In this document: piece after piece, positions 1-64,000 of the stretch
How positions within the stretch are numbered: the first letter of the stretch is position 1
Layout of the letters: every line of letters begins with the position of its first letter
Assembly: GCA_002411015.1 (NCBI GenBank)
Contig: DHPY01000075.1
Coordinates: 28,307 to 92,306 of the forward strand
Source: Armatimonadetes bacterium UBA5352
GTDB lineage: Bacteria > Armatimonadota > Zipacnadia > Zipacnadales > UBA5352
Direction: 5' to 3'
Length of the DNA: 64,000 bases
Position numbers and translations under genes: made by a program
Notes under the pieces: model-generated
What the model was told of the DNA's origin: nothing
Database searches by the model: none
Seen by the model: the letters and a program-made list of their open reading frames with translations, nothing else

Positions 1-1512
1 GCCGATCGCGAGCTTGAGCGGCTGGAGACGATGAACCCGGCCGCGGCCGAGTATAACGTCACGCGGACCTACCTCGAGTGGCTGGTGGATGTCCCGTGGC
101 TTGAGGCGTCGGACGCGACCATTGACGTGAAGCAGGCGCAGCAGGTGCTCGATGAGGATCACTATGATCTTGAGGACGTGAAGGACCGGATCATCGAGTA
201 CCTTGCGGTCCGCAAGCTGCGCGAGGAGATCAAGGGCCCGATCCTCTGCTTCGTGGGCCCGCCCGGAGTCGGAAAGACCTCGCTTGGCAAGTCCGTCGCG
301 CGGGCGACCGGGCGCAAGTTCCACCGCATCTCACTCGGTGGTGTGCGGGATGAGGCGGAGGTGCGGGGCCACAGGCGCACATACGTGGGCGCGCTGCCGG
401 GCCGGATCATCCAGGGGCTCCGGCGCGTGGGGGTGAACAACCCGGTCTTCATGCTCGATGAGATCGACAAGCTCGGCAGGGGCGGCGCGTTCCAGGGCGA
501 TCCCTCCTCGGCGATGCTGGAGGTGCTCGACCCGGAGCAGAACGACACCTTCAGCGATCACTACCTGGAGGTGCCCTTCGACCTCTCGAACGTGCTGTTC
601 ATCACGACCGCCAACGTGCTGGAGACGATCCCGGCGCCGCTGCTGGACCGCATGGAGGTCATCCGGCTGGCGGGCTACACGAAGAAGGACAAGCTGCACA
701 TCGCGCGCCGCTACCTCGTGCCGCGCCAGCGTGAGGAGCACGGGCTGAGCACCGAGCAGTTCAGCATCTCTGACAAGGCGCTGGAGGCGATCATTGACGG
801 CTACACGCGCGAGGCCGGCGTGCGCAACCTTGAACGGCAGATCGGCGCCGTTGCCCGCAAGATCGCTCGCAAGGTCTCGGAGGGTGAGACGCCGTCGAAT
901 GTGAGCCTGCGGAATCTTGAGAGCATCCTCGGGCCGCGACTGTTCTACTCTGAGGTGGCGGAGCGCACCGGACAGCCGGGCGTGGTCTGCGGCCTCGCAT
1001 GGACGCAGGCGGGCGGCGACATCCTGTTCATTGAGGCCTCGAAGATGCCCGGGGCAAGCCGCCTGACGCTCACGGGACAGCTTGGTGATGTGATGAAGGA
1101 GTCGGCGATGGCGGCCCTGAGCTGGGTGCGCGCGCATGCCGAGCAGTTCGGGATCGAGCCGGACTTCTACGAGAAGACGGAGATTCATCTGCACGTGCCG
1201 GCTGGCGCGGTGCCGAAGGACGGCCCGTCGGCGGGCGTCTCGATGGCGACGGCGATTGCGTCGCTGCTAACCAACCGCAAGGTGAAGCCGAATGTGGCGA
1301 TGACCGGTGAGATCACGCTGCGGGGCAAGGTGCTGCCGATCGGCGGCGTGAAGGAGAAGGTTGTGGCGGCGAAGTCGGCGGGGATCGACACGGTGATCCT
1401 CCCGCGGCGCAACCAGCCGCAGGTGGAGGAGGTCCCGAAGGACCTGACGGAGGGGATGACCTTCATCTTCGCGGATACGATCGAGGATGTGCTGAACGCG
1501 GCGCTGGAGTAG
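1..1512 (+). CDS. lon: Lon protease, C-terminal part (AAA+ ATPase module plus S16 proteolytic domain); reading frame is open to position 1, so the 5' end lies outside the window
   Basis: Walker [10 protein letters not shown]. Lon proteolytic domain with PKDGPSAGV (catalytic Ser) and downstream Lys in [11 protein letters not shown]. Frame continues upstream of the first ATG (31) to nt 1. Confidence 0.9.
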
Positions 1513-1520
1513 GCAGTACC

Positions 1521-1580
1521 GACAGGCCGGGAAGCCTGTCCCACATGACGATACGGCAACGGCCACCTGGGCCGTTGCCG
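1521..1580. terminator. Two consecutive GC-rich hairpins between convergent lon and the eRF1-like gene: GACAGGC-n6-GCCTGTC (1521-1540) and CGGCAACGGCC-acctg-GGCCGTTGCCG (1554-1580), followed by TTCCCCTTTC
   Basis: Perfect reverse-complement stems read directly. Location immediately 3' of lon and 3' of the minus-strand gene ending at 1619. Confidence 0.55.
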
Positions 1581-1614
1581 TTCCCCTTTCACCCTTCACC
1601 TCTCCCCCTTCACC
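1581..1614 (+). repeat. Copy 1 of an intergenic REP-like motif (CTTTCACCCTTCACCtCTCcCC)
   Basis: Shares the core TTCACCCTT(T)CACC with 26081-26110 and the reverse complement of 47041-47068. All three copies abut terminator hairpins at convergent-gene junctions. Confidence 0.5.
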
Positions 1615-1618
1615 GCCG

Positions 1619-2782
1619 TCAGTAGCGCAGGATGACGGCTGCGCCGCGGCCGTCGCCGGGGATCTCCTCGGCAGGAAGCATGTAGGTCGTCCCGCCGTTG
1701 CGCATCGTATTCACCGCCGCGTAGTCGATGAGGTCGTAGTCGCCCGCACGTGGCTCGGCACGAAGCTCCACCTCATCGCCGTCGTCCGGCACGCGCCCCC
1801 AGTAGTCGCTGTCTACCGCTCCGAAGAGCACGCCCGCGCGGCCATCGCGCGCCGCGATCACCGCCGCCTTCACGTCATCGGAGGCGCGCCCGTAGGCGCG
1901 TGCAAGCTCGAAGCTCTCCCGGGCCTCGTCAATGCGCCGGCGCAGGTGCGGATCGACGACCTCCCAGGCGGCCTCGCGGATCTCCTCCGGCCGGGCGCGC
2001 TCGAAGCTCCCCGTGAGCGGCGTCTCAAGCAGGTGATCGTAGGTGTTGGCGTCGCGGTAGCGATCGAAGAGCCACTCCACACCGGCAAAGACGAGCGGTG
2101 ACTCGCCATCCAGGTACTTCACCAGCCCGGTGCTCACGTCGCGGAAGAAGCGGAAGACCTGGTGCGCCTCCATCCTCTCGCCCTTGCCCTGCCCGTGATA
2201 CACCACGGCCTGGTCATCGCGGCCCTGGCCGCGCGCGCCAACGCTGTGATACTGCAGCAACTTCTGAGGCTCGACGTCCGGGATCACCTCAAGGATATGC
2301 TGCGGCACGTCTCTTCGCGGCAGGGGCTGCTCGACCTGCGCGTGGCGGGTGCAGACAAGGAGCCGCACGTCATGGCGGCTGATCGCGAGCACGTAGAAGC
2401 GCGCGTTGTCGGTGAGCACCGGCAGCAGCGGCTTGAGGTGGAAGCGGTCGCTCACGAAGGTCCTCCCCGCCGAGACCTGCACCGGCGAGAACATGATCTG
2501 ACTGTACTGCTCCGAGAGGAACGCGCAGAGCGTGCCTGCTCCGTAGTCGTTGTTGGGCGCGAGGGCCTCGAGGAACTCGTATCCCGGGGCGAGCATGCCG
2601 TCCACCATCGACCGGTCGGCGCCCTGCTCCACCAGCATCTCGGCGGCCTCACGAAGCGCGTTCTTCAGCCAGATCGGGTCACCCACCGCCTCCGGACCGG
2701 AGTCGTGGGTCGGCGAGTAGATTGACACGCACAGTCCCTGCCGCGGCTGTGAGAGTTGCTCGAATATCTCCTGCGTCAGCAT
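1619..2782 (-). CDS. eRF1/Pelota(Dom34)-like protein (bacterial archaeo-eukaryotic release-factor-like, baeRF-type); function unknown
   Basis: 387 aa. Central HGQGKG motif in a context resembling eRF1 domain 2 (HGRGGQS). C-terminus ...GDGRGAAVILRY resembles the eRF1/Pelota domain-3 tail (GGIGGILRY). RBS GGAGG 8 nt upstream of ATG at 2782. Confidence 0.45.
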   Translation of the reverse strand: MLTQEIFEQLSQPRQGLCVSIYSPTHDSGPEAVGDPIWLKNALREAAEMLVEQGADRSMVDGMLAPGYEFLEALAPNNDYGAGTLCAFLSEQYSQIMFSPVQVSAGRTFVSDRFHLKPLLPVLTDNARFYVLAISRHDVRLLVCTRHAQVEQPLPRRDVPQHILEVIPDVEPQKLLQYHSVGARGQGRDDQAVVYHGQGKGERMEAHQVFRFFRDVSTGLVKYLDGESPLVFAGVEWLFDRYRDANTYDHLLETPLTGSFERARPEEIREAAWEVVDPHLRRRIDEARESFELARAYGRASDDVKAAVIAARDGRAGVLFGAVDSDYWGRVPDDGDEVELRAEPRAGDYDLIDYAAVNTMRNGGTTYMLPAEEIPGDGRGAAVILRY

Positions 2783-2913
2783 TCCATCTGCCTCCTCATG
2801 CCCCTCGACAAACGCGGCACATCATGACCTCTCGCTAACACGATTCGCTGCAGGCGAGCGCAGTGCCTGCCTAAGTTACGGGCCATGTCGGACCACCGTC
2901 GCTGAGGGTGAAG

Positions 2914-2942
2914 TTGCACTCAACCGGATCGGCGGGTATAAT
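2914..2942 (+). promoter_or_regulatory. Sigma70-like promoter: TTGCAC (2914-2919), 17-nt spacer, TATAAT (2937-2942), upstream of the ABC exporter
   Basis: Hexamers and spacing read directly from sequence. Lies in the divergent intergenic region 2783-2969. Confidence 0.5.
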
Positions 2943-2969
2943 GGTTGTGTCCGCAACGATCCAGGTGCA

Positions 2970-4937
2970 TTGAGTAGAGACGGTCGTGGAGTGAGCGAGT
3001 GTATGATGCGAGGCGGCTGGTCAGGCCCGGAGAGGACGATTGGTGGCATGGGACGCGGCTTTGGGCTGCATCATGGCCACCACTTCCACTTCGATGAGGA
3101 TGACATGCCGGAAACGCCGATGACGCGCGAGCAGATCAGGCGCGTGCTGAAGTACTTCACCCCGTACTGGGCGCAGTGGCTCGTGATCCTGCTGTGCATC
3201 GCGGCGTCCTCAGGACTCGGCGTTCTGCCGCCACTCCTGGTGAAGGGGATCCTCGATGACGCGATCCCAAACGCGAACCCGAGCCTGCTGCACCTTCTCG
3301 TGGGCGGGATCGTGGGCCTGACGATCGTCACCGGCCTGATCGGCGTGCTGCAGAACTGGCTGAGCTCGAAGGTCGGCCAGAACATAATGCACGACCTGCG
3401 GGAGGCGCTGTATCGGCACCTGCAGGCGCAGTCACTCGGCTTCTACACCACCGAGCGCGCCGGTGAGATCGTCTCGCGCGTGAACAACGATGTCGGCGCC
3501 GTTCAGCAGGTGGCATCGGGGACGATCGTGGACATCGCGCGCAACCTGTTCACGCTCATCGCCACCCTGATTGCGATGATCGCTCTGGACCCGTGGCTGA
3601 CGCTGCTGGCGGTCATTGTGGTGCCGACGTTCTACCTTCCGACGCGCATTGTCGGGCGCATCCGACACAGGCTCTCGCGGCAGACGCAGGAGCAGTACGC
3701 CGAGATGGTGGCGTTCATGCAGGAGCGCCTGAACATCGGCGGGATGCTGCTCTCGAAGATCTTCGGCCAGGTGGAGCCGGACGCGGCGCAGTTTGCAGAA
3801 CGCAGTAACCAGGTGGCCGAGTTGAACGTGAAGCAGGCGATGGCCGGGCGTTGGCTGTTCATGGTGCTCTCGGTCTTCAGCGTCGCCGGGCCGGCCCTGA
3901 TCTACCTGCTTGGTGGCCACCAGGCGATCCGCGGCGCGCTCACGATCGGTACTCTCATCGCCTTCGTCGCCTACCTGACGGACCTCTACCGGCCGATGGG
4001 CCAGATCGCGAGCTTCTACGTGAACCTGCAGGGCGCTATGGCGGTCTTCGAGCGCATCTTCGACTACCTCGACCGCGAGCCTGAAGTGCGCGACAGCGAT
4101 GATGCGGTAGAGCTGGTGAAGGTTCACGGCGATATCGCCCTGGAGCACGTCAGCTTCCGCTACCCGCGGCCTCACTACCTCAACCTGCGCAAGAAGGGCG
4201 ATGAGGTCGCGCCTGACGAGAGCCGCCAGGCGCTGACGGATGTATCCTTCGGGATCGGCGCGGGCGAACGCGTTGCGCTGGTCGGCCCCTCGGGCGCCGG
4301 CAAGACCACCGTCACCTACCTGCTACCGCGCTTCTACGATCCAACGGAGGGGCGGATCCTCCTCGACGGCCATGACCTGCGCGAGATCACGCAGGAGTCG
4401 CTGCGCAGGCACTTCGGCGTGGTCACGCAGGACACGTTCCTCTTCCATACGAGCGTGCGCGAGAACCTGTTGTACGCGCGCCCGGAGGCAACCGAGGATG
4501 AGATCTACGCCGCGGCGCAGTCGGCGAACATCCACGAGTTCATCACCGGGCTTCCCGAGGGCTACGAGACGATCGTAGGCGAGCGGGGCTTCCGCCTGTC
4601 CGGCGGCGAGAAGCAGCGGCTGGCGATCGCGCGCGCGCTGCTCAAGGACCCGGACATCCTGATCCTCGACGAGGCCACAAGCCACCTCGACGCGACGAGC
4701 GAGCACCTGATCCAGGAGGCGCTGGAGGTGCTGCTGAAGGGCCGCACGAGCGTGATCATCGCCCACCGGCTCTCGACGATCCTCACCGCCGACAAGATCG
4801 TGGTGCTGGATCGCGGCCGGCTGGTCGAGGTCGGCACGCACGCTGAACTGCTTCGCGGAGGCGGGCTCTACGCGGAGTTGTTCGATCGGCAGTTTGGCGA
4901 GGCGATAGACCAGGCGCGGGCGGCCGCGGGCGGGTAG
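2970..4937 (+). CDS. ABC transporter, fused permease/ATP-binding exporter (MsbA/ABCB-like). Start ambiguous: TTG at 2970, or ATG at 3105 or 3120 preceding TM1
   Basis: Six-TM exporter-type N-terminal half. Walker A GPSGAGKTT. ABC signature LSGGEKQRLAIARAL. Walker B ILILDEATSHLD. H-loop IIAHRL. Confidence 0.9.
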   Translation: MSRDGRGVSECMMRGGWSGPERTIGGMGRGFGLHHGHHFHFDEDDMPETPMTREQIRRVLKYFTPYWAQWLVILLCIAASSGLGVLPPLLVKGILDDAIPNANPSLLHLLVGGIVGLTIVTGLIGVLQNWLSSKVGQNIMHDLREALYRHLQAQSLGFYTTERAGEIVSRVNNDVGAVQQVASGTIVDIARNLFTLIATLIAMIALDPWLTLLAVIVVPTFYLPTRIVGRIRHRLSRQTQEQYAEMVAFMQERLNIGGMLLSKIFGQVEPDAAQFAERSNQVAELNVKQAMAGRWLFMVLSVFSVAGPALIYLLGGHQAIRGALTIGTLIAFVAYLTDLYRPMGQIASFYVNLQGAMAVFERIFDYLDREPEVRDSDDAVELVKVHGDIALEHVSFRYPRPHYLNLRKKGDEVAPDESRQALTDVSFGIGAGERVALVGPSGAGKTTVTYLLPRFYDPTEGRILLDGHDLREITQESLRRHFGVVTQDTFLFHTSVRENLLYARPEATEDEIYAAAQSANIHEFITGLPEGYETIVGERGFRLSGGEKQRLAIARALLKDPDILILDEATSHLDATSEHLIQEALEVLLKGRTSVIIAHRLSTILTADKIVVLDRGRLVEVGTHAELLRGGGLYAELFDRQFGEAIDQARAAAGG

Positions 4938-5018
4938 CGGAACAACGCCGAAGGTTTCGGACTCCCATGCGGGGAATAGGCGCTGTGATGCGCGCATTCT
5001 CCCCCGGGAGCACTCGAG

Positions 5019-7007
5019 ATGGCTGCTGAAGTCGGCGTGGAGCAGGACCAGAAGCTGGATCGCTCTGAGATGATGGGGCTGACGGTGAGGGCCGTCATCA
5101 TCTCAATCATCTTCTGCCTCATCTCGGCCCTGTGGATCTCGCAGTCCGAGGTCGTGACGCGTTTCTGCCAGATCACGGAGGCCGTTCCGGCCGTCCCCGC
5201 GGTGGCGTTTCTGATCCTCCTGGTCGTGCTGAACCCGTTCGTGCGCCGCATCAGCAGGTGGCTTGCCCTGGACCGCCGCGAGGTCCTGATGGTCTACGTG
5301 TTCCTCACCGTCGCGACCTCGATGGCGGGCTGCGGGATCGCCCGCTTCTTCATCAACACCATCCCGGTCCCGTTCTACTTCAACACCACTGAGAACCAAC
5401 TGGATGAGATCCAACCGCTGATTCCGCAGTGGTTCGTGCCGCACGATTCCGAGACAATCCGCCTCCTCTATGAGGCCTCCGATACGGGCGCGGTGCCGTG
5501 GCGGGCGTGGTCGGGGCCGCTGGCAGCGTGGGGCATCTTCTTCCTGGCGCTCTGGGTGACGATGCTCGCGATGATGGTCATCATGCGCAGGCAGTGGTCG
5601 GAGAAAGAGAAGCTGACCTACCCGCTGCTCTATCTGCCCGTGGAACTGACGGAGGATGTAAACACGTCCGCGCTCGTCTCAGGCTTCTTCCGCAACCCCA
5701 TCATGTGGACCGGGTTCGCCATCGCGGCTTTGTATAACATCGCCAACATCATCAACGCCTACAACCCCGGCTTCACCGCGATGGGCAAGTTCTATGACAT
5801 TGGCGCGCTCTTTACGGAGCGGCCGTGGGCGGATATCAAGCCGCTGCAGATCCACTACAGGCCCGAGATGGTCGGCTTCGGCTACCTCGTCAGCACCGAG
5901 GTGGCGCTGAGCATCTGGGTGTTCTACCTGATCATGCGTCTCGAAGCGGTGGCCGCCGCGGCCGGCGGGCTCGATGTCGCCGGCTTCCCGTTCGTGCAGG
6001 AGCAGGGCCTCGGGGCATACCTCGCGATGGCGATCCTGCTGCTGTGGATCGCGCGCCATCACATCGCTGACGTCCTCGGGAAAGCCGTGGGTACACGGCC
6101 GCATGTTGATGACTCCGATGAACCGATGAGCTACCGCGGGGCGCTGATCGCCTTCGTGGTCGGCCTTGCGGTGACGCTCGCGTGGGTGAAGGCGGCGGGC
6201 ATGGCGCTGTGGCTGGCGGTGCTCTACTTCGCGCTGCTGCTGGCGGTAGCGCTGGTCTACGCCCGTATCCGCGCGGAGGTGGGCGTGCCGCTGATCTGGA
6301 TGTTCCCCTACTTCCAGCACTTCAAGGCGATCAAGTACACGCTCGGGACCGCGCCGCTGCAGAAGTACGGTGGCCTGGAGTCGCTGACCGCCTTCACCTC
6401 GCTGGTCTTCCTCTCACGCGGCTACTACCCGGCGCTGATCGGCTACCAGGCGGAGGGATTCCGTATCGCGCGTGACACGCAGATCCGACAGAAGTCGATG
6501 AGCTGGCTGCTCATCATTGCGCTGGTCGTGGGCCTGTACGTGAGCGTGGCGCTGCACCTGCGCGACTACTACGAATACGGCTCCGGTGGCCTCAACGCCC
6601 AGGGCGGCTGGGGCTATCAGATCGCCCTCACGGAGTATGAGGCCATCACCACCTACCAGAAGGGCCACGCGCCGCCGGACTACTGGCGCATCGGCGCGAC
6701 CTCCGGCGGCTTCATCATCACCACCGTGCTGATGATCCTGCGCATGATCTTCCTGCGCTTCCCGCTGCACCCGCTGGCGTTCGGGATGGCCGGCTCCTAC
6801 GGCAGCCTGATCTGGGGCAGCTTCTTCATCGTGTGGGTGGTGAAGAGCATCATCTTCAAGCTCGGGGGGATGTCTGGCTACCGGCGGCTCATCCCAGGGT
6901 TCCTGGGACTGGCGCTGGGACACTACTTCACCGCCGGGATCGTCTGGGGCATCATCGGGATGGGCCTCGGTGAGACCGTCAACACCTACTACGTCTTCTT
7001 CGGATAG
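5019..7007 (+). CDS. Large polytopic integral membrane protein of unknown function (662 aa), co-directional with the ABC exporter
   Basis: Many hydrophobic segments throughout. No recognisable catalytic motif. Long uninterrupted ORF with host-like codon usage. Confidence 0.6.
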   Translation: MAAEVGVEQDQKLDRSEMMGLTVRAVIISIIFCLISALWISQSEVVTRFCQITEAVPAVPAVAFLILLVVLNPFVRRISRWLALDRREVLMVYVFLTVATSMAGCGIARFFINTIPVPFYFNTTENQLDEIQPLIPQWFVPHDSETIRLLYEASDTGAVPWRAWSGPLAAWGIFFLALWVTMLAMMVIMRRQWSEKEKLTYPLLYLPVELTEDVNTSALVSGFFRNPIMWTGFAIAALYNIANIINAYNPGFTAMGKFYDIGALFTERPWADIKPLQIHYRPEMVGFGYLVSTEVALSIWVFYLIMRLEAVAAAAGGLDVAGFPFVQEQGLGAYLAMAILLLWIARHHIADVLGKAVGTRPHVDDSDEPMSYRGALIAFVVGLAVTLAWVKAAGMALWLAVLYFALLLAVALVYARIRAEVGVPLIWMFPYFQHFKAIKYTLGTAPLQKYGGLESLTAFTSLVFLSRGYYPALIGYQAEGFRIARDTQIRQKSMSWLLIIALVVGLYVSVALHLRDYYEYGSGGLNAQGGWGYQIALTEYEAITTYQKGHAPPDYWRIGATSGGFIITTVLMILRMIFLRFPLHPLAFGMAGSYGSLIWGSFFIVWVVKSIIFKLGGMSGYRRLIPGFLGLALGHYFTAGIVWGIIGMGLGETVNTYYVFFG

Positions 7008-7028
7008 CAGCAACACGGAGCTGAGATC

Positions 7029-7808
7029 ATGCGGGTCGGACTGATCGCCGGAAGCGGCGTGGAGGGCCTCTACAACGGAGCCCCTACCCGTGTAGAGAGC
7101 GTCGCCACGGACTACGGCGGCGTCGGGGCATTCGTGCTGGAGGTAGCTGAGGACCACGAGGTGGTCTTCCTGCCGCGCCACGGGAAAGGCCACTCGATCC
7201 CGCCGCACATGATCAACTACCGCGCGAACATCCGTGCGCTGGAGCAGCTCGGCTGCACCTGCGTAATCGCCACGAACGCGGTCGGCTCGATGAACGAGCA
7301 GATGCAGCCGGGTGACCTTGTGGTCTGCGACCAACTCCTCGACTTCACGAAGCAGCGGCCGCTCACGTTCTACGATGGCGAGGATGGCATCGTGCGCCAT
7401 GTGGATGTCACGCAGCCCTACTGCGCCCGCGTGCGCAGGGCGCTGCGCGAGGGCTGCAGGGTCGCCCTCGGCGAGGAGCTGCACCCGAGCGGCGTCTACG
7501 TCTGCGCCGAGGGACCGCGCTTCGAGACGGCGGCGGAGATCAGGATGTACCGGCAACTTGGCGGCGACGTGGTGGGCATGACCGGCGTGCCAGAGGCGGT
7601 GCTGGCGCGCGAGGCGGGCCTGTGCTACGCGACGGTGTGTGTGATCAGCAACTGGGCAGCGGGAATAAGGGCAGAGCGCGTCTCGCATGCAGAGGTCATC
7701 GAGATCATGGAACGCCGCCAGGCAGACCTGCGGTGCATGCTGCGCGAGGCGATCGCCCGCGTGACGGATGATCCGAAGTGCGCTTGCAGGCGGCCGTTCG
7801 CGCCGTGA
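7029..7808 (+). CDS. mtnP: S-methyl-5'-thioadenosine (MTA) phosphorylase / purine nucleoside phosphorylase family
   Basis: PNP_UDP_1-type motifs: LPRHGKGHSIPPHMINYRANIRAL, VCAEGPRFET, GMTGVPEAVLAREAGLCYA. Confidence 0.8.
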   Translation: MRVGLIAGSGVEGLYNGAPTRVESVATDYGGVGAFVLEVAEDHEVVFLPRHGKGHSIPPHMINYRANIRALEQLGCTCVIATNAVGSMNEQMQPGDLVVCDQLLDFTKQRPLTFYDGEDGIVRHVDVTQPYCARVRRALREGCRVALGEELHPSGVYVCAEGPRFETAAEIRMYRQLGGDVVGMTGVPEAVLAREAGLCYATVCVISNWAAGIRAERVSHAEVIEIMERRQADLRCMLREAIARVTDDPKCACRRPFAP

Positions 7809-7837
7809 CGGGGTCACTGCCACAGGAGGTCGCAGAC

Positions 7838-8094
7838 ATGACCGAGCATGTGAAGCTCGCCGCGCATCCATACGGCTACACCGCAGTCGTCGCTGAGGGC
7901 GACCTCTACCGCGCAGCCGAGCAGATCTTCAGCGACCTCGGCATCGGGTGCAGCTTGCGAAGTTCATCAATGAGATGCACTTCCGGGGCTGGATCGGGGT
8001 CGAGCTTGCCTTCCGGCCGGAGCACCCGGTGACGCGCTCGATGGGCCAGAACTACGCGCTGTGCCTGGATTCCCTGAGGAAGACGCTGGCCTGA
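7838..8094 (+). pseudogene. Small ORF with apparent -1 frameshift (frame 2 to frame 1 near 7945-7955). Combined product about 85 aa, possibly a remnant of a sugar-phosphate-isomerase-like N-terminus
   Basis: RBS AGGAGG 9 nt before ATG 7838. Protein-like text MTEHVKLAAHPYGYTAVVAEGDLYRAAEQIFSDLGIG continues in another frame as VQLAKFINEMHFRGWIGVELAFRPEHPVTRSMGQNYALCLDSLRKTLA (stop 8092-8094). The original frame degenerates into low-complexity S/R/G text. Confidence 0.3.
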
Positions 8095-8136
8095 CCTCTC
8101 CCCCACGCTAACGACACTCGAAACGGAGCGCAATCA

Positions 8137-8910
8137 TTGAAGCAATACGACGGCTACCTGTTTGACCTTGACGGAACGATCTATCTTGGTGATGAGTTGA
8201 TCCCTGGCGCAGACCGGACGGTTGCGAAGCTGCGGGAGCGCGGGGCGCGGGTGCAGTTCCTCTCGAACAAGCCGATTGCGCGGCGTGAGACCTACGCGAC
8301 GAAGCTGACGAAGCTCGGCATCCCCTGCACGCCGCAGGATGTCGTGAACTCGCCGCTGGCGAGCGCGCGATACCTTGCGAGCGAGCACCCGGGCAAGCGC
8401 GTGATGGTGATGGGCGAGGCGCCGCTGCGGCAGGAGCTGCTGGATGCGGGCGTCATCCTCACCGATCGCGTGGATGAGACCGACATCCTCCTCGTCTCCT
8501 GGGACCGCGAGATCTGCTGGCCGCAGATGGACGCGGCGCACCAGGCGCTGCGGCAGGGCGCGCGGTTCTTCGGAACGAACCCGGATACCGTCTGCCCCGT
8601 GGAGGGCGGACGGACGGTTCCGGATGCAGGTGCGATGATCGCCTACCTTGAGGCCTCGACGGACAGGAGGCTCGAGGTGATGGTCGGCAAGCCCTCGCCA
8701 ATCATCACCGAGATGGCCCTGGCGGAGGTCGGACTGGCGCCGGAGCAGTGCCTGATGATCGGCGACCGCCTCGGCACGGACATCGCGATGGGCGCGACCG
8801 CCGGCCTTGACACCGCGCTGGTGCTGACGGGTGTGACGAGCCGGGAGATGCTGGATGCCTCAAGCGCGAAGCCGACGTGGGTGCTGGGGTCGGTGGCGGA
8901 GATCGAGTAG
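8137..8910 (+). CDS. HAD-superfamily hydrolase, subfamily IIA (NagD/p-nitrophenyl-phosphatase-like); TTG start
   Basis: FDLDGT motif I. LSNKP. C-terminal GDRLGTDI. GGAG RBS 8 nt upstream of TTG at 8137. Confidence 0.8.
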   Translation: MKQYDGYLFDLDGTIYLGDELIPGADRTVAKLRERGARVQFLSNKPIARRETYATKLTKLGIPCTPQDVVNSPLASARYLASEHPGKRVMVMGEAPLRQELLDAGVILTDRVDETDILLVSWDREICWPQMDAAHQALRQGARFFGTNPDTVCPVEGGRTVPDAGAMIAYLEASTDRRLEVMVGKPSPIITEMALAEVGLAPEQCLMIGDRLGTDIAMGATAGLDTALVLTGVTSREMLDASSAKPTWVLGSVAEIE

Positions 8911-8953
8911 CCGGTGCGGGTAGTGCCGGGCGCTGGACAGGGCGGGCGCCGCG

Positions 8954-8970
8954 TACTATACTCCGTAGTA
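8954..8970. promoter_or_regulatory. Inverted repeat TACTA-N7-TAGTA, candidate operator upstream of the BlaI-like repressor gene
   Basis: Perfect 5-bp arms separated by 7 nt, 18 bp upstream of the ATG at 8988. BlaI/CopY-family operators are short palindromes of this style. Confidence 0.35.
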
Positions 8971-8987
8971 GGACGGCAGATCCGGGC

Positions 8988-9479
8988 ATGGTAGAGGCGG
9001 TGGAGCCGATGGACGGTGCTGAGCGGGCATTGCGGGGCGAGTGCGAGCCGGAGCTCTCGGTGTTCAAGTTCGACCGGGTGGGGATAGAGCAGGCGCTCGG
9101 GACGCTGGAGGCGCAGGTGATGGAGGCCGTTTGGGATGCACCCGGCCCCGTCTGCGTGGAGGACGTGCGCGCGCGCCTCGAGGAGCACGGCAAGGAAGCC
9201 GCCTACACCACGGTTATGACGACGCTCAGCCGCCTCTTCGACAAGGACCTGCTGGTCCGCGAGCAGCGTGGCCGCGCGTACTACTACCAGGCCGCGCTCA
9301 GCCGCGGTGAGCTCGGCCAGAGCGTCACGCGCCAGGTCATTGACGGGCTGCTCAGCAGCTTCGCAGAGCCCGCGATCTCCTACTTCGTGGAGGCCGTGGG
9401 CGATCGCGATCCCGACAGCCTGGAGATGCTGGCCGAGGTGGTTGAGGAGCAGCGCCGCCGCAGGCGCGCCAGCCCCTAG
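8988..9479 (+). CDS. BlaI/MecI/CopY-family winged-helix transcriptional repressor (orphan: no BlaR1-like sensor adjacent)
   Basis: LGTLEAQVMEAVWDAPGPVCVEDVRARLEEHGKEAAYTTVMTTLSRLFDKDLLVREQRGRAYYYQA matches the penicillinase-repressor fold pattern. First in-frame ATG at 8877 gives a G/A-rich leader, so 8988 was chosen. Confidence 0.7.
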   Translation: MVEAVEPMDGAERALRGECEPELSVFKFDRVGIEQALGTLEAQVMEAVWDAPGPVCVEDVRARLEEHGKEAAYTTVMTTLSRLFDKDLLVREQRGRAYYYQAALSRGELGQSVTRQVIDGLLSSFAEPAISYFVEAVGDRDPDSLEMLAEVVEEQRRRRRASP

Positions 9480-9537
9480 GCCTGGCGGCGACCACGGTGC
9501 TCGCCGCAGCCGCCGCCAGAGGCCGCTGATAGACCGG

Positions 9538-10452
9538 TTAGATCGCGATCTCGATGCCGCCCTGCTCGCGTGAGCGGCGGGCGGCGTCAATCACCGCGAT
9601 GACCTCGACCATCTCGTCGCCGCTGATGGGCATCTCCCCGCACTCCGCCATCGCCAGGAAGGCCTCCATCATCGGGTGGTAGAGCGCACCAAGCTGGGTG
9701 ATCGTGTGCCAGCCGTCCTTGCCGCAGGCGGTGAACATCTGCCCGCCGCGCATGACGCCGCTCCAGAACATGTTCAGCACGATCTGCGCCCCGTCGCTGC
9801 GCTTCATACGAATGATGTCGCGGTCCTCGGAGCCCACGTTGATGACCGAGGTGACGCCGGGGCCGAGGATCCCGAAGGCGAACTCCGTCGGGTGGATCGC
9901 GTAGATGTGGAACTTGCCCTGGCCGCTGACGCCGTTCAGCAGCTCGATCTGGCCGAGGCCTCCGAGCTGCGCGCGCATCTCCATCGCGCCATCGCACCAC
10001 CGAAAGCTCGAGCAGGACATCAGCGGCGCATTATGCGCGGCGGCTATGTCCACGATCTGCTGCGCCACATCCGGGCTCTCCGCGAGCGGCTTGTCGATGA
10101 AGGTCGGCAGGCCTGCCTCAAGCGCAGGCACCACGAGCTGCCACTTGTCATACTCGCCGCTATCGGCGGCGATGACCGCGTCCACGCCCTCGGTCAGCTC
10201 CTCGGGCGAATCGCAGACCTCATCGATACCGTAGATCTGCTGCATCATCTCCGCGCCCTCACGGTCTTCGTCGTAGATCTTCACGACGCGCGCGCCCTCG
10301 AGGCGCTGGTCTGTGGCGCCGCCGGTCCTGAAGCCAAGCTCCTGCGCCTTCTCCTTGTCCCATCCATTGAACATCGAGGAGTAGGCGTTCCCGTGGTTGC
10401 AGCCGCGCTGGCCCTCGAACCTCACCGCAGCCGTGATCCCGATGCGAATCAT
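9538..10452 (-). CDS. Gfo/Idh/MocA-family NAD(P)-dependent oxidoreductase
   Basis: N-terminal Rossmann segment MIRIGI..., conserved FIDKPLA (EKP-like) motif. RBS AAGGTG upstream of ATG at 10452. The ORF-track start at 10773 adds a low-complexity extension. Confidence 0.6.
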   Translation of the reverse strand: MIRIGITAAVRFEGQRGCNHGNAYSSMFNGWDKEKAQELGFRTGGATDQRLEGARVVKIYDEDREGAEMMQQIYGIDEVCDSPEELTEGVDAVIAADSGEYDKWQLVVPALEAGLPTFIDKPLAESPDVAQQIVDIAAAHNAPLMSCSSFRWCDGAMEMRAQLGGLGQIELLNGVSGQGKFHIYAIHPTEFAFGILGPGVTSVINVGSEDRDIIRMKRSDGAQIVLNMFWSGVMRGGQMFTACGKDGWHTITQLGALYHPMMEAFLAMAECGEMPISGDEMVEVIAVIDAARRSREQGGIEIAI

Positions 10453-10621
10453 CGCGCACAGCACCTTTCGTGGGCCGAATGCCCGGGTGTGTCGAATTTG
10501 CGGTGCGGCCTTTCGGCGCCGGGCGCGAGACTCCTCCGCCCTGGCGCCGATGGAGGTTCGCCACCCGATATGCCGAAGACACACCTTCAGTGCCTGAGTT
10601 GCGCATGGACTGCAGGAGGAC

Positions 10622-13600
10622 GTGGCGATGAAGCGATGGCTGGTGGCGATGGTGGCTGCGATGACTCTGGGGGCGCTTCCGCTGCTGCTGGGGGCAGATG
10701 GCGATGGCCCGGTGGCCGCGTGGACGTTCAACGGCCAGCTCCGCCGCCTGAGCCGCGATGTCGCCGCCGACAAGCATCACGCCATCGCGCATGACGACTA
10801 CGCAAGTGTCGAGGCACCGGGCCTGCTGGCGCTGGAGTTCGATGGCGTGGATGACTTCCTCACGGTCCCGAACGATCCGGCGATCACAATGACCGATCGC
10901 CTGACGGTGGACCTGTGGGTGCGCGTTGAGGAGACGGGCGGGATCCACTGCATCATGGACAAGCGCGGCGAGCGCTACCGCATCCAGGTCTCGCCCGATG
11001 GCGTGCCGATGCTCGGGCTGAAGGCAGGCGGTGACCGCCTCGATCTCACCGGCGGGCGCATCACCTTCGGCCAGTGGCACCGCATCACCGGCACCTTCAA
11101 CCGCCCCGACGCGCGCCTCTACCTCGACGGCCAGCAGGTGGCGCAGGCGACGTGGGATCACGCGGTAGACGCCGGGGGCGACCTGATCATCGGCTCGAAG
11201 TCGGGCGTGGACTACTTCTTCGCAGGCGCGCTTGATGAGTTGCGCATCTACAACTACGCGCGACCGCCGCTGGCCGATGATGCGCCATCAGTCGAACCGA
11301 CGGGAGCGGAGGCCATGGTGAACGCGAAGCTGAGTGTGCAGGAGCTGCCGGACGGCGTGCGCGTGGACACGGGCGCTGCGGTGTATGAGCTGACGGATGT
11401 CGGCGGGCTGCGCTCGCTGATGATCGGTGGCGAGCGGGTGATCGCCGACAACGATCGGCCGCTGCTGACGGCCTCGGCCTTCGCCTCGGAGGAGTATGAC
11501 GGCTGGACCGACCACGCCGCCGGGGGCGTCGTGGAGGCGCAGTGGCGGCCGGACCAGCATCGCTATGAAAGCAATGAGGAGCGGTTCCAGGCCGCTTATA
11601 CCGGGACGCTCGACTTCGGCGGCGGCGACACGATCGAGTGCCAGCTTCTCCTCGAGGCGCGTCGCGGAAGCCCGTTCCTGACAGCCTACACGACACTCCA
11701 GCCAGAGGGCGAGTTCGAGGGCCGCTTCATCCGCGACCTGTCGCTGCGGCTGCCGCTCGCGCTGAACATGCGCAAGCGCGTCGTGCAGGGCTGCGACCGC
11801 GGCGTCCAGTGGAATACGCGGCACTTCTACCAGTTCCACGTGAGCCCGACGAGCCGCCTGATGGCGGAGCCCGACCACAATATCTGGCGGCGCTTCGCGA
11901 TCGACCAGGACTCCCCCACCGACTACCACGCGTGGAAGGCCGAGAGCTACGCCACTCCGCCGCTGACGATGCAGCGTGGCGAGCAGGCGCCGGGGTGGAT
12001 GGCTGCCTACGACGAGCGCGCGGGGCTGATATTTGCCTACCGTGGCCTCGCGGAGGCAGCACCGAAGGCCCTGCGCGTGGAGGCCGAGGGCACGGGCGAG
12101 GCGCGGGTCTGCCTGTGGCATGACAGCCTCCCCGCACTCGCGATCGGATCTCCGCAGGCGAGCACGGTCTTCGGCCGGCCGCACGTGATCGACCTCGCGC
12201 CCTTCGATGACGAGTTCAGCTTCGCCCAGCCGGATACGGCGCTCGCAGCGCTGTGGGAGGTCGAGGGCCTGGCGAGCGACCCACCGAGCCGGAACGAACT
12301 GCCGCTCGGCGGGCTTGAGCCGCTGGCGGAGGAGAGCGCGGAGGGCGAGGCGCCGCTGGTCACCGGCGGCGTGCCGCTCCCGCGCGGGGCGGTGAGCGAT
12401 CCGGCGAATGTGCGCCTGCAGCGCGGTGGCGCGGACGTGCCTCTGCAGACGACGCCGGTCGGATACTGGCCGGATGGCTCGATCATGTGGCTGCTGCTGA
12501 CCTTCCCGCCCGAGGGCGGAGCGGTCACCGCCGCTGCAGGGACCGGCGATGCGCTGGAGTTCGAGGTGACGCGTCGCGATGGCTCGCGTGAGGACTACAC
12601 GCTTCTCTACGGCGGCGACTGCGCGGCGGGCACACCCGCTGAGGCGCTCGCGGTGGGCGAGCTTGATGGCGCTGTACGCATCAACACCGGGCCGCTGCAG
12701 CTTGAGCTTGCGGCGGAGGAGGGCTGGCTGCGGCAGGCGACGCTCAACGGGCAGGAGATGCTCTCCGCGCCCGCGGGCAGCTTCGTGGACTTCCTCCGGA
12801 CGGATGAGCCCTATGCCTCGATGACCACGCAGCCGGACGGGACGCTCGATCCGGGGGCGTTCGTGCCGGAGACGATCGAGCTTGAGGAGGCCGGGCCGCT
12901 GCGGGCGGTGGTGAAGCTCACCGGCATGACCACCGCGCAGGACTCGCCGCGGATTGTGCTGCGCGTGGAGGCATACGCGGGTCGCAGTTGCGCGCGCGTG
13001 GAGCAGAGCGTGGAGTTCCTGACGCCCGACCCGCGCGTGGCCTTTGTGCGGCGGATGGGGCTGGAACTTCCGCTGGCGGATGCGAGCGGCGCGGTCACCG
13101 CCGGCGGGCAGGATGGGCCGGTGGAGCTTGCCGGCGGGCGTCGCGCGGGCCTGCGCCAGCACAGCCACCTCGGCTACACCGCCTGGAGCCAGCGCGAGGG
13201 GGAGGCCTTCGTCCGGCCGGATGAGGCGAAGAGCCGCTCGCGTGGGTGGCTGGACGTTGCCGGCGCGAACGGTGGCGTGGCGATGGTCATGCGCGACATG
13301 TGGCAGAGCTTCCCGAATGAGCTGGTGCTCGACGCTGAGCGTGGCGCGATGACCGCCTACTTCTGGCCGGAGAGCGCGCGGCTGATGGATGTTCGGCGCT
13401 ACTCGAACTACCCGCACCGGTCGCAGGGCGAGTCGGTTCCCGCAAGCTCCGATTGGGTTGAGGAGACCTACTACGGGCGCAACGATCCCTTCACCGGGAT
13501 CACGAAGACCCACGAACTGCTGATCGAGTTCCACGAGCCCGAGGTCTCGCCCGCGACGGTTGATGCGCTCGCGGGCGACTTCCAGCGCAGGCCGCTGATC

Positions 13601-14941
13601 TACTGCGGCTTCGACTGGTATGCGCAGACCGAGACCATCCCGCCGCAGCCCTCGCCGGACGCGCCGGAGTTCGAGCGCATGTCGGCGAACTACGCGCACT
13701 ACGCGGGCTTCTGGATGCGCCATCAGAGGCTCTGGGGCTGGTATGGCCTGTGGGATTACGGCGACGTGCAGCACTACTACAAGGGCGGCTATGGCTCGAT
13801 CGTGCCGCCGGACACGCTCGCCGGGCTGCTCGCCGATCCGCCCGAGGACCTCGAGACGATTGACGTGAGCGGGGTGCGTGTCGGCGACTACGCGCCCGGC
13901 GCGGAGTGGGCCTATGACAACGGCCGCTGGGGCTGGACGAACACCGAGGGCCTGCCGGGGCTGCTGATGCAGATCCACTACCTGCGCACCGGCGACCGCG
14001 ACACGTTCTTCTTCGCGGAGGCGATGGCGCGGCATGTGCGCGATGTGGACATGCGCCACGCGGGCATCTGGCTCGGCATGGGCACGCGCCACGGCGTACA
14101 GCACTGGAGCGATGGCAACCATGAGGAGCGCCAGACGACGCACTCGGAGTTCCGCCACCACTACTTCCTCACCGGCGAGCCGCGCTCGAAAGACTTCGCG
14201 CAGTTGCTTTACGAGCAGATCTACTCGCAGCGTGATGTGAGTGTCCACGCCGCCCACAGCGGTCGCACGCAGGGCCTGCTGACGTGGTGGCTGATGACCG
14301 GGAGCGACGAGGCGGCCTCGATCCTCGAGCGCTACATCCCGTGCTTCGTGATCCCCGAGGGCATCTGCATCTCGCCGGACGTGCGCTTTTCGGAGGTCGA
14401 GTGCGCATCGCAGGAGCGCGACCGCAACGGCGGCAGCATGTTCTTCTGGGTGTTCGGCGCCGGGCACGCGCTGGTGGACTACTACGCGCTGACCGGCAAC
14501 GAGAGCCTGCGCCAGGGGCTGATCGGCGCCGCCGACTACGCCATGCAGCAGGGCCCCGATCCGGGCATGTATCTCAAGGCGGTAGTCTTCGCAGCGCGCC
14601 ATGCCGATGACCCGACGCCATACCGCGAGTACCTCGAGCGCTACTCCGAGACCGATGCGATGAACTGGCAGGTCGTCCCGCACAACCCGGAGGTCTACGG
14701 CGCCTCCCGGGGAATGCTGCGTGGCGGCGTCTCGGGCTCGCTCTTCGGGATGAACGAGCAACTCTACCTGATGAGCGCGCTCAATGGCGACCCGGAGCTG
14801 AGCCCGGAGCAGTGGGCGGAGGTCGCGCGGGTGGACGCCGAGGGCGGTCCGCCCTACACGCCGCCGCTGCTGAGCTGGCAGTCGGAGTATGACCGGCCGG
14901 AGCTGGAGGAGTACCTGCGCATCAAGCATCCGCAACCGTGA
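10622..14941 (+). CDS. Giant secreted protein (1439 aa) with N-terminal signal peptide and LamG/concanavalin-A-like lectin domain; probable polysaccharide-acting enzyme of unassigned family
   Basis: Signal peptide MAMKRWLVAMVAAMTLGALPLLLGA. LamG-like block LEFDGVDDFLTVPND...LWVRVEE...GQWHRITGTF...LYLDGQQV...GALDELRIYNYA. AGGAGG RBS 9 nt upstream. TGA stop overlaps the downstream GTG (GTGA). Confidence 0.6.
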   Translation: MAMKRWLVAMVAAMTLGALPLLLGADGDGPVAAWTFNGQLRRLSRDVAADKHHAIAHDDYASVEAPGLLALEFDGVDDFLTVPNDPAITMTDRLTVDLWVRVEETGGIHCIMDKRGERYRIQVSPDGVPMLGLKAGGDRLDLTGGRITFGQWHRITGTFNRPDARLYLDGQQVAQATWDHAVDAGGDLIIGSKSGVDYFFAGALDELRIYNYARPPLADDAPSVEPTGAEAMVNAKLSVQELPDGVRVDTGAAVYELTDVGGLRSLMIGGERVIADNDRPLLTASAFASEEYDGWTDHAAGGVVEAQWRPDQHRYESNEERFQAAYTGTLDFGGGDTIECQLLLEARRGSPFLTAYTTLQPEGEFEGRFIRDLSLRLPLALNMRKRVVQGCDRGVQWNTRHFYQFHVSPTSRLMAEPDHNIWRRFAIDQDSPTDYHAWKAESYATPPLTMQRGEQAPGWMAAYDERAGLIFAYRGLAEAAPKALRVEAEGTGEARVCLWHDSLPALAIGSPQASTVFGRPHVIDLAPFDDEFSFAQPDTALAALWEVEGLASDPPSRNELPLGGLEPLAEESAEGEAPLVTGGVPLPRGAVSDPANVRLQRGGADVPLQTTPVGYWPDGSIMWLLLTFPPEGGAVTAAAGTGDALEFEVTRRDGSREDYTLLYGGDCAAGTPAEALAVGELDGAVRINTGPLQLELAAEEGWLRQATLNGQEMLSAPAGSFVDFLRTDEPYASMTTQPDGTLDPGAFVPETIELEEAGPLRAVVKLTGMTTAQDSPRIVLRVEAYAGRSCARVEQSVEFLTPDPRVAFVRRMGLELPLADASGAVTAGGQDGPVELAGGRRAGLRQHSHLGYTAWSQREGEAFVRPDEAKSRSRGWLDVAGANGGVAMVMRDMWQSFPNELVLDAERGAMTAYFWPESARLMDVRRYSNYPHRSQGESVPASSDWVEETYYGRNDPFTGITKTHELLIEFHEPEVSPATVDALAGDFQRRPLIYCGFDWYAQTETIPPQPSPDAPEFERMSANYAHYAGFWMRHQRLWGWYGLWDYGDVQHYYKGGYGSIVPPDTLAGLLADPPEDLETIDVSGVRVGDYAPGAEWAYDNGRWGWTNTEGLPGLLMQIHYLRTGDRDTFFFAEAMARHVRDVDMRHAGIWLGMGTRHGVQHWSDGNHEERQTTHSEFRHHYFLTGEPRSKDFAQLLYEQIYSQRDVSVHAAHSGRTQGLLTWWLMTGSDEAASILERYIPCFVIPEGICISPDVRFSEVECASQERDRNGGSMFFWVFGAGHALVDYYALTGNESLRQGLIGAADYAMQQGPDPGMYLKAVVFAARHADDPTPYREYLERYSETDAMNWQVVPHNPEVYGASRGMLRGGVSGSLFGMNEQLYLMSALNGDPELSPEQWAEVARVDAEGGPPYTPPLLSWQSEYDRPELEEYLRIKHPQP

Positions 14942-14952
14942 GAGGAACCGCG

Positions 14953-15945
14953 ATGGTCACTGCCGAGCGGGTCAAGGAGGTCGCGCTCACGTGCGGCGCG
15001 GATATCGTCGGCATCGGCGATATGCAGCGCTTTGAGGGCGCGCCGCTGCAGAACGATCCGCGCTACATCTTCCCCGAGGCGAAGGCCATCATCGGCCTGG
15101 GCTTCCGCGTCCATCGCGGGCTGCTGCGCGGGATTGAGGAGGGCACCTACTTCGCGGGCTACCCGGCGATGGGCTACGCGAACATCAACGACGTGCACGC
15201 GCCGATGGTCATGCGGGAGCTTGGCGACTTCCTCGAGGACAACCGCTACGAGGCGGTGCTCTACCAGAACACCTCGATCCGCATCGGCTGCGGCGTCGGG
15301 ACGCCGGTGCATGAGGGCTACCCGAAGCCGGATGTGTTCCTGCACTTCCGGATCGCCGCGTATCTGTGCGGGATGGGCGAGATCGGCTGGAGCAAGGTCT
15401 TCCTGACACCGCGCTTCGGGCCGCGCCAGCGCTTCGCGTTCATCATCACCGACGCACCGCTGGAGCCCGATCCGCTGGTCGAGCCGGGGACGCTCTGCGA
15501 CCGCTGCATGCGCTGCGTCGCGGAGTGCCCGGGGAACGCGCTCAGCGCGGAGAAGTCGGTCAAGGTGACGCTTGGCGGGCAGGATGTCGAGTGGGGCGCG
15601 CTCGACGAGGACCGCTGCGCGGCGGTCTACCAGGTCGGCACCCGCGAGTACAGCCCGTTCCTGCCCGAGCACGTGGCTGAGTACATCGACACGCTGATGG
15701 CCGAGGAGAAGGGCGCGGAGCGCAGCCAGATGCTCTCGTATGCGGGCTCGGGCCCGTTCAGCTACGCGAACAAGGAAGTCCCGTGCTCGGCGAAGGCATG
15801 GGAGAGCTACCACCACCCCTCGGCGGTCTGCGGCAGCCGTGGCTGCATGCGCGCATGCATGATCCACCTCGAGGAACGCGGCGCGGTCGAGAACACCTTC
15901 GAGAACCGCTTCCGCATCCGCAAACCGTGGAAGCTCGACAGGTGA
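14953..15945 (+). CDS. Epoxyqueuosine-reductase (QueG)-like 4Fe-4S protein
   Basis: QueG-like N-terminus (VKEVALTCGADIVGIG). Ferredoxin motif CDRCMRCVAECPGNAL. RBS GAGAGGA before ATG 14953. Immediately follows the upstream stop. Confidence 0.5.
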   Translation: MVTAERVKEVALTCGADIVGIGDMQRFEGAPLQNDPRYIFPEAKAIIGLGFRVHRGLLRGIEEGTYFAGYPAMGYANINDVHAPMVMRELGDFLEDNRYEAVLYQNTSIRIGCGVGTPVHEGYPKPDVFLHFRIAAYLCGMGEIGWSKVFLTPRFGPRQRFAFIITDAPLEPDPLVEPGTLCDRCMRCVAECPGNALSAEKSVKVTLGGQDVEWGALDEDRCAAVYQVGTREYSPFLPEHVAEYIDTLMAEEKGAERSQMLSYAGSGPFSYANKEVPCSAKAWESYHHPSAVCGSRGCMRACMIHLEERGAVENTFENRFRIRKPWKLDR

Positions 15946-16023
15946 CGCGGTTGGTGCTTATTCCACTGGGGCGGCGCGCGATAGGATCGGGGGACTCAGG
16001 GGTGGAAGTCAGGTTCAGCGCAT

Positions 16024-16380
16024 CTACACGTCGCAGAGCGCGCTGATGTTCGAGTACCACCGGTTTCTTGCCTTGGCGACATCCGCCTCGGTGATCTGTG
16101 TCCCGGCTTCGTAGCGAGCCTGACGAGCCAACTGCTCCAGCGCGAGATACTCCCGGAGGATTAGGTTGAGATGCTGCGCAACCGCTTTTCTGCGCGCAGC
16201 GTGATCCGGGGGGTGAACGCCATGGTTTGCGAGTTTGGCATCCACTAAGTGCAGTGCGGCATAGTAGACTGCAATGGCTTCCCAGTCACAGAAATCCGCA
16301 GCATTCAGTGTATCCCGCACATGCCTGCTGAAAGCCTCGTCATGCTCTGCCTTCTGCGCGTGCTGGTTCCGGGTCGGCAT
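16024..16380 (-). CDS. HEPN-like domain protein (118 aa), third gene of the islet cassette
   Basis: All-helical pattern. Rx5H motif RKAVAQH near the C-terminal half, as in HEPN RNase motifs (Rx4-6H). Start 10 nt after the upstream gene stop. Confidence 0.4.
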   Translation of the reverse strand: MPTRNQHAQKAEHDEAFSRHVRDTLNAADFCDWEAIAVYYAALHLVDAKLANHGVHPPDHAARRKAVAQHLNLILREYLALEQLARQARYEAGTQITEADVAKARNRWYSNISALCDV

Positions 16381-16390
16381 CGGTTGCCCC

Positions 16391-16963
16391 CTATGATGAC
16401 TGCAGCCTGAAACTGGTGCCCCTCTGGCCCACAGTCACCTGTCGCGCCTCAGGGTCACCCTCGTGGGCAATGACAAACTCGGCGCGGAGGTCAGGGAAAA
16501 TGTCATAGAGAGCTGCGGCCCGACCGAACACATCCTCCCAGAGATCGAGGTCCCGCTCCTCGATCACAACAACTATCCGGACTTGACCTCCGTCGTCGAA
16601 CGCGCCCCCCCCAACCACTCGTGGCAGCCCGCCAAGCAGTCGCATCAGGTGCCCGGCGACGAGGCTGGGACTGGGATTACTGATCGTGCGGGGCACGAAG
16701 CTCGGCCATTGACTGCAGAGGTCAAGTTCGCTGTCTGCCGGGAACTCCAACGGAACGCACGGCGCGATGCGTTGGAGGGCAGACCAGCAGTCCGCCAAGT
16801 CCAAAGCCTGCTCCATGTCGTCCTCGTAGAACGCGGTCGCCCGTGGTGCACTGCCAGCCCGCTGTTCCGCGAGTGTGCAGAATACCATCTCCTTAGGCAA
16901 CCGAAGGGCATCTTGGAGGAAATCCAGCACGAGCGTCTCGTCCATGCGGTCAGCTATGTTCAT
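16391..16963 (-). CDS. Hypothetical protein B (190 aa), middle gene of the islet cassette; start ATG overlaps the upstream stop (ATGA)
   Basis: Minus-strand ATGA at plus 16960-16963 couples it to gene A. No recognisable motifs (G-rich stretch VVGGGAFDDGGQVRIVVVIEERDLD). The ORF track offers a longer version to 17029. Confidence 0.4.
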   Translation of the reverse strand: MNIADRMDETLVLDFLQDALRLPKEMVFCTLAEQRAGSAPRATAFYEDDMEQALDLADCWSALQRIAPCVPLEFPADSELDLCSQWPSFVPRTISNPSPSLVAGHLMRLLGGLPRVVGGGAFDDGGQVRIVVVIEERDLDLWEDVFGRAAALYDIFPDLRAEFVIAHEGDPEARQVTVGQRGTSFRLQSS

Positions 16964-17631
16964 CTTCCATGCGCTCCCTCTACCAGAGATCTCGCGACCT
17001 CTTCGGAAAACTCCCAGGTTCCGCGCCAACCAGCCAACGCCTCCACGACATCGGCCCGAGCGTTCTCACTGCCTGGAACGTGATGGAAGTTAAACTGACA
17101 CTGCAGAGCAGTCGTTGGTCCGTCACCATCCGTGTCCTGCTGGGGCTTGATCGTCAGATGGACGCGGAAGACACCAAATTCCCTCTCGACATAGCTGCCG
17201 AAAGCCGAGGAGGCGTCGGGGAAATGGGCGACGAGTGGTGACCCTTCAGGCAGGAACAGCGAGCGCAGGATGTCGGGGCTGAAGGCTTCTCCACCCTCCA
17301 TCCCGCATTCCCACACGCTGTTGATACCGGCACTAGTCGGGTTCACGTCCTGGGGCAGGGCCTTCACGAGAGCGCTCCCGATGGCCATCGCTCGGTCAAC
17401 CGCTGGCTCGCTTGCGTCGCGCGCCGTAACCTGCAGTCGGTCGTCCGTGACGAAGAGACTGATGAGATCTGTGCGAAGTGCAGCGACCACGGGGGCGAAG
17501 ATTTTGTTCTCCGCCTCCGCCAGTTCCGCAGGCGAAAACAGACCGTTTGACGCCAGCCAGAGGGCATCCAGACGAGCGGGGCGGAAGTCATTCGCCCTCA
17601 CCACGACGTTCGCGGACTTTGGCGCCAACAT
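16960..17631 (-). CDS. Hypothetical protein A (223 aa), first gene of the islet cassette
   Basis: Strong RBS GGGAGGA 7 nt upstream of ATG at 17631 (MLAPKSANVVV...). The longer ORF-track version starts at a TTG at 17682. No recognisable domain. Confidence 0.4.
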   Translation of the reverse strand: MLAPKSANVVVRANDFRPARLDALWLASNGLFSPAELAEAENKIFAPVVAALRTDLISLFVTDDRLQVTARDASEPAVDRAMAIGSALVKALPQDVNPTSAGINSVWECGMEGGEAFSPDILRSLFLPEGSPLVAHFPDASSAFGSYVEREFGVFRVHLTIKPQQDTDGDGPTTALQCQFNFHHVPGSENARADVVEALAGWRGTWEFSEEVARSLVEGAHGR

Positions 17632-17885
17632 CTCGGATCCTCCCGTTACACGTTCAGACGGACTGGATGCCGCCCGCACCAAGCGAGCGAGTGGTCTCTA
17701 TATCGGCGTCTTGAGCAGGGACTTCACTTGCGCTATCATTCGCGTTGTTCCTCGTGGAGTCCTCCACCGCAGCGTCATTATACGGAATGCGCCGACAGGA
17801 GCACAAGTCCATGGAGGCATTCGCCTGGGGCAAAGTGATAGTGTCCGCTTGCAGCAAAGTAGAGGTGTCCTCCTCTGAGCCCGCC

Positions 17886-20800
17886 TCACTCCAGCCCGAA
17901 GAGCTCCACCTCCCGCACCCACATCAGGTTCGGGCGGTCCGCTGAGCCGCCTCCGGCGGGCTGGGAGAGGCGGAAGCGATCGGAGGTCACCGGCTGGTCG
18001 AGGCGGAGCTCGCTTCGGGCCTCAGGCTCCTCGGGCCGCAGCGTGGTGATACTCCACCAGCCCTCGTCCACCGCCGCCTCCAGCGTCACCTCGCGTGAGG
18101 TGTGCGGCATCCCCCCGTCGAGGCTCCACCAGATCGCCGCGCTGCCGATCGTCACCGGGCGCTCGAAGCGTAGCTCGATCCAGTGCGGTGCGGCCGCATC
18201 CGCCGAAGCCCACGCCTCATCCGTCCAGTGCGCGTCCGCGGCAGGATACGCGATGCCATCGTTGATCGGCTCGGCGTCGTAGCCGCTGTAGGAGGAGTCG
18301 ACACTGACAGCCGCCTCGCGCGCGAGGTTGCCCTGCCGCCGCGGGTCCTCCATCACCGCCACGTCATCAAACCAGACGGTTCCCGCGCGATCGCGCAGCA
18401 GCAGGTAGACGTTCACGTTGCGGATCGGCTTCTCCGGCTCGATGATCAACTCGCCGATCTGCCACTGGTCGGTGTCGGTGGCGAGCTGATGGATACGCCC
18501 GTAGAGCGGCGTCCCGTCGGTGTAGTAGATGTCCACGTAGAGCGACCAGCCGCGATCCGGCGGCCCGGCGACCTCGCCCCTGCTGGCGGCACGAACGAGG
18601 ATCGGCGTCGGCCGCTCCTGGTTGAGCGTGATCGTCTGCGAGACCTCGCTTCTCTGCGCCCGGCTCTCGTTGCGCATGCGCACGGACGCCTCCCCGCCAT
18701 GCGCCACCTGCGTATCACGCTCGACCTGCCCGGTCGCGCTGGAGCCCCATGCGGTCAGTTCTTCCTCGAAGCCCGGGTTGCGCAGCAGGTTCGCCTCGGC
18801 CGGTATGAACAGCATCTGCGCGCTGTCGGTCGCGGTCGCATCCCCGGCGGTAGCGTTCGCGGTGATGGCCACCGATCCGGCCTCGGGGGTGCCCTCCGGC
18901 GCGACGAGCACGCTCAGGCGCTCCTCAGCGCCGGCGGCGAGGCTGACCTCGCGCGGTTCGGGCGCGGCCCAGCCATCGGGCGCATCGAGGCTGACCGTGG
19001 CCTCCACCGGGCGCGCGCGATGGTTGCGTACGCGCACCTCCACGCGGAACGCGCCGGTTGCGTCGTCGGTGCCTGCGGAGGCAAGCTGCAGCTCAAGCGG
19101 CGCCACGACCTCGACCTCGCGCGTCACGCGGATGGGCACTGCGGCATCGCGACCGCCGAGCAGCACCTCGCCCGTCAGCGCCAGCCTCTCGCCCACCGGC
19201 ACATCGGCAGGGACACGGAGCACGTAGGCGTCATCGACGCGCTGGACGGCCGCCGCCCCGGTTACGGTGACCGTGCTGCGCACCGGAAGCCCGCCCGTGT
19301 CGCCGACAGAGATGGCCACGGTCGCCTCGTCGCCGGCCGCGATGGTCGTGGGCGCGGTGAGCGTTGGCGCACCGATACCGAGGCGCGCCAGCAGTGCCTG
19401 CGCGACGTGCGCCTCCACGGCGTCGAGGTCGCGCAGCATCCGGCGCGCGGGGTTCTCCGCATCGGTCTCGGCGATCCACTCGCGGGTGGCCCCTGCGCGG
19501 GCGCCGATAGCCAGCAGCGCGTCGGGAGACCTGGACTGCTGCGCGGTGTCGATGGCGGCCAGGAGGCTGGCGGTCTCAGCGGTGAGCCGCACACGCTGCT
19601 CATCGCTCAGCGGATCGTACCAGCGCGCGAAGTCCGCGTTCTCCACGTAGTCGCTGCCGAATTCGTCCTCGATGGTGATCGAGGCGATCTTCAGCCGGCC
19701 GCTCACGCCGGCCTCCATCTCGGGCCGGAGGTTGATCGCCCGGAGCGGCTGTTCGGGCTCGAGCGTGAACTCAAGCTCCTGCCAGTCATACGTTCCCTTC
19801 GGCAGATCGAAGTTCGTGGTCTCGTAGTGCGTGAAGCTCTGGCTGACCCACGCGTGCCGGGCGGCGAGGCGCACGAAGCCATCGCCCTCCACGCCCTCGG
19901 CCGAAACGCGCACGCGTATCGTCACCGGCGCGGCCTGCGGCTGGAAGAGCATCGCCCACTGCCACGCGGCCTGCGTGCCGCGATCGATGCCATCGAGCAC
20001 CAGCGCCTGCCCCTCACGCGCGTAGCCCTCGGCGTCGCTGTGCCACGCGTAGGCGATCGCGGGGCGGCCCGTCTGCGCGTCGGCGTCGCGCATCACCTGG
20101 CCGAGCCGGACGATCTCAGCAGCCTGCGCCAGCCGCCACGCTGCCGCCTGCGCCGGTGCTGTCACCTGCAGCATCATGACGCCATCCGCCTCGACCTCAA
20201 TCTGCGCGGTAAGCTGCCCGTTCCGGCGCGCAAGCTCGATCGCGCTTCCTGAGAGCACATCCATGCAGCGAACATCGCGGCTGAGGCCGAGCGCGCGAGC
20301 ATCGATAGTGAGCGTCGTCGCATGGGGCTGCGCGTCCTCATTCAGGAGCGTCAGCCAGAGCACGCCATCCTCCCCCGGCCCGAAGCGCTCGACGAAGACG
20401 CTGTCGCTCGACGAGCGCGCCCACGTCAGAGGCTCCCAGCCCGCGGCGGCGAGGGTCTGCACGAGCGGCTGGTAGGTGAAGATCTCGCGGTCGCGCTCGT
20501 AGTACTCCGGATGGTCCCAGTAGCGCCCGCCGGGCCCGAGGCCGCTCGGCGGCCAGTCGAAGAAGCCCGGGAAGATGCCGTAGGCGAGGCAGCGCTTGTG
20601 GAAGAGCAGGATCTGCTCGTGGCCCATCTGCTGCTCGTAGTTGCCCTTCAGGAGAGTGAGGATCGGCTTGTGATGGGCGGTGCTGCGCAGGTAGTTCATC
20701 TGCTCGCGCGGGATGCGCAGGCTGGTCTCGCCGCCGAAGACGTCCAGCCACGGGGCCACGTAGAAGCTCGAGCCGAATGCGCCGTTCATCATCGTGATCT

Positions 20801-22199
20801 GCCCCTGCGGCCGGAGCTTCTCAGCCGCGGCGCGGGCGAACTCGCAGGAGGAGAAGAAGTTGTTGAGCACCGGCTTCTCCGCGATCGGGTCCCACATCGG
20901 GGGCGCGTCGGCCGTCGCGAAGTGCTCGGTGCGGTAGTTCAGGCCGGTCGAGAGACCGTCGTAGTAGAAGCCGTCGAGGCGGCCGCCGGTCTGCTCGAGG
21001 ATGCTCGCCGTGCGGCGGTCGGCCTCATCGAGCGTCCATGCGCCGTAGGCAAGCTCAGGATCGAGGTTGAACTGCGCGATAATGTGGCCGTAGACGCGCG
21101 CCGGGAGGATGTTGTAGAGGCCCTCCGGGGTGAAGAGGCCGACCGCTTCATAGACCCCCTCCTGCCGGGTGCGCGTGCGGAAGCTCTCGATCATCACCTC
21201 AAGCAGCCGCTCGTAGCGCGGCAGAGGGTCCACCTCAGGGTCGTGGCCGGGGATGTTCGCGAACTGCCCGGCATGCGTGAGGTAGATCGTGTCGAGCACC
21301 TCGATGAGATCGTCGTAGGCGACCTCAGGCGCGCCCTCCTGCAGCCCGAAACGGAACTCGTTCGCGTTGTCTATCTGCGAGAGCTTGCTGAAGGCCATCC
21401 ACTGCCCCGGCTGCGGCACGTAGACCTCGAAAAACTCGGGGTGAAGCTCGTAGTATCGCTGCACGGCGCTGCGGAAGCCCCAGTCGGCGTCGCAGGCATA
21501 CAGCTCGCACTCGAAGGTCCACTCGTTCGGCGGGACGGTGTCGGGCGAGAGCGCGAGGTCGTAGACGATCTGCAGCTGGCGCGTGTCGGGGTCGTATGCG
21601 GTGCGGAAGATGCATGGGCGGTCCATCGGCACCGCGAGACAGAGGCCGACGGGCCCGGTGAGGACCGTGCAGAAGTTGCGGTTCGAGGCGCCCACGCGCA
21701 GGGAGGGCTTGTCCGTCCACTCCGGGAGGTCCGGCCACTCACTCAGCTCGCGCACGTTCTCGTAGACGGTGCCGAGGCCGATCTCGCGGGCGGTCTGCAT
21801 GTCGTCATGCCAGCGCCAGCCGACCGCATCCACAGGGAGGTTCAGGCGCAGCAGCAGGCCCCGCGCGGGCAGATCTGCCTGACCCTGCAGGTGCGTGGTG
21901 ATGCGCAGGCGGCCGCCGACCTGCTCCACCGCGACCGCGGCTGAGGCATCGAGGCCGGGGAAGCTGTACGCGCCATCCGCCGCGAGCACTCCCGCGACGA
22001 ACTCACGGTCGCCGGTGACATCGGCAAGCTCCACCAGCGGACAGGCCTCGGCGGCGCCGATGACGCTCTGCCCGGCGACGGAGAGACCGGTGACGGTGCC
22101 GTCTGCACTGAGAGCCAACTCAATGGCGGACTCCTGCGCCCCGGCAGAAGCAGCGATGAAAAGCGAGAGCATCGCGACTGTGGTGAGCGATCTGAACAT
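17886..22199 (-). CDS. Giant secreted multi-domain carbohydrate-active protein (1437 aa): catalytic-like core plus CBM4/9-type module and C-terminal F5/8-type-C/discoidin-like module
   Basis: Signal peptide MFRSLTTVAMLSLFIAASAGAQ. CBM4_9-like NLLRNPGFEEELTAW...VWFDDVAV. C-terminal galactose-binding-like block. Long uninterrupted ORF. Confidence 0.5.
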   Translation of the reverse strand: MFRSLTTVAMLSLFIAASAGAQESAIELALSADGTVTGLSVAGQSVIGAAEACPLVELADVTGDREFVAGVLAADGAYSFPGLDASAAVAVEQVGGRLRITTHLQGQADLPARGLLLRLNLPVDAVGWRWHDDMQTAREIGLGTVYENVRELSEWPDLPEWTDKPSLRVGASNRNFCTVLTGPVGLCLAVPMDRPCIFRTAYDPDTRQLQIVYDLALSPDTVPPNEWTFECELYACDADWGFRSAVQRYYELHPEFFEVYVPQPGQWMAFSKLSQIDNANEFRFGLQEGAPEVAYDDLIEVLDTIYLTHAGQFANIPGHDPEVDPLPRYERLLEVMIESFRTRTRQEGVYEAVGLFTPEGLYNILPARVYGHIIAQFNLDPELAYGAWTLDEADRRTASILEQTGGRLDGFYYDGLSTGLNYRTEHFATADAPPMWDPIAEKPVLNNFFSSCEFARAAAEKLRPQGQITMMNGAFGSSFYVAPWLDVFGGETSLRIPREQMNYLRSTAHHKPILTLLKGNYEQQMGHEQILLFHKRCLAYGIFPGFFDWPPSGLGPGGRYWDHPEYYERDREIFTYQPLVQTLAAAGWEPLTWARSSSDSVFVERFGPGEDGVLWLTLLNEDAQPHATTLTIDARALGLSRDVRCMDVLSGSAIELARRNGQLTAQIEVEADGVMMLQVTAPAQAAAWRLAQAAEIVRLGQVMRDADAQTGRPAIAYAWHSDAEGYAREGQALVLDGIDRGTQAAWQWAMLFQPQAAPVTIRVRVSAEGVEGDGFVRLAARHAWVSQSFTHYETTNFDLPKGTYDWQELEFTLEPEQPLRAINLRPEMEAGVSGRLKIASITIEDEFGSDYVENADFARWYDPLSDEQRVRLTAETASLLAAIDTAQQSRSPDALLAIGARAGATREWIAETDAENPARRMLRDLDAVEAHVAQALLARLGIGAPTLTAPTTIAAGDEATVAISVGDTGGLPVRSTVTVTGAAAVQRVDDAYVLRVPADVPVGERLALTGEVLLGGRDAAVPIRVTREVEVVAPLELQLASAGTDDATGAFRVEVRVRNHRARPVEATVSLDAPDGWAAPEPREVSLAAGAEERLSVLVAPEGTPEAGSVAITANATAGDATATDSAQMLFIPAEANLLRNPGFEEELTAWGSSATGQVERDTQVAHGGEASVRMRNESRAQRSEVSQTITLNQERPTPILVRAASRGEVAGPPDRGWSLYVDIYYTDGTPLYGRIHQLATDTDQWQIGELIIEPEKPIRNVNVYLLLRDRAGTVWFDDVAVMEDPRRQGNLAREAAVSVDSSYSGYDAEPINDGIAYPAADAHWTDEAWASADAAAPHWIELRFERPVTIGSAAIWWSLDGGMPHTSREVTLEAAVDEGWWSITTLRPEEPEARSELRLDQPVTSDRFRLSQPAGGGSADRPNLMWVREVELFGLE

Positions 22200-22256
22200 G
22201 GCCGCACCCCTCTACGTCGGCAGTCACTCCTGCGGGTGAGTTCGTCGCGCGGGCGG

Positions 22257-22267
22257 CAATCCCTTGA
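22257..22267 (+). repeat. Direct repeat copy 1, CAATCCCTTGA (contains a TTGAC -35-like element)
   Basis: Identical 11-mer recurs exactly 100 bp downstream, in the divergent promoter region between the giant CAZyme gene and the aldolase gene. Confidence 0.4.
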
Positions 22268-22356
22268 CGACCGTGGCGCGCCTCTGCACTTCTGAGGAGG
22301 GGCCGCACGAGCGGCATTCGCGCAGCGGATGTCGCGAGGTCGGCCCATCAGGATGC

Positions 22357-22367
22357 CAATCCCTTGA
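22357..22367 (+). repeat. Direct repeat copy 2, CAATCCCTTGA
   Basis: GCCAATCCCTTGAgG here versus GgCAATCCCTTGAcG at 22255. Confidence 0.4.
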
Positions 22368-22447
22368 GGCGGGCAGGTCCGCGGGCCGTTGGCAGCGAAA
22401 CTCAGGGCCTCTTCACAACACTAATGTAGAGTGGGAAGTGGCGGCAG

Positions 22448-23197
22448 ATGCTGACGAACAGGCCCCTGGAGAAGTTGCGCGCGGGAGAGCCGGCTTTCGG
22501 CCTCGCGATGGCGTCGAGTGATCCGCTGATCGCGGAGGTTATGGGCCGCGCGGGCGCGGACTGGGTCTGGATGGACGAGCAGCACGGCTCCTGGGATCGC
22601 GCGGCGATGTATCGCGCCATCCAGATCATCCAGCTTGCTGGTGCGACGGTCATCGTGCGCCCGGGCTCGAACGAGTTCTTCCGCATCGGCCGCGCTCTGG
22701 ACGCAGGCGCCCTGGGCGTGATCATCCCGATGGTGAACTCCGCAGAACACGCGAAGGCCGCCGTCTTCGCGGCGAAGTACCCGCCGCGCGGCGGGCGCTC
22801 TTCCGGTGGCGTTCGCCTGCGCTTCATGGGCAGCGATTACGCCTCCGCCGCGAACGACAACACCCTCGTGGCGGTGATGGTCGAGACGGCTGAGGCGCTC
22901 GGACGGGTGCCGGAGATCGCGGGCGTCGAGGGCGTGGACGCGATCTTCGTGGGCCCCGGCGACCTCAGCGTCTCCATGGGCGTCCCGCAGGGCTCCGACG
23001 AGCACGAGGAGGCGCTCCTGAAGATCCTCCGCGAGGCGAACGGTGTGGGGACGCCCGCAGGCATCGCCTGCGGCAATCCTGAGGATGCGCGCAAGCGGGC
23101 CGATCAGGGCTTCCAGCTCGTCACCGCGGGTTCCGAGAGCGGTATGATCTTCGCCGGAATCGCACACATGATGAAGACCGTCGGCCTGGCCGACTGA
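22448..23197 (+). CDS. HpcH/HpaI-family 2-keto-3-deoxy-sugar-acid aldolase
   Basis: Class II aldolase pattern: FGLAMASSDPLIAEVMGRAGADWVWMDEQHG, VIVRPGSNE, AVMVETAEAL, DAIFVGPGDLSVSMG. Confidence 0.75.
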   Translation: MLTNRPLEKLRAGEPAFGLAMASSDPLIAEVMGRAGADWVWMDEQHGSWDRAAMYRAIQIIQLAGATVIVRPGSNEFFRIGRALDAGALGVIIPMVNSAEHAKAAVFAAKYPPRGGRSSGGVRLRFMGSDYASAANDNTLVAVMVETAEALGRVPEIAGVEGVDAIFVGPGDLSVSMGVPQGSDEHEEALLKILREANGVGTPAGIACGNPEDARKRADQGFQLVTAGSESGMIFAGIAHMMKTVGLAD

Positions 23198-23211
23198 GAA
23201 AGGCGACGCGC

Positions 23212-24585
23212 GTGAACAGACCGAACATCCTGCTGATCGTGCTGGACTCAGCGCGAGCAGACAGATTCTCCTGCTACGGCTACACGAAGACCACCTCGCC
23301 GAACATCGACGCCATCGCCGAGACGGGCGCGGTCTTTGAGCGCTGCCAGAGCGAGGCGCCGTGGACGGTGCCCGCGAGCGTCTCGATGCTCACCGGCCTC
23401 GCGCCGCGCGAGCACGGCGCGGGCGAGCACCGGCAGCTCCCGGAGGGGATGCCTTCGCTGCAGGAGGCGCTCAGCGCGGGGGGCTACACGACGATCCTCG
23501 CGGGCGCGAACGGCTTCATCGGCCCGGTCACCGGCCTCGATCGGGGCTTCCAGGTGGTCAGCAACCCGCTGCATGTGAAGAACCTCTCGAAGCCGCTGAC
23601 GGTCTTCATCACGCGGCCGATGGGGTGGCAGGACAGCTTCGGCGGGGCGATCACCCACAGGCTCATCCGGGAGATCGAGCGCGCGCAGGCACCGTGGTTC
23701 GCGACGATCTGGTATAACGAGACGCACCACCCGTACATGGGCCGCGAACCCTTCAGCACGAGGTTCGCGGAGCGGCCGATGTCGCTCGCGCGGCGCTGGC
23801 GCCTCATGTCGCGGATGCGGCACATGAACGAACTCGCCGCCACGGCCGACACCGAGGAATGGCGCGACGTCCACGCGCTCTACGACGGCGCGCTCGGCTA
23901 CAACGACCACCTCATCGGCCGGTTGCAGTCGGCGCTGAGCGCGATAGGGGCGTGGGAGAACACGATAGTCGTCATCACCGGTGACCACGGCGACCTCCTC
24001 GGGGAGCACGGTCTCGCAGGGCATCGCTGGGCGGTCGGGCTCTACCGGGAGGTCACGCATGTGCCGCTGATCGTGCGCCTGCCGGGGGGCGAGCTTGCGG
24101 GCGCGCGTTCCGACGCGCTGGTGCAGCTTGGAGACATCCCGCACACCCTCGCGGCGATCTGCGGATGCTCCGAGGCACTCGCCCACACGGCCGCGACCCC
24201 GGTGGATCTGCGCGAGGCGGCCGGCGGCTCCGGGCGGGAGTTCGCGGTCTCTGAGCGTGAGGTGATCGACCCCCAGCGCCTGGCGCGCGAGAAGCGCAAG
24301 AACCCGAGCTTCGACTACGCGCCGCACATGGGCTCGATGGCGCTCATCAACGACGGCGCGTGGGAGTACATCCGCTGGGAGACCGCGCGCGACGAGCTGT
24401 TCAGCGCCGACGACCGGCAGCAGGCGACAAACCTGATTGATGAGCGGCCGGAGATCGCCCGGCGGCTGAGCGCGGCCCTCGATGACTGGCAGGCTCGCGT
24501 GCGGCCACACTCCTCCACCACCGGCGTGGAGCTGGAGGAGGACGAGGAGACGCGCAAGCGCCTCGAAGGCCTCGGCTACTTCTAA
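23212..24585 (+). CDS. Sulfatase-family (alkaline-phosphatase superfamily) protein lacking the canonical formylglycine C/S-x-P-x-R motif; W-T-V-P-A-S at that position; GTG start
   Basis: ILLIVLDSARADRF N-terminal metal-binding Asp. GDHGD motif (VVITGDHGDLLGEHG). Motif position reads SEAPWTVPASVSMLTG instead of C/S-x-P-x-R. Confidence 0.7.
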   Translation: MNRPNILLIVLDSARADRFSCYGYTKTTSPNIDAIAETGAVFERCQSEAPWTVPASVSMLTGLAPREHGAGEHRQLPEGMPSLQEALSAGGYTTILAGANGFIGPVTGLDRGFQVVSNPLHVKNLSKPLTVFITRPMGWQDSFGGAITHRLIREIERAQAPWFATIWYNETHHPYMGREPFSTRFAERPMSLARRWRLMSRMRHMNELAATADTEEWRDVHALYDGALGYNDHLIGRLQSALSAIGAWENTIVVITGDHGDLLGEHGLAGHRWAVGLYREVTHVPLIVRLPGGELAGARSDALVQLGDIPHTLAAICGCSEALAHTAATPVDLREAAGGSGREFAVSEREVIDPQRLAREKRKNPSFDYAPHMGSMALINDGAWEYIRWETARDELFSADDRQQATNLIDERPEIARRLSAALDDWQARVRPHSSTTGVELEEDEETRKRLEGLGYF

Positions 24586-24602
24586 CCACTGGAGGCAACA
24601 TA

Positions 24603-25976
24603 TTGGACGCGCCGAACATCCTGCTGGTCGTGCTCGATTCGGCTCGGGCCGACCGGTTTTCGTGCTACGGCTATCAGAAGCCGACCACGCCGAACATCGA
24701 CCGCATGGCGGATGAGGGCGCCCTGTTCACGCAGTGCTGGAGCGAGTCGAACTGGACGCTGCCGGTCAGCTACACGCTGATGACCGGCCTCGCGCCACGC
24801 GAGCACCGCTCAGAGGCCTACCGCGACCTCCCCGGCGGCCTGCCGACGCTGCCGCGCGCGCTGGAGACGAGCGAGTGGTTCACGGTCCTCGCCTCCGCGA
24901 ACGCGTTCCTCGGCATGGCAACGGGGATGCACCACGCATTCGACGCGTTCGAGCTGCCGCGCTTCGACCACCCGCTGCTCAAGCCGATCATGAAGTACGT
25001 GCTCCTGCGCCTCGCGCTCGTGGACAAGGGTGGCGCGGACCTCAACCGCGCGATGCTCAGGCAGATCGCGCGCCAAGAGACGCCGTGGTTCGGCGTCATC
25101 TGGACGGACGATGTGCATCACCCGTGGGTCGGAAAGGGCGAGTTTGCCTCGAAGTTCGCCGACCGCCCGATCTCGCTGGCGCGGCGCTGGAGCGTGCTCG
25201 AGCGCGCGCGGCGGCTGCAGGAGTTCGTCGCGACCGGCTCGGAGCGGGACCTGCAGGACCTCAACGCCCTCTACGACGGCTGCGTGGGCTACGCGGACCA
25301 CCTCGTGGGGGAGCTGCGGTCTGTGCTGGAGGCGACGGGGCGCTGGGAGGACACGCTGCTGATCATCGCGGCCGATCACGGTGACATGCTCGGCGAGCAC
25401 CGCCTCGCCGGCCACGGACAGCCCGCCGGTATGTACCGCCAGCTCATCCGCGTGCCGCTGATCGTGCATGGGCCGGGCTTCCCCTCGGGCGTGCGCAGTG
25501 ATGCTACCGTGCAGCTTGCTGATGTGACGCAGACGGTCGGTGAGATCACCGGCGCCCTTCCGCGCCTTGCGCCGACGGCGGCGCGGCGGGTGGACCTGCG
25601 CGATGCAGCGACGGGGGCGGGGCGGGAGTTCGCGATCTGCGAGCGGGCGGCATGGCCCGCGAATCGGCTTAAGAAGGCGCAAAAGCAGAACCCGAGTTTC
25701 GATTACTCGCCGATGGTGGGCGAGATCCGGTCATGCTATCGCGATGGCTGGCACCTGATAGACGCTGCGACGGGCAGGCGCGAACTCTTCGACACGCTTA
25801 GCGACCCCGAGGAGATGAGCAACCTCCTCGCGCAGGAGCCGGAGGTTGCGCGCGAGCTGCTGGCGATCCTCGACGACTGGCGCGCGAAGGCCCGCCCGCA
25901 TCCGGCGACCGATGGCCTCATCGAGCGCGAGGACCCGGAGGTCGAGGCGCGCCTGCGCGGTATGGGCTATTTCTGA
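24603..25976 (+). CDS. Sulfatase-family paralog (tandem duplicate of 23212-24585), also lacking C/S-x-P-x-R (NWTLPVSYTLMTG); TTG start
   Basis: Same length (457 aa). Colinear similarity to the upstream paralog, e.g. NILLVVLDSARADRFSCYGY, AADHGDMLGEHRLAGHG, C-terminal ...GMGYF. GGAGG RBS 8 nt upstream of TTG. Confidence 0.7.
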   Translation: MDAPNILLVVLDSARADRFSCYGYQKPTTPNIDRMADEGALFTQCWSESNWTLPVSYTLMTGLAPREHRSEAYRDLPGGLPTLPRALETSEWFTVLASANAFLGMATGMHHAFDAFELPRFDHPLLKPIMKYVLLRLALVDKGGADLNRAMLRQIARQETPWFGVIWTDDVHHPWVGKGEFASKFADRPISLARRWSVLERARRLQEFVATGSERDLQDLNALYDGCVGYADHLVGELRSVLEATGRWEDTLLIIAADHGDMLGEHRLAGHGQPAGMYRQLIRVPLIVHGPGFPSGVRSDATVQLADVTQTVGEITGALPRLAPTAARRVDLRDAATGAGREFAICERAAWPANRLKKAQKQNPSFDYSPMVGEIRSCYRDGWHLIDAATGRRELFDTLSDPEEMSNLLAQEPEVARELLAILDDWRAKARPHPATDGLIEREDPEVEARLRGMGYF

Positions 25977-26007
25977 GCGGCGGGGCATGGGGCATAGTCA
26001 TCCGTGG

Positions 26008-26069
26008 GGCAGGCATCCTGCCTGCCGCCGTCGCCGTAGCCGTTTGTGGCGACGGGCTTCCAGCCCGTC
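26008..26069. terminator. Two hairpins between convergent sulfatase-like gene and GH42-like gene: GGCAGG-cat-CCTGCC (26008-26022) and GACGGGC-ttcca-GCCCGTC (26051-26069)
   Basis: Perfect stems read directly. Lie in the 120-nt convergent intergenic region, followed by the REP-like motif. Confidence 0.5.
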
Positions 26070-26080
26070 TGCCTTCCGCC

Positions 26081-26110
26081 GTCCCCCATTCACCCTTCAC
26101 CCCTCACCAT
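26081..26110 (+). repeat. Copy 2 of REP-like motif (CATTCACCCTTCACCCCTCACC)
   Basis: Core TTCACCCTTCACC identical to the copy at 1588-1600. Confidence 0.5.
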
Positions 26111-29069
26111 CCACAGGTATCCTCAGGTCCTCCGGCCGCAGCGCCAGGTAGCCGTAGAAGCCATCCTCGAAGTAGAGGCTCGCATCCGAGCCGAAGGTCC
26201 CCCAGGTCCGCTCAGGGGCCATCGTGTACTCGATCCGCCAGATGCCCTCCGCGCCCTCGACAACCGGGATGTCCAGTTCCATGTAGATCGCGCCAGGCAG
26301 CTTCGGCTCGGTGTCCATGCGCAGATCGGGATCGTAGACGAGCGCGCCCGTCTCGCCCTGCAGGTCCACCACCAGCTCGCCCCGCGCGTCCCAGACGCGG
26401 CAGACACAGCCCTTGTCGCGCGTTTGCAGCCGCAGCGGCACGCTCTCGGTGCCCTCTGGCACGTGGAAGTACATCGGCGGCGTACTGCCGGCGAAGTGCA
26501 GGCGCTGGCCGTTGTGTGCGGGGATCAGCAGCGCCGCACCATCGGCCTCGATGGTGAAGCACTCCCCGCCCGCGTCCACTCCGACCGCGGTCATGCCCGG
26601 GTCGGTCAGCGTCAGGCTCGCAGGCGTGCCATCCGCGCCGGTGGCTGCCGGGTCGAGCAGCCGTCCGGTTACGGGCGCAGCGGCCCAGAGGAGTGCCTGC
26701 TTCCCTTCGCCCAGCCACGGCACGACCTTAGCGGTCACGGTAGCCGTCTGCCCCGGCTCAATGATCGCTCCGAAGTGGTGGCTGTAGCGCAGCACGAGCG
26801 GCGTCGCGCTGGCAGGCGCCTCCGCCATCGGCCCCTCCACTGGCGCCAACGCGACCTCCTCCATGGCATAGACAGGCAGGGTGCTCTCCCCGGCGGTGAG
26901 CGCTGCGCGCGCCTCTGCCATCGGGGGCCCCTCAGCGGCGCCATTTGCCAGAGCGAGCCGCACGATCGAGAGCATCTGGACCTCCGGCAGCGTGAAGCGG
27001 ACGCCGCCGTCCATCGGAGCGACCTCCAGTGCCTGCCCGGACTCATCGCCGGGCGCGATCCACTCGGCCGAGACGGCGTGCGTGCCATCAGGCACAGGGC
27101 AGATCACCTCGACATCGCGCTGCGTATGCACCTGGCCCTCGCTCGCGATTCGGTAGGCCCTCCCGTCGTCCTCGATCGTGAAGTCCACGTTGTAGTTGAT
27201 GAGGTTCACCAGCATTTCGTCACCGGCGGTGCGACGCGCGCTGATGACGACCCCCGGCGCGTTGATGCAGCCGAAGCGCTCGAGCGCCAGCGGGTCGCTC
27301 TCGGTCGCCGCCAGCACGTCATACAGGGGGCCCTTGTACTTGCCGCCGTACATCATCGAGAGCGCGGGCTTGAAGTAGCTCTGGGTGAACTCCCCGGCCA
27401 TCTCGGCCCCGAAGAGCGGCGCCTCGCGCAGAGTGCCGGCTCCGGTCATATCGCCGGAGGGGCCGGTCACGATGAGCCTGCCACCGGCATCGGCATATGC
27501 GCGCAGCAGCGCCGCCTGCTCATCGGTGATGATCCGCGGCGAGGGCAGGATGATCGTGTCATAGCGCGCCAGGCGTTCGGGCGTGCAGTTCGCGGAGATG
27601 ACGTAGTCGTGCAGCACCCCGCGGCTCTGGAGGGCGCGGCGGGCGGTCTCAAACTCTCGCACGCTGTCGGCGACTTGACTGTAATCGAGGTAGAGGTCGT
27701 CATACTGCACGAAGAGGGCGACGTCGGCGATACTCTCGCCGGTGCGGGTCCAGTCGCGGTGCGTGCGCAGCCAGCCAAAGAGCCGCTCGCGCGCGGGGTT
27801 GCGGCGCATCACGTTGATATCCGCGCCATCAATGAAAACTCCATCGAGCGCCAGCGCCTGGCAGAACGCAAGCTCATACTGCTTCTGGTGGTGCGGGCGG
27901 GAGATCGAGTCGGGGCGCACGCCCGGCCAGGTGACGGCATCGAGCGCGTGGACCATCTTGTGATCGGTCACCTGCTCGTCCATGGAGTTCCACGAGACGC
28001 CGGGCAGGATCGGCATCTGCCAGTTTCCGACGTAGTGGTAGCGCTTCTCCATGAAGGTGATGTCCTGCCCGTTCTCCGCCCATGGGACGAGCCCGAGCCC
28101 GACATCGGTCGGCTTGAAGACGCTCCAGGTGCCGTTCGCGCAGAGGAAGAAGTTGCCCTCACCGCGCGCCTGCTCGCCACCGTCCTTGATCGCGCCGAGG
28201 AACGCGCCCACGCTCTCAGCGCGGAAGCGCCTCGTGTCGAAGGCCCACTTCGCGTCCTCAAGCACACACTCAGCGTAGTCGTTCACGCCGAAGTACGCTC
28301 GCAGGTCGTCAGGCGTGTACCGCTCGCGCAGGTAGCGCTGCCACTCGCGCTGGCAGTCGGGGCAGGTGCATGAGTTGCCGGGGTTGTCAACGAAGATGCC
28401 GGTATAGCCCTCCATCGCGCAGTAGTTGGCCAGAGCGCGGTGATAGGTGCGCCAGGCGGGGTCGTTCACGCAGCCCGCGTAGACCTGGTTGCCGAAGGCA
28501 TCCACGCCCCAGTACGAGCCCAGGTACTTCTTCCCGCCGCGTAGCTGGATCCAGTCCCACGGCTCCTCCGCGGGCTTCTCACCGAGCAGCGGCATGATCC
28601 CGCGGAACTCGTCCCAGTTGTCGTAGAGGGTGTACATCCCTGAGCGATTCTCGGGGGTGAGCGCGAGCTTCACCGCGCAGACGTAGCGGCAGTACTCGTT
28701 GATGCCGAGGTCGCGCCACGACTGCAGCTGTGCCGTGACCTTCGGGCGGTAGTCATTGAGTATCTCGGCGGTGATGCGCTGATCCTGCGTCCAGCCCCAG
28801 TTGTGGCTGAGCGGGGCCTGATCGTAGGCGCGGTAGTTGATATCGGGGACGGCGGCGCCAAGGGCCTCCATGTAGCCCGGCCAGCCCTCGGCGGCGCCCG
28901 CCTCGTTGAACGGGTGAGGCGGGTCCACCTGCGCGGCAACCCAGGCGTCATCATCCTCAGGGTGGTGCACGTACATGAAGACGAAGGTCCTCGGGGGCTC
29001 ATCGAGGTCGGCAAAGACGGGGGCGATGCCGGCGGACAGGAGCAGGAGGATGGCGATCAGCCTGCGCAT
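26097..29069 (-). CDS. Secreted putative glycoside hydrolase (990 aa) with GH42-type beta-galactosidase trimerisation (class-I glutamine-amidotransferase-like) domain
   Basis: Signal peptide MRRLIAILLLLSAGIAPVFA. Block RYDTIILPSPRIITDEQAALLRAYADAGGRLIVTGP typical of the GH42 A4 middle domain. RBS GGAGG 7 nt upstream of ATG at 29069. Confidence 0.5.
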   Translation of the reverse strand: MRRLIAILLLLSAGIAPVFADLDEPPRTFVFMYVHHPEDDDAWVAAQVDPPHPFNEAGAAEGWPGYMEALGAAVPDINYRAYDQAPLSHNWGWTQDQRITAEILNDYRPKVTAQLQSWRDLGINEYCRYVCAVKLALTPENRSGMYTLYDNWDEFRGIMPLLGEKPAEEPWDWIQLRGGKKYLGSYWGVDAFGNQVYAGCVNDPAWRTYHRALANYCAMEGYTGIFVDNPGNSCTCPDCQREWQRYLRERYTPDDLRAYFGVNDYAECVLEDAKWAFDTRRFRAESVGAFLGAIKDGGEQARGEGNFFLCANGTWSVFKPTDVGLGLVPWAENGQDITFMEKRYHYVGNWQMPILPGVSWNSMDEQVTDHKMVHALDAVTWPGVRPDSISRPHHQKQYELAFCQALALDGVFIDGADINVMRRNPARERLFGWLRTHRDWTRTGESIADVALFVQYDDLYLDYSQVADSVREFETARRALQSRGVLHDYVISANCTPERLARYDTIILPSPRIITDEQAALLRAYADAGGRLIVTGPSGDMTGAGTLREAPLFGAEMAGEFTQSYFKPALSMMYGGKYKGPLYDVLAATESDPLALERFGCINAPGVVISARRTAGDEMLVNLINYNVDFTIEDDGRAYRIASEGQVHTQRDVEVICPVPDGTHAVSAEWIAPGDESGQALEVAPMDGGVRFTLPEVQMLSIVRLALANGAAEGPPMAEARAALTAGESTLPVYAMEEVALAPVEGPMAEAPASATPLVLRYSHHFGAIIEPGQTATVTAKVVPWLGEGKQALLWAAAPVTGRLLDPAATGADGTPASLTLTDPGMTAVGVDAGGECFTIEADGAALLIPAHNGQRLHFAGSTPPMYFHVPEGTESVPLRLQTRDKGCVCRVWDARGELVVDLQGETGALVYDPDLRMDTEPKLPGAIYMELDIPVVEGAEGIWRIEYTMAPERTWGTFGSDASLYFEDGFYGYLALRPEDLRIPVDGEG

Positions 29070-29073
29070 GGCG

Positions 29074-29125
29074 GTGCCTCCACGCGGAAGATAGTGCGCG
29101 ACAGCGCCTTCCGCAATGGAGGCAC
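29074..29125 (-). promoter_or_regulatory. Imperfect 17-18-bp inverted repeat (GTGCCTCCACGCGGAAG ... CTTCCGCAATGGAGGCAC) whose downstream arm contains the GH42-like gene's Shine-Dalgarno sequence; candidate RBS-sequestering hairpin or operator
   Basis: Arms 29074-29090 and 29108-29125 pair over all positions except a 2-3 nt internal mismatch (CGTGG vs CAATGG), with a 17-nt loop. In the minus-strand mRNA the GGAGG of the RBS would pair with CCUCC of the other arm. Confidence 0.45.
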
Positions 29126-29134
29126 GGGGACCTG

Positions 29135-30436
29135 CTACTTCGCCGCGATTGGCTCCTCGTCGGCGTCTTCGGACGTCCGTTCAACCTCCAGGTGCCCCTT
29201 CGGGCGCACGAAGAGCGCAATGAGCAGAGCGCAGATGAGCTGGAGGATGCCCATGACAATGAACGGGAGCCGCATGCCCATCCCGGAGGCCATGAAGCCG
29301 CCGACGAGAGGGCCGAGGGCGAATCCGAGGCACATTGCGGATGTCGTGATGCCGAAGGTGCGCCCGAGAGTGTCCGGGGAGACGCTTGCGCCGATCATCG
29401 CGTTCATTGCGGGCCCGCCGCCGCCGGCGATCAGGCCCCAGCCGACCCGCAGGCCGAAGAGCTGCCCGATGCTCTGCGCGAAGGCATGCGGGATGCTGAA
29501 GAACGCCGAGCCCGCGTTGGCGACGACAAGCACCCGCCGATGGCCGATGCGGTCGGCGAGCCGCCCGACGACGATGCAGGCAAGGCCCGAGGCAATGCCG
29601 CCGACAGCCATGAGCTGACCGGTGACTGTGGCAGCGCGATCGGTCTGCGCGATCTGCTCCACGAAAAGCGGGAAGATCGGACCGACGAACGTGACCGCGA
29701 ACGCGGAGAGGAAGAATGCGCTCAGCAGGGCCGCCAGCCCGCCTCTGCCGAAGACCTCGCGCAGGCCGTGGTTGCCGTTGCCGCGCTCCTCCGGCCGCAC
29801 ACGCTGCTCGGTCGTGAAGAAGAGCACAACGAAGCCGGAGATAGCCCAGAGGGCGCCGCAGACGAAGAAGGGGATACGGTAGCCGTAGGTATCAGCGACG
29901 ACGCCGCCCATCCACGGCCCGGCGGCGTTACCCACGATCAGGCCGGTCTGCAGCAGCCCCATGGCGGCTCCAAGGTGCTTGCGCGGCGTGACCGAGGCGA
30001 CCATCGTATTGCAGGCCGAGCCGGTGCCGGTGAGGGCGCCCTGCATGAACCGGAAGATCACAAGCTGCCAGATGGTCTGGGAGAAGCCCATGAGGGCGAT
30101 GGTGATCGCGCCGCCGAACATTGCGCGCTGGAGCATCAGCTTGCGCCCGTAGCGGTCTGCGAGACTCCCCCAGATCGGCTGGAAGATCGTGAGGCTCATC
30201 CCGGCGGCGAACATTGCCACTCCGGAGTAGGAGCTGACCATACGCTCGTCGGCAACGCCGAGATCGCGCACGAAGAGGGGCAGAAAGGGCATCACAAATG
30301 AGAAGCCGACAGCAGCCAGCAGGTTCGCGAACCAGACCGCCCAAAGGGTACGACGCCAGTGGGGATCGATGACTTCATCAGCCTGTCCGCAGGCCGGTGG
30401 CTGTGATGTCTGCTGCAAGTGTTCGGTCGCCATCAC
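29135..30436 (-). CDS. MFS transporter (DHA1/Bcr-like 12-TM family)
   Basis: MFS signature region GSLADRYGRK, 12 hydrophobic segments, typical length (433 aa). Confidence 0.85.
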   Translation of the reverse strand: MMATEHLQQTSQPPACGQADEVIDPHWRRTLWAVWFANLLAAVGFSFVMPFLPLFVRDLGVADERMVSSYSGVAMFAAGMSLTIFQPIWGSLADRYGRKLMLQRAMFGGAITIALMGFSQTIWQLVIFRFMQGALTGTGSACNTMVASVTPRKHLGAAMGLLQTGLIVGNAAGPWMGGVVADTYGYRIPFFVCGALWAISGFVVLFFTTEQRVRPEERGNGNHGLREVFGRGGLAALLSAFFLSAFAVTFVGPIFPLFVEQIAQTDRAATVTGQLMAVGGIASGLACIVVGRLADRIGHRRVLVVANAGSAFFSIPHAFAQSIGQLFGLRVGWGLIAGGGGPAMNAMIGASVSPDTLGRTFGITTSAMCLGFALGPLVGGFMASGMGMRLPFIVMGILQLICALLIALFVRPKGHLEVERTSEDADEEPIAAK

Positions 30437-30443
30437 GCCTCAA

Positions 30444-30773
30444 CTACCGGCAGGAAGAGGGGCCGCGTGCACGCAGCCCGATGAGTTCACGCTCTGAAAC
30501 ATGATACTCCAGCCGCTGGAGAAGGGCAAGTCCGCTCTCCACGCCATCCAAGGCGCCGTAGTAGATCAGCCAGCCATCCTCCGTGCGCACCGCGCTTGGC
30601 GCGTGGGTGTTCCGGAACGGCCCCTCGAGCGGCTCGAGTAGTGGCGCCCGCACATCACAGGTGAGGTTGAGCGTGCCCGCCTCCCACCACTGCGGCTGGA
30701 ACTCGCGGGCCGCCACGCCGGTGATCTGCACGCAGCCATCCGGAGCGACACCCGCGACAGGCTCCATCGTCAC
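30444..30773 (-). CDS. Hypothetical small protein (109 aa), possibly a gene fragment
   Basis: ORF only. Fragment WLIYYGALDG resembles beta-propeller glycosidase strands, but no full domain is present. Confidence 0.25.
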   Translation of the reverse strand: MTMEPVAGVAPDGCVQITGVAAREFQPQWWEAGTLNLTCDVRAPLLEPLEGPFRNTHAPSAVRTEDGWLIYYGALDGVESGLALLQRLEYHVSERELIGLRARGPSSCR

Positions 30774-30848
30774 CTGCGCAGTGCCGGGACTGCGGCGAGC
30801 GGCAGCACTCCGCCCATCAGCATGTGACGCGTGTCGGACCGCCTCCGC

Positions 30849-32060
30849 TCAGATGCCCTCGAGCCAGCCGTCCACGAGGTAGGCGCCGTAGACCTGCGGT
30901 AGGCCGTTGCGGCGCGCGGTGAAGATCACCCACCTGTTGTCGGCGGTCATGTATGGATGCGCGTGCGCCCACTGCTGGCCGTCGTACTCAGTGCGGCTGA
31001 AGGCCAGACGCTTGCAGCGGCCGGTCTCGAGGTTGCCGATGTAGATCGGCACGCCCTCCTCGCCAGTGTCGCCGATCCAGAAGCGCCCATCGGCGGTGAC
31101 GCTGACGTGGCCGACGCGGGTGCCGGGGTTCGGCACAACCGTGGGCCCCTCATCGCCAACTGCGCCCACGTAGATGTTCGCGCCGGTATCGGGATCAACC
31201 GCGGTTGAGAAGAAGATGCCGCTCTTATCCCCCACCCACGCCTCGTGGCCGGTCGGTCGGAGGGTATGCGGGAGATCAGCGGGGAAGAGCTCCATCTCGC
31301 CGCTGAGGTCGATCTCGCCGAGCAGCACCTGCTTCACGTCGGGCATCTGGTTGAGCTGGATGAGCACCTTGTTCCGCCCATCGCGCGAGAACTGCTCGTG
31401 CTTAGCGAGGTAGCCGGGCTTGTCGAGGAGCACGCGCCACTCGCCGCTCTCGATGTCGAGCAGGTCAACGCGCGTGACCTCCGCGCCCTCGGGACGCACC
31501 GCGACCGCGAACCAGCGGTGATCGGGCGAGACGGTGCCGTAGGAGTAGCTGCCGCGCTCCGGCGGCAGCGGCGCGATGTTCTCGATCTCGAGGGTGGTGT
31601 AGTTGCAGCGCCGCAGCATCGGCACTCCGTCCACGGTCTGGCGGTAGTAGAGCCAGTCGCTCCACGGGTGGAAGGCCGGGAAGGGCGGCTTGCCCGAGAG
31701 AATCTCGTGGCGGGAGCCGTCGTAGAGGTCGAAGATCTCGATCCCGCCGCGCAGATCGCCCTGCGAGTAGTAGCGGATTGCGATCCGCCGCGAGGCCGGA
31801 TCGGAGTAGGGTTGCTCGCCGTAGATGTTGTCTGCCGGCCGCTCATCCGCACCGAGCAGGTAGACCTTCGCGCCGCTCTCCTCGTCAACCTCGACCGGTT
31901 CTCCGAGCATCGGGGCACCTCCGTCTTGCGCGCCGACCATACAGGCGGCGGTCAACAGCAGCAGGCCGATCAGCCTGCGTAGAGTGACTACTCTCGTGCG
32001 CTGCAATGCGCTCATCCTCACATTGAGTGGTTCAACGCGAGGTCTCTTTCCTCGCACCAT
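30849..32060 (-). CDS. Oligogalacturonate lyase (PL22)-like beta-propeller protein with N-terminal signal peptide
   Basis: C-terminal region YIGNLETGRCKRLAFSRTEYDGQQWAHAHPYMTADNRWVIFTARRNGLPQVYGAYL is colinear with the Ogl C-terminus (...NLKTGK...HPHPSFTPDDKQVLFTSD..GKPALYL). GGAGG RBS 9 nt upstream of ATG 32060. Confidence 0.6.
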   Translation of the reverse strand: MVRGKRPRVEPLNVRMSALQRTRVVTLRRLIGLLLLTAACMVGAQDGGAPMLGEPVEVDEESGAKVYLLGADERPADNIYGEQPYSDPASRRIAIRYYSQGDLRGGIEIFDLYDGSRHEILSGKPPFPAFHPWSDWLYYRQTVDGVPMLRRCNYTTLEIENIAPLPPERGSYSYGTVSPDHRWFAVAVRPEGAEVTRVDLLDIESGEWRVLLDKPGYLAKHEQFSRDGRNKVLIQLNQMPDVKQVLLGEIDLSGEMELFPADLPHTLRPTGHEAWVGDKSGIFFSTAVDPDTGANIYVGAVGDEGPTVVPNPGTRVGHVSVTADGRFWIGDTGEEGVPIYIGNLETGRCKRLAFSRTEYDGQQWAHAHPYMTADNRWVIFTARRNGLPQVYGAYLVDGWLEGI

Positions 32061-32164
32061 GGAGCCAATCCTCCACCACCGGAGCGTCGGTGAGCGAAGG
32101 AGTCCGCCGTGCCGGTGCTGAACTCTCAGGACGATCCAGGTTCGCCACCAGTTCGGAGGTTCCC

Positions 32165-33358
32165 ATGGGCGCCATCAGCATCCGCGAGTTCCAGCCCGAC
32201 GACATCGAGAGCTTCCACGCGCTGCACGATGCGGTCTTCCCGCCTGTCCCGTTCGAGGAGATGCGGCGATGGATGGCGCGCGATGATGTCACCGCCGGGG
32301 TGGCCGTGCAGGACGGACGCATCGTTGGCGAGATCCCGCTGCACATCCGGCGCTTCGTGCTGCGCCCAGGGGTCTCCGTGCGCGTGGCCTTCGAGCATTC
32401 GGTCTGCGTGGATGAATCCATGCGCGGCGAGGGCGTTGGCAGTCGCATCCAGGATGCTATGAAGCAGTTCATTCGCGACCGGGTCGAGGCGCTGACGGTC
32501 TACCGCGGTGGTGAGCGCACTGCGGCGTACAATCACTACGACAAGAACGGGCTGACCGACTGCTGCTACATGCGCGGCTGGGTGAACAGCGCACCCGAGT
32601 CAGTCGCGGAGGCCATCGGCGAGCCGCTCGACGCGCCCGCCATCATCGAGCGCGAGCAGCAGTTCGCGGCGAGCTTCGCCTCGGCCAACGCTCATGCGGG
32701 AGGCTATCAGCAGCGCGATCCGGGCTTCTACGAGATCGCCTTCATGCAGCTTGAGGCCGTGGAGCTTGGCGGGGAGTACGCGGCGCTGGCGGTCGAGGAG
32801 GAGGGCCGGCCGCTCGGGCACTGCATCGTGCGGCTGATCGAGGGGCAGGCAGTGCGCGTGCTGGAGCTCGCGCCGCGCGGGCGTGACCTCGCGATGGCGG
32901 CGCGGCTGCTGCGGGGCGTCTGCGCCCTGGCGACCGATCGTCGAGTCGCGGTCTCGGTGGAGCTGCACGATGGCGGCGCATATACACCGGTCTTCGAGGC
33001 GCTGGGCTTCCGGCCGCAGCCGCGCGGGAACATGATCATGGCCTGCCCGCTCGACTGGGAGCGGCTCGCGAACATCGTCTGGGCGCCGCAGAGTGAGCTT
33101 TCGACGGTACGGGTGCGCGTCTGGACGCCGCAGGAGGAGTTCGTGGCACACGAGCCGGGCGGCGAGCCAACGCGCGAGATCACGGTCGAGATGAAGCACC
33201 ACCAGGCGGTGCGCTGGCTGATGTGCCGGCTGAATCTGGCGCCGCTGGTGGCGCAGGAGATCGTGATGATCCGCGGCGCTCGGCCCGGCGATCTGGAGGC
33301 GCTGAGCCGAGCAATCCCGTTCAGCGCCTGGGAGTACCAGGGCATAGACCACATCTGA
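32165..33358 (+). CDS. GNAT-family N-acetyltransferase with extended C-terminal region (Eis-like architecture)
   Basis: N-terminal GNAT block ISIREFQPDDIESFHALHDAVF...VDESMRGEGVGSRI. GGAGG RBS before ATG 32165. The ORF-track start 32027 adds a non-protein-like leader. Confidence 0.6.
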   Translation: MGAISIREFQPDDIESFHALHDAVFPPVPFEEMRRWMARDDVTAGVAVQDGRIVGEIPLHIRRFVLRPGVSVRVAFEHSVCVDESMRGEGVGSRIQDAMKQFIRDRVEALTVYRGGERTAAYNHYDKNGLTDCCYMRGWVNSAPESVAEAIGEPLDAPAIIEREQQFAASFASANAHAGGYQQRDPGFYEIAFMQLEAVELGGEYAALAVEEEGRPLGHCIVRLIEGQAVRVLELAPRGRDLAMAARLLRGVCALATDRRVAVSVELHDGGAYTPVFEALGFRPQPRGNMIMACPLDWERLANIVWAPQSELSTVRVRVWTPQEEFVAHEPGGEPTREITVEMKHHQAVRWLMCRLNLAPLVAQEIVMIRGARPGDLEALSRAIPFSAWEYQGIDHI

Positions 33359-33370
33359 AGGAGCGCGTGG

Positions 33371-33982
33371 ATGACTGCTTCCGAGATAGTCGTCGCCATC
33401 GGAGAGACCTCGCTTGCGCTCTTTATCATCATAGACCCGATCGCCGGCCTGCCGATCATCTCGAGCCTGTTCCGCCAGTTCTCGCCGGAGGAACAGCGGC
33501 GCTCCATAGACACCTCGATCCTCGTGAGTGCCGGAGTCTTGCTGGGCTTCGGGGCCCTGGGGCTGCAGCTCATGCGCATCCTCGGCGTGAGCTTCAGCGA
33601 GATGCTGATCGCAGGCGGGCTGCTCTTCCTGGTGCTCGGGATGGACATGCTCTTCGGGCTACTCCCGAACGCGCAGTGCGACCCGCGCACTGTCTGCATT
33701 GTGCCGGTCGCCTCGCCCCTGCTGGCGGGGCCGGGCGCGATCACGACCACTCTCGTGGCCGTCCAGCGATTCCCGTTCCCGACCGGCTATCTCATCGCGG
33801 CGGCCGCCGTGGTCGTCGCGCTGTTCGCGAGCTGGCTGATCCTCCGGCGCGTGGATGAGCTCACGCGCCTGCTCGGCGAGCGCGGCGCGCTGATCATCGG
33901 CAAGCTGATGGGGATCGTGGTCACCTCAATCGCGGTGAGCTTCGTGGTCCGCGGCGTGGAGGGGATCATCGCGGGGCAGTAG
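33371..33982 (+). CDS. MarC-family (UPF0056) integral membrane protein
   Basis: About 200 aa, six hydrophobic segments, MarC-like pattern IIIDPIAGLPIISSLF. Confidence 0.7.
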   Translation: MTASEIVVAIGETSLALFIIIDPIAGLPIISSLFRQFSPEEQRRSIDTSILVSAGVLLGFGALGLQLMRILGVSFSEMLIAGGLLFLVLGMDMLFGLLPNAQCDPRTVCIVPVASPLLAGPGAITTTLVAVQRFPFPTGYLIAAAAVVVALFASWLILRRVDELTRLLGERGALIIGKLMGIVVTSIAVSFVVRGVEGIIAGQ

Positions 33983-34057
33983 CGGATCGCCAGCTTGCTT
34001 GTTCAACTATGTACAATCTAGGCACCGAAAACCTGATAGATCTTCGACAGAGTAGTT

Positions 34058-35533
34058 GTGATGAGGAGCGTCCCCATGGGTATCGCCGAAGTCATGCCAA
34101 CGCCGAAGCAGATGGATCTCTCCACGGAGCAGACGGTGCTGGTGGATCACTCCTGGCGCGTGGCCGATGAGTCGGACGCGATCGACATCGGGACGAAGTT
34201 CGCCGAGGCGTTCTGCATCGGCATGAACGATGCGCCGAACGAGGTCGCGCTTCGGCGTGACAGCAGCCTCGGCGCCGAGGAGTACCGGCTGGAGATCGCG
34301 CCGGGGCGGATCGAGGTCGCGGCGGCCCATCGGCCGGGCTTCATGCACGCGCTGGCGACGATCTCGCAGCTACGCAACGGGCCGCTGCTGCCGGTCGGCA
34401 CCATCAGCGACCGCCCGCGGCTGCCTCTGCGCGGCCTGCAGCTCATGGTCGAGAAGATCTACCAGTTCAACGAGGAGCAGATCCTCTCCCTCATCCGCTC
34501 AGCGGCCCGGCACAAGCTCAACGCGCTGCTGATCGAGTTCGGCGACCGCTTCCCGTTCGAGGCGCCGCACGAGGCCGTCGCGTCGCCGTCGGCGCTGACC
34601 CGGCAGCAACTGCGGCGGATCGTTGACGAGGCGCGCGATCTCGGGCTGGAGATCATCCCGCTGGTGCAGTGCATCGGGCACCTCGAGTGGTTGCTGCAGC
34701 ACGAGGAGTACGCGGATCTGCGCGAGGAGAACGAGGCGCGCGCACAGTTCTGCCCGCTCAACGAGCGCGCAGTGACCGTTTGGGGTGAACTGACTGAGCA
34801 GGTGGTGGAGTCTATCGGCGGTGGCGAGCGCGTGCACGTCGGCGGAGACGAGACGCGGCAGCTTGGCGTCTGCCCGAAGTGCGCAGCGCGGGTCGCGGAA
34901 GCCGGGAAGGGACGGCTCTATGCCGACCACGTCAACCGCGTCTGCGAGTGGCTCGACCAGCGTGGCATGGCGCCGATCATCTGGGATGACATCCTCTGCG
35001 CCCACCCGGAGACGATGGGCTACCTGCATGAGGCCGCGCAGGTCATGTACTGGGACTACTGGACGACGCAGAACCCGAGCCCGCTGCTGGTGGCGCGCGG
35101 GAGCAACGCCGGCGCCGTGGTCTACGACGAGCGCTGGAACTCGGAGTGGGCAGGGGAGCTGCCGGAGATCACCCGCCGGACCCTCGACCGCTTCGCCCGG
35201 CCGGCGAACCTCGAGAGCGATCTGGGCGAGGCCTACCTCGACACATACCGGGAATATCTCGGCGATCAGTTCCCGAGGCATGTCCCGGCGATGCCCTACA
35301 TCGAGTACTATCAGGCGCGCGGGCGTGTCGTCTACGGCGCGCCGACATGCTCAGGCAACCACAGCTTCTGGCACACGCTGCCGGATCTCCAGCGGCATGT
35401 GGAGAACATCAAGACCTTTGCGGATCGGTGCATTGAGACACGCGCCGCCGGCATGATCACGAGCGCGTGGTATAATCGCAGTCCGGAGTTGCTGCACCTT
35501 GGTATCGTGGCGACGGCTGAGTTCAGCTGGTGA
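34058..35533 (+). CDS. GH20-like beta-N-acetylhexosaminidase-family protein (cytoplasmic)
   Basis: RPRLPLRGLQLMVEKIY...ARHKLNALLIEF block (GH20 R-x-x-x-D/NVLHLH-like region) and VHVGGDE (GH20 H-x-G-G-D-E catalytic motif). Confidence 0.5.
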   Translation: MMRSVPMGIAEVMPTPKQMDLSTEQTVLVDHSWRVADESDAIDIGTKFAEAFCIGMNDAPNEVALRRDSSLGAEEYRLEIAPGRIEVAAAHRPGFMHALATISQLRNGPLLPVGTISDRPRLPLRGLQLMVEKIYQFNEEQILSLIRSAARHKLNALLIEFGDRFPFEAPHEAVASPSALTRQQLRRIVDEARDLGLEIIPLVQCIGHLEWLLQHEEYADLREENEARAQFCPLNERAVTVWGELTEQVVESIGGGERVHVGGDETRQLGVCPKCAARVAEAGKGRLYADHVNRVCEWLDQRGMAPIIWDDILCAHPETMGYLHEAAQVMYWDYWTTQNPSPLLVARGSNAGAVVYDERWNSEWAGELPEITRRTLDRFARPANLESDLGEAYLDTYREYLGDQFPRHVPAMPYIEYYQARGRVVYGAPTCSGNHSFWHTLPDLQRHVENIKTFADRCIETRAAGMITSAWYNRSPELLHLGIVATAEFSW

Positions 35534-35545
35534 GCGGTGAGAGTC

Positions 35546-36139
35546 ATGAGCGAACGGGAGCAGCCGAAACTGCCGCTACTGACTGAGCGACTGGAGTTAC
35601 GTGATTTCGGAGAGGCTGACGTCGAGTGGGTGCAGGCATGGGCCTGCGACCCTGCGGTCGTGCGCTTCATGCCATGGGGCCCGAACACGCCGGAGCAGAC
35701 GCGTGAGTTCCTCCAGCGAAAGTTCGCAGAGCGCACGGGGGTGCCTCGCCGCACATGGGACCTCGCCGTGGTCAACCACGGAACCGGCCGCCTGATCGGC
35801 TCCGCCGGCCTGCGCCTCGATGAGACGCTGCAGCAGGCATACATTGGCTACTGCTTCCACCGAGACGCGTGGGGCCACGGCTTCGCGACTGAGGCGGCGC
35901 GCGTGTTGCTGCGCTTCGGCTTCGAGCAGCTTGGACTGCACCGCATCCACGCGACGGTGGACAGCCGCAACGGTGCCTCGATCCGCGTCCTCGACAAGAT
36001 CGGCATGCGCCAGGAGGGGCGACTGCGCGAGCACCTGATGCAGCGGGGCGAGTGGCGGGATTCCTTCCTGTACGCCATCCTGCGGCGCGAATGGGATGCG
36101 ACCGCGGGAGCTGCCAGGCCGAACCCGGACACTGAATGA
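35546..36139 (+). CDS. GNAT-family N-acetyltransferase (RimJ/RimL-like, Acetyltransf_3)
   Basis: ERLELRDFGEADVEWVQAW..., AYIGYCFHRDAWGHGFATEAARVLLRFGFEQLGLHRIHATVDSRNGASIRVLDKIGM. Confidence 0.75.
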   Translation: MSEREQPKLPLLTERLELRDFGEADVEWVQAWACDPAVVRFMPWGPNTPEQTREFLQRKFAERTGVPRRTWDLAVVNHGTGRLIGSAGLRLDETLQQAYIGYCFHRDAWGHGFATEAARVLLRFGFEQLGLHRIHATVDSRNGASIRVLDKIGMRQEGRLREHLMQRGEWRDSFLYAILRREWDATAGAARPNPDTE

Positions 36140-36193
36140 ACGTCTGACGAGATGATGCCGCACAGCCACGCTTCTGTCGCGAAGGGGATTGGA

Positions 36194-37594
36194 ATGAAGA
36201 AGAAGGTCTGGTTACGAGGCATTCTGTTCGTCTTAGTAGCGGGCAGCGCCCTGGCCATGCTGTTCACGTCAGGCGGACCAACATGCGCCCAGGACGCACC
36301 GGCAGTCGAGCCGATCGTGCCGCTGCCGGCGCTTCAGGCTGCAGATCGGCCGAAGAACGTGATCGTGATGATCGCCGACGGCTGCGGCTTCAACCACATG
36401 ACTGCCGCGCGCTACTACGAGCACGGCGATCAGCCGGACCCGCTCTATGAAGCATTCCCGGTAGCGATGGCGGTGCGCACCTGTGCGTCTGGTGGCTCGT
36501 ACGATCCGGCGCAGGTGGCCGCTGACTTCGATTACGTCGCCGGCGGCGCCACCGACTCGGCCGCCGCCGCAACGGCCATGGCGACCGGACAGAAGACCTA
36601 CGCGGGCGCGATCGGCGTTGACGCCGAGAGGCAGCGGGTGGAGAACCTCGTGGAGGCGGCGGAGGCTACCGGCCGAGCGACTGGCGTCGTGACTTCAGTG
36701 CAGTTCGCGCACGCCACGCCGGCGGGCTTCGTGGCGCACTCCGAGGGCCGCAGCAGCTACGCGGAGATCGCCAAGCAGATGATCCACGAGAGTTCAGCGG
36801 ATGTCATCATGGGCGCGGGACACCCGGAGTACGACGACGCCGCCCAGGCGGTTGAGGGCGATCGCGACTACCGGTACGTCGGCGGTGAGGAGAGTTGGGC
36901 CGCCCTTAGAGCAGGCACGGCAGGCGGCGACGCCGATGCGGACGGCGACCCCGACCGGTGGGTGCTGGTGGATGACCTCTCGGAGTTCGAGGCGCTGACA
37001 GCGGGCGATGCCCCTGATCGGGTGCTCGGCGTGCCGCGGGTCCACACCACATTGCAGCAACGCAGGCCCGGCGATGCCGGGGCCGACGCATACGCGGTCC
37101 CGTTCAACGAAGGTGTGCCCGATCTCGCCACGATGGCGCGCGGCGCGCTGAATGTGCTCGGCAACGACCCCGACGGTCTCTTCCTGATGATCGAGGGCGG
37201 TGCGGTGGACTGGGCCGCGCACTCCAACCAGTGCGGGCGGATGATCGAGGAGCAGATCGCCTTCAACCGCGCGGTCGCGGCGGTGGTCGAGTGGATCGAG
37301 GCGAACAGCAACTGGGACGAGACGCTGCTGATCGTGACCGCCGATCATGAGACCGGCTACCTCACGGGCCCCGGGGCAGGGGAGGCATGCACCGCCCCGG
37401 TCTGCCTCGGTCAGGGCGCGATGCCGACGGTGGAGTGGCATAGCGGCAGCCACACGAACTCCCTGGTGCCCTTCTTCGCGCGCGGCGCCGGGGCCGAGGT
37501 CTTCGAGCAGATCCCGCTGGGGACAGATCCGCTGCGTGGGGCCTACATAGACAACACCGACATCGGACGCGTGATCAAGGCGGCTCTGCAGTAG
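36194..37594 (+). CDS. Alkaline phosphatase (PhoA family), exported
   Basis: Signal/TM segment after MKKKVWLRGILFVLVAGSALA. Active-site region ATDSAAAATAMATGQKTY (D-S-A nucleophile Ser). Metal-binding DHETGY / HSGSHTN. Confidence 0.85.
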   Translation: MKKKVWLRGILFVLVAGSALAMLFTSGGPTCAQDAPAVEPIVPLPALQAADRPKNVIVMIADGCGFNHMTAARYYEHGDQPDPLYEAFPVAMAVRTCASGGSYDPAQVAADFDYVAGGATDSAAAATAMATGQKTYAGAIGVDAERQRVENLVEAAEATGRATGVVTSVQFAHATPAGFVAHSEGRSSYAEIAKQMIHESSADVIMGAGHPEYDDAAQAVEGDRDYRYVGGEESWAALRAGTAGGDADADGDPDRWVLVDDLSEFEALTAGDAPDRVLGVPRVHTTLQQRRPGDAGADAYAVPFNEGVPDLATMARGALNVLGNDPDGLFLMIEGGAVDWAAHSNQCGRMIEEQIAFNRAVAAVVEWIEANSNWDETLLIVTADHETGYLTGPGAGEACTAPVCLGQGAMPTVEWHSGSHTNSLVPFFARGAGAEVFEQIPLGTDPLRGAYIDNTDIGRVIKAALQ

Positions 37595-37620
37595 ACAAGT
37601 GTCATTCACGGCGGCAAGAA

Positions 37621-37649
37621 GGAAGGGAGCCCTCACCGGGCTCCTTTCC
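37621..37649. terminator. Bidirectional hairpin GGAAGGGAGCCC-tcacc-GGGCTCCTTTCC between convergent alkaline-phosphatase and zinc-ribbon genes
   Basis: 12-bp stem with one mismatch. Located 27 nt after the phoA-like stop and 43 nt after the minus-strand gene stop. Confidence 0.5.
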
Positions 37650-37691
37650 GTTGCACGAGGTTCTCTGGCTTTCCGCCTGCCTTCCGGGGCC

Positions 37692-38084
37692 CTAGTAGCT
37701 GGCGGCCCGGGCTACGCCGCTAGGCGCGCACTTCTCACACAGCAGCAGCGAGCGGTTCCAGCATCGGTCGCAGATCCATTCGCCGCACTGCGGGCACTGA
37801 TGGAAGTGCTCCCCCACCTGGGTTGACGCCGCCCGCAGCGCTGCATCGTGCTCGAACTGCGCGGCATCATCGGCAGGCTCAGAATCGCCATCCGTCGCCT
37901 CGCGCAGGATCTGGCCCACGCTGTCGATGAAGCCGTTCGCGTCCTCATGCAGCCGGGGCTGACAGTCGCTCTCGTAGGCGCTGTCGCAGCGCTCGCAGTA
38001 GAACCTGAAGCGGAAGCTCTTCTCGTCACTCACGTCCTCGTAACCGCCGAACTCGATCGCGACCAACGTGTCCGCCAAGGTCAT
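37692..38084 (-). CDS. Double-zinc-ribbon-like small protein (130 aa), paralog of 39220-39846; last gene of a three-gene operon
   Basis: Shared N-domain with the paralog: F-[RK]-F-[RK]-FYCERC...HFHQC-[PS]-[QR]-CGEW-[IL]-CD-[RV]-CWN-x-S-x-x-LCE-[KR]-CAP. Cys spacing C-x2-C-x4-C-x2-C-x7-C-x2-C. Confidence 0.5.
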   Translation of the reverse strand: MTLADTLVAIEFGGYEDVSDEKSFRFRFYCERCDSAYESDCQPRLHEDANGFIDSVGQILREATDGDSEPADDAAQFEHDAALRAASTQVGEHFHQCPQCGEWICDRCWNRSLLLCEKCAPSGVARAASY

Positions 38085-38156
38085 CTCTCCTCCATCTCAG
38101 GCCTGCGTAATCGTCATCTCGTGCCCCGCCCGCCAGCGTCCTCGCGTCCTCATGAA

Positions 38157-39236
38157 CTACCCGAACAACTCCTCGGCCCACCGGTCGGGTCTGTCGTGGA
38201 TGACCCGAGCGCGCAAGCCGCTCCGCGCCTCCCGCAGGGAAGGCAGGACCTTCGCAAGCGCCACCGCAGGATCCCTGTCGATCTCCTCGCCTCCGAAGAT
38301 CGGCTCCCGGCGGAAGCCAACCTCCGTCCATGCCCGAACCACCTGCCCTGCATCCTCGAAGACGAAGCTCGCATGATCGGTTTCTGAGAGATTCTCGTAC
38401 AGCTCTCCCTGTCGGGCCGGGCAGAGCGCGACGAGCCGCAGTCCATCATTCAGAGGGTTCAGCACGAGCCGCTCGATCGTGTTCGTCATCCTCTTCCAGT
38501 ATTCCCGGCGTTCGTCACAGATAATCTCCGTTCGCTCAATCTCAGCAACGTGGTCTGGAGTGGCCACAAAGGGCACACACGCGTGGATCATCCCGGCCTG
38601 AGCTTCGTTTCGCCAGGGGAGGCCCGCCGCTTCGAGAGTATCCGCAAAGTGTGAACGCGCGTCCTCGCTCCGGCGCGAGGTCTCGGACGCAAGCTCACGT
38701 GTGACTCGCCTGAGCCCGCCGATCCGCGTCTCGCCGAAGGGCCCGCTGAGCACAAGCTCGTAGCTGCCCGGATCGAACTGCGCGCCGGTCAGCTCCGCGT
38801 ACAGGCGCGCGCAGCAGTCCCCGTCATCGGGCACCCAGCGGAGGGCGTCATCGTAGCGGTAGAGTAGCCCGGGGCACTCGCCTGCGCCCTCGAAGCTGTC
38901 CATCGGCCCCTTGCCCGGAGGCGCCATCAGCGTGGCGAGCGCGTCGGCCCTCGCTCGGCGCAGCGCGATCTCAAGCTCGTCGGTGCGCCGGGCGAAGCGG
39001 CGGAGGGCGATGATGCTGCCATCGAAGGCGTTCACGACGCGGATGACGTAGCCCTCGCGGATTACCTGGCCGATCTCATGCGCCGGCCACGCCAGCAGGG
39101 CACCTGCAGTCCCTGTGGCGCGGAGGCCCTCCAGGCCGACGGTCAGATCGCAGGAGACCGCGCCGGGGAGGGCGGCGGATGGCGGCTCGATCTCGCCCGG
39201 CGCGGCGAAGCGGCACTCCTCAGCCAAGCTTCTCAC
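38157..39236 (-). CDS. Hypothetical protein (about 359 aa; start GTG 39236 or TTG 39227 overlapping upstream stop), sandwiched between two zinc-ribbon paralogs
   Basis: Long protein-like ORF. No ATG until far downstream. The ORF-track N-terminal 90 aa (to 39506) is low-complexity R/S-rich and overlaps the upstream gene, so was trimmed. No recognisable motifs. Confidence 0.4.
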   Translation of the reverse strand: MRSLAEECRFAAPGEIEPPSAALPGAVSCDLTVGLEGLRATGTAGALLAWPAHEIGQVIREGYVIRVVNAFDGSIIALRRFARRTDELEIALRRARADALATLMAPPGKGPMDSFEGAGECPGLLYRYDDALRWVPDDGDCCARLYAELTGAQFDPGSYELVLSGPFGETRIGGLRRVTRELASETSRRSEDARSHFADTLEAAGLPWRNEAQAGMIHACVPFVATPDHVAEIERTEIICDERREYWKRMTNTIERLVLNPLNDGLRLVALCPARQGELYENLSETDHASFVFEDAGQVVRAWTEVGFRREPIFGGEEIDRDPAVALAKVLPSLREARSGLRARVIHDRPDRWAEELFG

Positions 39237-39846
39237 CGCACTCGGAGCAGAAGCGCGCGCCCGCCTGGTTCTCGGAGCCGCACTTCGGGCACTCGAGCGA
39301 TGCACTGAGCGGCTTCCCGCACTCATTGCAGAACTTTCCGCCTGCAGCCTTGGCGCCGCAGTGCGGGCAGAGGACCACCGCGTCATCCTTAACGTTGATC
39401 TGCGATGTGTAGTCGGTGTTATTGATGCGCTCGCGGAGCTGCTCGATGCGCGCCTCCTGCTGCATCGCGGCGATCTCCTCGGTGGTGTCGGGAGCGCAGC
39501 GCTCACAGAGCCCCACGCTCTCGTTCCAGCAGACGTCGCAGAGCCACTCGCCGCAGCGGGAGCACTGGTGGAAGTGCGGCTTCACCTCCGCAACCGCCGT
39601 CTTCAGCGCGTTGTCATGCGCGGGGCCGCCAATGGCGCGCTGTACCTCATAGGCGCTCTGAGCGATGCCGTATCCGCGGCCGACGAGGTCGCTGACGGCG
39701 CGCAGCAGGCCTGCCGCGCGGCCCGCACCGTAGGGATGGAATTCGCTCATGTAGCCGTTGCCGCAACGTTCGCAGTAGAACTTGAACTGGAAGCCGACGT
39801 CGGTGCTCAAGTCCTCGTAGTTATCGGTGAACTGAATCAGTGCCAT
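39220..39846 (-). CDS. Double-zinc-ribbon protein (208 aa): N-domain paralogous to 37692-38084 plus C-terminal tandem CxxC ribbons; first gene of operon
   Basis: MALIQFTDNYEDLSTDVGFQFKFYCERC...HFHQCSRCGEWLCDVCWNESVGLCERCAP, then CPHCGAKAAGGKFCNECGKPL and CPKCGSENQAGARFCSECGEKL (DZR-like). RBS GGAGG about 10 nt upstream of ATG 39846. Confidence 0.55.
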   Translation of the reverse strand: MALIQFTDNYEDLSTDVGFQFKFYCERCGNGYMSEFHPYGAGRAAGLLRAVSDLVGRGYGIAQSAYEVQRAIGGPAHDNALKTAVAEVKPHFHQCSRCGEWLCDVCWNESVGLCERCAPDTTEEIAAMQQEARIEQLRERINNTDYTSQINVKDDAVVLCPHCGAKAAGGKFCNECGKPLSASLECPKCGSENQAGARFCSECGEKLG

Positions 39847-39954
39847 CTTGCGCACCCCTCCTGCAGTCATACCCGCGACGATGGAGGGCTCTTCCGCACG
39901 CGCACGGAATGTCCTGCATCGCCGGTCAATAACGTGCGCAAAGGACGGGTCAGG

Positions 39955-41625
39955 ATGTCCGCGATACAGATGCCTGAGATCTGGGGCGACGGGAAGCTCC
40001 TCACTTTCTCCGGGCTGGACGGTGCGACAAGCTGGTCGAACACACTCGTGGGCGGCGCGACCTCCGACCCGCTGGGGATCGTGCTGCACCTCAGGCCGGA
40101 CGTGCAGGTGATCTTCGGCGGAAAGCTGCAGGAGCAGAGCGGCCTCGTGCTGGGCGACGCGGTAGATGCGTCGGTCACTACCTCTGACGGTTCAGGCGAC
40201 CTCAGGTTCGCCTTCCGCGATTGCTGGACGATCGTTGGCGAGGTCACCGGCAACCTGACTGTCCGCCTGGATGGGCTGTCAGAGGCTGAGGCGGGCTTCG
40301 TCACGCTACTGAGCGAGCAGACCCTTGACGGCACGCGCTGGTGCATCGCGCTTTCGGCGGATTCGGCTGAGGGAGCCGCACAGCGCGCCGCAGACGCGAT
40401 CGGAGCCGACCTGGACGCGCTGATCGAGGCGCGCAGCAGCTTCGCCCGGAGCGTAGAGCCTGCTGGCGACGAGCGCACCTACCGCAAGTGCGCGGAGGTG
40501 CTCAAGCTCAACGCTCGTGCGCCGGAGGGGCGGATCGGGCGCCGCTGGACCACGCCCGACGTCTGGCCGCACCGGCACATGTGGCTGTGGGACTCGGCTT
40601 TCCACGCCATCGGCTGGCGTGAGCTTGACGGGGAGATGGCGCAGGACACGGTCCTCGCGGTGATTGAGCTGCAGGAGGCTGACGGGAAGATCCACCTGTG
40701 CGATGCGCCGCAGCGGCAGAACCAGCGGCACACGCAGCCGCCGGTCCTCGCCTGGAGCGCATGGCGCGTCTTCGAGGCCACGCGCGACGAGCAGTTCCTG
40801 CGCGCGTGCTACGGCCCGCTCGGGCGGTTCATGGACTGGCTCTTCGCGAACCGCGACGTCAACGGCAACGGGCTGCTGGAGTGGCTGAAGGAGTTCCATG
40901 TCGAGCGCTGCCGCTGCGGCGAGTCCGGCTGGGACAACTCCCCCCGCTTCGATCGCGAGATCATTGACGATCATGTGGACATCAACGCGATGGTTGTGCG
41001 GGAGATGCAGTTCCTCGCGCAGATGGCTGAGGTGCTGGGCGAGCGGAGCGACTGGCAGCAGCGCGCCGATGATCTCGCGGGGCTCGTCAACGAGCGCCTG
41101 TGGCACGAGGAGATCGGTCTGTACTTCGACCGCGGCCCCGGTGAGGACCCGTCGGAGTGGATGACGATGAAGTCGGGCGCGTGCCTCCTGCCGATGATCG
41201 CCGGGATCCCGAGCGAGGAGCAGGCGCGGCGGATGGTCGAGCAGCATCTCACGAACGAGAGCGAGTTCTGGGGCGCGACGCCGGTGCCGACGGTGGCCTT
41301 CGACGAGCCGCAGTATGATGACGACATGTGGCGCGGGCCAACATGGATGAACATCAACTTCCTGATCTGGGAGGGCCTCCGACGCTACGGCTTCGACGAC
41401 GTGGCGACCGAGCTGCGGAAGCGCTCGATGGAGGCGATCGAGCACTGGTACACGGGTGTGGGCGCGCCGCTGGGCGGGATCTTCGAGTACTACGACCCCG
41501 CGCGTGAGACGCACCCGTTCTGGCTGCACCGCAAGGGCGGCCAGTGCGGCGTAGGCGGAATCTCGGTCATCCGCGACTACGGCTGGACCGCCGCGACGTA
41601 TATCGGGTGGGCGAAGGGAAAGTAG
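39955..41625 (+). CDS. (alpha/alpha)6-barrel glycoside hydrolase, GH63-like (mannosyl-oligosaccharide glucosidase / YgjK / MGH family)
   Basis: WLWDSAFHAIG motif, LLEWLKE..., FWGATPVPTVAFDEPQYDDDMWRGPTWMNINFLI, typical of the GH63/GH37 six-hairpin fold. The ORF-track start 39115 overlaps opposite-strand genes, so ATG 39955 was chosen. Confidence 0.55.
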   Translation: MSAIQMPEIWGDGKLLTFSGLDGATSWSNTLVGGATSDPLGIVLHLRPDVQVIFGGKLQEQSGLVLGDAVDASVTTSDGSGDLRFAFRDCWTIVGEVTGNLTVRLDGLSEAEAGFVTLLSEQTLDGTRWCIALSADSAEGAAQRAADAIGADLDALIEARSSFARSVEPAGDERTYRKCAEVLKLNARAPEGRIGRRWTTPDVWPHRHMWLWDSAFHAIGWRELDGEMAQDTVLAVIELQEADGKIHLCDAPQRQNQRHTQPPVLAWSAWRVFEATRDEQFLRACYGPLGRFMDWLFANRDVNGNGLLEWLKEFHVERCRCGESGWDNSPRFDREIIDDHVDINAMVVREMQFLAQMAEVLGERSDWQQRADDLAGLVNERLWHEEIGLYFDRGPGEDPSEWMTMKSGACLLPMIAGIPSEEQARRMVEQHLTNESEFWGATPVPTVAFDEPQYDDDMWRGPTWMNINFLIWEGLRRYGFDDVATELRKRSMEAIEHWYTGVGAPLGGIFEYYDPARETHPFWLHRKGGQCGVGGISVIRDYGWTAATYIGWAKGK

Positions 41626-41638
41626 CGGCAGGAGGACT

Positions 41639-41700
41639 TGTTGCGGAAAAGCACAATGTTGCGCATATGAGCAACATGGGGTATAGTGGCAACATGAGAC
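41639..41700. repeat. Palindromic repeat cluster (ATGTTGC-n8-GCAACAT; additional GCAACAT copy) at 5' flank of frameshifted gene
   Basis: caATGTTGCgcatatgaGCAACATggggtatagtgGCAACATgag read directly. Related to the cluster at 42293-42355. Confidence 0.45.
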
Positions 41701-42295
41701 ACAAGCAGGCGCTCTCTCAGGTGCGACGGGTGCTGGAAGAGGTCCTGCGGACCTCAGTCAGGGAGATCTCGCCAGCACGAATCGACGGGTGTGAACCGGA
41801 CGCTCTGTTCCAGGCGTCGGGCCGCGAGTTTGTGGTCGAATACGAAGTGGACGCCTCGGCGGATCTGGTGGGTAGAGCCGCCTCGCTACTGCGGCATGTT
41901 CGGCGTGAGCGGCCTGACGCGGTACCCCTGGTCGTCGTTCCCTTTATGGGTGAGGTTGGTAAACGACTGTGCGAGGAAGCGGGCATCTCCTGGCTCGATC
42001 TGTCTGGCAACGCCAGCATTCGCGCCGCTGGTCTAGAAGTACGGATCGAGGGGTCGCCTAACGCCTACGCCCGCCCGGGGCGTCCCAAGAGCCTCTTCTC
42101 ACAGAGGCCCTGCGCCCGCTACTGGACGATCCGGATGCGTGCGAAGCGATGCGATGGCTTGAGGAGGATTACGCCACCATCGATAGCATAGGGCCGATGC
42201 GTCTGGCGGACTTTCAATCCAGAGCGGCCGATGACGAAGCACAGGGCGAGGCTTGGGCTCTCGTCCGCGAGCTTCTGCGTCGCCTCGAGATCTGA
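41667..42295 (+). pseudogene. Hypothetical protein gene (about 209 aa) with a -1 frameshift in a C/G homopolymer region (about 42062-42100), in a lower-GC islet
   Basis: Frame-2 ORF MSNMGYSGNMRHKQ...GSPNAYARPG... ends at 42191. Protein-like text continues in frame 1 (...PLLTEALRPLLDDPDACEAMRWLEEDYATIDSIGPMRLADFQSRAADDEAQGEAWALVRELLRRLEI, stop 42293-42295). Shift point near ccgcccgggg. Confidence 0.4.
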
Positions 42296-42355
42296 ATTGT
42301 TGCGCGAATCCCCATGCTGCGCATACGCGCAACATAGTGGATTTCAGCAACAGAG
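42293..42355. repeat. Palindromic repeat cluster (TTGTTGCGCG-n19-CGCGCAACAT) at 3' flank of frameshifted gene
   Basis: gaaTTGTTGCGCGaatccccatgctgcgcataCGCGCAACATagtgg. Shares TGCGCATA...GCAACAT...AGTGG...CAACA with the 5' flank. Confidence 0.45.
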
Positions 42356-42356
42356 G

Positions 42357-45275
42357 CTATTCTCCCACCGCCACCAGCTCCACGTCATCCACCCACACGG
42401 TGCCGGTGCCGTGCATGAGGTTCAGGTAGATGTGGAGCTGGTCGGCGGTCGGGTGGATGTCCTCCAGAACCAGCTCCCGCCACAGCCCCTCGGTGTTCGG
42501 CATGTTCAGCGCCATCGTCGGCTCCTGGCCGCCCTTCAGCCAAACCGCGAGCGTGCCCGCGAAGTCGTCGGTCGTGCGCGCCCAGAGCCGCAGCCGGTAT
42601 GTCTTCGCCTGATCGACCGGCCCTATCTCGCGATGCCATCTCCCCCACGCCCGGGTGGCGTATGCCTGCTCATCCTCCGCCGGCCCGAGCGCGCTGCAGG
42701 TCATCATCGCACAGGCATTTGCGGTGCGCGCGCCCTCAGTCGTGATCTCGAACTCGAAGTCGCCGATCTGCCGGTGCGGCAGCCAGGCCCCGGCGCCCTC
42801 CTCGAAGCCGCCGTCCGGGATGAGGTTCGCGCCCTGCTCCGCCTCGGGCTCTGGTACTGCGATCCACACCGGGCGCCAGATTCCGCCCGCGCCGGCGCTG
42901 TCCTCGACGCGCACGGCGAGCACGTTGGCCTCGCCCGGCCTGGCGACGTCCGTGATGTCCACCTCGAACGGCTTCTTCCACGACTCCGTATCGCCCTCAA
43001 ACGGGTAGGGCCGATCGAGCAGCCTCGTGCCGTTGACCCAGACCGTGCAGGCCTCGTCCACCGCGCCGAAGATCAGCCGCACGCGCCCGGCGCCCTCCGG
43101 CACCGTGAAGCTCGTGCGATACCACGCGAGGCCGTCGTAGTCGGTGGCATGCTCCTCACGCCACTGCCGCCCGGCCGCCAGTTCCTCCCACGAAGCGCTG
43201 ACCTCGGTCTCCGCCCAGCCGCCATCGCCGAACTCCTCCGCGAACCACTGCTGCTCCTCCCCCACACCGTCGGGGTCGAAGGCGAAGCACCACGGCCCGG
43301 GAAGCTGCTCGCCCGGCTGCGCGATGAGCTTCAGTAACTCGCGGTCCCACGTGTACCTCTCGCTCCAGGCGAGGTAGGCCATGTTGCAGACGAACTCGTC
43401 CTCGATGGAGGCGCGGAAGTCATCAAGCGCGGTGAGCGCATCGCGATACGGCGCGATGGCTCCGCTCTGGCGGTAGGCCTCGTAGACGCGCTGCACCTCA
43501 AGCGACATGCGCGCGTTCTGCAGGCCCTTGCGCAGCCACTGCACGCGCGCGAGCGCCACCGCGTCGTCAGCCGCGGCCGCCTCGGCGCTCGCGAGGAGCG
43601 CATCGCCTCGCGCGAATGCCTCCGGGGTGAAGATGACATCGCACTCGCGGTAGAAGTAGGACCAGTGCATCCCCGCCGGCCGCTCTGTGACCACATCGCA
43701 GACGGCGTCCCAGTGGTCGAAGTAGGCGCGCACCTCCTCGGCCGCCGGGCCGAAGGCGCTGTAGAACTCCCCGAGGACCTCCTCGACCGTGAGGTCCGGG
43801 CGCGCCGTCAGCCGCGCGAGCACGTAGAGATTCGGACCCTGCGTAGCGCACTGCCCGGTGAGCGAGTCGAAGTCAGTGGCGATCATCCCGTTCCCCGCGC
43901 AGTGGCGCATGTGCGCGCCGATCGTGTCCGCTGCGTACATTGGCATGGTGTGGCCGTCGAGCATGTAGTTCGGCCGCAGCATCATCTTTGCGCCGGTCGC
44001 AGCCCAGCCATCCCATTGGTCGAGCATCTCCTCGAGTTCGCCAGGGCCGCCGATGAGCCATCCGCCGGGCACGATGCCGATGTAGATGTGATCGTTCAGC
44101 TTCGTCTCGCGCGGCGGGAAGCGGTAGTTGCTGTAGGCGTAGCCGGTCACGACCGCCTCGGGATCGTGCTTTCGCGCCTCGGCCTGCACGGCGAGGAAGA
44201 AGCGCGCGTAGCGGTCGGAAAGGCTGCCGAGGAAGCGTATCCAGTCGCGATCGCCCGCCTCAAAGGCTGCGCGCGCGTGCTCCAGTCGCTCCTCCCACGG
44301 AACCTCGACGGCCGGATCCGGCACATCCCACGACAGGCAGCGCTCGCAGGTGCATTTCCCGGGAGTGTCGTTCTCGCTCGCATCAATGAAGGGGTCATCC
44401 GGAGTGCGCCTCGCCAGCCAGTCCTCGACGATCGCCTGATGGAAGGCAGGCTCGGAGACATCCATCGCCACGAGGTGCGCGGCACCTCCGTGGTAGGTGG
44501 GGTCGGAGCGGCGCGTGCCATCGGGAAGCAGGTTGAAGTACTCGGGGTGATCGGCGGAATAGCGATCCCACCATCCGGTGAAGGCGTGCGCCATGTCCAT
44601 GTTCACGCCGAGACCGAAGCGGTGCCTGCGCAGCCACCGCCCCTGCTCGGCAATCCAGCGGCTGCGGTTCTCCGGGTCGGCCCAGCCCTCGGTGCCTGCC
44701 ACCGTCGCTCCGCCATCCCGCCAGCGAGCGTGCACGAACGCCGGCTTGCCCGTGACGTCACGCGCGTCGAAGCTGATCTCCGCTCGCTGAGGCACGTCCT
44801 CCCCCAGCGGCCCCGGCCACAGCCAGCGCACACCAAGCTCGCGGTCGAGCAGGTCATACACCGCGAAGAGGGTGCCGACCTTCGTGCGGTTGGCGTGCTG
44901 GATGCCGCCCGGCTCGCCCTCGCTGTCGGTGCCGAGCAGGAAGAGGCGCTCCGCGTCTGCGCGGATGATGAAGCCGTTCGGCGACAGACCCTCTGTGCTG
45001 AGGCCCTCCTCCGCGGCAGCGCGTGCGGCGCCGATGTACACGCGCTGGCCATCGGCGGGCGCCTCCGCCTCGCGCACGACCGGAAGCTCTGCCCCGGTCG
45101 CGAGCCGCACGTGGTATGCAAGCTCATCGGCCGCCAACTGCTCGACCGGCAGGGGCTCGTCCGGCAGCACAATCGTGGCGACCGGCTGATGGTCCCGTAC
45201 AAGCTCCACGGCATCCGCGCCGAGCGCTGCCACGGTGATCGTCATGATAATCAGGCCGCTCCGCACACCACGCAC
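42357..45275 (-). CDS. Secreted multi-domain CAZyme-like protein (972 aa): DUF4838/GH20b-like N-region, GH2-N-type sugar-binding jelly roll, C-terminal CBM4_9-like module
   Basis: Signal peptide MRGVRSGLIIMTITVAALGADA. N-region YIGAARAAAEEGL...NGFIIRADAERLFLLGTDSEG. WYRTSFTVPEGAGRVRLIFGAVDEACTVWVNGTRL (Glyco_hydro_2_N-like). ANLIPDGGFEEGAGAW (CBM4_9-like). Confidence 0.5.
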   Translation of the reverse strand: MRGVRSGLIIMTITVAALGADAVELVRDHQPVATIVLPDEPLPVEQLAADELAYHVRLATGAELPVVREAEAPADGQRVYIGAARAAAEEGLSTEGLSPNGFIIRADAERLFLLGTDSEGEPGGIQHANRTKVGTLFAVYDLLDRELGVRWLWPGPLGEDVPQRAEISFDARDVTGKPAFVHARWRDGGATVAGTEGWADPENRSRWIAEQGRWLRRHRFGLGVNMDMAHAFTGWWDRYSADHPEYFNLLPDGTRRSDPTYHGGAAHLVAMDVSEPAFHQAIVEDWLARRTPDDPFIDASENDTPGKCTCERCLSWDVPDPAVEVPWEERLEHARAAFEAGDRDWIRFLGSLSDRYARFFLAVQAEARKHDPEAVVTGYAYSNYRFPPRETKLNDHIYIGIVPGGWLIGGPGELEEMLDQWDGWAATGAKMMLRPNYMLDGHTMPMYAADTIGAHMRHCAGNGMIATDFDSLTGQCATQGPNLYVLARLTARPDLTVEEVLGEFYSAFGPAAEEVRAYFDHWDAVCDVVTERPAGMHWSYFYRECDVIFTPEAFARGDALLASAEAAAADDAVALARVQWLRKGLQNARMSLEVQRVYEAYRQSGAIAPYRDALTALDDFRASIEDEFVCNMAYLAWSERYTWDRELLKLIAQPGEQLPGPWCFAFDPDGVGEEQQWFAEEFGDGGWAETEVSASWEELAAGRQWREEHATDYDGLAWYRTSFTVPEGAGRVRLIFGAVDEACTVWVNGTRLLDRPYPFEGDTESWKKPFEVDITDVARPGEANVLAVRVEDSAGAGGIWRPVWIAVPEPEAEQGANLIPDGGFEEGAGAWLPHRQIGDFEFEITTEGARTANACAMMTCSALGPAEDEQAYATRAWGRWHREIGPVDQAKTYRLRLWARTTDDFAGTLAVWLKGGQEPTMALNMPNTEGLWRELVLEDIHPTADQLHIYLNLMHGTGTVWVDDVELVAVGE

Positions 45276-45489
45276 AGCCGCTCACCTCACATGCACTCTG
45301 TGATTGCGCGGCGGAATTCGCCATGTACGGCACTCATGCCTCCACGTGAAGGTGCGGACGGGGCGGAGGCGAAACCACGCAGTGCGTACCGCATGAGGTT
45401 GACAGGCGACGACACCTGTCCTGCATCTGTTGATAGGCGAGGACGCCGGTTCTACATCTGATCCGGAGTATGCTTGCAGGGAGGGCGTA

Positions 45490-47052
45490 ATGATGACCGA
45501 ACAAGAGGTTCGAGCGCTGGTTGCTGAGGTAGTGGTGCTGCGCAACTCCGGGCAGTGGCGTGAGGATGACAATGCGCTGATCGAGAGCGGCGCCGCGCTC
45601 AGTTCGCAGGTGGGGCGCGAGGAGGTCCGGGAGCGCTCTGAGGAGCTGCGCGCACTCTCACCGGGGCAGCTCATCCTGCAGACGGACATGGAGACCGGGA
45701 GCTACTTCGCGCCCGACGGCACCGCGATCCCGCCGCTGATGGCGCTCGGGGCCTCGGACAGCGAGGAGCTCGCGGAGGCATGGGGGCACGCTGTCGGCCT
45801 TGAGGGCCGGAGGCTCGGCGTGGATGTAACGTGGAGCCCGGTGCTCGACGTGAACACAAACCCGGGCAACCCGATCATCAACGTGCGCGCGTTCGGCGAG
45901 GATGCCGAGCAGGTCGGGCGCCTCGGTGCGGCGATGACCCGCGGCTTCATCCGCTCAGGCCTGCATCCGTGTGCGAAGCACTGGCCGGGCCACGGCGATG
46001 TCGCAGTGGACAGCCACATCTCCCTCCCGACCGTGACGAAGTCGCGCGAGGAACTGGAGGCGGTGGACTGGCTGCCCTACCGGATGGCGCGCAAGGCTGG
46101 CCTCGAGAGCGCCATGACCGCACACCTGCTGCTGCCGCAGATCGACCCGGAGAACTGCGCGACCGTCAGCCACGCGCTCATCACCGGCATCCTGCGCGAA
46201 CACCTCGGCTACGAAGGCTGCCTCTTCACCGACTCGCTCGGGATGGAGGGCCTGCGGACCACGATCGACTCCGCGGAGGCCGCCTGGATGGCGCTCGCGG
46301 CGGGGCATGACCAGGTGCTCGTGGACTACAAGCGCCCTCCCGGCGAGAGCGTTGAGGCGATGGTGGCGGCGTGCATGGACGGCCGGGTGCCGGAGGCGCG
46401 GCTGCGTGACGCGGTCGGGCGGGTGCGAGCGCTCAAGGCGCGTTTGCGCGAGCTTCCGGCGCTTCCGCCCGAGGAGGAGATCCGCGCGAACATCGCGGAT
46501 GTCGGCCGGCGCGTGGCGGAGGCGGCAGTGACGCTGGTCGGCAAGCTGCCTGAGGGCGGCGTGAAGGCCGGCTCGCGGCCGCTGCTGGTGATCTTCGACG
46601 ACCTCAAGCGCCACGGCGTGGGCGTCGCGGAGGAGGGCGTCTCGGGCGGCCTCGAGGGCACCCATCCGCTCGCGCAGATCGCGCGGGAGATGCTCGACTG
46701 CGACATCATCGTGGCCTCCGAGGACCCGAGCGCGGAGGAGGTCCAGCGCATCGAGAGCCGCGCGCAATACGCGAGCGGTGTCATCGGCGCGACCGTGGCG
46801 CACATCCAGTCATACAAGGGCGAGGGCGTGCGGCTGCCCGCGAAGCAGCGCGAGCTTGCGCAGCGCGGCGCATCGGAAGGGCTGCTGCGCGGCCTGATGC
46901 TCTTCGAATCGCCCTACGCGCTCAAGGACCTGCCGAAGGGCATCCCGGCGGTCGTGGGCTACGGCGCCGATCGCTTCAGCCTGCGGGCGTCGCTGGAGGC
47001 GCTGCTCGGTAAGCGCGCCTGCCCGGGAAGGCTGCCAGTGACGGTGGGGTGA
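45490..47052 (+). CDS. Glycoside hydrolase family 3 N-terminal-domain protein (NagZ/BglX-like)
   Basis: GH3 motif KHWPGHGDVAVDSHISLP. Catalytic region FTDSLGMEG. RBS GGGAGGG before ATG 45490. Confidence 0.7.
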   Translation: MMTEQEVRALVAEVVVLRNSGQWREDDNALIESGAALSSQVGREEVRERSEELRALSPGQLILQTDMETGSYFAPDGTAIPPLMALGASDSEELAEAWGHAVGLEGRRLGVDVTWSPVLDVNTNPGNPIINVRAFGEDAEQVGRLGAAMTRGFIRSGLHPCAKHWPGHGDVAVDSHISLPTVTKSREELEAVDWLPYRMARKAGLESAMTAHLLLPQIDPENCATVSHALITGILREHLGYEGCLFTDSLGMEGLRTTIDSAEAAWMALAAGHDQVLVDYKRPPGESVEAMVAACMDGRVPEARLRDAVGRVRALKARLRELPALPPEEEIRANIADVGRRVAEAAVTLVGKLPEGGVKAGSRPLLVIFDDLKRHGVGVAEEGVSGGLEGTHPLAQIAREMLDCDIIVASEDPSAEEVQRIESRAQYASGVIGATVAHIQSYKGEGVRLPAKQRELAQRGASEGLLRGLMLFESPYALKDLPKGIPAVVGYGADRFSLRASLEALLGKRACPGRLPVTVG

Positions 47053-47068
47053 AAGGGTGAAAGGTGAG
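47041..47068 (-). repeat. Copy 3 (reverse orientation) of REP-like motif: reverse complement reads CCTCACCTTTCACCCTTTCACCCCACC
   Basis: Core TTCACCCTTTCACC. Overlaps the last codons of the GH3 gene and abuts the terminator hairpin. Confidence 0.45.
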
Positions 47069-47098
47069 GGGGGAACGGCGCGTTTGTGCCGTTCCCCC
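47069..47098. terminator. Perfect 11-bp hairpin GGGGGAACGGC-gcgtttgt-GCCGTTCCCCC between convergent GH3 and nuclease genes
   Basis: Stems are exact reverse complements. 16 nt after the GH3 stop and 9 nt after the minus-strand gene stop. Confidence 0.6.
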
Positions 47099-47106
47099 AC
47101 TTCCTC

Positions 47107-47910
47107 TCAGTCGTCGCCAGCCGCCGCGATGGCCTCCTCATCTTCCCTGCATTCAGCCTTCGCCGGTCGCCGCCTCAGCTGACGCGCCCCAGCTTTGCAG
47201 ACCCGACGACGTGCGTTCTCGGCCTCATCCCCCTCAAGGGTCTCACGCCGTAGCACTTCCTGAACGAGCTTCTCTCGTATCTCGTCGGTGTCCACCTTCA
47301 CGTCCGGGTTTACACGGCGCATCTCCCGCCGAATTGCCTTCAGTACTTCATCCGAGACAACAATGGCGGCAATCAGGTGACGGCTCGTCGCCTCATGATG
47401 GCAGACGAAGTCGTCGAGCACGTTCTTCTCGATGCCCTCGCGTGTCAACAGATAAAGAAGCTCCTGACAACCGCTCTGATTGGCAGAGATCTCCAACAGA
47501 TCAATCTCAGCTACCTGTCGAGCCTCAATCGGCTTCCCGAAAATCACCTGATAGACGCGCCACTTGACCCCGTTTGTCAGAATGACCCACTCGACGCCCT
47601 GGTTGGCTGCGTAGTCCAGCGCCTGCCTTATGTGGGTGTCTCTGAAGTCAGTGCCGATGGCTTTGATCTCGATGACGATGCGGATGACATCGGCAATCTT
47701 AATGACCAAATCGCAGTAGGTACCCCGAATTGAGTACTCTGAGGTGATCTCGGTGTACTTGTCGTACCCGAAGAGGTCGGCCAGCACGTCGGTCACTATC
47801 ACCACGGTATCCGACTCGTTGCAGTCCCGGGCGCGAGCGGAGTTCAGGATGGGCTGGTACTGCTTCAACGCCGCTGTCATGCGCTGTGCGACTCTTGCAG
47901 GTATCGCCAT
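47107..47910 (-). CDS. Standalone restriction-endonuclease-fold (PD-(D/E)xK) protein resembling the type I restriction HsdR N-terminal nuclease domain (HSDR_N-like); lower-GC islet gene
   Basis: ITSEYSIRGTYCDLVIKIADVIRIVIEIKAIG carries the D...E-x-K catalytic pattern. Strong RBS GGGAGGG 7 nt upstream of ATG 47910. Visibly lower GC (about 52-55%). Charged C-terminal tail. Confidence 0.5.
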   Translation of the reverse strand: MAIPARVAQRMTAALKQYQPILNSARARDCNESDTVVIVTDVLADLFGYDKYTEITSEYSIRGTYCDLVIKIADVIRIVIEIKAIGTDFRDTHIRQALDYAANQGVEWVILTNGVKWRVYQVIFGKPIEARQVAEIDLLEISANQSGCQELLYLLTREGIEKNVLDDFVCHHEATSRHLIAAIVVSDEVLKAIRREMRRVNPDVKVDTDEIREKLVQEVLRRETLEGDEAENARRRVCKAGARQLRRRPAKAECREDEEAIAAAGDD

Positions 47911-48025
47911 GGAATGACCCTCCCGCAGCATGCGTCTGTACGTTCGTACGACGCAAGTCAGCGGAGGGTTCCCATTCTTGTCGTATATACCTCCATTGTG
48001 TTCCGCCCCCCGCCCAAAAAAGAAC

Positions 48026-48871
48026 CTACCACAACCCCGCGACCGCCGGGACTTCCGCGCGCTCCCTGAGGGTGATCGCGCCATTGCTGCAGGCGCTGCG
48101 GCAGACGCCGCAGCCGTAGCAGGCGCGCTGGTCCACCTCCACCTTCCGGTCCGCGGGAGTGAAGGTCAGCGCGCCAAACTGGCAGAGCCGCATACAGGAG
48201 CGGCAGCCCGTGCAGAGGTCCGGGTCCACCTCCGCCACATACTCCGCCCGCCACATGACCTTCAGGTCATGCACGACCGTAGACTGCATCGCGAGGCAGC
48301 TCTGCCGATCGCAGTTGCAGATGCCGCCGATGTAGGGCGTCCTGAAGGTCCAGACCGTGTGGCAGAGGCCATCCTTCTCATGCTCGGCGAAGGCGGCGGT
48401 CGCCTCCTCCGCGGTCAGTTCGTCATACTCATGCGTGTCCGGCCCGTGGAGGAAGCTCGAGTCTATCTCCTCCATCAGCTTCCCCGCCTCGCCGAGGTGA
48501 GGGGCCATCGAGATCGCGTAGCAGTAGCCGACGTCGCGCCCGAGGGTGCCGCGCCGGCAGATGCAGGCGATCCTGGCGATCGAGTTCAGGAAGCCGAAGA
48601 TCGTCTCGATCTCCTCCAGCGGCACCACCTGCCCGTAGTGCTGCTTCTTCATCCGCCGCGTGATGGCGGCCTTCGCCATCCGCTGGATGAAGCCCGGCGT
48701 GCGGTCAAGCTTCTCCATCATCGGGATGGCTCGCCCGGTCTCCTCCGGCTTTCCGAGAAAGCCCTCGATGAATCTGCGCCGCCGCAGGTCGCTCATGAGG
48801 TTCTCGGAGTAGTTCTTCGCCTGCAGATACCACTTCTTCCCGTCACCGTGCTGCGCGCAGAACTGGCACAT
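48026..48871 (-). CDS. Multi-cluster iron-sulfur protein with C-terminal 2x[4Fe-4S] ferredoxin domain; function unknown
   Basis: CTGCRSCMRLC and CYGCGVCRSAC ferredoxin motifs, plus additional Cys clusters (MCQFCAQHG, CICRRG...C, CNCDRQSC). Confidence 0.5.
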   Translation of the reverse strand: MCQFCAQHGDGKKWYLQAKNYSENLMSDLRRRRFIEGFLGKPEETGRAIPMMEKLDRTPGFIQRMAKAAITRRMKKQHYGQVVPLEEIETIFGFLNSIARIACICRRGTLGRDVGYCYAISMAPHLGEAGKLMEEIDSSFLHGPDTHEYDELTAEEATAAFAEHEKDGLCHTVWTFRTPYIGGICNCDRQSCLAMQSTVVHDLKVMWRAEYVAEVDPDLCTGCRSCMRLCQFGALTFTPADRKVEVDQRACYGCGVCRSACSNGAITLRERAEVPAVAGLW

Positions 48872-48945
48872 CGCACACGCCTCCTTCGCGATACAGACGC
48901 GTACGCTGGCGATCTCGCGGCCCCCTGCTCTTGTCTCTCTGGCGG

Positions 48946-50205
48946 CTATGCCAGGTACATCTCGACCACCGGGATCTCCACATTCGGCTTCACGATCGGC
49001 ACCTGAAGCAACAGGTCATCGCCCTGCTCGGTGAAGCGCACCTCCGATGCGTCGTGCAGAAGCTGCGCGTACTCGATCTTCCCGGCCATCCCCGGCAGGT
49101 GCAGGGTCCGCATCGGCCAGCTCAGTATGTGGCAGTAGAGCCTCCCGGTGTCGAAGTTCTGCGTGTAGCGGCAGTCGGTGGGGGCCTTGAGGTCCGACAT
49201 CGTGCAGCCGTAGATCGAGCGGCCGTTGTACTTCATCCACTCCCCCATGCCCCGCAGGCGCTCCTGCGCGCGATCATCAAAGCAGCCGCGCGCCGTCGGG
49301 CCCACGTTCAGCAGCAGGTTACCCCCCTTCGCCACACCGTCAATCAGCATCTGCAGCAGCATCGACGCGGACTTCCAGGTCATCTCATCGCGATGGTAGC
49401 CCCATGAGCCGCTGAAGGTCTGGCAGGCCTCCCACAGCACCGGCTGGCCATCCACCTCATACCAGCCCTCCGGCTGCACCTGCTCGGGCGTCCAGTAGTC
49501 CTGCGGCGTATCGGTGCGGTTGTTAATGAGGATGCCCGGCTGCAGTTCGCGCACCATCGGCACGAGCGTCTCCGACTGCCAGTCCGCCCGGCCCTTGCCA
49601 TGCGAGAGCAGGCCGCTCGCCTCGCGCTGCGGGTAACTGAAGTCGAAGAAGATCAGGTCGATCTGGCCGTAGCCGGTCAGAAGCTCGCGCACCTGCGCGC
49701 GCAGATACTCGGCGTACTTGCTCACGTCGCGGTCCTGGTGAGCCTTCAGGAACTCCTCGTCATCGGCCTGGGGGTGGACGCCGTCCACAGGGAACTCCGG
49801 GTGGTGCCAGTCGATCAGCGAGTGGTAGAAGCCCACGCGCAGGCCCTCGTTGCGGAAGGCCTCGACCATCGGCGCGATGAGGTCCTGGCCCCAGGGGGTG
49901 TTGGTGACCTTGTAGTCGGTCTGCTGCGTATCCCAGAGGCAGAAGCCGTCGTGGTGCTTGGTGGTGATGACGAAGTACTTCATGCCCGCGTCGGCGGCCA
50001 TCTTCGCCCACTCGGTCGGGTCGTAGAGGTCGGGGTAGAAGTGGTCGAAGTACTTCTGGTACTGCGCGTCGGTCATCTTCTCATACTTCTTCACCCACTC
50101 ATGGCGCGCGGCGAGCGCGTAGATCCCCCAGTGGATGAACATCCCGAAGCGGTCGCGGACGAACCAGTCGCTGTCTCCGATCGACGGTCGTGGCTGGACA
50201 GGCAT
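48946..50205 (-). CDS. Alpha-L-fucosidase, GH29 family (no signal peptide)
   Basis: DWFVRDRFGMFIHWGIYA..., FVITTKHHDGFCLWDT..., GFYHSLIDWHHPEF. Strong RBS GGGAGGG 7 nt upstream of ATG 50205 (ORF-track start 50313 trimmed). Confidence 0.85.
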   Translation of the reverse strand: MPVQPRPSIGDSDWFVRDRFGMFIHWGIYALAARHEWVKKYEKMTDAQYQKYFDHFYPDLYDPTEWAKMAADAGMKYFVITTKHHDGFCLWDTQQTDYKVTNTPWGQDLIAPMVEAFRNEGLRVGFYHSLIDWHHPEFPVDGVHPQADDEEFLKAHQDRDVSKYAEYLRAQVRELLTGYGQIDLIFFDFSYPQREASGLLSHGKGRADWQSETLVPMVRELQPGILINNRTDTPQDYWTPEQVQPEGWYEVDGQPVLWEACQTFSGSWGYHRDEMTWKSASMLLQMLIDGVAKGGNLLLNVGPTARGCFDDRAQERLRGMGEWMKYNGRSIYGCTMSDLKAPTDCRYTQNFDTGRLYCHILSWPMRTLHLPGMAGKIEYAQLLHDASEVRFTEQGDDLLLQVPIVKPNVEIPVVEMYLA

Positions 50206-50361
50206 TGGGTTGCCCTCCCGATCTGCCATAGCGTGCGAGCGTCGCCTCCCGGTTCGCCAGGCGGGCGGCGTTACCTGCCGGTGTGTTCGCACAGGAACCG
50301 GTTGCGGGCGCACCGAAGGCTTGGTTGCAGGTCATGACTGGATGACAGGGGTTGGTCGTAC

Positions 50362-50769
50362 ATGAACGAATTTGCCAGCAGGGCCGCCAGTGCCCTGGGA
50401 GTGGACACGGACACGGCGGAGTCGGCTACGGGCGCGTTGCTGAAGGTGGCGCGTGATCAACTCAGCGGCGAAGAGTACTCGAAGGTCGCCGCCAACGTCG
50501 AGGAGTCGGATCGGCTGATTGAGAGGGCCCCTCAGGAGCGGGAATCTGGCGCCGGTGCGAGGCAGGCGGCACAGGGGCTGCTCGGGCGAGCCATGGAGGC
50601 TGTCGGCGCCGAGAAGGGCGGCTCGGTGGGGATCGGCGCTCTCCCCGGGACCGCCGGCCTCAAGCCCGGGCAGACGCCGCGGTTCGTCGAGATGTTCATC
50701 GAGTGCATGCGCGGCAGAGCCGGCGCGGACGTTGCCGAAAGCCTGCTCTCGAAGGCGGCTCGGGCCTAA
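50362..50769 (+). CDS. DUF2780-like small protein (135 aa)
   Basis: Pattern ALGVDTDTAESATGALLKVARDQLSGEEYSKVAANV...GL...FVEMF resembles the DUF2780 family profile. No catalytic motif. Confidence 0.4.
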   Translation: MNEFASRAASALGVDTDTAESATGALLKVARDQLSGEEYSKVAANVEESDRLIERAPQERESGAGARQAAQGLLGRAMEAVGAEKGGSVGIGALPGTAGLKPGQTPRFVEMFIECMRGRAGADVAESLLSKAARA

Positions 50770-53700
50770 GGCTGCCGCACCAGCAGCAGGTAGTCGAGGT
50801 TCATCCCGGTCCCGTCTGTGTTCATCATCCGGAAGCGGTGCTCGCCCGCCGTCAGATCGAGCACGAGCGGCTCTCCGTTCCCAGTTCGCAGCACCTCATG
50901 CGCCCAATCACTCGTGCTTGAGCTGAAGCCGCCGGTCCCGGGGAAGGCGCACTCGCCCCTGTCCTCACCATCGCTCCAGACGGCGCGCCACACACCCTCC
51001 ATGGCGCAGTAGCGCGCGACTACCTGGTACTGCCCTGCCTCCGGGGCATTCAGCGTCCACTCCAGCCAGTGCCCTGGCGCGTCCCAGTGCGAGAAGCAGG
51101 TCCCGTCGGCGCCGACCTTGTCCTCGCGCAGCATCACCTCGCCGCCGCCCTGCGCACTGAAGGCCTCAGCCTGGACGCGCGGCAGGTCAGTCAGGGGGAG
51201 GTCGAGCGGCTGGAGGGCAAGCGCCGCCTCCATCGGCTCGTCGGCGTCAAGCTGCGCGCGTACCTCGGACGACCGCCGCTCGAACAGCTCGCCATCAGCA
51301 ATCAGCCTCGCTGTGAGCGGGTACCGCCGCATCTCCCCCGCCGGCACCGCGACCTCGACCTGCGAGGCCGCGAGTGCGACGCCCTCGTCCGCCTCCAGCC
51401 TCACGGTGCCACCAATCGCGCGCTCCGCGGGCGCGGTGACGACCACCTCGAGCGTGGTCTCCTCGCCCAGCGGCAGCCAGCCCTGCGGCGCGACCAGCGA
51501 GAGGTTCGCCTGACCCGCCGCGGGGCAGTAGGAGAGCATAGGGCACTGCGTGTAGCCCATCGCCTGGATGCAGACATCACCGCGGTAGATCGGATCCTGC
51601 ATCAGGCAGACGCGCCGATCGGCGGCGGGGATGGTGGTAGTGTAGACGCGCAGTTCGCCGGCGACGCTCGTGATGAGTTCCTCGCGCCAGTCGCCGAGGA
51701 TGTCCGCAAAGCCGACGATGCTGCCCTCGATGCCGGAGGTCACCACGCCGCCGCCAAAGTCCTGGATGCGCGAGCCGCGCGCGAGTTCGTGCTGCAGGTC
51801 CGCGTCCCAGTAGACCGTGCGGGGGCTGAGGCCGAGGCCCTCGGTGAGCTCGATCCGCTCACCCTTCGCCGACCAGAGCCAGCGCTTCTCGGGGAGGTCG
51901 CGCTCGCCGGAGTAGCATTCAAGCCCCGGGTAGCGCGCATCGATGTCGGCGCACATCCCGGTTGAATGAACGTGCTGAGTGGGCTCATCGAGCCCCCAGA
52001 GCCACTCGCCCGTGCGCGCATCCACGAGGTTGCAGCCATCGGCGGCGCTGCGTGGCTCGATCCCGTAGTAGACCTCAAGTCCCGGGCGCGCCGGGTCGAT
52101 GTCGCCGACGTAGTGGTGGTCGGGGTGGCCCATCCCGGTTGACCAGAGTTCGACTCCGTTGTCATCGAGCACGGACGAGCCCAGGAATACCTCATCACGG
52201 CCATCGCCATCGACGTCCACTGCGTGCATCGAGTGCGCGCCCTGGCCGCGATAGATGCCGGAGAGCCCCTCGTTGCTCCACGCCCACAGCTCCTCGAGCT
52301 TCCCATCGCGAAGCTGCCACGCATGCACGCGCATGATCGCGTAGGTGCCGCGGTCCACCACGATGCAGGGCGTCTTCCCATCGAGGTACGCGATGCACAT
52401 GAGGTTGCGCGAGGCGAGGTTGTATGAGCGGTAGCCTTCGCGCGTGGGCCAGTCTGTGCGGGCGATCTCCTCGCCGGTGTAGCCATCGAGCACCGCCAGC
52501 CACTCCGGGCCGGTCTGCACCTTGCCCTCGGCATCGCGCAGGTCCTCGTCGGGCCCGAGCTTGAGGATGACCTCCGCGCGGCCGTCCCCATTGAGATCAT
52601 GCACCAGCATCGGCGAGTACCACGCGCCCCGCTCAATCGACCAGCCGAGGTTGCGCCGCCAGAGGAAGGTGCCATCGTTGAGGTAGGCCTCAACCGCGTA
52701 GGTGCCCTCGCTGGGCACCCAGTAGCCGTCGCCCGGGTCCACGTTCGCGTTCGGTTGCTTGATGACGAAGTCGTAGCTCCCGTTGCCGTCGAGGTCACCG
52801 ATGCCACACTTCTGGAAGGTATAGTCGCCCTGCAGCGGGATGGAGATGAAGCTCTCGCCCTCCTCCGATGGCGTCGCCTCGGCCTGTGTGGAGACTTCGC
52901 CGCCGACTCCAGAGACCACCGGCCTGACCACGTAGTAGTTCGGCTCGCCCCAGACTGGGAAGGCGTCCACGAAGTCGCAGGTCGTCAAGATCGGCTCTAG
53001 GGTCAGCCGCTCAGGCCGCTGCCGCCCTGTCCAGCGGTAGACGTGGAAGCCGACGTCCGCTGGATCATTGCGCAGGAGCCGCCAGCCGAGGTAGACGCGG
53101 CCACCCTCGATCGGCATCGCCACGAGGCCCCGATCAAGGGGCTCCTCCACGCGCTCCCTCGCCCAGCCCTGCACCGGGGGGCGCTGAGGCCGCTCAGCTA
53201 CGTCCGGCCAGCCGCGCTCAAGCACGACCTCATCGACCCACGCGCGGATCGGGCCGGTTCCGGTGAAGCGCACGTAGACCTCGTCTATGTTGCGCCGCAC
53301 CATCGCGCGCGCATCGAGCTTCCGCCAGTCACTGGCACCGCGCACGCTGTCGGAGCCGATATCCCACGCGACGACCTCGCCATCCCTGAGCGCCACGAAC
53401 GCCAGCGTGAGGCTGCCTTCGCCCTCGGTGCGCACCCATGCGGTCGCGTTCAGCCGATCGCGCTCCTCAACCGGGAGCCGTCCCCGATTGCTCAGCGCGA
53501 AGTCCTGCTCACCGGTGTGCTCGATGAGCACCGCGCGCTGGCCCTGATGCGCGTCGGCGGTGACGCTGAACGTCCCCGCGCCCTGCTCGCGCAGATACTG
53601 AGTCCAGCCGGGGATGGGGTCGCCGCCCTCCAGCGCGAACTCGAAGTCACCGTTCGAGACGCCATTGATCGCGGGGACGGTGGGCGCGAACTCGAGGTAG

Positions 53701-54182
53701 TCGAAGTAGGCCGGGCCCTGGTTGGTGTCTGCGGCGTAGCGGTCATCCACCCACAGCTCAAAGCGCCCGTTGGTGACGGTGACCATCCCGAGGCTGCGTG
53801 TGGTCAGCTTCCGCCAGCTCTCGCCATCGAGCGAGACGCCCAGAGGCCGGGAGACGCCGCCGACCGTGACCTCCCAGGTGCCGTCGGGGATGCCGGTGAC
53901 CACAGCGTGCAGCGGCGGCGCGCCATCCTCAGGCCGCTCGCGGTCCACCAGCACATCAGGCGACCGAAGCACAGTGCCCTCAGACCACTTCCGCTCGGCG
54001 TCCTGGTCGGTGGACCAGAGGTTCCAGAGGCTGTCGCTGTCTCGGTTGACCTGCCACGCCTCCGCGGGCCCGGCGATGTCTTCAGCCTCGAAGCGCAGCG
54101 CCTGCGGTTGCGCTGCGGCGAGCGCGCAGTACGCGAGCAGGATCAGGTGCGCGACAGCCATCCGCCGAATCGCGATGCACAT
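50766..54182 (-). CDS. Rhamnogalacturonan lyase, PL11 family (beta-propeller with Ca-binding D-x-D-G-D/N-G repeats) flanked by CBM6/35-like modules; secreted
   Basis: Repeats IGDLDGNGSYDFVIK, VHDLNGDGRAEVILK, AVDVDGDGRDEVFLGS, SNGDFEFALEGGDP. N- and C-terminal CBM-like blocks (LRFEAEDIAG...YFDYLEF; VQAEAFSAQGGGEV...). Signal peptide after M at 54182. RBS GGGAGG 8 nt upstream. Confidence 0.65.
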   Translation of the reverse strand: MCIAIRRMAVAHLILLAYCALAAAQPQALRFEAEDIAGPAEAWQVNRDSDSLWNLWSTDQDAERKWSEGTVLRSPDVLVDRERPEDGAPPLHAVVTGIPDGTWEVTVGGVSRPLGVSLDGESWRKLTTRSLGMVTVTNGRFELWVDDRYAADTNQGPAYFDYLEFAPTVPAINGVSNGDFEFALEGGDPIPGWTQYLREQGAGTFSVTADAHQGQRAVLIEHTGEQDFALSNRGRLPVEERDRLNATAWVRTEGEGSLTLAFVALRDGEVVAWDIGSDSVRGASDWRKLDARAMVRRNIDEVYVRFTGTGPIRAWVDEVVLERGWPDVAERPQRPPVQGWARERVEEPLDRGLVAMPIEGGRVYLGWRLLRNDPADVGFHVYRWTGRQRPERLTLEPILTTCDFVDAFPVWGEPNYYVVRPVVSGVGGEVSTQAEATPSEEGESFISIPLQGDYTFQKCGIGDLDGNGSYDFVIKQPNANVDPGDGYWVPSEGTYAVEAYLNDGTFLWRRNLGWSIERGAWYSPMLVHDLNGDGRAEVILKLGPDEDLRDAEGKVQTGPEWLAVLDGYTGEEIARTDWPTREGYRSYNLASRNLMCIAYLDGKTPCIVVDRGTYAIMRVHAWQLRDGKLEELWAWSNEGLSGIYRGQGAHSMHAVDVDGDGRDEVFLGSSVLDDNGVELWSTGMGHPDHHYVGDIDPARPGLEVYYGIEPRSAADGCNLVDARTGEWLWGLDEPTQHVHSTGMCADIDARYPGLECYSGERDLPEKRWLWSAKGERIELTEGLGLSPRTVYWDADLQHELARGSRIQDFGGGVVTSGIEGSIVGFADILGDWREELITSVAGELRVYTTTIPAADRRVCLMQDPIYRGDVCIQAMGYTQCPMLSYCPAAGQANLSLVAPQGWLPLGEETTLEVVVTAPAERAIGGTVRLEADEGVALAASQVEVAVPAGEMRRYPLTARLIADGELFERRSSEVRAQLDADEPMEAALALQPLDLPLTDLPRVQAEAFSAQGGGEVMLREDKVGADGTCFSHWDAPGHWLEWTLNAPEAGQYQVVARYCAMEGVWRAVWSDGEDRGECAFPGTGGFSSSTSDWAHEVLRTGNGEPLVLDLTAGEHRFRMMNTDGTGMNLDYLLLVRQP

Positions 54183-54220
54183 GGCTCGAACCTCCCGGGT
54201 GACGGGGCGCCTTAACCGAA

Positions 54221-54248
54221 GCCGCGCCGGCACGGTGGCCGGCGCGGC
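54221..54248 (-). terminator. 11-bp perfect hairpin GCCGCGCCGGC-acggtg-GCCGGCGCGGC between thioredoxin-like gene and PL11 gene (same strand)
   Basis: Stems exact reverse complements. Could act as terminator or attenuator separating the two minus-strand genes. Confidence 0.35.
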
Positions 54249-54299
54249 GGGTGACCTGTGATGCGGCCACTGCAGCCGCATATTCAGCATGAAGCGGGG

Positions 54300-54992
54300 C
54301 TATCCCTCCAACTCCTGGAGCCAGCCCATGATCATCTCGCGGGCGGCGTTGCCCTCGGCGGCAAGTTCGCCGTCGGGGCCGTAGATCTTGAAGTGCGGGA
54401 TGCTGCGCAGGCTGTACTGCTGCGCAACCGGAGACTGCCAGTCAATCCCCTGAATGCCCGGGCGGTTGATGTTCACGCTGACGAGCACCACATCGGCGCG
54501 CTCCGTCGCCAGCCGCTCTACGAGCGGGGCGAACTGCACGCATGGGCCGCAGTACTCGCTGAAGAAGTCGAAGATCACGTACTGCCCTGGCACGAGGTAG
54601 TCCTCCAGCGTGACCTGCTCGCCATGGCTGACCTCGCGGATGTCCTCGTAGGGGCAGAGCACATCGTTCGCGGCCGCGGTGGCCGCCTCGGCCCGCTCGC
54701 CCTCAAGGCCGGCTGCGACCGCGGCCTGGTAGAGCTTCGCCATCAGGTACTGGTGCGCGCGGCCGATATACCACAGCTCCTCAACCGAGCGCCCCTCCAT
54801 CTCCGTGCCGGCCGCGCCGAGGATCCGGGCGGCATGGAAGTATGCCTGCTCGAAGTTCCCCTCGCCCGCCGCCTGCTCCATCACGCCGCCCTCGTTGACG
54901 ATGTCGATGGGGGCGATCCCGTCCTGCGCCACGGCAACTCCCAGCGCGAACAGCAATGTGACCACCGTCAGCACTCCAGCTGCCCTGCCCAA
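54300..54992 (-). CDS. Thioredoxin-fold thiol-disulfide oxidoreductase (TlpA/ResA-like), exported
   Basis: Signal peptide MGRAAGVLTVVTLLFALGVAVA. Active site FFSEYCGPCVQF (C-G-P-C). Confidence 0.8.
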   Translation of the reverse strand: MGRAAGVLTVVTLLFALGVAVAQDGIAPIDIVNEGGVMEQAAGEGNFEQAYFHAARILGAAGTEMEGRSVEELWYIGRAHQYLMAKLYQAAVAAGLEGERAEAATAAANDVLCPYEDIREVSHGEQVTLEDYLVPGQYVIFDFFSEYCGPCVQFAPLVERLATERADVVLVSVNINRPGIQGIDWQSPVAQQYSLRSIPHFKIYGPDGELAAEGNAAREMIMGWLQELEG

Positions 54993-55045
54993 AGCTCATC
55001 TTCCCCTTTCGGCATGTGCCAACCTGATCTTGCTGAGATACAGCG

Positions 55046-55879
55046 CTACCCGCGCACCCCATCGAGGGCCTGGCGAAGATACGCCAGTCCCTGCCGAGTC
55101 GACTCGCAGTGGTCCAGCGGCCCCTCATACTCGAACGCGAGGGTGCCGTCGTAGCCGCCGCCAACGAGCGCGCTGAGGATCGCGCGATGGTCGAGCAGCC
55201 CCTGCCCGTGCAGGCCGCCGCGGATCCAGGTGCCGTCCGGCAGTTCGATGCGACCGCGGTTCGGGTCGATTTCCCAGTCCTTCAAGTGAGCATTAGCGAT
55301 CCGACCCGCGAATTCCTGCGCGGCTTTGGCCGGATCATCGCCGCCAACGACCCAGTTCCCGTTGTCGAAGGTCAACTGCAGCCCCGGAACGTTGTCCAGA
55401 AGGTAACGCACCTGCTCGATAGACGCGTACGGCGCGAGACGGTTCGGGAAATCTTCAATGCTGACCGTCACGCCCCGCTCCCTGGCGTACGCGACGGCCT
55501 GCGAGAGGCCCTCCACGATGCGATCCGCCGCCCGTGGCAGGTCCTCCTCGGAGGTGGCGTGGCCGGGGATAATCATGATAACCGGTGAGCCGACCGCCAC
55601 CGCCGCATCGGCGAGATCGCGCGCCTGCGCCAGACCCGCCTCGAACTCCGCGTCATCCTCCGCCGCGAGCGAGGCCGGGCCGTTGATGCACGAGATTGCC
55701 AGCCCGCGCGCATCGCAGATCGCGCGAATCTCCTCCGGCTCGCGCCCGACCAGGTCGCGCGAGGAGAGTTCCAGCGCCTCGAAGCCGACCTCGTGCGCGA
55801 AATCCGCCATCTCCTCGAGCGTCCGCAATCCGCCCGGCTGCCCGGCATTGACCGTGTATGTCATCAGTGACCAGCGCAT
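55046..55879 (-). CDS. Sugar phosphate isomerase/epimerase (xylose-isomerase-like TIM barrel)
   Basis: EVGFEALELS N-terminal motif; overall pattern of the AP_endonuc_2 / Xyl isomerase-like TIM-barrel family. RBS GGGAGG 6 nt before ATG 55879. Confidence 0.7.
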   Translation of the reverse strand: MRWSLMTYTVNAGQPGGLRTLEEMADFAHEVGFEALELSSRDLVGREPEEIRAICDARGLAISCINGPASLAAEDDAEFEAGLAQARDLADAAVAVGSPVIMIIPGHATSEEDLPRAADRIVEGLSQAVAYARERGVTVSIEDFPNRLAPYASIEQVRYLLDNVPGLQLTFDNGNWVVGGDDPAKAAQEFAGRIANAHLKDWEIDPNRGRIELPDGTWIRGGLHGQGLLDHRAILSALVGGGYDGTLAFEYEGPLDHCESTRQGLAYLRQALDGVRG

Positions 55880-55911
55880 CGTGAGCCTCCCGATCGTCAT
55901 CTGATTGCCTG

Positions 55912-56784
55912 CTACTTCCGTGCGCCCAACGCCTCCAGCAGCGCCCGCCGCATCGTCTCCACCTGCGGCTCCTGCCCCGTCCAGTACTGCAGCGAGATCG
56001 CGCCCTGGTGGACCAGCATCCCCGCGCCGTCAACCGTCTGCGCGCCCGCCGCGCGTGCCGCCTTCAGCAGCACCGTGTCGAGCGGGTTGTAGGTGAGGTC
56101 GGTCACGACCTGCCCCTCGCGCAGCCACTCCGCGGGCACCACAGGCTCCACGTTATGGCGCGGGTACATGCCCACCGAGGTGCAATCCACAATCACGTCC
56201 GCACCGGAGACCGCCTCGCGCGACTCCGGGCCCTCAAGCGCCACGGCAGTGACCTCACGCAGATCGGTCGTGCGCCGCACAAGCTCGGCCACGTCCTCCG
56301 CGCGCTCCACGGTGCGGTTGACGACCGCGATGCGTGACGCTCCCTCGCGCGCGCAGGCCCATGCGACCGAGCGCGCGGAGCCGCCCGCGCCGATCACCGT
56401 GACCGCGCGGCCTGCCACGCTGTGGCCGTGCTCCGCCAGAGAGCGCAGGAAGCCCGGGCCATCGGTGTTATGCCCTGCCAGCGTACCATCCTCGCGCCGC
56501 ACGATGGTATTCGCCACGCCCAGCGCCTGCACCGCCTCGTCGGTCTCGTCGAGGTGCTCGATCACCGCGCTCTTGTGCGGGATCGTCACGTTCAGCCCTA
56601 CGAGCCCGAGCCCGCGCACGCCCGCCAGCGCTTCACCGACCCGCTCAGGCTCCACGGCGAACGCGAGGTAGAGCCAGTTCAGGCCCATCTCTCGCAGCGC
56701 CGCGTTCTGCATCGCGGGCGAGAGGCTGTGCTCAATCGGCCAGCCGATCACTCCAACGAGGCGTGTCTGCGTATTCGGCTTCAT
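55912..56784 (-). CDS. aroE: Shikimate dehydrogenase
   Basis: VIGWPIEHSLSPAMQNAAL, GLNVTIPHK, Rossmann VIGAGGSARSV. Confidence 0.9.
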   Translation of the reverse strand: MKPNTQTRLVGVIGWPIEHSLSPAMQNAALREMGLNWLYLAFAVEPERVGEALAGVRGLGLVGLNVTIPHKSAVIEHLDETDEAVQALGVANTIVRREDGTLAGHNTDGPGFLRSLAEHGHSVAGRAVTVIGAGGSARSVAWACAREGASRIAVVNRTVERAEDVAELVRRTTDLREVTAVALEGPESREAVSGADVIVDCTSVGMYPRHNVEPVVPAEWLREGQVVTDLTYNPLDTVLLKAARAAGAQTVDGAGMLVHQGAISLQYWTGQEPQVETMRRALLEALGARK

Positions 56785-57332
56785 CTCTGGATGGCCTCCC
56801 CGCCATCTTTATGCTGATCGCGATCGAAGCCGAGCCTGCGGGCGACGAACTCCTCCATGCGGCGGTGGACCATGCGCGTGAAGAAGAATTCGTTCTCGCC
56901 GATGCGCTCGACCCAGATGGTGTAGAGGCCCGCGCGGTTGCCGGCCAGCACGTCGGTCATCACCTGGTCGCCGATCATCGCGGTGTTCTCCGGAGTGCTG
57001 CCGATGAGGCGCATCGCGCGGCGCAGGCCGCCGGTGAAGGGCTTGCGGTCCCAGTGCCAGACGGCCACGCAGGGGATGCCGAATGCATTCGCAAGGCGCC
57101 GCGCGCGCCTGCCGGTCATGGAGTTCGAGACGAGGGCGACGCGGAAGCGGCGGCAGGCTTGCTCAGCCCACGCCAGCCGCTCAGGCGCCAGGTCGGGCAG
57201 GCCGTATGCGAGGAGCGTGTTGTCCACGTCGATGAGCAGGCCTTCGATGCCGCGCGCGGCGAGGGCATCGAGGTCAATCTCATCCACGCTGCGCACGACC
57301 TCATCGGGGCGGAACACATCCAGCAGGCCCAT
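56781..57332 (-). CDS. YqeG-family HAD-IIIA phosphatase
   Basis: LLIDVDNTL, VALVSNS, MIGDQVMTDVLAGNRAG. Overlaps aroE start by 4 nt (ATGA), as in the conserved yqeG-aroE arrangement. Confidence 0.75.
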   Translation of the reverse strand: MGLLDVFRPDEVVRSVDEIDLDALAARGIEGLLIDVDNTLLAYGLPDLAPERLAWAEQACRRFRVALVSNSMTGRRARRLANAFGIPCVAVWHWDRKPFTGGLRRAMRLIGSTPENTAMIGDQVMTDVLAGNRAGLYTIWVERIGENEFFFTRMVHRRMEEFVARRLGFDRDQHKDGGEAIQR

Positions 57333-57335
57333 CCG

Positions 57336-58382
57336 CTATCGTCCCCTGATGCGGCTGATCGCGCCCTGATGCTCGGTGAAGGTGTGGGAGAAGATGTGCG
57401 TGCCGTCCGCGCGGGCCACGTAGAAGAACGCGTCGGTATTGGCCGGCCGGAGCGCCGCCATCAGCGCGGGCAGCCCCGGCGAGGCGATCGGCCCCGGCGG
57501 GAGCCCGGCGTGCAGGTAGGTGTTGTAGGGCGAATCCACCTTCAGGTCCTCAAAGAGCAGGCGCCCTTTGTGCTCGGGGAGGGCGTACTGCACTGTCGCG
57601 TCAATCTGCAGCCGCATCCCACGGTCGAGCCGGTTCTGGATGACGCCCGCGATGAGGGGCCGCTCGTGATCCACCCGGGCCTCGCGCTCGACCAGCGATG
57701 CGAGGGTGATGATCTCGTGCAGGCTCAGCCCGCGCGCCTCGATCTCCGCGCGATTCGGCGTGTAGAAGCGGTCCTCAAGCTCCTGAACCATGCGGATGAT
57801 CATCGGGTCGGGCTGGAGATCGCAGCAGAAGTCGTAGGTCTCGGGGAAGAGGTAGCCCTCGAGGCTGCCCTTCGGGAGCGGCATCGTGATCTCCGAGGCA
57901 ACGGTCTTGGCGACCGCTCGCTCCTCGAAGGTCGCGGCGTCGTCCACCAGGTCCGCCTCAGCCATGCGCTGCGCGATCTGCTCCAGCGTCAGGCCCTCGG
58001 GGATCGTCAGCCGCCGCATCGCGACCTTGCCTGATGCGATGTGCCGCGCGATCTCCTCGCCGTTCATCGAGCCGGAGATCTCGTAGGCGCCGGCCTTGAG
58101 CTTTCCGGACAGACCCTCCATGCGGAGCATCAGCTTGAAGGCCCGGGCGTCGCGGATGAGAGCCTCGTCGCGCAGTATCCTGGTGATGCCCTCGACGGAG
58201 GTACCCTCAGGGATGCGCACGATCTTCGGCTCACCCTCAGTGCTGACCGGCGCGAGTCCGGAGTGATACCAGTTCCAGGCGCCATAGCCGAATATGAGCG
58301 CGGTGAGCACCACGATCGCGCCGATGATGATGAGGACGCGCTTCACGAGGCCTCGCCCCCGGCCCGGCGGCGGTCCAGCCAT
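57336..58382 (-). CDS. mltG: Endolytic murein transglycosylase MltG (YceG-like)
   Basis: N-terminal TM segment VLIIIGAIVVLTALIFG. YceG domain motifs ...GAYEISGSMNGEEIA..., ...PYNTYLHAGLPPGPIASPG.... Confidence 0.85.
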   Translation of the reverse strand: MAGPPPGRGRGLVKRVLIIIGAIVVLTALIFGYGAWNWYHSGLAPVSTEGEPKIVRIPEGTSVEGITRILRDEALIRDARAFKLMLRMEGLSGKLKAGAYEISGSMNGEEIARHIASGKVAMRRLTIPEGLTLEQIAQRMAEADLVDDAATFEERAVAKTVASEITMPLPKGSLEGYLFPETYDFCCDLQPDPMIIRMVQELEDRFYTPNRAEIEARGLSLHEIITLASLVEREARVDHERPLIAGVIQNRLDRGMRLQIDATVQYALPEHKGRLLFEDLKVDSPYNTYLHAGLPPGPIASPGLPALMAALRPANTDAFFYVARADGTHIFSHTFTEHQGAISRIRGR

Positions 58383-58771
58383 GCCTGCAGGATCAGCGCC
58401 GCAGCCACCTTGTCCACCTGTCCGCGACGGTCGCGCTCCGTGAGACCCGCCTCCTGCATGCTGCGTGCGGCGACCGCCGAGGTCATGCGCTCATCAGATA
58501 CCTCCACAGGAAGCTCAGTGGCCGCCCGCAGGCGCTCGACGAACGCCGCCATCCGCTGCGCCGCTACGCCCTCTTCGCCGCGCAGGTCGATCGGCATCCC
58601 GACCACGATGCACTCCGCGCCGCTTGTTTGCGCGCGCTCGAGCACCAGCGCGGCCGGGTCATCGCCCTCACGCACCGCCACCACCTCCAGCGGCGAGGCG
58701 ATCAGGCCCGACGCATCGCTCAGCGCCAGCCCGATCCGCCTCTCACCCGCATCCACCCCGAGCACCCGCAT
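58343..58771 (-). CDS. ruvX: Putative pre-16S rRNA nuclease / Holliday-junction-resolvase-like YqgF
   Basis: MRVLGVDAGERRIGLALSD..., VVGMPIDLRGEEG, SDERMTS. Confidence 0.9.
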   Translation of the reverse strand: MRVLGVDAGERRIGLALSDASGLIASPLEVVAVREGDDPAALVLERAQTSGAECIVVGMPIDLRGEEGVAAQRMAAFVERLRAATELPVEVSDERMTSAVAARSMQEAGLTERDRRGQVDKVAAALILQAWLDRRRAGGEAS

Positions 58772-58773
58772 CG

Positions 58774-61410
58774 TCAGCCTCCAAGCTGCGCCGCAAGGAC
58801 CTCCGGCGCGGCCGCAACAGCATCGCTCAGCTTCGCCAGATCGCCGCCGCCCGCCTGGGCAAAGTGCGGCGCTCCGCCGCCTCCGCCGCCCGCACGCTGC
58901 GCGATCTCCTTGATGAGATTGCCGGCGTGGCCGCCGCGGCCGATGATGTCTTTCGACACCTTCGCCACCAGCGCAACGCCGCCCGCGTCTCCGCCGAGGA
59001 CCGCGACGCCGCTGCCAAGCCGCTCCACGATCTCGTCGGCGAGGCTCTTCAGCGCCTCGCGGTCGGCGCCGGCGATTGTGCTGGCGACCAGCTTCACGCC
59101 CGCAACCTCCACCGCGCCCGCGACGAGGTCGGGCACATTGATCGCCGCCGACATCTGCCGCGCCTGCTCGACCTCGCGCTCAAGCTCGCGAATGCGCTGC
59201 CGCTGCGCCTCGATGCGCTCGGCGATCTCCTCACCAGGGCAGTTCAGCTCCCGCGAGAGCGCCTGCAGCCGCTCATCGGCGTCACGCGAGTGACGCACCG
59301 CCGCGAGGCCCGCGACCGCCTCGATGCGGCGCGTCCCGGCGGCCACCGAACTCTCCGCCAGCACGCGCAGGGAGCCGATCTCGCCGGTGCGGCAGGCGTG
59401 GATGCCGCCGCACAGTTCGAAGCTCTCGCCGCCGACACGCACCGTGCGGACGGTCTGGCCATACTTCTCATCGAACAGCGCGACAGCGCCGGATTCCCGG
59501 GCCTCGTCGAGGTCCATGAACTGCACGTCCACCGGCAGATCCTCGAGGATCCAGCGGTTCACCTGCTCCTCGACCTGCACCAGCGCGTCGCGATCGATCG
59601 CCTGGTGGTGGGAGAAGTCGAAGCGCAGCCGCTCCGGGCCAACCAGCGATCCCGCCTGCTTCACATGGCCGCCGACGATCTGCCGGAGCGCCGCGTGCAG
59701 CAGGTGCGTGGCGGTGTGATGCCTCCGGGTCGCGTCGCGCCGGTCACTGTCCACGGAGGCGGTCACCGCGTCACCAATGTTCACCGTACCCTCAAGCAGC
59801 CGCCCCGTGTGCGCGACGGCCTCGCCCAGCGGCTGCGTGTCAGTCACCTCGAAGCGGAAGCCCTCGCCGGTGATGACGCCCTGGTCGCCGACCTGCCCGC
59901 CGCGCTCGGCGTAGAAGGGTGTGCGATCCAGCACCAATGCGCCCTCGGTGCCCTCGGAGAGGCTCTCGGCAAGCTCGCCCTCGACCACGATCGCCTGCAC
60001 GTTCGCGCGGATGACCGTCTCATCGTAGCCCGCGAACTCCGTCGGCTGGAGTTGCGTCGCCACCGTCGAGCCGCCATGGATGGAGAGGCCGGTCACGGCC
60101 GCTCGCGAGCGCTCCCGCTGCCGCGCCATCGCGGCCTCAAAGCCCTCCATGTCCACCGTCAGCCCGTGCTCCGAGGCGATCTCCACGGTCATCTCGCGCG
60201 GGAGGCCGAAGGTGTCGTAGAGCCTGAAGGCCTCATCGCCGGGGATCTCCGTCGAGCCCTTCGCCTGCAGGACCTCGATCATCCCGCCAATGCGCTCCAT
60301 GCCCTGCGCGAGGGTGGAGGCGAACTGCTCCTCCTCAGCCTTCACAACGCCGACGGAGAACTCCTGCCGGGTGTGCAGCTCAGGGTAGGCCTGCCCCATC
60401 ACATCCGCGACCGCGGGCAGCACCTTGTGCATGAACGGCCCATCGGCGCCGAGTTCCAGCCCGAAGCGGTAGGCCCGGCGCAGGAACCTGCGCAGGACGT
60501 AGCCCGCGCCCTCGTTGGTGGGCGCCACGCCATCCGCCGTGAGCATTGCGGCGCCACGGGCGTGATCGCAGATGACGCGCAGCGCGACGTCCGTCTCCGG
60601 ATCCTGCCCGTAGCTCAGTTCGCGGCCCCAGTCCGTCCGCGCGATCTGGATCGTGCGCTGGATGATCTGCCACATCTCGTCGGTCTCAGTGCTGTACTGC
60701 TTGCCCTGCAGGATCATCGCAAGGCGCTCGAAGCCCATGCCGGTATCCACACCGGGCGCGGGAAGCTCGCTGAGCGTCCCGTCAACGGCCTCGGTGTACA
60801 TCTGAAAGACCACGTTCCACAGCTCCACGAAGCGCGAGCAGTCGCAGGCCGGTGAGCAGTCCGGCCGGCCGCAGCCGACCTCCGGGCCGTTGTCGAGGTG
60901 TATCTCGGTGCACGGGCCGCAGGGGCCCTCCCAGCGCTCCTCCGGCCACCAGTTCTCGCCGCGGCCGAGGCGCACGATCCGCTCGATCGGCACGCCGATG
61001 TGCTTGTTCCAGATCGCCTCGGCCTGATCGTCATCGGTGTAGACCGTGATCCAGAGCCGGTCGGTCGGGATCTGCAGGACATCCACCACGTACTCCCAGG
61101 CGAACTCGATCGCCTCGCGCTTGAAGTAGTCGCCGAAGGAGAAGTTGCCGAGCATCTCAAAGAAGGTGTGATGCGTTGGGGAGCGGCCGACGCGCTCGAG
61201 GTCGCCCATGCGCGCGCACTTCTGATTGGTCGCCACGCGCGCGGCGGGCGGCCTCTCCTCGCCACGGAATGCGCCGATGAAGGGCTGCATCCCCGCCACG
61301 GTGAAGAGCGTGGTCGGATCGTCGGTCACAAGTGGCGCGGAGGGCAGGATCAGGTGCCCTCGCTCCTCAAAGTATCCCAGGAAGCTATCGCGGATCTGCT
61401 GGCACTTCAT
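58774..61410 (-). CDS. alaS: Alanine--tRNA ligase
   Basis: N-terminal class II core FTVAGMQPF. Editing-domain HxxxH (HTATHLLHAALRQ). C-terminal DHHA1-like GGGGGG region. Conserved alaS-ruvX-mltG order. Confidence 0.95.
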   Translation of the reverse strand: MKCQQIRDSFLGYFEERGHLILPSAPLVTDDPTTLFTVAGMQPFIGAFRGEERPPAARVATNQKCARMGDLERVGRSPTHHTFFEMLGNFSFGDYFKREAIEFAWEYVVDVLQIPTDRLWITVYTDDDQAEAIWNKHIGVPIERIVRLGRGENWWPEERWEGPCGPCTEIHLDNGPEVGCGRPDCSPACDCSRFVELWNVVFQMYTEAVDGTLSELPAPGVDTGMGFERLAMILQGKQYSTETDEMWQIIQRTIQIARTDWGRELSYGQDPETDVALRVICDHARGAAMLTADGVAPTNEGAGYVLRRFLRRAYRFGLELGADGPFMHKVLPAVADVMGQAYPELHTRQEFSVGVVKAEEEQFASTLAQGMERIGGMIEVLQAKGSTEIPGDEAFRLYDTFGLPREMTVEIASEHGLTVDMEGFEAAMARQRERSRAAVTGLSIHGGSTVATQLQPTEFAGYDETVIRANVQAIVVEGELAESLSEGTEGALVLDRTPFYAERGGQVGDQGVITGEGFRFEVTDTQPLGEAVAHTGRLLEGTVNIGDAVTASVDSDRRDATRRHHTATHLLHAALRQIVGGHVKQAGSLVGPERLRFDFSHHQAIDRDALVQVEEQVNRWILEDLPVDVQFMDLDEARESGAVALFDEKYGQTVRTVRVGGESFELCGGIHACRTGEIGSLRVLAESSVAAGTRRIEAVAGLAAVRHSRDADERLQALSRELNCPGEEIAERIEAQRQRIRELEREVEQARQMSAAINVPDLVAGAVEVAGVKLVASTIAGADREALKSLADEIVERLGSGVAVLGGDAGGVALVAKVSKDIIGRGGHAGNLIKEIAQRAGGGGGGAPHFAQAGGGDLAKLSDAVAAAPEVLAAQLGG

Positions 61411-61517
61411 CGTCGTGAACCTCTCCCGAGTGTGCGCTTGCTGATCGGAGTGCCTGAATATGTGCGGCCCGCGCCCGAAGGACGCGGGTCCATGATGGTC
61501 CCGTGCGGCGGCTCTCG

Positions 61518-62273
61518 CTACTTCGCCTGACCCCCGCTCATGATCTCCCGCAACTGCTCGATCGCCTTGCGTTGGAGGCGCGAGACGTGCATCTGCGAGA
61601 TCCCGAGGCGGTCGGCGACCTGCTGCTGCGACATGTCGTGGAAGTAGCGCAGGGCGATGATCACCCGCTGCCTCGGGGTGAGCTGCTCGAGCGCCCAGGA
61701 CAGCTCCCCACGGTCCTCCAGAAGCTCCAGTGCCGGATCCTCTTCACCCGTGCGATCCGCGACCGACGGCCCCTCGTCGTCGCCGGTGCTCTCCTGGAGG
61801 CTGGCGAGTTCATACTGGTTGGCGACTTCGACCGCCTCGATGACGGCTTCCTCTGAGACGCTCATTGAAGATGCGAGTTCGGAGTAGGTGGGCGAGCGAC
61901 CGAGGGTCCGCGTGAGGTCCTCACGCACCTCGCGCACCCGCAGACTCAACTCCTGCACCCGGCGCGGCACCCGCATCCCCCACGTGGCATCGCGGAAGTA
62001 GCGCCGCAGCTCGCCGCGGATGGTGGGCACCGCGAAGGTCGCGAACTTCGTGCCGCGCTCAGGGTCGAAGCGATCCACCGCGTTCACGAGGCCGATATGT
62101 CCCACCCCGATGAGGTCTCCGTAGGGGACGCCCGCGTCGCGGTAGGAGTTCGCGACGTGCCTGACCAGCCCCTCATGGCGCTCGATCAGGTGAGCCCGCA
62201 GCTCAGGATCGTTCGTCTTCCGGAGGAGGCGGAATAGCTCGTTTGTGGAAAGCGCGGCCCACCGCTCGCTCAT
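61518..62273 (-). CDS. RNA polymerase sigma-70-family factor, SigB/SigF-like (group 3)
   Basis: Region 2 GLVNAVDRFDPERGTKFATFAVPTIRGELRRYFRD. Region 4 QQQVADRLGISQMHVSRLQRKAIEQL. Confidence 0.85.
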   Translation of the reverse strand: MSERWAALSTNELFRLLRKTNDPELRAHLIERHEGLVRHVANSYRDAGVPYGDLIGVGHIGLVNAVDRFDPERGTKFATFAVPTIRGELRRYFRDATWGMRVPRRVQELSLRVREVREDLTRTLGRSPTYSELASSMSVSEEAVIEAVEVANQYELASLQESTGDDEGPSVADRTGEEDPALELLEDRGELSWALEQLTPRQRVIIALRYFHDMSQQQVADRLGISQMHVSRLQRKAIEQLREIMSGGQAK

Positions 62274-62277
62274 GCCC

Positions 62278-62712
62278 TCACCTGGTAGCGCGCTTGACCA
62301 TGATGACCCGGGTGCCGCTGCCCGGGGCGCTCTCCACGCGGAAGGAGTCGGTCAGTTCCTTCATCAGCCCGAAACCCAGGCCGCCCTCGCCGTCGAGGCT
62401 GTTGCGCTTCGAGCGCTCCAGCTCCTGGGGGTCGAAGCCGCGCCCCTGGTCCTCGACTTCGACAGTCATCTCGCCCTTCCCCGCGCTCATGCGCAGGTTG
62501 ATGACGCGGTCAGCCGGCCTCACGTCTTCCCCGAATGCGTGGTTGATGACGTTGGTGCAGGCCTCGGCCACCGCCACCTTCAAGTCCTCGATGTCATCCA
62601 CGGTCAGCTCCGCGCGAAGACCCACCCCGCTCGTGGCGAGGCGCGCGACCAGCAGGTACTCTGGCCTGCTCGGAAGCACGATCTTGACCGTCCCTGCGTC
62701 CCTATCTGGCAT
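62278..62712 (-). CDS. Anti-sigma factor, RsbW/SpoIIAB-like serine kinase (HATPase_c)
   Basis: EACTNVINHAF (N-box), DQGRGFD and GLGFGL (G-boxes). RBS GAGGAGG 9 nt before ATG 62712. Confidence 0.8.
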   Translation of the reverse strand: MPDRDAGTVKIVLPSRPEYLLVARLATSGVGLRAELTVDDIEDLKVAVAEACTNVINHAFGEDVRPADRVINLRMSAGKGEMTVEVEDQGRGFDPQELERSKRNSLDGEGGLGFGLMKELTDSFRVESAPGSGTRVIMVKRATR

Positions 62713-63115
62713 CTGAGGTCGCCTCCTCGCCGGAGTCGGCCGCGTGCGCTTCGCACAGCTCAGCCAGGCGCGCAGTAGCCGCCTCGACGTCGGCAACAAC
62801 GTTCAGGATCTCCTGCGTGCCCGAGATCTGGAAGATCCGCAGCAGGTTCTTCCGCGCGCAGGCAACGGAGAGGTCGCCACCAGCCTGGCGGCACTGCTTC
62901 GCGGTCCCGACCAGTATCCCCAGCCCGGTGCTGTCAAGATACGTGAGCTCGGTGAGGTCGGCGACTATCCATCGCCTGCCCTGCTCCACAAGAGCGGTGA
63001 GCGCATCGCGCAACTCGGGGGCCGTATAGGCGTCAAGCTCCCCTGACGCCCGGCAGATAGCCGTCTTCTCATCAACATCCCTGGTCTGGATCCTCACGCT
63101 CTCGCCCTCCTGCAT
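62702..63115 (-). CDS. Anti-sigma-factor antagonist (STAS domain, RsbV/SpoIIAA-like)
   Basis: LTYLDSTGLGILVG (phosphorylatable Ser region) STAS pattern. Overlaps the rsbW-like start by 11 nt. Confidence 0.8.
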   Translation of the reverse strand: MQEGESVRIQTRDVDEKTAICRASGELDAYTAPELRDALTALVEQGRRWIVADLTELTYLDSTGLGILVGTAKQCRQAGGDLSVACARKNLLRIFQISGTQEILNVVADVEAATARLAELCEAHAADSGEEATSDAR

Positions 63116-64000
63116 CGTTCTCAGCTCCCGGCCCGCCCGCCTCCGCTGCCTCGCCGCCACCTCTCAGCGCCCGCAACTCCTCCAGCCGCCCCGCAATCCG
63201 CCTCTCAAGAGGCGTCAGCCCCGGCTGGTAATACTCCCGCGGCTCCATTCCCGGCGGCCAGTAGCTCTGGCGCACCCATCCCCCCGGGTGATCGTGCGGA
63301 TAGAGGTACTTCGCACTCCGGTCGGCGCCCGGCCGCGGGCCGCCCGCCAGATGATCCGGCACGCCACGCCCGCCCTCCCGCCTGACATCCTCACGCGCAG
63401 CCGCGATCGCCTTGTACGCCCTGTTGCTCTTCGGCGCTACCGCGAGGTAGACCGTCGCCTCAGCCAGTGGAATCTGTCCCTCCGGCAATCCGACGTATTC
63501 TACCGCATCAGCGGCGGCCACGGCAAGTCTGAGCGCACTCGGGTCGGCGAGACCGATATCCTCCGCCGCGGCGATGACCAGCCGGCGCGCGATGAACCGC
63601 GGGTCCTCCCCGCCCTCCAGCATCCTCGCGAGCCAGTAGATCGCGGCGTCCGGATCGGAGCCGCGTATGCTCTTGATGAAGGCCGAGATCGTGTCGTAGT
63701 GCGCGTCGCCCGCGCGGTCGTAGGCCTGCACGGGCCGGTCCAGCGCCGCTTTCGCCTGCTCCATCGTCACAAGGCGCGCGCCGGATTCATCTTCAGGAGC
63801 GCTCTGCACCGCCACCTCGAGCGCGCTGAGGGCCAGGCGTGCGTCGCCGCCCGCCGACCGGGCGATGTACGCGACAACCTCATCCGGAGCCTCGGGCTGC
63901 AGCGCCGCCAGTCCACGCTGCTCATCGGCCAGCGCGCGGCGCACAAGCTCCTCCAGCGCCTGCGGAGTGAGTGGCTTGAGCGTCACGAGGCGGCAGCGCG
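63072..64000 (-). CDS. rarA: Replication-associated recombination protein A (RarA/MgsA), C-terminal part; reading frame continues past the window end
   Basis: MgsA_C region YDTISAFIKSIRGSDPDAAIYWLARMLEGGEDPRFIARRLVIAAAEDIGLADP. Frame open from 63986 up to nt 64000. Confidence 0.8.
   Translation of the reverse strand, partial: RCRLVTLKPLTPQALEELVRRALADEQRGLAALQPEAPDEVVAYIARSAGGDARLALSALEVAVQSAPEDESGARLVTMEQAKAALDRPVQAYDRAGDAHYDTISAFIKSIRGSDPDAAIYWLARMLEGGEDPRFIARRLVIAAAEDIGLADPSALRLAVAAADAVEYVGLPEGQIPLAEATVYLAVAPKSNRAYKAIAAAREDVRREGGRGVPDHLAGGPRPGADRSAKYLYPHDHPGGWVRQSYWPPGMEPREYYQPGLTPLERRIAGRLEELRALRGGGEAAEAGGPGAENDAGGREREDPDQGC

Follow-up and report, generated by a model that had tools for sequence, protein, structure and literature searches.

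Locus organization

The window, i.e. the whole analysed stretch of 64,000 nucleotides, harbors three co-oriented minus-strand genes, here referred to as A, B and C, that were delineated by an ORF and sequence check. The genes and the elements between and around them are as follows:

39847..39954, no strand assigned: divergent intergenic region of 108 nt between A and an MGH1/GH63-like glycosidase gene (from sequence)
39220..39846, minus strand: gene A, a 208-aa zinc protein with a putative RING-like head, a probably helical linker and a double zinc-ribbon tail
39220..39236, minus strand: A/B overlap of 17 nt, in which the end of A covers the GTG start of B (from sequence)
38157..39236, minus strand: gene B, 359 aa, with two predicted PH domains and a conserved C-terminal domain
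38085..38156, minus strand: B–C spacer of 72 nt, with GGAGGAG located 5 nt before the ATG of C (from sequence and terminator scan)
37692..38084, minus strand: gene C, a 130-aa paralogue of the head of A only
37621..37649 (extended; core 37626-37644), minus strand: terminator-like hairpin between C and a convergent alkaline phosphatase gene

Products of 208, 359 and 130 aa are also called in public assemblies containing the identical B protein, and the GC3 values of 0.85, 0.81 and 0.85 for A, B and C, respectively, indicate that all three genes are coding. The GC content of the locus is host-like, as the preliminary description had stated. The same description had assigned to the middle ORF a product of about 359 aa with an artefactual N-terminus in the ORF track, which is borne out: B starts at the GTG at 39236, 17 nt inside A, and the starts of its homologues (MRSL, VRGL or MRGL) fall at the aligned position, hence the 449-aa ORF-track version is an artefact. 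That this ORF encodes a real protein is further supported by its conservation and by a well folded model. At the A/B junction of homologous loci, overlaps of 17, 17, 8, 4 or 19 nt or a gap of 1 nt are found, and among the A-then-B arrangements that were read, the two genes overlap or abut in eight of nine loci. Translation of B is thus probably coupled to that of A via the stop/start overlap.

The terminator scan revealed no hairpin inside the 72-nt spacer between B and C. The divergent 108-nt region upstream of A is presumed to contain its promoter; a sigma-70 consensus was not found in it. Downstream of C, the preliminary description had placed a clean bidirectional hairpin terminator. A hairpin does exist there and is plausible as a terminator, but it lies within chance expectation (one found in the scan versus 1.0 expected; fold z-score of −1.33) and its U-rich tail is imperfect. 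No tRNA or Rfam elements were detected within the window, and no catalytic domain, signal peptide or membrane segment is recognisable in A, B or C.

Gene A and the head domain shared with gene C

A and C are paralogous and share an N-terminal domain, as had been proposed; a formal alignment by BLASTP gives 41 % identity over 120 aa (E=2e-30). The common head motif is confirmed as F-x-F-x-F-x-C-x2-C ... H-x-C-x2-C-G-x-W-x-C-x2-C-W-N-x5-C-x2-C-A-P. While the initial count of eight Cys was correct, the spacing quoted for them, C-x2-C-x4-C-x2-C-x7-C-x2-C, holds only six; the other two belong to the N-terminal CERC approximately 65 residues upstream. All eight are invariant in 17 A/C sequences as well as in 34 A-type sequences from several phyla. 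Invariant residues of A further include F19, F21, F23, W101 and W107-N108. Gene A can be subdivided into three parts:

39490..39846, minus strand: A head, residues 1-119; beta-hairpin with the first CxxC (C25, C28), then an insert of about 65 aa, also conserved, and finally HFHQC-x2-C-x4-C-x2-C-x7-C-x2-C-AP
39379..39489, minus strand: A linker, residues 120-156 (EEIAAMQQEARIEQLRERI...); conserved E/Q/A/R-rich segment in the A-type alignment
39223..39378, minus strand: A tail, residues 157-208; double zinc ribbon (CPHCG..CNECG, CPKCG..CSECG)

The linker is probably helical and may form a coiled coil. Both proteins had initially been referred to as double-zinc-ribbon proteins, a term that fits the tail of A but not the head common to A and C. 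In the tail, a genuine DZR, residues 160-204 match the Pfam family DZR (PF12773) with 37.8 bits at a cutoff of 27.3, Zn_ribbon_3 and Zn_Ribbon_1 score 39.8 and 40.0 bits, respectively, and 32 of the 34 A-type proteins match DZR. Residues 157-208 resemble the PF12773 tails of COG4260/YdjI-type proteins. Unlike these, A possesses no SPFH domain, and its DZR is confined to the tail and absent from C and the shared head. Some A-type proteins carry the JGI name ‘membrane protease subunit (stomatin/prohibitin family)’, which presumably stems from a match of the tail to COG4260. No DZR or Zn_ribbon match to C was obtained at E≤1, and one of two C constructs from which the insert had been deleted matched DZR at E=0.36. 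The shared head is, at the sequence level, no double zinc ribbon.

Instead, its six-Cys segment resembles Prok-RING_2 (PF14445, prokaryotic RING finger family 2; Burroughs, Iyer and Aravind 2011), matching it in all 17 head sequences at E≤0.01, as do 23 of the 34 full-length A-type proteins. The result is marginal: at a gathering threshold of 22.4 bits, C scores 25.4, the isolated head of A 23.0 and full-length A 21.9, i. e. just below. Native heads align only to profile positions 16/22-48 of 56; once the insert is deleted, the alignment covers positions 7-48, while the score (25.8-25.9 bits) does not change. The next-best matches are FYVE, PHD and B-box, all of them cross-brace binuclear fingers. 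Together with the first CxxC, the six-Cys segment offers eight ligands, enough for a binuclear finger, and the six-Cys part of the head may be regarded, on a marginal profile match, as a RING-like binuclear zinc finger. In its Pfam description, the Prok-RING_2 family is fused to TROVE/TerD-type domains. A and C differ from it in that a conserved insert places their first CxxC about 65 residues upstream of the six-Cys segment and in that neither has a TROVE/TerD-type fusion or a ubiquitin-system context. More than 595 homologues of A were found, and A is 50-65 % identical across phyla; by these sequence comparisons, it belongs to an ancient, very conserved family.

C has an acidic insert and lacks both the linker and the DZR tail. 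It shares 43.5 % identity with the A heads of Armatimonadota versus 38.3 % with those of other phyla, and C proteins are 59 % identical to each other versus 73 % among A proteins. C-type genes were seen only in loci of Armatimonadota/WS1 and not beside distant relatives of B. Judged by these comparisons, C derives from a local duplication of the head of A and represents an Armatimonadota-specific, faster-evolving, tail-less copy of it.

Gene B: a predicted tandem-PH protein

No Pfam or NCBIfam family covers B, in line with the earlier statement that it contains no recognisable motif. It is not wholly unassignable, however, as two PH-like domains and a C-terminal domain can be distinguished:

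38925..39209, minus strand: PH-like domain 1, residues 10-104; seven strands and a C-terminal helix
38628..38900, minus strand: PH-like domain 2, residues 113-203 (AF2 model, Foldseek)
38160..38621, minus strand: C-terminal alpha/beta domain, residues 206-359; more strongly conserved across the superfamily than the rest of B

The AF2 model of B (pLDDT 91.9) contains a seven-stranded beta-sandwich with a C-terminal helix cap twice. Foldseek searches with the full-length model retrieved Spt16-M, Pob3-M, Rtt106, centaurin-alpha1 and BBS5 (E of 1e-5 to 1e-3). The TM-scores are low (0.17-0.26); these matches reflect two PH domains in a row and not a common arrangement. According to the model, B combines tandem PH domains with a C-terminal domain that is conserved and of unassigned fold. 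With known tandem-PH proteins (Spt16-M, Pob3/SSRP1-M, Rtt106, centaurin-alpha1, BBS5) it shares two consecutive PH-like domains (residues 10-203), from which it differs in the lack of any sequence relationship, in domain orientation, in the extra C-terminal domain, and in being bacterial and paired with a zinc-finger gene. The closest resemblance to a bacterial family is to bPH_10 (PF23494, threshold 27 bits), which the homologue P0027 nearly reaches with 26.3 bits; B of the window itself gives no match. BLASTP detected no similarity between the two PH domains, whose duplication is suggested only by a common L/G-x-RR-x-x-x-E-L motif and by HMM cross-hits. Profile searches of PDB sequences with the B and head alignments returned only noise.

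Since PH matches dominate the Foldseek results for full-length B, the C-terminal domain was searched separately. Modelled alone, it has no convincing fold neighbour in Foldseek; weak matches were to binding or immunity-type alpha+beta domains and SH2 domains, with no enzymes among them. Its signature reads E-x(5-7)-[DG][HR]A[TS][YF]xF ... FRRxP[IV] ... [GA]RxxH-x5-W. Its invariant E/H/R/R/H/W residues would be just as compatible with an enzyme that has gone unrecognised or with a pocket for a small ligand. Beyond 31 close homologues, a wider superfamily of 173 representatives at 50 % identity was assembled, and one B motif alone gave more than 579 metagenomic matches. No natural fusion of A and B was found: the distant B relatives whose N-termini are offset turned out to be PH1-profile matches on PH2.

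The A–B pair as the core unit

The complete triad is present in the window, in three distinct context loci and in nine of twelve GTDB-species loci (Armatimonadota/WS1), in one of which C is displaced by an inverted glycosidase gene between B and C (L011). Among the other three, the frame of B is broken in one (L016), one is cut (L018), and one has no C in the 2.1 kb downstream of its B gene, the most divergent of all (L017). Since the flanking genes are syntenic within Armatimonadota as well, local conservation of the triad alone is weak evidence.

Distant B relatives (~25 % identity, in loci of 28-67 % GC) have a same-strand A-type gene within 4 kb wherever their flanks allow the test; in L020-L023 and L107, this gene is adjacent. 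For a metagenome scan, an alignment of a B subfamily, with members 35-42 % identical to their own query, was used, as a broad alignment of 60 sequences was too diverse. A same-strand A-type gene was found within 4 kb in 65 of 80 loci (28-65 % GC), which represent 42 of 56 clusters formed at 90 % identity; in the 15 remaining loci, the flanks are truncated without exception. Outside Armatimonadota, an all-zinc-ribbon protein of ~110 aa is found instead of C and occurs in 65 of the 80 distant loci. Neither NCBIfam searches nor cluster names revealed anything for this protein and for the distant B relatives. Conversely, four of five contexts chosen through A have an A-type gene with no B within 5-6 kb; A-type genes thus often lack a nearby B, and A can function without one next to it.

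As far as gene neighbourhoods show, the A–B pair is the core unit, co-inherited on the same strand across phyla, and the triad is secondary. The view of the locus as a dedicated module instead of a chance neighbourhood is thereby upheld. Its description as a paralogue–X–paralogue unit applies to the window and to Armatimonadota/WS1, but this arrangement is a lineage-specific elaboration. Literature searches found no published description of an A–B module.

Possible functions of the module

We tentatively favour, at somewhat below an even chance, the reading that the locus encodes a self-contained cytoplasmic module whose products form a non-enzymatic zinc-finger/PH adaptor complex. A and B would be produced in fixed proportion and act as one complex, with B as the adaptor that holds the zinc head of A. 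Peptides or small protein modules are the typical partners docked by PH domains; the two in B could serve as docking sites, to which the conserved C-terminal domain would add a further one. The linker and DZR tail of A may then link the complex to another partner. For C, two positions are conceivable, either a second site for a head on B or the site used by A, for which the two would then compete; in both cases C would tune the complex. In other lineages, the extra slot could be filled by the separate ~110-aa all-zinc-ribbon protein. The output would most likely be regulatory or scaffolding, not enzymatic. Eukaryotic adaptors that combine PH domains and zinc fingers are exemplified by Vps36, with its GLUE domain and NZF fingers, and by the PH domain of TFIIH p62. 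The likeness to these is one of analogy and not of demonstrated homology, and in the present case the parts reside on separate polypeptides.

A more far-reaching version, which we consider possible but rather unlikely, takes the A–B pair as a widespread undescribed module in which a RING-like protein and a tandem-PH protein with a new domain (DHATY / FRRxPI / GRxIH) form a signalling or quality-control complex. This would recruit lineage-specific zinc-finger subunits (C in Armatimonadota, the all-zinc-ribbon protein elsewhere), and in the C-terminal domain of B one would then have either a novel fold or a novel domain for ligand binding or catalysis.

An envelope- or membrane-linked signalling role, in which the GRAM/PH-like domains of B bind membrane lipid and the zinc-ribbon proteins make up a sensor's cytoplasmic end that works with envelope proteins, appears improbable. 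About 12 of the 80 distant loci carry FecR-domain, DUF4352 and CsgG/FlgO/LpoB-like genes in the space separating B from the zinc-ribbon/A pair. Some A or A–B loci are flanked by genes for two-component systems, and a Gly-rich hydrophobic stretch, LLRAAGxLFGG, is conserved in the insert of A. However, such envelope genes occur at a minority of loci and at none in Armatimonadota, A, B and C have neither a membrane segment nor a signal peptide, and a PH fold alone is no predictor of lipid binding. The signalling or envelope function proposed earlier thus survives as a weak possibility.

Slightly more doubtful still is that B acts as an unrecognised enzyme or small-ligand receptor through its C-terminal domain, with A and C as zinc-dependent or redox-sensitive regulators or substrates. 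This domain is the best conserved part, with E, H/R-A-T-Y, FRRxP, GRxxH and W invariant or near-invariant, and the partners are Cys-rich (16 Cys in A, nine in C). Yet no catalytic family was matched in Pfam, NCBIfam or PDB, and the above-mentioned weak fold matches point to binding/immunity-type and SH2 domains.

Handling of nucleic acids or basic proteins, with zinc ribbons that bind DNA/RNA and tandem PH domains that act like histone chaperones, is very unlikely. Zinc ribbons are common in nucleic-acid-binding proteins and B is best matched in Foldseek by the tandem-PH modules of Spt16, Pob3/SSRP1 and Rtt106, but the low TM-scores and differing domain arrangement weigh against this, as does the lack of a consistent association with DNA/RNA metabolism genes.

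The Prok-RING_2 match, which in every head sequence reaches or approaches the gathering threshold, could also be taken to indicate a RING-type E3-like component of a bacterial ubiquitin-like conjugation pathway, and one Prok-JAB gene is located ~5 kb from a solo A-type gene (L005). We give this little credence: E1, E2, Ubl or JAB genes adjoin the module in none of the approximately 100 loci read, and the Pfam match covers only part of the profile. One paper describes prokaryotic RING fingers as functionally diverse and not all ubiquitin-related (PMC4029887, citing Burroughs et al. 2011). A ubiquitin-like system, with no E1, E2 or Ubl genes beside the module, was hence rejected.

Finally, the conflict role that had been suggested is not substantiated, and an anti-phage or conflict system is just as implausible. 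In its favour, the module is small, multi-gene and patchily distributed, and VapBC or Cas4-like genes occur near two loci. Against it, there is no true match in PADLOC-DB 2.0 (only a 10-bit LmuB match of A at E=0.07, and nothing for B and C), effector-type domains are lacking, and searches of 50,697 phage and 72,556 plasmid records revealed no copies. The GC content is host-like, synteny with glycosidase genes is stable across Armatimonadota, and the 55-65 % identity of A across phyla is unlike that of fast-evolving defence genes.

Significance

The superfamily of B is new to Pfam/NCBIfam and has no relative of solved structure, while A, one of the better conserved small zinc proteins of several phyla, is annotated only as ‘zinc ribbon domain-containing protein’. 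Should A and B prove to be no more than a structural adaptor pair, several hundred to several thousand genes would be better annotated, but no new principle would emerge. The coupling of A and B also offers a concrete hypothesis for a role of prokaryotic RING-like fingers outside ubiquitin pathways. Lineages that have or lack C, and those that have or lack the all-ribbon protein, provide a natural experiment, and the genetic coupling of A and B makes two anonymous families one testable system.

Gene organization

The three neighbouring genes and the putative terminator are arranged as follows.

39846..39220, minus strand: gene A, zinc protein of 208 aa
39236..38157, minus strand: gene B, tandem-PH protein of 359 aa, GTG start
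38084..37692, minus strand: gene C, zinc protein of 130 aa
37626-37644 (extended form 37621-37649): hairpin between C and a convergent alkaline phosphatase gene

B starts 17 nt within A, and assemblies with an identical B protein have exactly the 208/359/130-aa calls, in agreement with the preliminary description of a product of about 359 aa whose start overlaps A. A 72-nt spacer with GGAGGAG ahead of C separates B from C. GC3 values of 0.85 (A), 0.81 (B) and 0.85 (C) indicate that all three genes are coding, and the GC content of the region is host-like, agreeing with that of the window. The hairpin 3' of C, initially regarded as a clean bidirectional terminator, is present and plausible in this role, but not statistically distinctive. 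Armatimonadota MAGs make up the close relatives; some of them bear the name ‘candidate division WS1’ or that of the Armatimonadota class Candidatus Zipacnadia.

The flanks (34058-37594 and 39955-41625) harbor genes for a GH20 hexosaminidase-like protein, a GNAT acetyltransferase, the alkaline phosphatase and an MGH1/GH63-like glycosidase, the last divergent from A. Their order is for the most part kept in other Armatimonadota MAGs, only some of which have the alkaline phosphatase. A 215-aa ORF (41544-42191, plus strand), whose end looks frame-disrupted, lies between the glycosidase gene and a 972-aa minus-strand gene.

A RING-like head shared by A and C

A and C are colinear paralogs over 120 aligned residues (41% identity, E=2e-30), corresponding to an N-terminal head. 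All eight cysteines noticed at the outset (C25, C28, C95, C98, C103, C106, C114 and C117) are invariant both among 17 head sequences and among 34 A-type proteins from several phyla, as are F21, F23, W101, N108 and the A-P following the last cysteine. F19, H93 and W107 are invariant among the 17 heads only, while conservation of the ‘HFH’ motif is limited to its second histidine. Pfam Prok-RING_2 (threshold 22.4 bits) is matched by C with 25.4 bits and by the isolated head of A with 23.0 bits (full-length A, 21.9), as well as by 17/17 heads and 23/34 A-type proteins. The alignment is confined to the six-cysteine part of the head; removal of a ~65-residue insert extends it to the first CxxC (profile positions 7-48) but leaves the score no higher. 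The next-best families, FYVE, PHD and B-box, are each cross-brace binuclear fingers. These profile matches point to a split RING-like binuclear finger as the most apt description of the head. Hence, of the proposed double-zinc-ribbon architecture, only the C-terminal tail of A stands, which is a clear DZR by Pfam profile.

C lacks the conserved Gly-rich insert, linker and tail of A. It is more similar to A heads from Armatimonadota (43.5% identity) than to those from other phyla (38.3%), and evolves faster than A (C-C identity 59% versus A-A 73%). We infer that C arose by lineage-specific duplication followed by divergence.

Protein B and its superfamily

Protein B, previously deemed unassignable, contains two PH-like units. 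In its confident AF2 model (pLDDT 91.9, pTM 0.89), residues 10-104 and 113-203 each form a beta-sandwich-plus-helix unit, and an alpha/beta domain follows at residues 209-359. The top Foldseek matches are the tandem-PH proteins Spt16-M, Pob3-M, Rtt106, centaurin-alpha1, BBS5 and Dok7; since TM-scores are low, the match concerns the tandem arrangement rather than the geometry. The 31 close homologues (350-369 aa, 48-100% identity) contain no Pfam domain except for one near-threshold bPH_10 match. An exhaustive HMM search delineated a superfamily of 173 representatives (340-540 aa), none of which matched a Pfam or NCBIfam family. Their best conserved part is the C-terminal domain with the signature E..[DG][HR]A[TS][YF]xF, FRRxP[IV] and [GA]RxxH-x5-W, which could alternatively be an unrecognised enzyme or ligand receptor; catalytic signals are absent from A, B and C.

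Genetic coupling of A and B

The complete triad recurs in 3/3 distinct context loci and in 9/12 loci of Armatimonadota/WS1 GTDB species. The latter count includes the WS1 MAG locus L011, where an inverted MGH1/GH63-like glycosidase gene (L011:2152-3837) separates B from C, and C can therefore be transcribed independently. The reading frame of B is broken in L016, and L018 is a cut locus. L017 (1693-3791), the most divergent Armatimonadota-type locus (B 46% identical), retains A and B but lacks a C-type gene over the following 2.1 kb. Because the flanks are syntenic too, conservation of the triad within Armatimonadota/WS1 is by itself weak evidence.

Beyond this phylum, the genes of distantly related B proteins (E 1e-18 to 1e-13 versus the profile) are all immediately preceded by one of A-type. 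The two genes lie 1 or 61 nt apart or overlap by 4 nt; in the distant locus L107, the overlap is 19 nt. A metagenome scan for the B subfamily defined by NFRREPIY gave 80 loci with 28-65% GC (56 clusters at 90% identity). In 65 of them, an A-type gene of the same orientation lies no more than 4 kb from B (upstream in 15, downstream in 50), and flanks are truncated in all 15 others. Conversely, B was missing within 5-6 kb in four of five contexts chosen through A. Across phyla, A is much more conserved (50-65% identity) than B (~25%). A and B are genetically coupled.

A triple DZR-like protein of ~110 aa, composed solely of CxxC zinc ribbons and with 50-74% identity between loci, is encoded in 65/80 scan loci, usually directly upstream of the A-type gene (e.g. 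L067:5348-5701). It may be equivalent in role to C in Armatimonadota.

The component folds of the A-B module are already known. Pfam, NCBIfam, PDB and the literature searched contain no entry for the A-B association, for the B superfamily or for its C-terminal domain. Several A-type proteins (P0125, P0135, P0137, P0140, P0150) carry the JGI name ‘membrane protease subunit (stomatin/prohibitin family)’. They lack an SPFH domain and the name looks like an annotation artefact, presumably from the zinc-ribbon tail matching COG4260.

Possible functions

An envelope-linked sensor is one conceivable role, in line with GRAM-like matches of B. In ~12 of the 80 scan loci, genes for FecR-domain, DUF4352 and CsgG/FlgO/LpoB-like proteins, all envelope-type, separate B from the zinc-ribbon/A pair (L024:5998-7182; L034:1905-3167 and 4341-4955; L061:5235-6413; L084:5271-6170), which may hint at an envelope link; secretion signals are absent from A, B and C. 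A nucleic-acid or chaperone-like role is a further candidate. The zinc fingers might also serve as a ubiquitin-like E3, but E1, E2 and Ubl genes were not found nearby. A solo A-type gene on a Pyrinomonadaceae contig has a Prok-JAB gene (L005:11772-12215) at a distance of ~5 kb, a single case and probably a coincidence. A defence role found no support, and defence and mobile-element signals are absent for A, B and C.

Tentatively, and with somewhat less than even confidence, we regard the module as a non-enzymatic complex. B would dock the zinc head or heads, the linker and DZR tail of A could reach toward another partner, and C may act as a second subunit of the complex or as a competitor.

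Follow-up and report, generated by a model that had tools for sequence, protein, structure and literature searches.

Probable remnant of an AbiE-like toxin-antitoxin module, with two copies of its putative operator, between two glycoside-hydrolase genes

The short islet between two glycoside-hydrolase genes at positions 41626-42356 of the window (the whole 64-kb stretch of DNA analysed here) is very likely what remains of a bicistronic toxin-antitoxin (TA) module of the AbiE-like type (type IV). AbiE (AbiEi/AbiEii) has been described as a type IV toxin-antitoxin and abortive-infection system of Streptococcus agalactiae and Lactococcus (PMC3985639; PMC7319586). The GC content of the islet amounts to 0.613 and was compared with 0.672 ± 0.026 for stretches of the same size, which places it in the lowest 2.3% and confirms the drop after the GH63-like gene that an earlier note on this DNA had reported. 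As outlined in Table 1, both flanking genes lie outside the module. The upstream GH63/MGH1-like gene, with a probable start codon taken from the translation (ATG 39955), marks a conserved insertion site and precedes the module or a solo element in the loci L003, L084, L085, L080 and L081. The product of the convergent downstream gene shares 73-78% amino acid identity with its counterparts in L001, L002, L080, L081 and L085.

Table 1 Features of the islet and of its two flanking genes, in positions of the window.
Feature	Positions	Strand	Basis
GH63/MGH1-like glycoside hydrolase, upstream flank	39955..41625	+	Pfam MGH1-like_GH 2.3e-57, Trehalase, Glyco_hydro_63
Putative 5' promoter-operator element	41638..41696	+	sequence and pattern search
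abiEi' remnant, codons 1-136 of an AbiEi-like antitoxin	41694..42102	+	amino acid identity to N-termini of relatives
Deletion junction, 2-5 nt microhomology around TC.CA	42100..42103	.	blastn and base-by-base view against L001 and L002
abiEii' remnant, last 63 codons and TGA stop of an AbiEii-like nucleotidyltransferase toxin	42104..42295	+	amino acid identity to C-termini of relatives
Putative 3' operator copy	42297..42352	+	sequence comparison, pattern search, orthologous copies
DUF4838 + GH2_N protein, 972 aa, convergent downstream flank	42357..45275	-	Pfam

Only the outer ends of the two genes are left in the window, in the same order and orientation as in the relatives. The abiEi' remnant probably starts at ATG 41694 (MRHKQ...) and not, as had been proposed, at ATG 41667, which sits within the operator palindrome. 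It covers only the N-terminal NucS-like (PD-(D/E)xK-fold) domain of an AbiEi-like antitoxin of ~360 aa and lacks the winged-helix (wHTH) and AbiEi_2 domains, which occupy residues ~145-350 of the intact proteins. Its amino acid identity to antitoxin N-termini is 71-82% for L002, L084 and L001 and 57% for L003. Past codon 136 the frame runs out of register to a stop at 42189-42191, resulting in a 165-aa ORF identical to P0001. The abiEii' remnant begins at residue ~218 of P0058, with whose C-terminus it shares 84% identity; the value for the toxin gene of L002 is 71%. The invariant columns of the toxin family (G43, G44, D67, D69, D121, K199 and D200 in P0058 numbering), whose pattern GG...DxD...D...KD in the family alignment fits a nucleotidyltransferase, are all located upstream of this residue; hence every conserved catalytic-type position falls into the deleted part. 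As to the age of the deletion, the dN/dS values of the remnants against intact relatives (0.11-0.22) are the same as those between intact genes (0.15-0.21).

Read from its alignment to intact relatives, the lesion is a deletion of ~1.29 kb, as a result of which the 5' part of an abiEi-like gene now runs directly into the 3' end of an abiEii-like one. By blastn, positions 41642-42100 of the window correspond to 1-459 of L002 and positions 42099-42497 to 1747-2149, so that ~1,287 bp of the intact relatives (460-1746 in L002) are absent. The deletion removed the DNA-binding and antitoxic domains of the antitoxin together with the first ~218 codons of the toxin including its catalytic core, so that both activities are lost. 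Codons 1-136 of abiEi are now followed by the final 63 codons of abiEii in a different reading frame. The ORF and the two translations given in the earlier note were confirmed. The note had instead described one frameshifted gene with its C-terminus in the -1 frame, the shift being mapped to the homopolymer stretch ccgcccgggg and an assembly indel being considered as one possible cause. A C/G-rich run is indeed situated ~25 nt upstream of the frame change. However, this stretch (42070-42079) is in frame and encodes the conserved motif ARPGRP, and the N-terminal part matches P0002, P0003 and P0004, whereas the C-terminal part matches the C-terminus of P0058 only; in the relatives the two matching proteins are encoded ~1.29 kb apart. 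Furthermore, the deletion is found in two independent Logan assemblies that are 100% identical to the window over 1.6-1.8 kb, which speaks against an assembly error. Since the match to the first gene stops at 42100-42103, where that to the second sets in, there is no single "repaired" protein of 209 aa, and such a sequence matches no Pfam or NCBIfam family. We consequently give next to no credence to a single ~209-aa gene broken by a 1-nt indel, be it a true frameshift or an artefact.

The identity of the module follows from its intact relatives, in which an antitoxin-like gene is followed by an overlapping gene of ~280 aa (L001, L002, L003/L004, L085 and L092), with coordinates of 26-1123 and 1101-1943 in L002 and of 8001-9086 and 9070-9906 in L003. 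The intact antitoxin or regulator of ~360 aa combines the NucS-like nuclease-fold domain with a MarR/ArsR-type winged helix and an AbiEi C-terminal domain; the start of the AbiEii-like nucleotidyltransferase toxin overlaps the antitoxin stop. The order of antitoxin and toxin is kept in most of the 48 distant loci examined. On the antitoxin side MarR_2 was detected on P0003 (1.3e-7) and AbiEi_2 (PF09952) on P0010 (3.7e-7), the latter also being precomputed on many other members of the family, and P0010, P0040 and P0053 bear the NCBI name "AbiEi family antitoxin". Thus, the wHTH and the AbiEi-type C-terminal domain are both present in the relatives, and both are deleted in the window. Of the 79 members of the toxin family, 37 match PF08843 (DUF1814/AbiEii) at E<=0.01, the best of them at 4.2e-10, and 28 match NTP_transf_8. 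The closest toxin relatives reach 20.1-22.4 bits against PF08843 and are marginal with respect to its gathering threshold of 22.5; P0194 and P0203 are named AbiEii/AbiGii by NCBI. No sequence match to the toxin was obtained in the PDB. Many members of the antitoxin family carry a PD...EYK motif, but this clade has another residue instead of the lysine, with EYE in the window, EYT in P0002 and EYV in P0005.

From its layout we infer that the 5' cluster of repeats is the promoter-operator of the module. Four half-sites, two direct ones (TGTTGC at 41639 and 41657) followed by two inverted ones (GCAACA at 41671 and 41689), form a near-palindrome of ~56 bp that would overlap the -35 and -10 boxes and abut the start codon. 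A -35-like TTGCGC (41659-41664) is separated by a 17-nt spacer from the -10 box TATAGT (41682-41687), and ATG 41694 follows only 7 nt past the latter, which implies a leaderless mRNA. A strict sigma-70 scan called no promoter at this element, as the -35 box matches at 3 of 6 positions only. In the orthologous 5' copies of L002, L084 and L003 TATAAT is found in the same place with the ATG 7 nt later, and in L006 and L008 an in-frame TGA lies just upstream of the equivalent ATG. The four-site layout was observed in distant relatives at 23 of 39 loci versus 6 of 854 control pieces, and L092, which has an unrelated genomic context, likewise carries ATGTTGCG/CGCAACAT half-sites upstream. The option that the palindromes are operator sites, raised in the earlier note, gains from this recurrence upstream of distant antitoxin relatives. 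The overlap of the half-sites with -35, -10 and start codon, in a layout conserved across the family, is consistent with autoregulation: acting at the 5' element, the wHTH antitoxin would repress the synthesis of its own mRNA, which appears to be leaderless.

The 3' cluster is shown by comparison with the 5' one to be a paralogous copy of the putative operator lacking the -10 box. The pattern TGTTGC-N11/12-TGYTGC-N8-GCAACA-N12-GCAACA occurs in the 64-kb window only at 41639-41694 and 42298-42352 and in none of 100 shuffles, and 7 of the 17 TGTTGC/GCAACA hexamers of the window lie inside these two ~56-bp elements; the two palindrome clusters with common substrings that had been noticed earlier are therefore real. 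No further copy was found in the 64-kb window or in ~484 kb of fetched loci, and a search of 185,579 representative genomes with the exact core (20 specified bases) returned two matches only, both at the same syntenic site. The half-sites of the 3' copy are TGTTGC at 42298, a mutated TGCTGC at 42315 and GCAACA at 42329 and 42347, GATTTC stands in place of the -10 box and the ATG is missing. The copy lies in the gap that separates the stop codons of the toxin and of the convergent gene. Orthologous 3' copies were identified in L001, L002, L085 and L090, whereas in L080 and L081 a solo copy occupies the same site and a TA homologue is absent within 8 kb; the comparison with empty sites that the earlier note had suggested proved informative in this respect. 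The two copies of L002, 5' and 3', are distinguished by the -10 hexamer only. Among intact and solo loci the element cores are 84-95% identical, compared to 78-86% for the adjacent coding DNA. In the intact relatives the 3' copy is well conserved and the more perfect palindrome, and it is kept in this Armatimonadota-like clade; none of 22 distant relatives has it downstream of the module.

The most likely role of the 3' copy would be that of a stable hairpin or roadblock that keeps the convergent transcription units apart, and it may serve as a second antitoxin-binding site as well. Recombination between the two direct copies could remove the module so that a single solo copy stays behind, the state seen in L080 and L081. 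In L085 a much more divergent TA adjoins a 3' element of the type found in the window, a situation not expected if the local operator had simply been duplicated. Alternatively, the 3' and solo elements could be ordinary hairpin terminators between convergent genes which only resemble the operator, or were co-opted from it, and no longer have a link to the antitoxin. The location between convergent stop codons fits such a role, and so does the self-complementarity, which comprises 50-52 of 58 positions in the 3' and solo copies and 38-42 of 58 in the 5' copies. The predicted RNA hairpin of the 3' copy in the window amounts to -27.7 kcal/mol on the + strand and -37.5 kcal/mol on the - strand (z -3 and -4); for 3' and solo elements, hairpins of -42 to -49 kcal/mol and z scores of -6 to -8.6 were obtained. 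L090 keeps only one inverted repeat, with its outer-right site apparently changed to pair with the inner-left one. Moreover, solo copies persist as near-perfect palindromes (52 of 58) next to no antitoxin gene, so that their upkeep may be independent of AbiEi. Against this, a terminator scan called neither the solo element of L080 nor the 3' copy of the window because an adequate T-run is lacking, the tails being TATTT/TTTTA only, although the hairpins themselves are strong, ranging from -28 to -49 kcal/mol with z scores between -3 and -8.6. The element of L081 still lies beside GH63 but is followed by a co-directional gene, and L001 and L002 retain all four half-sites and the spacer sequences, neither of which a hairpin alone needs. 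We regard a terminator as a tenable reading to which we nevertheless do not incline; it is limited to the 3' copy and compatible with an AbiE remnant.

Two further explanations attribute mobility to the repeats. A miniature insertion element (MITE/IS-like) with terminal inverted repeats of 43 nt and a passenger gene would account for the 84% complementarity of the arms 41639-41681 and 42310-42352 and for the lowered GC content. However, the two elements are also direct repeats (72% identity over 46 nt), and both registers hold because each element is itself palindromic. Neither a target-site duplication nor, among the neighbouring genes scanned, a transposase was found, the copies are not dispersed but number two in 64 kb, the two exact-core matches among the representative genomes fall on one syntenic site, and the 5' arm is the gene's own putative promoter-operator in distant relatives. 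We therefore consider a MITE highly improbable; of the small mobile or regulated cassette with an inactivated gene that the earlier note had envisaged, the inactivation and a small self-regulated accessory cassette stand, while the insertion element and its terminal inverted repeats do not. The other explanation, which we deem unlikely, takes the ~58-bp palindrome as an attachment-like recombination site, a hotspot for small cassettes at which AbiE-like modules are gained and lost through crossovers inside the palindrome, either Campbell-type, RecA-dependent or aided by the nuclease-fold domain of the antitoxin; the flanking direct repeats would then be attL/attR-like products. Direct copies do bracket the cassette exactly, from the outer-left half-site to ~ATGAGGC, and related genomes (L080, L081) hold a single copy and no cassette at the same site. 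L085 has a different AbiE-like lineage (50% identity) at the same site with the same 3' element, although its flank is nearer to the window than that of L003, and the antitoxin has a NucS-like nuclease-fold domain, with a PD...EYK motif in many family members. On the other hand, the lysine of this motif is replaced in this clade, no recombinase or integrase was detected among the neighbouring genes scanned, and none of the 22 distant relatives has a 3' copy. The element is the putative promoter-operator of the family in unrelated genomic contexts and would thus belong to the cassette and not to the chromosome; for the solo sites, a homologous deletion between the direct repeats is sufficient and no site-specific machinery is needed.

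As a remnant of an AbiE-like module, the islet can be compared with known systems. It shares with AbiE the bicistronic operon with the antitoxin first, a toxin family that matches the AbiEii/DUF1814 nucleotidyltransferase model of Pfam, marginally for the closest relatives, an antitoxin with a winged-helix DNA-binding domain and an AbiEi-type C-terminal domain, and inverted repeats that overlap the promoter, as negative autoregulation would have. It differs by four short half-sites in one ~56-bp palindrome instead of two 23-bp repeats, by an apparently leaderless start codon, by the second operator copy downstream of the toxin and by being dead in this window. In contrast to AbiEi and to Rv2827c, the antitoxin possesses an additional N-terminal NucS-like nuclease-fold domain of ~140 aa. 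Published AbiEi binds two and Rv2827c four inverted repeats overlapping their promoters (PMC7319586). Rv2827c-Rv2826c of Mycobacterium tuberculosis, with its AbiEi-family autoregulator and four bindable promoter-overlapping repeats, is by operator layout the closest precedent for a four-site operator, but its repeats measure 23 bp and are arranged in two pairs over ~130 bp (PMC7319586), and no downstream operator copy is reported for it. By analogy only, a cassette between direct copies and relatives with one copy and no cassette recall solo LTRs or single-repeat scars; here, however, the repeat is a 58-bp promoter-operator palindrome and not a retroelement terminus, and loss or gain is possible. 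Integron attC cassettes and the pdif modules of Acinetobacter often carry TA genes. They resemble the islet as small TA-bearing units with imperfect palindromes at their edges and a locus variable among relatives, whereas the palindrome here is the cassette's own putative operator and a dif 11-6-11 layout is missing. The neighbouring genes scanned include no tyrosine recombinase/integrase or Xer-type context, and by inspection no 7-mer fits the attC cores R'' (RYYYAAC) and R' (GTTRRRY), the element being TGTTGC...GCAACA with GTT first and AAC last, which also speaks against an attachment site.

The module in the window belongs to a known system and has decayed recently, a case of ordinary gene decay. 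The small odd feature of the locus is the second operator copy on the 3' side, which may be a hairpin, a second binding site or a recombination scar. That the 58-bp operator doubles as an attachment site, and that AbiE-like modules with a NucS-like antitoxin domain are autonomous mini-cassettes which insert beside a resident copy of their own operator and excise from it, appears quite unlikely to us. If true, the site would be a hotspot for TA cassettes, found occupied in some genomes, swapped in L085 and solo in L080 and L081, and the family would comprise a toxin-antitoxin module that mobilises itself via its regulatory site.

The 731-bp interval between the stop codon of the GH63/MGH1-like gene (41625) and that of the convergent gene for a 972-aa DUF4838/GH2_N protein (42357) has a GC content of 0.613, which places it in the lowest 2.3% of the same-sized intervals of the window (mean 0.672 ± 0.026). 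This islet is situated in a glycan-degradation neighbourhood without mobility genes. The GC drop after the GH63-like gene, the open reading frame with its C-terminal peptide in a second frame and the two related palindrome clusters, all described in an earlier note, are present as quoted. A pattern search for the four half-sites compiled in the table unveiled no third occurrence in the 64 kb and none in 100 shuffles; of the further palindrome copies considered in the earlier note, the window holds none. The two elements match over 46 nt in direct register (72%) and over 43 nt in inverted register (84%), and they do so in both because each is nearly self-complementary. An Rfam scan of 41000-43000 in E-value mode gave a sub-threshold miRNA-hairpin on the 3' palindrome as its sole match, and a resemblance to dif/Xer sites (TGCGCATA) was discarded upon inspection, the 11-6-11 layout being absent. 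The 836-aa ORF at 39115-41625 (plus strand) is over-extended; the GH63/MGH1-like start is more likely ATG 39955, and the portion before it runs over a double-zinc-ribbon gene, supported by Pfam, on the other strand (39220-40089, minus strand). Nowhere in the window is GC lower (about 0.56) than in the stretch that holds a 325-aa ORF (47107-48084, minus strand). HSDR_N_2, a nuclease-like domain, is its sole match in Pfam (2.9e-7); this ORF is a further accessory or defence-like gene that stands isolated among genes for glycoside hydrolases.

Features of the islet in window positions; L002, L084 and L003 are loci of relatives with an orthologous 5' copy.
Feature	Position	Description
5' element, TGTTGC-N11/12-TG(T/C)TGC-N8-GCAACA-N12-GCAACA	41639-41694	one set of four hexamer half-sites
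-35-like hexamer, TTGCGC		within the inner-left half-site; in all of window, L002, L084 and L003
-10 hexamer, TATAGT	41682-41687	TATAAT in the relatives' 5' copies; 17 nt past the -35; between inner-right and outer-right half-sites
Deletion junction	42100-42103	few bases of microhomology
3' element, same pattern	42298-42352	one set of four hexamer half-sites

The earlier note had joined the two frames into one 209-aa protein. Used as a protein query, this 'repaired' sequence produced two kinds of match: the ~360-aa AbiEi-like antitoxins P0002, P0003 and P0004 (75%, 72% and 57% identity) align with no more than its first ~145 residues, and the AbiEii-like toxin P0058 (282 aa, 84% identity) with no more than its last ~63. 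The long proteins extend ~215 residues beyond the point matching the window's ...RPGRPKSLFS, and the very end of P0058 corresponds to the window's EALRPLLDDPDA...LEI. In the relatives' contigs L001, L002 and L003/L004 an overlapping ~280-aa gene lies 3' of the ~360-aa gene. By blastn, window 41642-42100 aligns with L002 1-459 and window 42099-42497 with L002 1747-2149; consequently, about 1,287 bp are missing from the window. In a base-level comparison the first-gene homology stops at ...CTCTTCTCAC and the second-gene homology starts at (C)AGAGGCC. Of the antitoxin the window retains only codons 1-136, which encode the nuclease-fold domain, and of the toxin only the last 63 codons; such a remnant can have no DNA binding, antitoxicity or catalysis left. 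Pfam and NCBIfam searches with both halves and with the 209-aa protein yielded nothing usable, because the latter artificially joins a domain that is not catalogued to a tail of 63 aa.

Evidently, these findings refute the reading of the islet as one gene broken by a homopolymer frameshift or an assembly indel, as the earlier note had proposed for the run ccgcccgggg. The run (42070-42079) is in frame and encodes a conserved ARPGRP motif, the frames change at the deletion junction instead, and the halves belong to two proteins. Furthermore, two Logan assemblies from different runs (SRR32304672 and SRR32304670) show 100% identity with the window across the junction, over 1,769 and 1,645 bp, respectively, so that a one-off assembly error does not account for the lesion. 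The pseudogene option of the same note held, in the form of a recently inactivated AbiE-type toxin-antitoxin (TA) system whose core is deleted. For both remnants dN/dS against intact relatives was 0.11-0.22, compared to 0.15-0.21 among the intact loci; nearly all divergence thus accrued under selection, so that the deletion must be recent. With so recent a deletion, and with operator copies in the window that are only slightly more diverged than those of the relatives, a decay of these copies since the deletion was not taken as evidence. Truncation or frameshift also affects further members of the antitoxin family (P0021, P0079, P0083 and P0070), which are short and leave the frame within or after the winged helix-turn-helix; pseudogenisation of this family appears to be frequent.

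In the relatives, the first gene encodes a MarR/ArsR-type winged helix (PF12802); many family members also match AbiEi_2 (PF09952), and several are named "type IV toxin-antitoxin system AbiEi family antitoxin" at NCBI. The extra N-terminal domain of this family is predicted to adopt a NucS/AF1548-like nuclease fold (P0003, P0004, the further member P0010 and alignment A1). Many members carry a PD...EYK motif in this domain (residues ~45-60 of P0003), the lysine of which is replaced in the window's clade (EYE in the window, EYT or EYV). The second gene most probably encodes a divergent AbiEii-type nucleotidyltransferase (NTase): its closest relatives score just below the Pfam PF08843 threshold (22.4 vs 22.5 bits), 37 of the 79 toxin-family members match PF08843 (best E 4e-10), two carry an AbiEii-type name at NCBI and the invariant columns GG, DxD, D and KD fit an NTase. 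A PDB search with the toxin profile gave no meaningful match. At three loci of distant relatives (L045, L007 and L046) a conserved third ORF directly follows the toxin stop, with similar 5' sequences in all three, which may point to a form of the module with three genes.

The 5' element of the window aligns without gaps to the orthologous copies in L002, L084 and L003. In all four, the outer-right half-site GCAACA abuts an ATG located 7 nt past the -10 hexamer. This spacing corresponds to the geometry expected of a leaderless transcript and would place the start codon at 41694 (MRHKQ, as in the identical 165-aa ORF P0001 and in P0005 of a divergent clade) rather than at 41667; where some gene calls show 'conserved' residues M(R/S)NMGYNGNM, these are merely translated operator sequence. 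Relatives with 38-48% identity from many other environments exhibit the same layout with a different half-site (CTTGCT-N12-CTTGAC-N6-GTCAAG-N6-TATTTA-(g/a)aCAAc-ATG). Three correctly spaced upstream half-sites were found at 23 of 39 non-identical loci vs 6 of 854 control pieces, and the full pattern of four sites, -10 and start at 9 of 39 loci vs 0 of 881 controls. L006 and L008 have an in-frame TGA closely upstream of the operator-abutting ATG. The module of L092, with 52% identity, is located after dnaE and thereby in an unrelated context; it, too, is preceded by half-sites, ATGTTGCG/CGCAACAT. The half-site moves with its module. A strict sigma-70 consensus scan called no promoter. AbiEi recognizes two 23-bp repeats, and Rv2827c binds all of four repeats, which overlap its promoter (PMC7319586). 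These repeat-type operators match the four-site promoter-operator proposed here, to which the antitoxin would bind. The palindromes are best regarded as the operator sites, and the islet as the regulated cassette, that the earlier note had envisaged: an AbiE-type module with its own putative promoter-operator.

The repeated unit extends from the outer-left half-site to about ATGAGGC, i.e. the first two codons, and in L002 the 5' and 3' copies differ only inside the -10 hexamer (TATAAT vs GATTAA). Copies of the 3' type are present in the window, in L001, L002 and L085 and, in remodelled form, in L090, and in 0 of 22 distant relatives. They lie between two stop codons, 2-3 nt past that of the toxin gene and a few nt ahead of that of the convergent gene. 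A scan of 185,579 representative genomes with a core of 20 specified bases returned two loci only, a Candidatus Zipacnadia MAG (L080, Armatimonadota), where the element lies between the GH63 and DUF4838 genes, and a WS1 MAG (L081), where an FGE-sulfatase gene (PF03781) follows. Both carry a single copy directly after the orthologous GH63 gene, with no TA homologue within 8 kb, and provide the comparison with an empty site that the earlier note had in mind. In this part of L081 (143-1243) the FGE-sulfatase gene, with its own TTGACA/TAGATT-like promoter, separates the element from the DUF4838 homologue; it is thus GH63, and not the convergent gene, that the element remains next to. A GH63 protein query for further syntenic loci gave 9 matches, mostly distant or truncated; L089 stops short of the toxin stop codon and L091 has another downstream context without the element.

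The element core is 84-95% identical among intact and solo loci and the adjacent coding DNA 78-86%, which, at a dS near 0.75-1.0 between window and relatives, implies constraint. Self-complementarity amounts to 50-52/58 in 3' and solo copies and 38-42/58 in 5' copies. Hairpins of the relatives' 3' and solo copies reach -42 to -49 kcal/mol; the window's own copies fold less stably, at -28/-37 (3' copy) and -21 kcal/mol (5' copy). In L090 (1215-1331) the 3' element is left with one inverted repeat, TGTTGCGCACAT-N14-ATGTGCGCAACA, in which the inner-left site has the former outer-right site as its new pairing partner. Such a change looks like a compensatory maintenance of the hairpin. The same GH63/DUF4838 site in L085 (400-540 and 2360-2480; also L086) harbours a divergent AbiE-like module of the P0005/P0006 clade, whose own 5' operator is a degenerate AT-rich variant and whose downstream neighbour is a window-type 3' element. 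This module is only 50% identical to P0002/P0003, compared to 64-65% for that of L003, although its GH63 flank is closer to the window (86% vs 80% for L003). Such incongruent TA and flank phylogenies suggest a cassette replacement.

A MITE or IS with terminal inverted repeats, i.e. the tiny insertion element offered in the earlier note, is not supported, as a target-site duplication, a transposase among the neighbouring genes scanned and dispersed copies in the window and the representative genomes are lacking and the inverted match arises from self-palindromy. A rather improbable reading makes the palindrome a site-specific cassette or attachment site: element copies exactly bracket the cassette, solo sites exist, one cassette was swapped and the antitoxin contains a nuclease-fold domain. 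Against this stand the lack of a recombinase among the neighbouring genes scanned, the loss of the catalytic lysine in this clade and the simpler explanation of loss through homologous recombination. That the 3' copy is just a terminator is plausible, but it has no U-tract. The sole terminator-like call of the scan fell on the 5' element of the window (minus strand), and one such call is no more than chance would give. Two matches to the core palindrome in viral contigs had neither the four-site layout nor a nearby TA homologue and were taken as chance.

Taken together, an AbiE-like module, flanked by direct copies of its own operator, resided between the GH63 and DUF4838 genes in this clade, and a recent microhomology-associated deletion removed its core in this genome. 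We hold the core of this account, namely module, deletion and operator, to be probable and are much less sure about the role of the 3' copy. The antitoxin would repress a leaderless promoter via the four-site operator. The downstream copy would derive from a TA promoter, perhaps as a relic of a second cassette, and could persist between the convergent genes as hairpin, roadblock or extra binding site. Recombination between the two direct copies would yield solo sites, and the module in L085 was probably acquired by replacement.

What the locus holds is a system of a known kind, an AbiE-type TA that was inactivated recently, in an uncultured Armatimonadota-like genome. For annotation, both halves should be shown to belong to one gene before an apparent frameshift is 'repaired', which here would yield a chimeric protein that never existed. 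A single chromosomal site of this uncultured clade documents life stages of a defence/TA module, which is found there in its intact form, exchanged for one of another lineage, with its interior deleted, or with nothing but a solo operator left. Only two aspects are not routine. One is the conserved operator layout of four sites with an apparently leaderless start, which is now defined family-wide for a large, uncharacterised AbiEi subfamily with a nuclease-fold N-domain. The other is the conserved downstream or solo operator copy, which may be a regulatory decoy, roadblock, terminator or recombination site, and only this copy could lead to something new.

Follow-up and report, generated by a model that had tools for sequence, protein, structure and literature searches.

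What is a lone restriction-type nuclease gene doing among carbohydrate-active enzyme genes, how did it get there, and what might its product do? We addressed these questions in a 64,000-nucleotide stretch of Armatimonadetes bacterium UBA5352 (the window), in which the gene lies downstream of a 4Fe-4S protein gene and converges on a GH3 gene. The coding sequence (47107..47910, minus strand; 267 amino acids plus stop) begins with an N-terminus that fits the family consensus, MAxIPxKV being common to all homologues aligned; the mechanical open reading frame runs on to 48084, and its extra part overlaps the upstream Fe-S gene. The Shine-Dalgarno sequence GGGAGGG (47918..47924, minus strand) lies ahead of the ATG at 47910, with a 7-nt spacer between them. 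The real 267-residue minus-strand gene and the GGGAGGG ribosome-binding site proposed in an earlier note on this DNA were thus both upheld. The product is identical to GenBank HCA46852.1 ("restriction endonuclease subunit R", from an Armatimonadota MAG), and the gene is therefore not new to databases.

The earlier note had also called the gene low in GC and acquired. When computed, its GC was 0.58, compared with 0.672 on average for the window (s.d. 0.025, z = −3.6), its GC3 of 0.72 was an outlier relative to nine neighbouring genes (0.82–0.92), and all 12 of the lowest-GC 804-nt bins in the 64 kb overlapped it. On its own, this is weak evidence of recent acquisition, because low GC is family-wide: of 75 family loci, 70 have a gene with a higher AT content than the flanking DNA. 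The real proof of acquisition is an empty site. Two related Armatimonadota contigs (L088 and L089) share the GH29-FeS-GH3 synteny without the nuclease gene, and carry an unrelated 288-nt spacer between the Fe-S and GH3 genes where the window has a lineage-specific segment of 973 nt (47053..48025, no strand assigned), comprising leader, gene and hairpin. Homology to the empty site stops outside this segment, at 48028 (the Fe-S stop) and 47049 (the GH3 end). These results clearly indicate that the nuclease gene is a clean single-gene insertion, acquired horizontally by an Armatimonadota lineage. For the source genome the significance is modest, namely a one-gene horizontal insertion, proven by empty sites, into a conserved polysaccharide-utilisation locus. 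In a close relative (L086), the nuclease gene is present and the Fe-S gene is missing. As to the mode of entry, no target-site duplication or terminal repeats were found at the insertion, where homology ends at two stop codons and regional repeats are short and chance-like; a tRNA or att-type integration site was rejected, with 0 tRNA genes in the window.

We then considered what accompanies the gene. Pfam annotation of the flanking ±8 kb returned the convergent GH3 gene and the Fe-S gene, as first described, and contained no restriction-modification partner genes. Likewise, none of the 44 window genes matched a methyltransferase, specificity subunit, restriction endonuclease or helicase model, in line with the original description of a nuclease with no such partners. 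Neither the 115-nt spacer upstream nor the 54-nt spacer downstream contains an open reading frame, hence there is no adjacent antitoxin gene.

The structure prediction proposed in the earlier note was run with AlphaFold (pLDDT 85.4 for the nuclease), and the model shows the PD-(D/E)xK core fold. The N-terminal nuclease domain (residues 1–140; 47491..47910, minus strand) has a helix-helix-beta-beta-beta-helix-beta-beta-beta topology, which contains the alpha-beta-beta-beta-alpha-beta core of the PD-(D/E)xK superfamily. The D-x(n)-E-x-K core that had been read from the translation, within the motif ...YCDLVIK...IEIKAIG..., corresponds to D67 on strand 2 (codon 47710–47712) and E81-I-K83 at the end of strand 3 (E81, 47668–47670; K83, 47662–47664; all minus strand), and none of the three catalytic residues varies in 39 homologues. 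Among the same 39 sequences, E32 and D34 of an acidic motif in helix 1 (NESDT) are invariant, as are Q96 and Y100 of a QxxxY motif (Q96-A-L-D-Y100). In the EcoR124I literature, QxxxY in the helix that follows the E-x-K strand marks the HsdR/RecB-type branch of these nucleases. The suggested likeness to HSDR_N survived a Pfam search, in which HSDR_N_2 (PF13588) scored 31.6 bits (cutoff 25) and HSDR_N (PF04313) fell slightly under threshold (24.4 versus 25.1). A sequence search of the PDB with the nuclease gave no useful match; among known structures, it comes closest to the N-terminal domains of HsdR, BpuSI and DrdV.

The "charged helical tail" of the first description proved to be two things. 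A charged tail of 21 residues does exist (residues 247–267, with the stop; 47107..47172, minus strand), but it is disordered (pLDDT < 50) and variable in the alignment, and the helical part is a conserved domain of about 100 residues. This all-helical C-terminal domain (residues 141–246; 47173..47490, minus strand) has an invariant RRE(L/M)RR..P motif (R194, R195, E196 and P202) and an invariant R222. Modelled alone, it gave no significant match among PDB chains, including those of the BpuSI, DrdV and MmeI type, and it bears no likeness to any known modification reader. We conclude that the product is a self-contained, predicted catalytically competent endonuclease of the HsdR-N/type IIG branch of PD-(D/E)xK enzymes, with DNA as its probable substrate.

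The nearest known proteins, by way of the N-terminal nuclease domain, are type I HsdR subunits (EcoR124I, PDB 2w00; a Vibrio vulnificus fragment, PDB 3h1t). These are about 800–1000 residues long with an SF2 translocase, whereas the window protein has 267 residues, no ResIII, DEAD or Helicase_C match and, unlike type I systems, no HsdM/HsdS partners; its helical C-terminal domain is its own, HsdR having none. Type IIG/IIL enzymes (BpuSI, 3s1s; DrdV, 7lo5; MmeI) carry fused gamma-class methyltransferase and target-recognition domains, neither of which is found in the window protein. Matches in NCBIfam and PADLOC were all below threshold and covered segments of HsdR or a type I methylase; the best in PADLOC-DB v2.0.0 (MTase_I, E = 4.5e-4, 16.8 bits) lay in the nuclease-like segment, and no convincing defence model was hit.

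Such resemblances, together with the automatic "subunit R" annotation, would suit a functionless orphan left by the decay of an HsdR (type I) or of a type IIG/IIL restriction-modification enzyme. This explanation is effectively refuted by the family as a whole. We found 3319 matches at E ≤ 0.001 and 491 representatives at E ≤ 1e-30, and thousands of homologues are full-length, at about 270 residues, with one and the same two-domain layout. The dN/dS relative to the closest relative is 0.072, and both domains lie at about 0.05–0.07; the gene is under purifying selection. In addition, the gene has kept its catalytic residues, its insertion has clean boundaries, and its flanks hold no remnants of a helicase or methyltransferase gene. 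Among 80 loci, neither hsdM/hsdS nor degraded hsdR, hsdM or hsdS recurs beside family members.

The family corresponds to Pfam HSDR_N_2, phrog_17239 and COG2810, whose source annotation is "predicted type IV restriction endonuclease" (PMC3424549); in the searchable literature, no experimentally characterised member was found. It spans many phyla at 50–70% identity, a degree of conservation that is unusual for a defence gene and speaks against that role, as defence genes typically diversify fast. Identity is 63% between phyla and 70.5% within them, and the nearest neighbour belongs to another phylum in 11 of 79 cases, which points to wide transfer of the gene.

The survey of homologue neighbourhoods that had been proposed earlier was also carried out, and it showed the homologues to be almost always solitary. 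The genes directly beside them in 80 species genomes, 139 in all, match 102 Pfam families, each in no more than 5 loci, and the median intergenic gaps on the two sides of the family gene are 118 and 174 nt. A conserved partner gene was rejected by all-versus-all clustering of the open reading frames within 6 kb in the 80 genomes, which yielded none; the top clusters are generic paralogues (histidine kinases in 11 loci, Ser/Thr kinases in 6 and ABC ATPases in 6). Very few of the 139 chromosomal neighbours are defence genes, which counts against a defence role, and defence-island enrichment is therefore not demonstrated.

In several genomes, among them that of Lysobacter concretionis, the gene has housekeeping genes around it (U32 peptidases and FabB in Lysobacter), a setting that also counts against defence; 4 loci have UvrD in the vicinity. 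These neighbourhoods, the unusually high conservation between phyla with strong purifying selection, and the QxxxY motif common to RecB-type nucleases would fit a housekeeping or accessory nuclease of DNA repair or recombination acting on host flaps, junctions or ends, comparable to Hjc, NucS or RecB nuclease domains. We regard this as quite unlikely. Presence of the gene is polymorphic at one locus among close relatives, its location varies among Lysobacteraceae, whose loci differ in their neighbour sets (L002, L007/L030, L020/L077 and L021), and it is consistently AT-richer than the host. It is also carried by prophages, plasmids and viral contigs beside repressor and integrase genes, and its fusion partners are restriction-associated rather than repair domains: RAMA, DUF4268, DUF5655 or TerD is fused to some relatives. 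RAMA is a predicted modified-base reader that is found fused to restriction nucleases (PMC4738411).

We examined the mobile-element context in the IMG/VR viral contigs, at least 108 of which carry the family gene. The upstream gene is co-oriented in 59 of 72 viral loci, with a median gap of 54 nt, and has matches to HTH_3 (17 of the 72), Peptidase_S24 (12) and Phage_CI_repr (7); on the other side, 11 of 70 loci have an integrase or recombinase gene next downstream. In Thermus phage Riverbug, a LexA-like repressor gene is followed after a 5-nt gap by the homologue and, two genes further on, by an integrase gene, and the same repressor-homologue-integrase arrangement is seen in another contig (P0045). 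A third (P0093) places the homologue in a defence island, and at one further locus (L175) the gene adjoins a serine recombinase. These results show that the family gene recurs in prophage immunity regions.

Together with a full-length match to the phage protein family phrog_17239 (E = 2.3e-86; residues 1–248 against positions 2–249 of a 259-position profile), the number of viral contigs and the tight linkage to CI/LexA-type repressors and integrases could be taken to mean that the gene serves the mobile element itself, as a lysogeny or induction accessory, in the degradation of competitor or host DNA, or in anti-defence, and that the window copy is a stranded remnant. We hold this to be decidedly unlikely. 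Phage genes are missing from the surroundings of the window insert and of most of the 80 genomic loci, and the singleton gene is intact and under purifying selection; moreover, genes of the repressor operon are expressed in lysogens and are the site of superinfection-exclusion genes, whereas lytic-cycle nucleases lie elsewhere. The lambda rexAB genes are superinfection-exclusion genes beside the prophage repressor. Comparable cases are BstA, a prophage-encoded defence beside a repressor (PMC8585504), and the prophage-mediated defences known from mycobacteriophage and Gordonia prophages (PMC6426596, PMC6426606). The family gene in viral contigs likewise lies beside a repressor gene, directly downstream of one of CI/LexA type and near an integrase gene; it differs in that its protein family is unrelated to Rex or BstA and that the window copy is outside any prophage.

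A 5' leader hairpin (47909..47975, minus strand; MFE −36.8 kcal/mol, z = −3.95) is predicted to base-pair with the Shine-Dalgarno sequence and with the A and U of the start codon, and appears to throttle translation in the window lineage by burying both ribosome-binding site and start codon. The hairpin is lineage-specific, being found in the window and L086 (z = −4.49 in the latter), and has no Rfam match. The well-aligned part of the leader differs by only two substitutions between window and L086, despite a dS of 0.68 in the coding sequence. A family-wide regulator was rejected as an explanation of this hairpin, which is absent from the next-closest homologues.

A translationally restrained nuclease could be the toxic effector of an abortive-infection or addiction module, held off by such sequestration, by an RNA or protein antidote or by auto-inhibition through the C-terminal domain, and killing the cell once a phage cue arrives or the element is lost. 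The conserved leader in the window lineage would fit, as would Leptospira plasmids, in which the family gene lies amid toxin-antitoxin genes (PIN-like/DUF433, HigB and MazF) and IS elements with a 70-residue open reading frame 8 nt upstream of it, and the small HTH_3 genes found immediately 5' in some viral loci. On the other hand, the 973-nt insert is too small for a second gene, the sequestering leader is not a family trait (mean z −0.13 over 79 loci), and the 80 genomes hold no conserved neighbour. Co-transcription with a CI-type repressor, moreover, implies constitutive expression in lysogens, which is hard to square with an unrestrained toxin. We consider this explanation unlikely, if somewhat less so than the others set out above.

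Among defence, toxin-antitoxin and repair functions, the family context favours defence, because the gene recurs in prophage immunity regions and some relatives carry the RAMA, DUF4268, DUF5655 and TerD fusions. We put at about even the chances that the window gene encodes a mobile, methyltransferase-independent, type IV-like single-gene nuclease directed against phage or other mobile DNA. Type IV enzymes such as Mrr are likewise solitary, mobile and patchily distributed, with no cognate methyltransferase; the window protein differs in having no SRA, EVE, wH, iEndoIII or RAMA reader, and in a catalytic domain of HsdR type rather than Mrr_cat. m6A-dependent restriction enzymes with wH fusions have been described (PMC11037411), as have, recently, solitary "END" nucleases (PMC12191111). 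Kinship with the latter, which are iEndoIII fusions, was rejected, the window protein giving no evidence of an EndoIII-like domain. Modification dependence of the window protein is also unsupported, because its C-terminal domain resembles no known modification reader.

For a defence nuclease, the N-terminal domain (E32/D34, D67, E81-x-K83 and Q96xxxY100) would bind Mg2+ and cut DNA, and the helical C-terminal domain with its RRExRR..P motif may provide target discrimination, oligomerisation or both. Host DNA would be spared through recognition of some feature of foreign DNA (modified bases, as in type IV systems, or free ends and replication structures), not through methylation of its own DNA by the host. 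A broader proposition, to which we give somewhat less than even chances, is that the family constitutes an unrecognised, widespread single-gene anti-phage system, seeded across phyla as one-gene islets from the immunity operons of temperate phages, and that its C-terminal domain may be a new sensor of self and foreign DNA that operates without a methyltransferase. The wider value of the locus lies at this family level, in a conserved solitary nuclease of many phyla that has no PADLOC model, has a fold-orphan C-terminal domain and recurs beside prophage repressors. With a single gene of about 0.8 kb and obvious catalytic mutants, the family is a cheap candidate for defence screens; should it protect its hosts from phage, it would join the growing ranks of nucleases that lack a methyltransferase, and one would have to ask how the host's own DNA escapes cleavage.

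Finally, we examined the hairpin that the nuclease and GH3 genes had been said to share as a perfect terminator. The hairpin (47069..47098, no strand assigned) is real, perfect and unique in the window, with an 11-bp GC-rich stem and an 8-nt loop (GGGGGAACGGC-N8-GCCGTTCCCCC; 0 expected by chance), and lies between the two convergent stops. It has no T-tract and was for that reason not called by the terminator scan, so that the call of an intrinsic terminator did not stand; the element is terminator-like. In L086 a second copy precedes the nuclease gene, which therefore has a copy of the hairpin on each side.

The nuclease gene occupies 47107..47910 on the minus strand and encodes 267 aa; GGGAGGG at 47918-47924, spaced 7 nt from the ATG at 47910, confirmed the strong ribosome-binding site ascribed to it in the earlier note. 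The open reading frame can be extended mechanically to 48084, but the added stretch would run into the 3' end of the 4Fe-4S (Fe-S) protein gene upstream, and the N-terminus read from ATG 47910 (MAIPARVAQR) agrees in the alignment with the family consensus MAxIPxKVAxR. An identical protein is already public (HCA46852.1, 'restriction endonuclease subunit R', Armatimonadota MAG). The flanking genes are those previously named, with a convergent GH3 glycosidase gene downstream and the Fe-S gene (281 aa, same strand) upstream, and farther out lie genes for a GH29 fucosidase, DUF2780, an RGL11 rhamnogalacturonan lyase and thioredoxin (Trx). Between the convergent nuclease and GH3 stop codons we found a perfect 11-bp GC hairpin (47069-47098; a single occurrence in the window, none expected by chance), so that the hairpin proposed as a shared terminator is real; it is terminator-like but has no T-tract, and the terminator scan made no call there. 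Composition was computed as well, and the suspected GC deficit is genuine: the gene has a GC of 0.58 vs a window mean of 0.672 (sd 0.025, z = −3.6), all 12 of the 12 lowest-GC 804-nt bins in the 64 kb overlap it, and its GC3 is 0.72 vs 0.82-0.92 for nine neighbouring genes.

We then compared related loci, starting for two of them (L088 and L089) from a fucosidase with an Armatimonadota annotation. Both share the gene order of the window (Trx, RGL11, GH29, Fe-S, GH3, GH63-like) with 79-84% nucleotide identity in the flanking genes, and carry an unrelated 288-nt spacer between Fe-S and GH3 in which the nuclease gene is absent. Homology to the window extends as far as the Fe-S stop codon (48028) on one side and the end of GH3 (47049) on the other; the lineage-specific segment is therefore 47053-48025 (973 nt), comprising the leader, the nuclease gene and the hairpin, with no target duplication visible at its boundaries. 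The nuclease gene is thus a horizontal insertion. In L086, a closer relative with 93.5% identity in GH29, the nuclease gene is present and the Fe-S gene missing; a fourth relative (L090) shows a different arrangement again. The GGGGGAACGGC hairpin, present in a single copy in the window (region 47058-47102), stands on both sides of the L086 nuclease gene (1048-1092 and about 2125-2140), where the doubling may be a scar left by recombination or insertion, or else a local REP-like element. With L086 as the comparison, dN/dS was 0.072 for the whole nuclease gene and 0.053 and 0.069 for its two domains, indicating that the gene is maintained by selection. Its dS of 0.68 compares with 0.29 for the adjacent GH29 gene, a 2.3-fold difference that could reflect weaker codon bias or allele replacement by a second transfer.

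The leader also differs little between these two sequences. A 67-nt stretch (47975 to 47909, minus strand) is predicted to fold into a strong hairpin (−36.8 kcal mol−1, z −3.95) that would pair the Shine-Dalgarno motif and the first two bases of the AUG, and the L086 leader (about 1238-1307) is predicted to fold equally well (z −4.49). Within the well-aligned part only two substitutions separate them, against a coding-sequence dS of 0.68; one of them leaves a predicted G-C pair as G-U, and the other falls on the U-G pair closing a small internal loop. No other family locus has the hairpin, and Rfam contains no match to it. The two predicted folds (n = 2, no covariation proof) suggest tight translational control of the nuclease in the window/L086 lineage.

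Profile and structure analyses bore out the proposed D-x(n)-E-x-K core and its likeness to HSDR_N. Pfam HSDR_N_2 (PF13588) matched residues 54-122 at 31.6 bits (gathering score 25) and HSDR_N (PF04313) fell slightly below its gathering score (24.4 vs 25.1); NCBIfam and PADLOC profile searches gave sub-threshold matches only, and a PDB sequence search gave none. An AlphaFold2 model built on 39 homologues was confident (pLDDT 85.4, pTM 0.71), and predicts two long N-terminal helices, strands 55-61, 64-72 and 75-82, helix 91-104, strands 108-112, 116-123 and 129-137, a C-terminal helix bundle from 146 to 246, and a disordered tail (247-267). Its best-scoring structure matches were the Vibrio vulnificus HsdR fragment 3h1t (12.0), type IIG BpuSI (12.0), DrdV (10.8) and EcoR124I HsdR (9.3), followed by Cas4, Dna2, Hjc, NucS and others (6-8), and Foldseek returned the same leaders. 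E32 and D34 (NESDT, at the start of helix 2), E58, D67, E81, K83, Q96, Y100 and the LTNG strand are invariant in the alignment, so that, as judged from sequence, the full D...E-x-K site is present together with the QxxxY motif (Q96, Y100), which we take to be a mark of HsdR/RecB-type nucleases. The charged C-terminal region is helical, as had been stated, but is more than a tail, with R194, R195, E196, P202 and R222 invariant. Together, these results establish an intact HsdR-type PD-(D/E)xK active site joined to a conserved second domain without a recognised fold.

Lacking a motor and M and S subunits, the protein does not qualify as a type I HsdR; nor is it a type IIG/L enzyme, methyltransferase and TRD being absent. 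The catalytic domain falls in the HSDR_N/HSDR_N_2/COG2810 group, labelled 'type IV restriction endonuclease (predicted)' by Steczkiewicz et al. 2012 (PMC3424549); unlike type IV enzymes the nuclease has no reader domain, and type IV status is predicted only. It has no model in PADLOC, and in the searchable literature only PMC8713573 mentions a stand-alone 'HsdR N-terminal domain' protein, calling its role unclear. The window gene is therefore a member of an already known, uncharacterised kind of nuclease. A decayed restriction-modification fragment is effectively excluded.

A word-indexed search returned 3319 homologues at E ≤ 0.001 (the best 120 nearly all about 260-300 aa, aligned over 83-100% of the query), an exhaustive profile search 4279 cluster representatives at E ≤ 0.001 (491 at E ≤ 1e-30), and phrog_17239, annotated as function unknown, matched over the full length (E 2e-86). 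Additional domains occur in longer members (C-terminal RAMA, DUF4268 or DUF5655; N-terminal TerD). Relatives are encoded in at least 539 GTDB species genomes, and the 80 best-scoring loci span Acidobacteriota, Verrucomicrobiota, Pseudomonadota, Planctomycetota, Myxococcota, Chloroflexota, Cyanobacteriota, Bacillota, Nitrospirota and Gemmatimonadota. Sequences from the same phylum are on average 70.5% identical, those from different phyla 63.4%, and the nearest neighbour belongs to another phylum in 11 of 79 cases, figures that MAG binning errors may affect. In 70 of 75 loci the nuclease gene has a higher AT content than its flanks (mean difference 7.1 points), so the low GC of the window gene is a trait shared across the family.

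Across the family the gene is solitary. No neighbour within 6 kb is common to more than 11 of the 80 loci (the top clusters being generic kinases and ABC ATPases), the 139 immediate neighbours match 102 Pfam families with none in more than five loci, and only 10 of the 139 lie on the same strand within 40 nt; the lack of cognate restriction-modification partners reported for the window thus extends to its homologues. Fold, acquisition and solitary state are in our view each highly probable. The only specific recurrent neighbour is an Ion_trans/Ion_trans_2 channel-like gene (about 260 aa) directly adjoining the homologue in about six unrelated loci (L004 7982-8764, 12 nt upstream; L056 1095-1871; L021, L038, L052 and L054). 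A few loci adjoin other nuclease or defence genes (Mrr_cat, SNase, HIRAN, type IV REase), and one contig is a clear defence island; others are plainly housekeeping (e.g., Lysobacter concretionis), and a repair or recombination nuclease is one rival to a defence role. On six Leptospira weilii plasmids the gene lies among numerous TA genes and IS5 elements, and a second rival holds the protein to be a toxin or abortive-infection effector.

The gene also occurs on viral contigs, at least 108 of them in IMG/VR. Among 74 dereplicated viral loci, the upstream gene shares the strand of the nuclease gene in 59 of 72 (median gap 54 nt) and matches HTH_3 (17/72), Peptidase_S24 (12/72) or Phage_CI_repr (7/72); immediately downstream, 7 of 70 loci have a tyrosine integrase gene and 4 of 70 a serine recombinase gene. 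A single cultured phage, the temperate Thermus phage Riverbug, encodes a homologue (38.7% identity) in the order LexA-like regulator, homologue (same strand, 5-nt gap), periplasmic-domain protein and integrase, with Cro/Xis-like genes divergent; the contig P0045 likewise has the nuclease after the repressor. These results clearly indicate that the family gene recurs in prophage immunity operons. Genes in this repressor-side position are expressed in lysogens, the exclusion genes rexAB of lambda being an example, and prophage defence or exclusion genes typically sit there (e.g., PMC8585504, PMC6426596, PMC6426606); a third rival has the nuclease serve the phage itself. In the defence reading, the enzyme would cut DNA and protect the host or its prophage against incoming DNA, self-cleavage would be avoided by recognising a property of foreign DNA, either modified bases (as in type IV) or ends and replication structures, and the C-terminal domain would serve as the specificity or assembly module. 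We give this proposal as a whole an even chance; it is the family, as a candidate for defence, that holds the interest, and not the window locus.

Several further features were observed in the window. A second indel lies nearby (about 41626-45429), where a low-GC 215-aa ORF (41544-42191, GC bin 0.613; no Pfam or PADLOC match) and a gene for a 972-aa DUF4838/GH2_N protein (42357-45275) separate GH63-like from GH3, which are adjacent in L088 and L089 (58-nt gap). PADLOC matches on isolated single genes among the 44 predicted (mad3 1e-31, MzaA 3e-20, BrxL 3e-16, mad8, DolB) probably reflect homologues with housekeeping roles and not complete systems. The 90%-identity cluster holding the 281-aa Fe-S protein otherwise contains alpha-L-fucosidases of about 420 aa, which looks like a clustering artefact of the protein collection, perhaps a fused gene call, and not biology. 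A further low-GC islet (16001-17600, GC 0.61) contains an ORF (16394-17029, minus strand, GC3 0.70) that may be another acquired gene.
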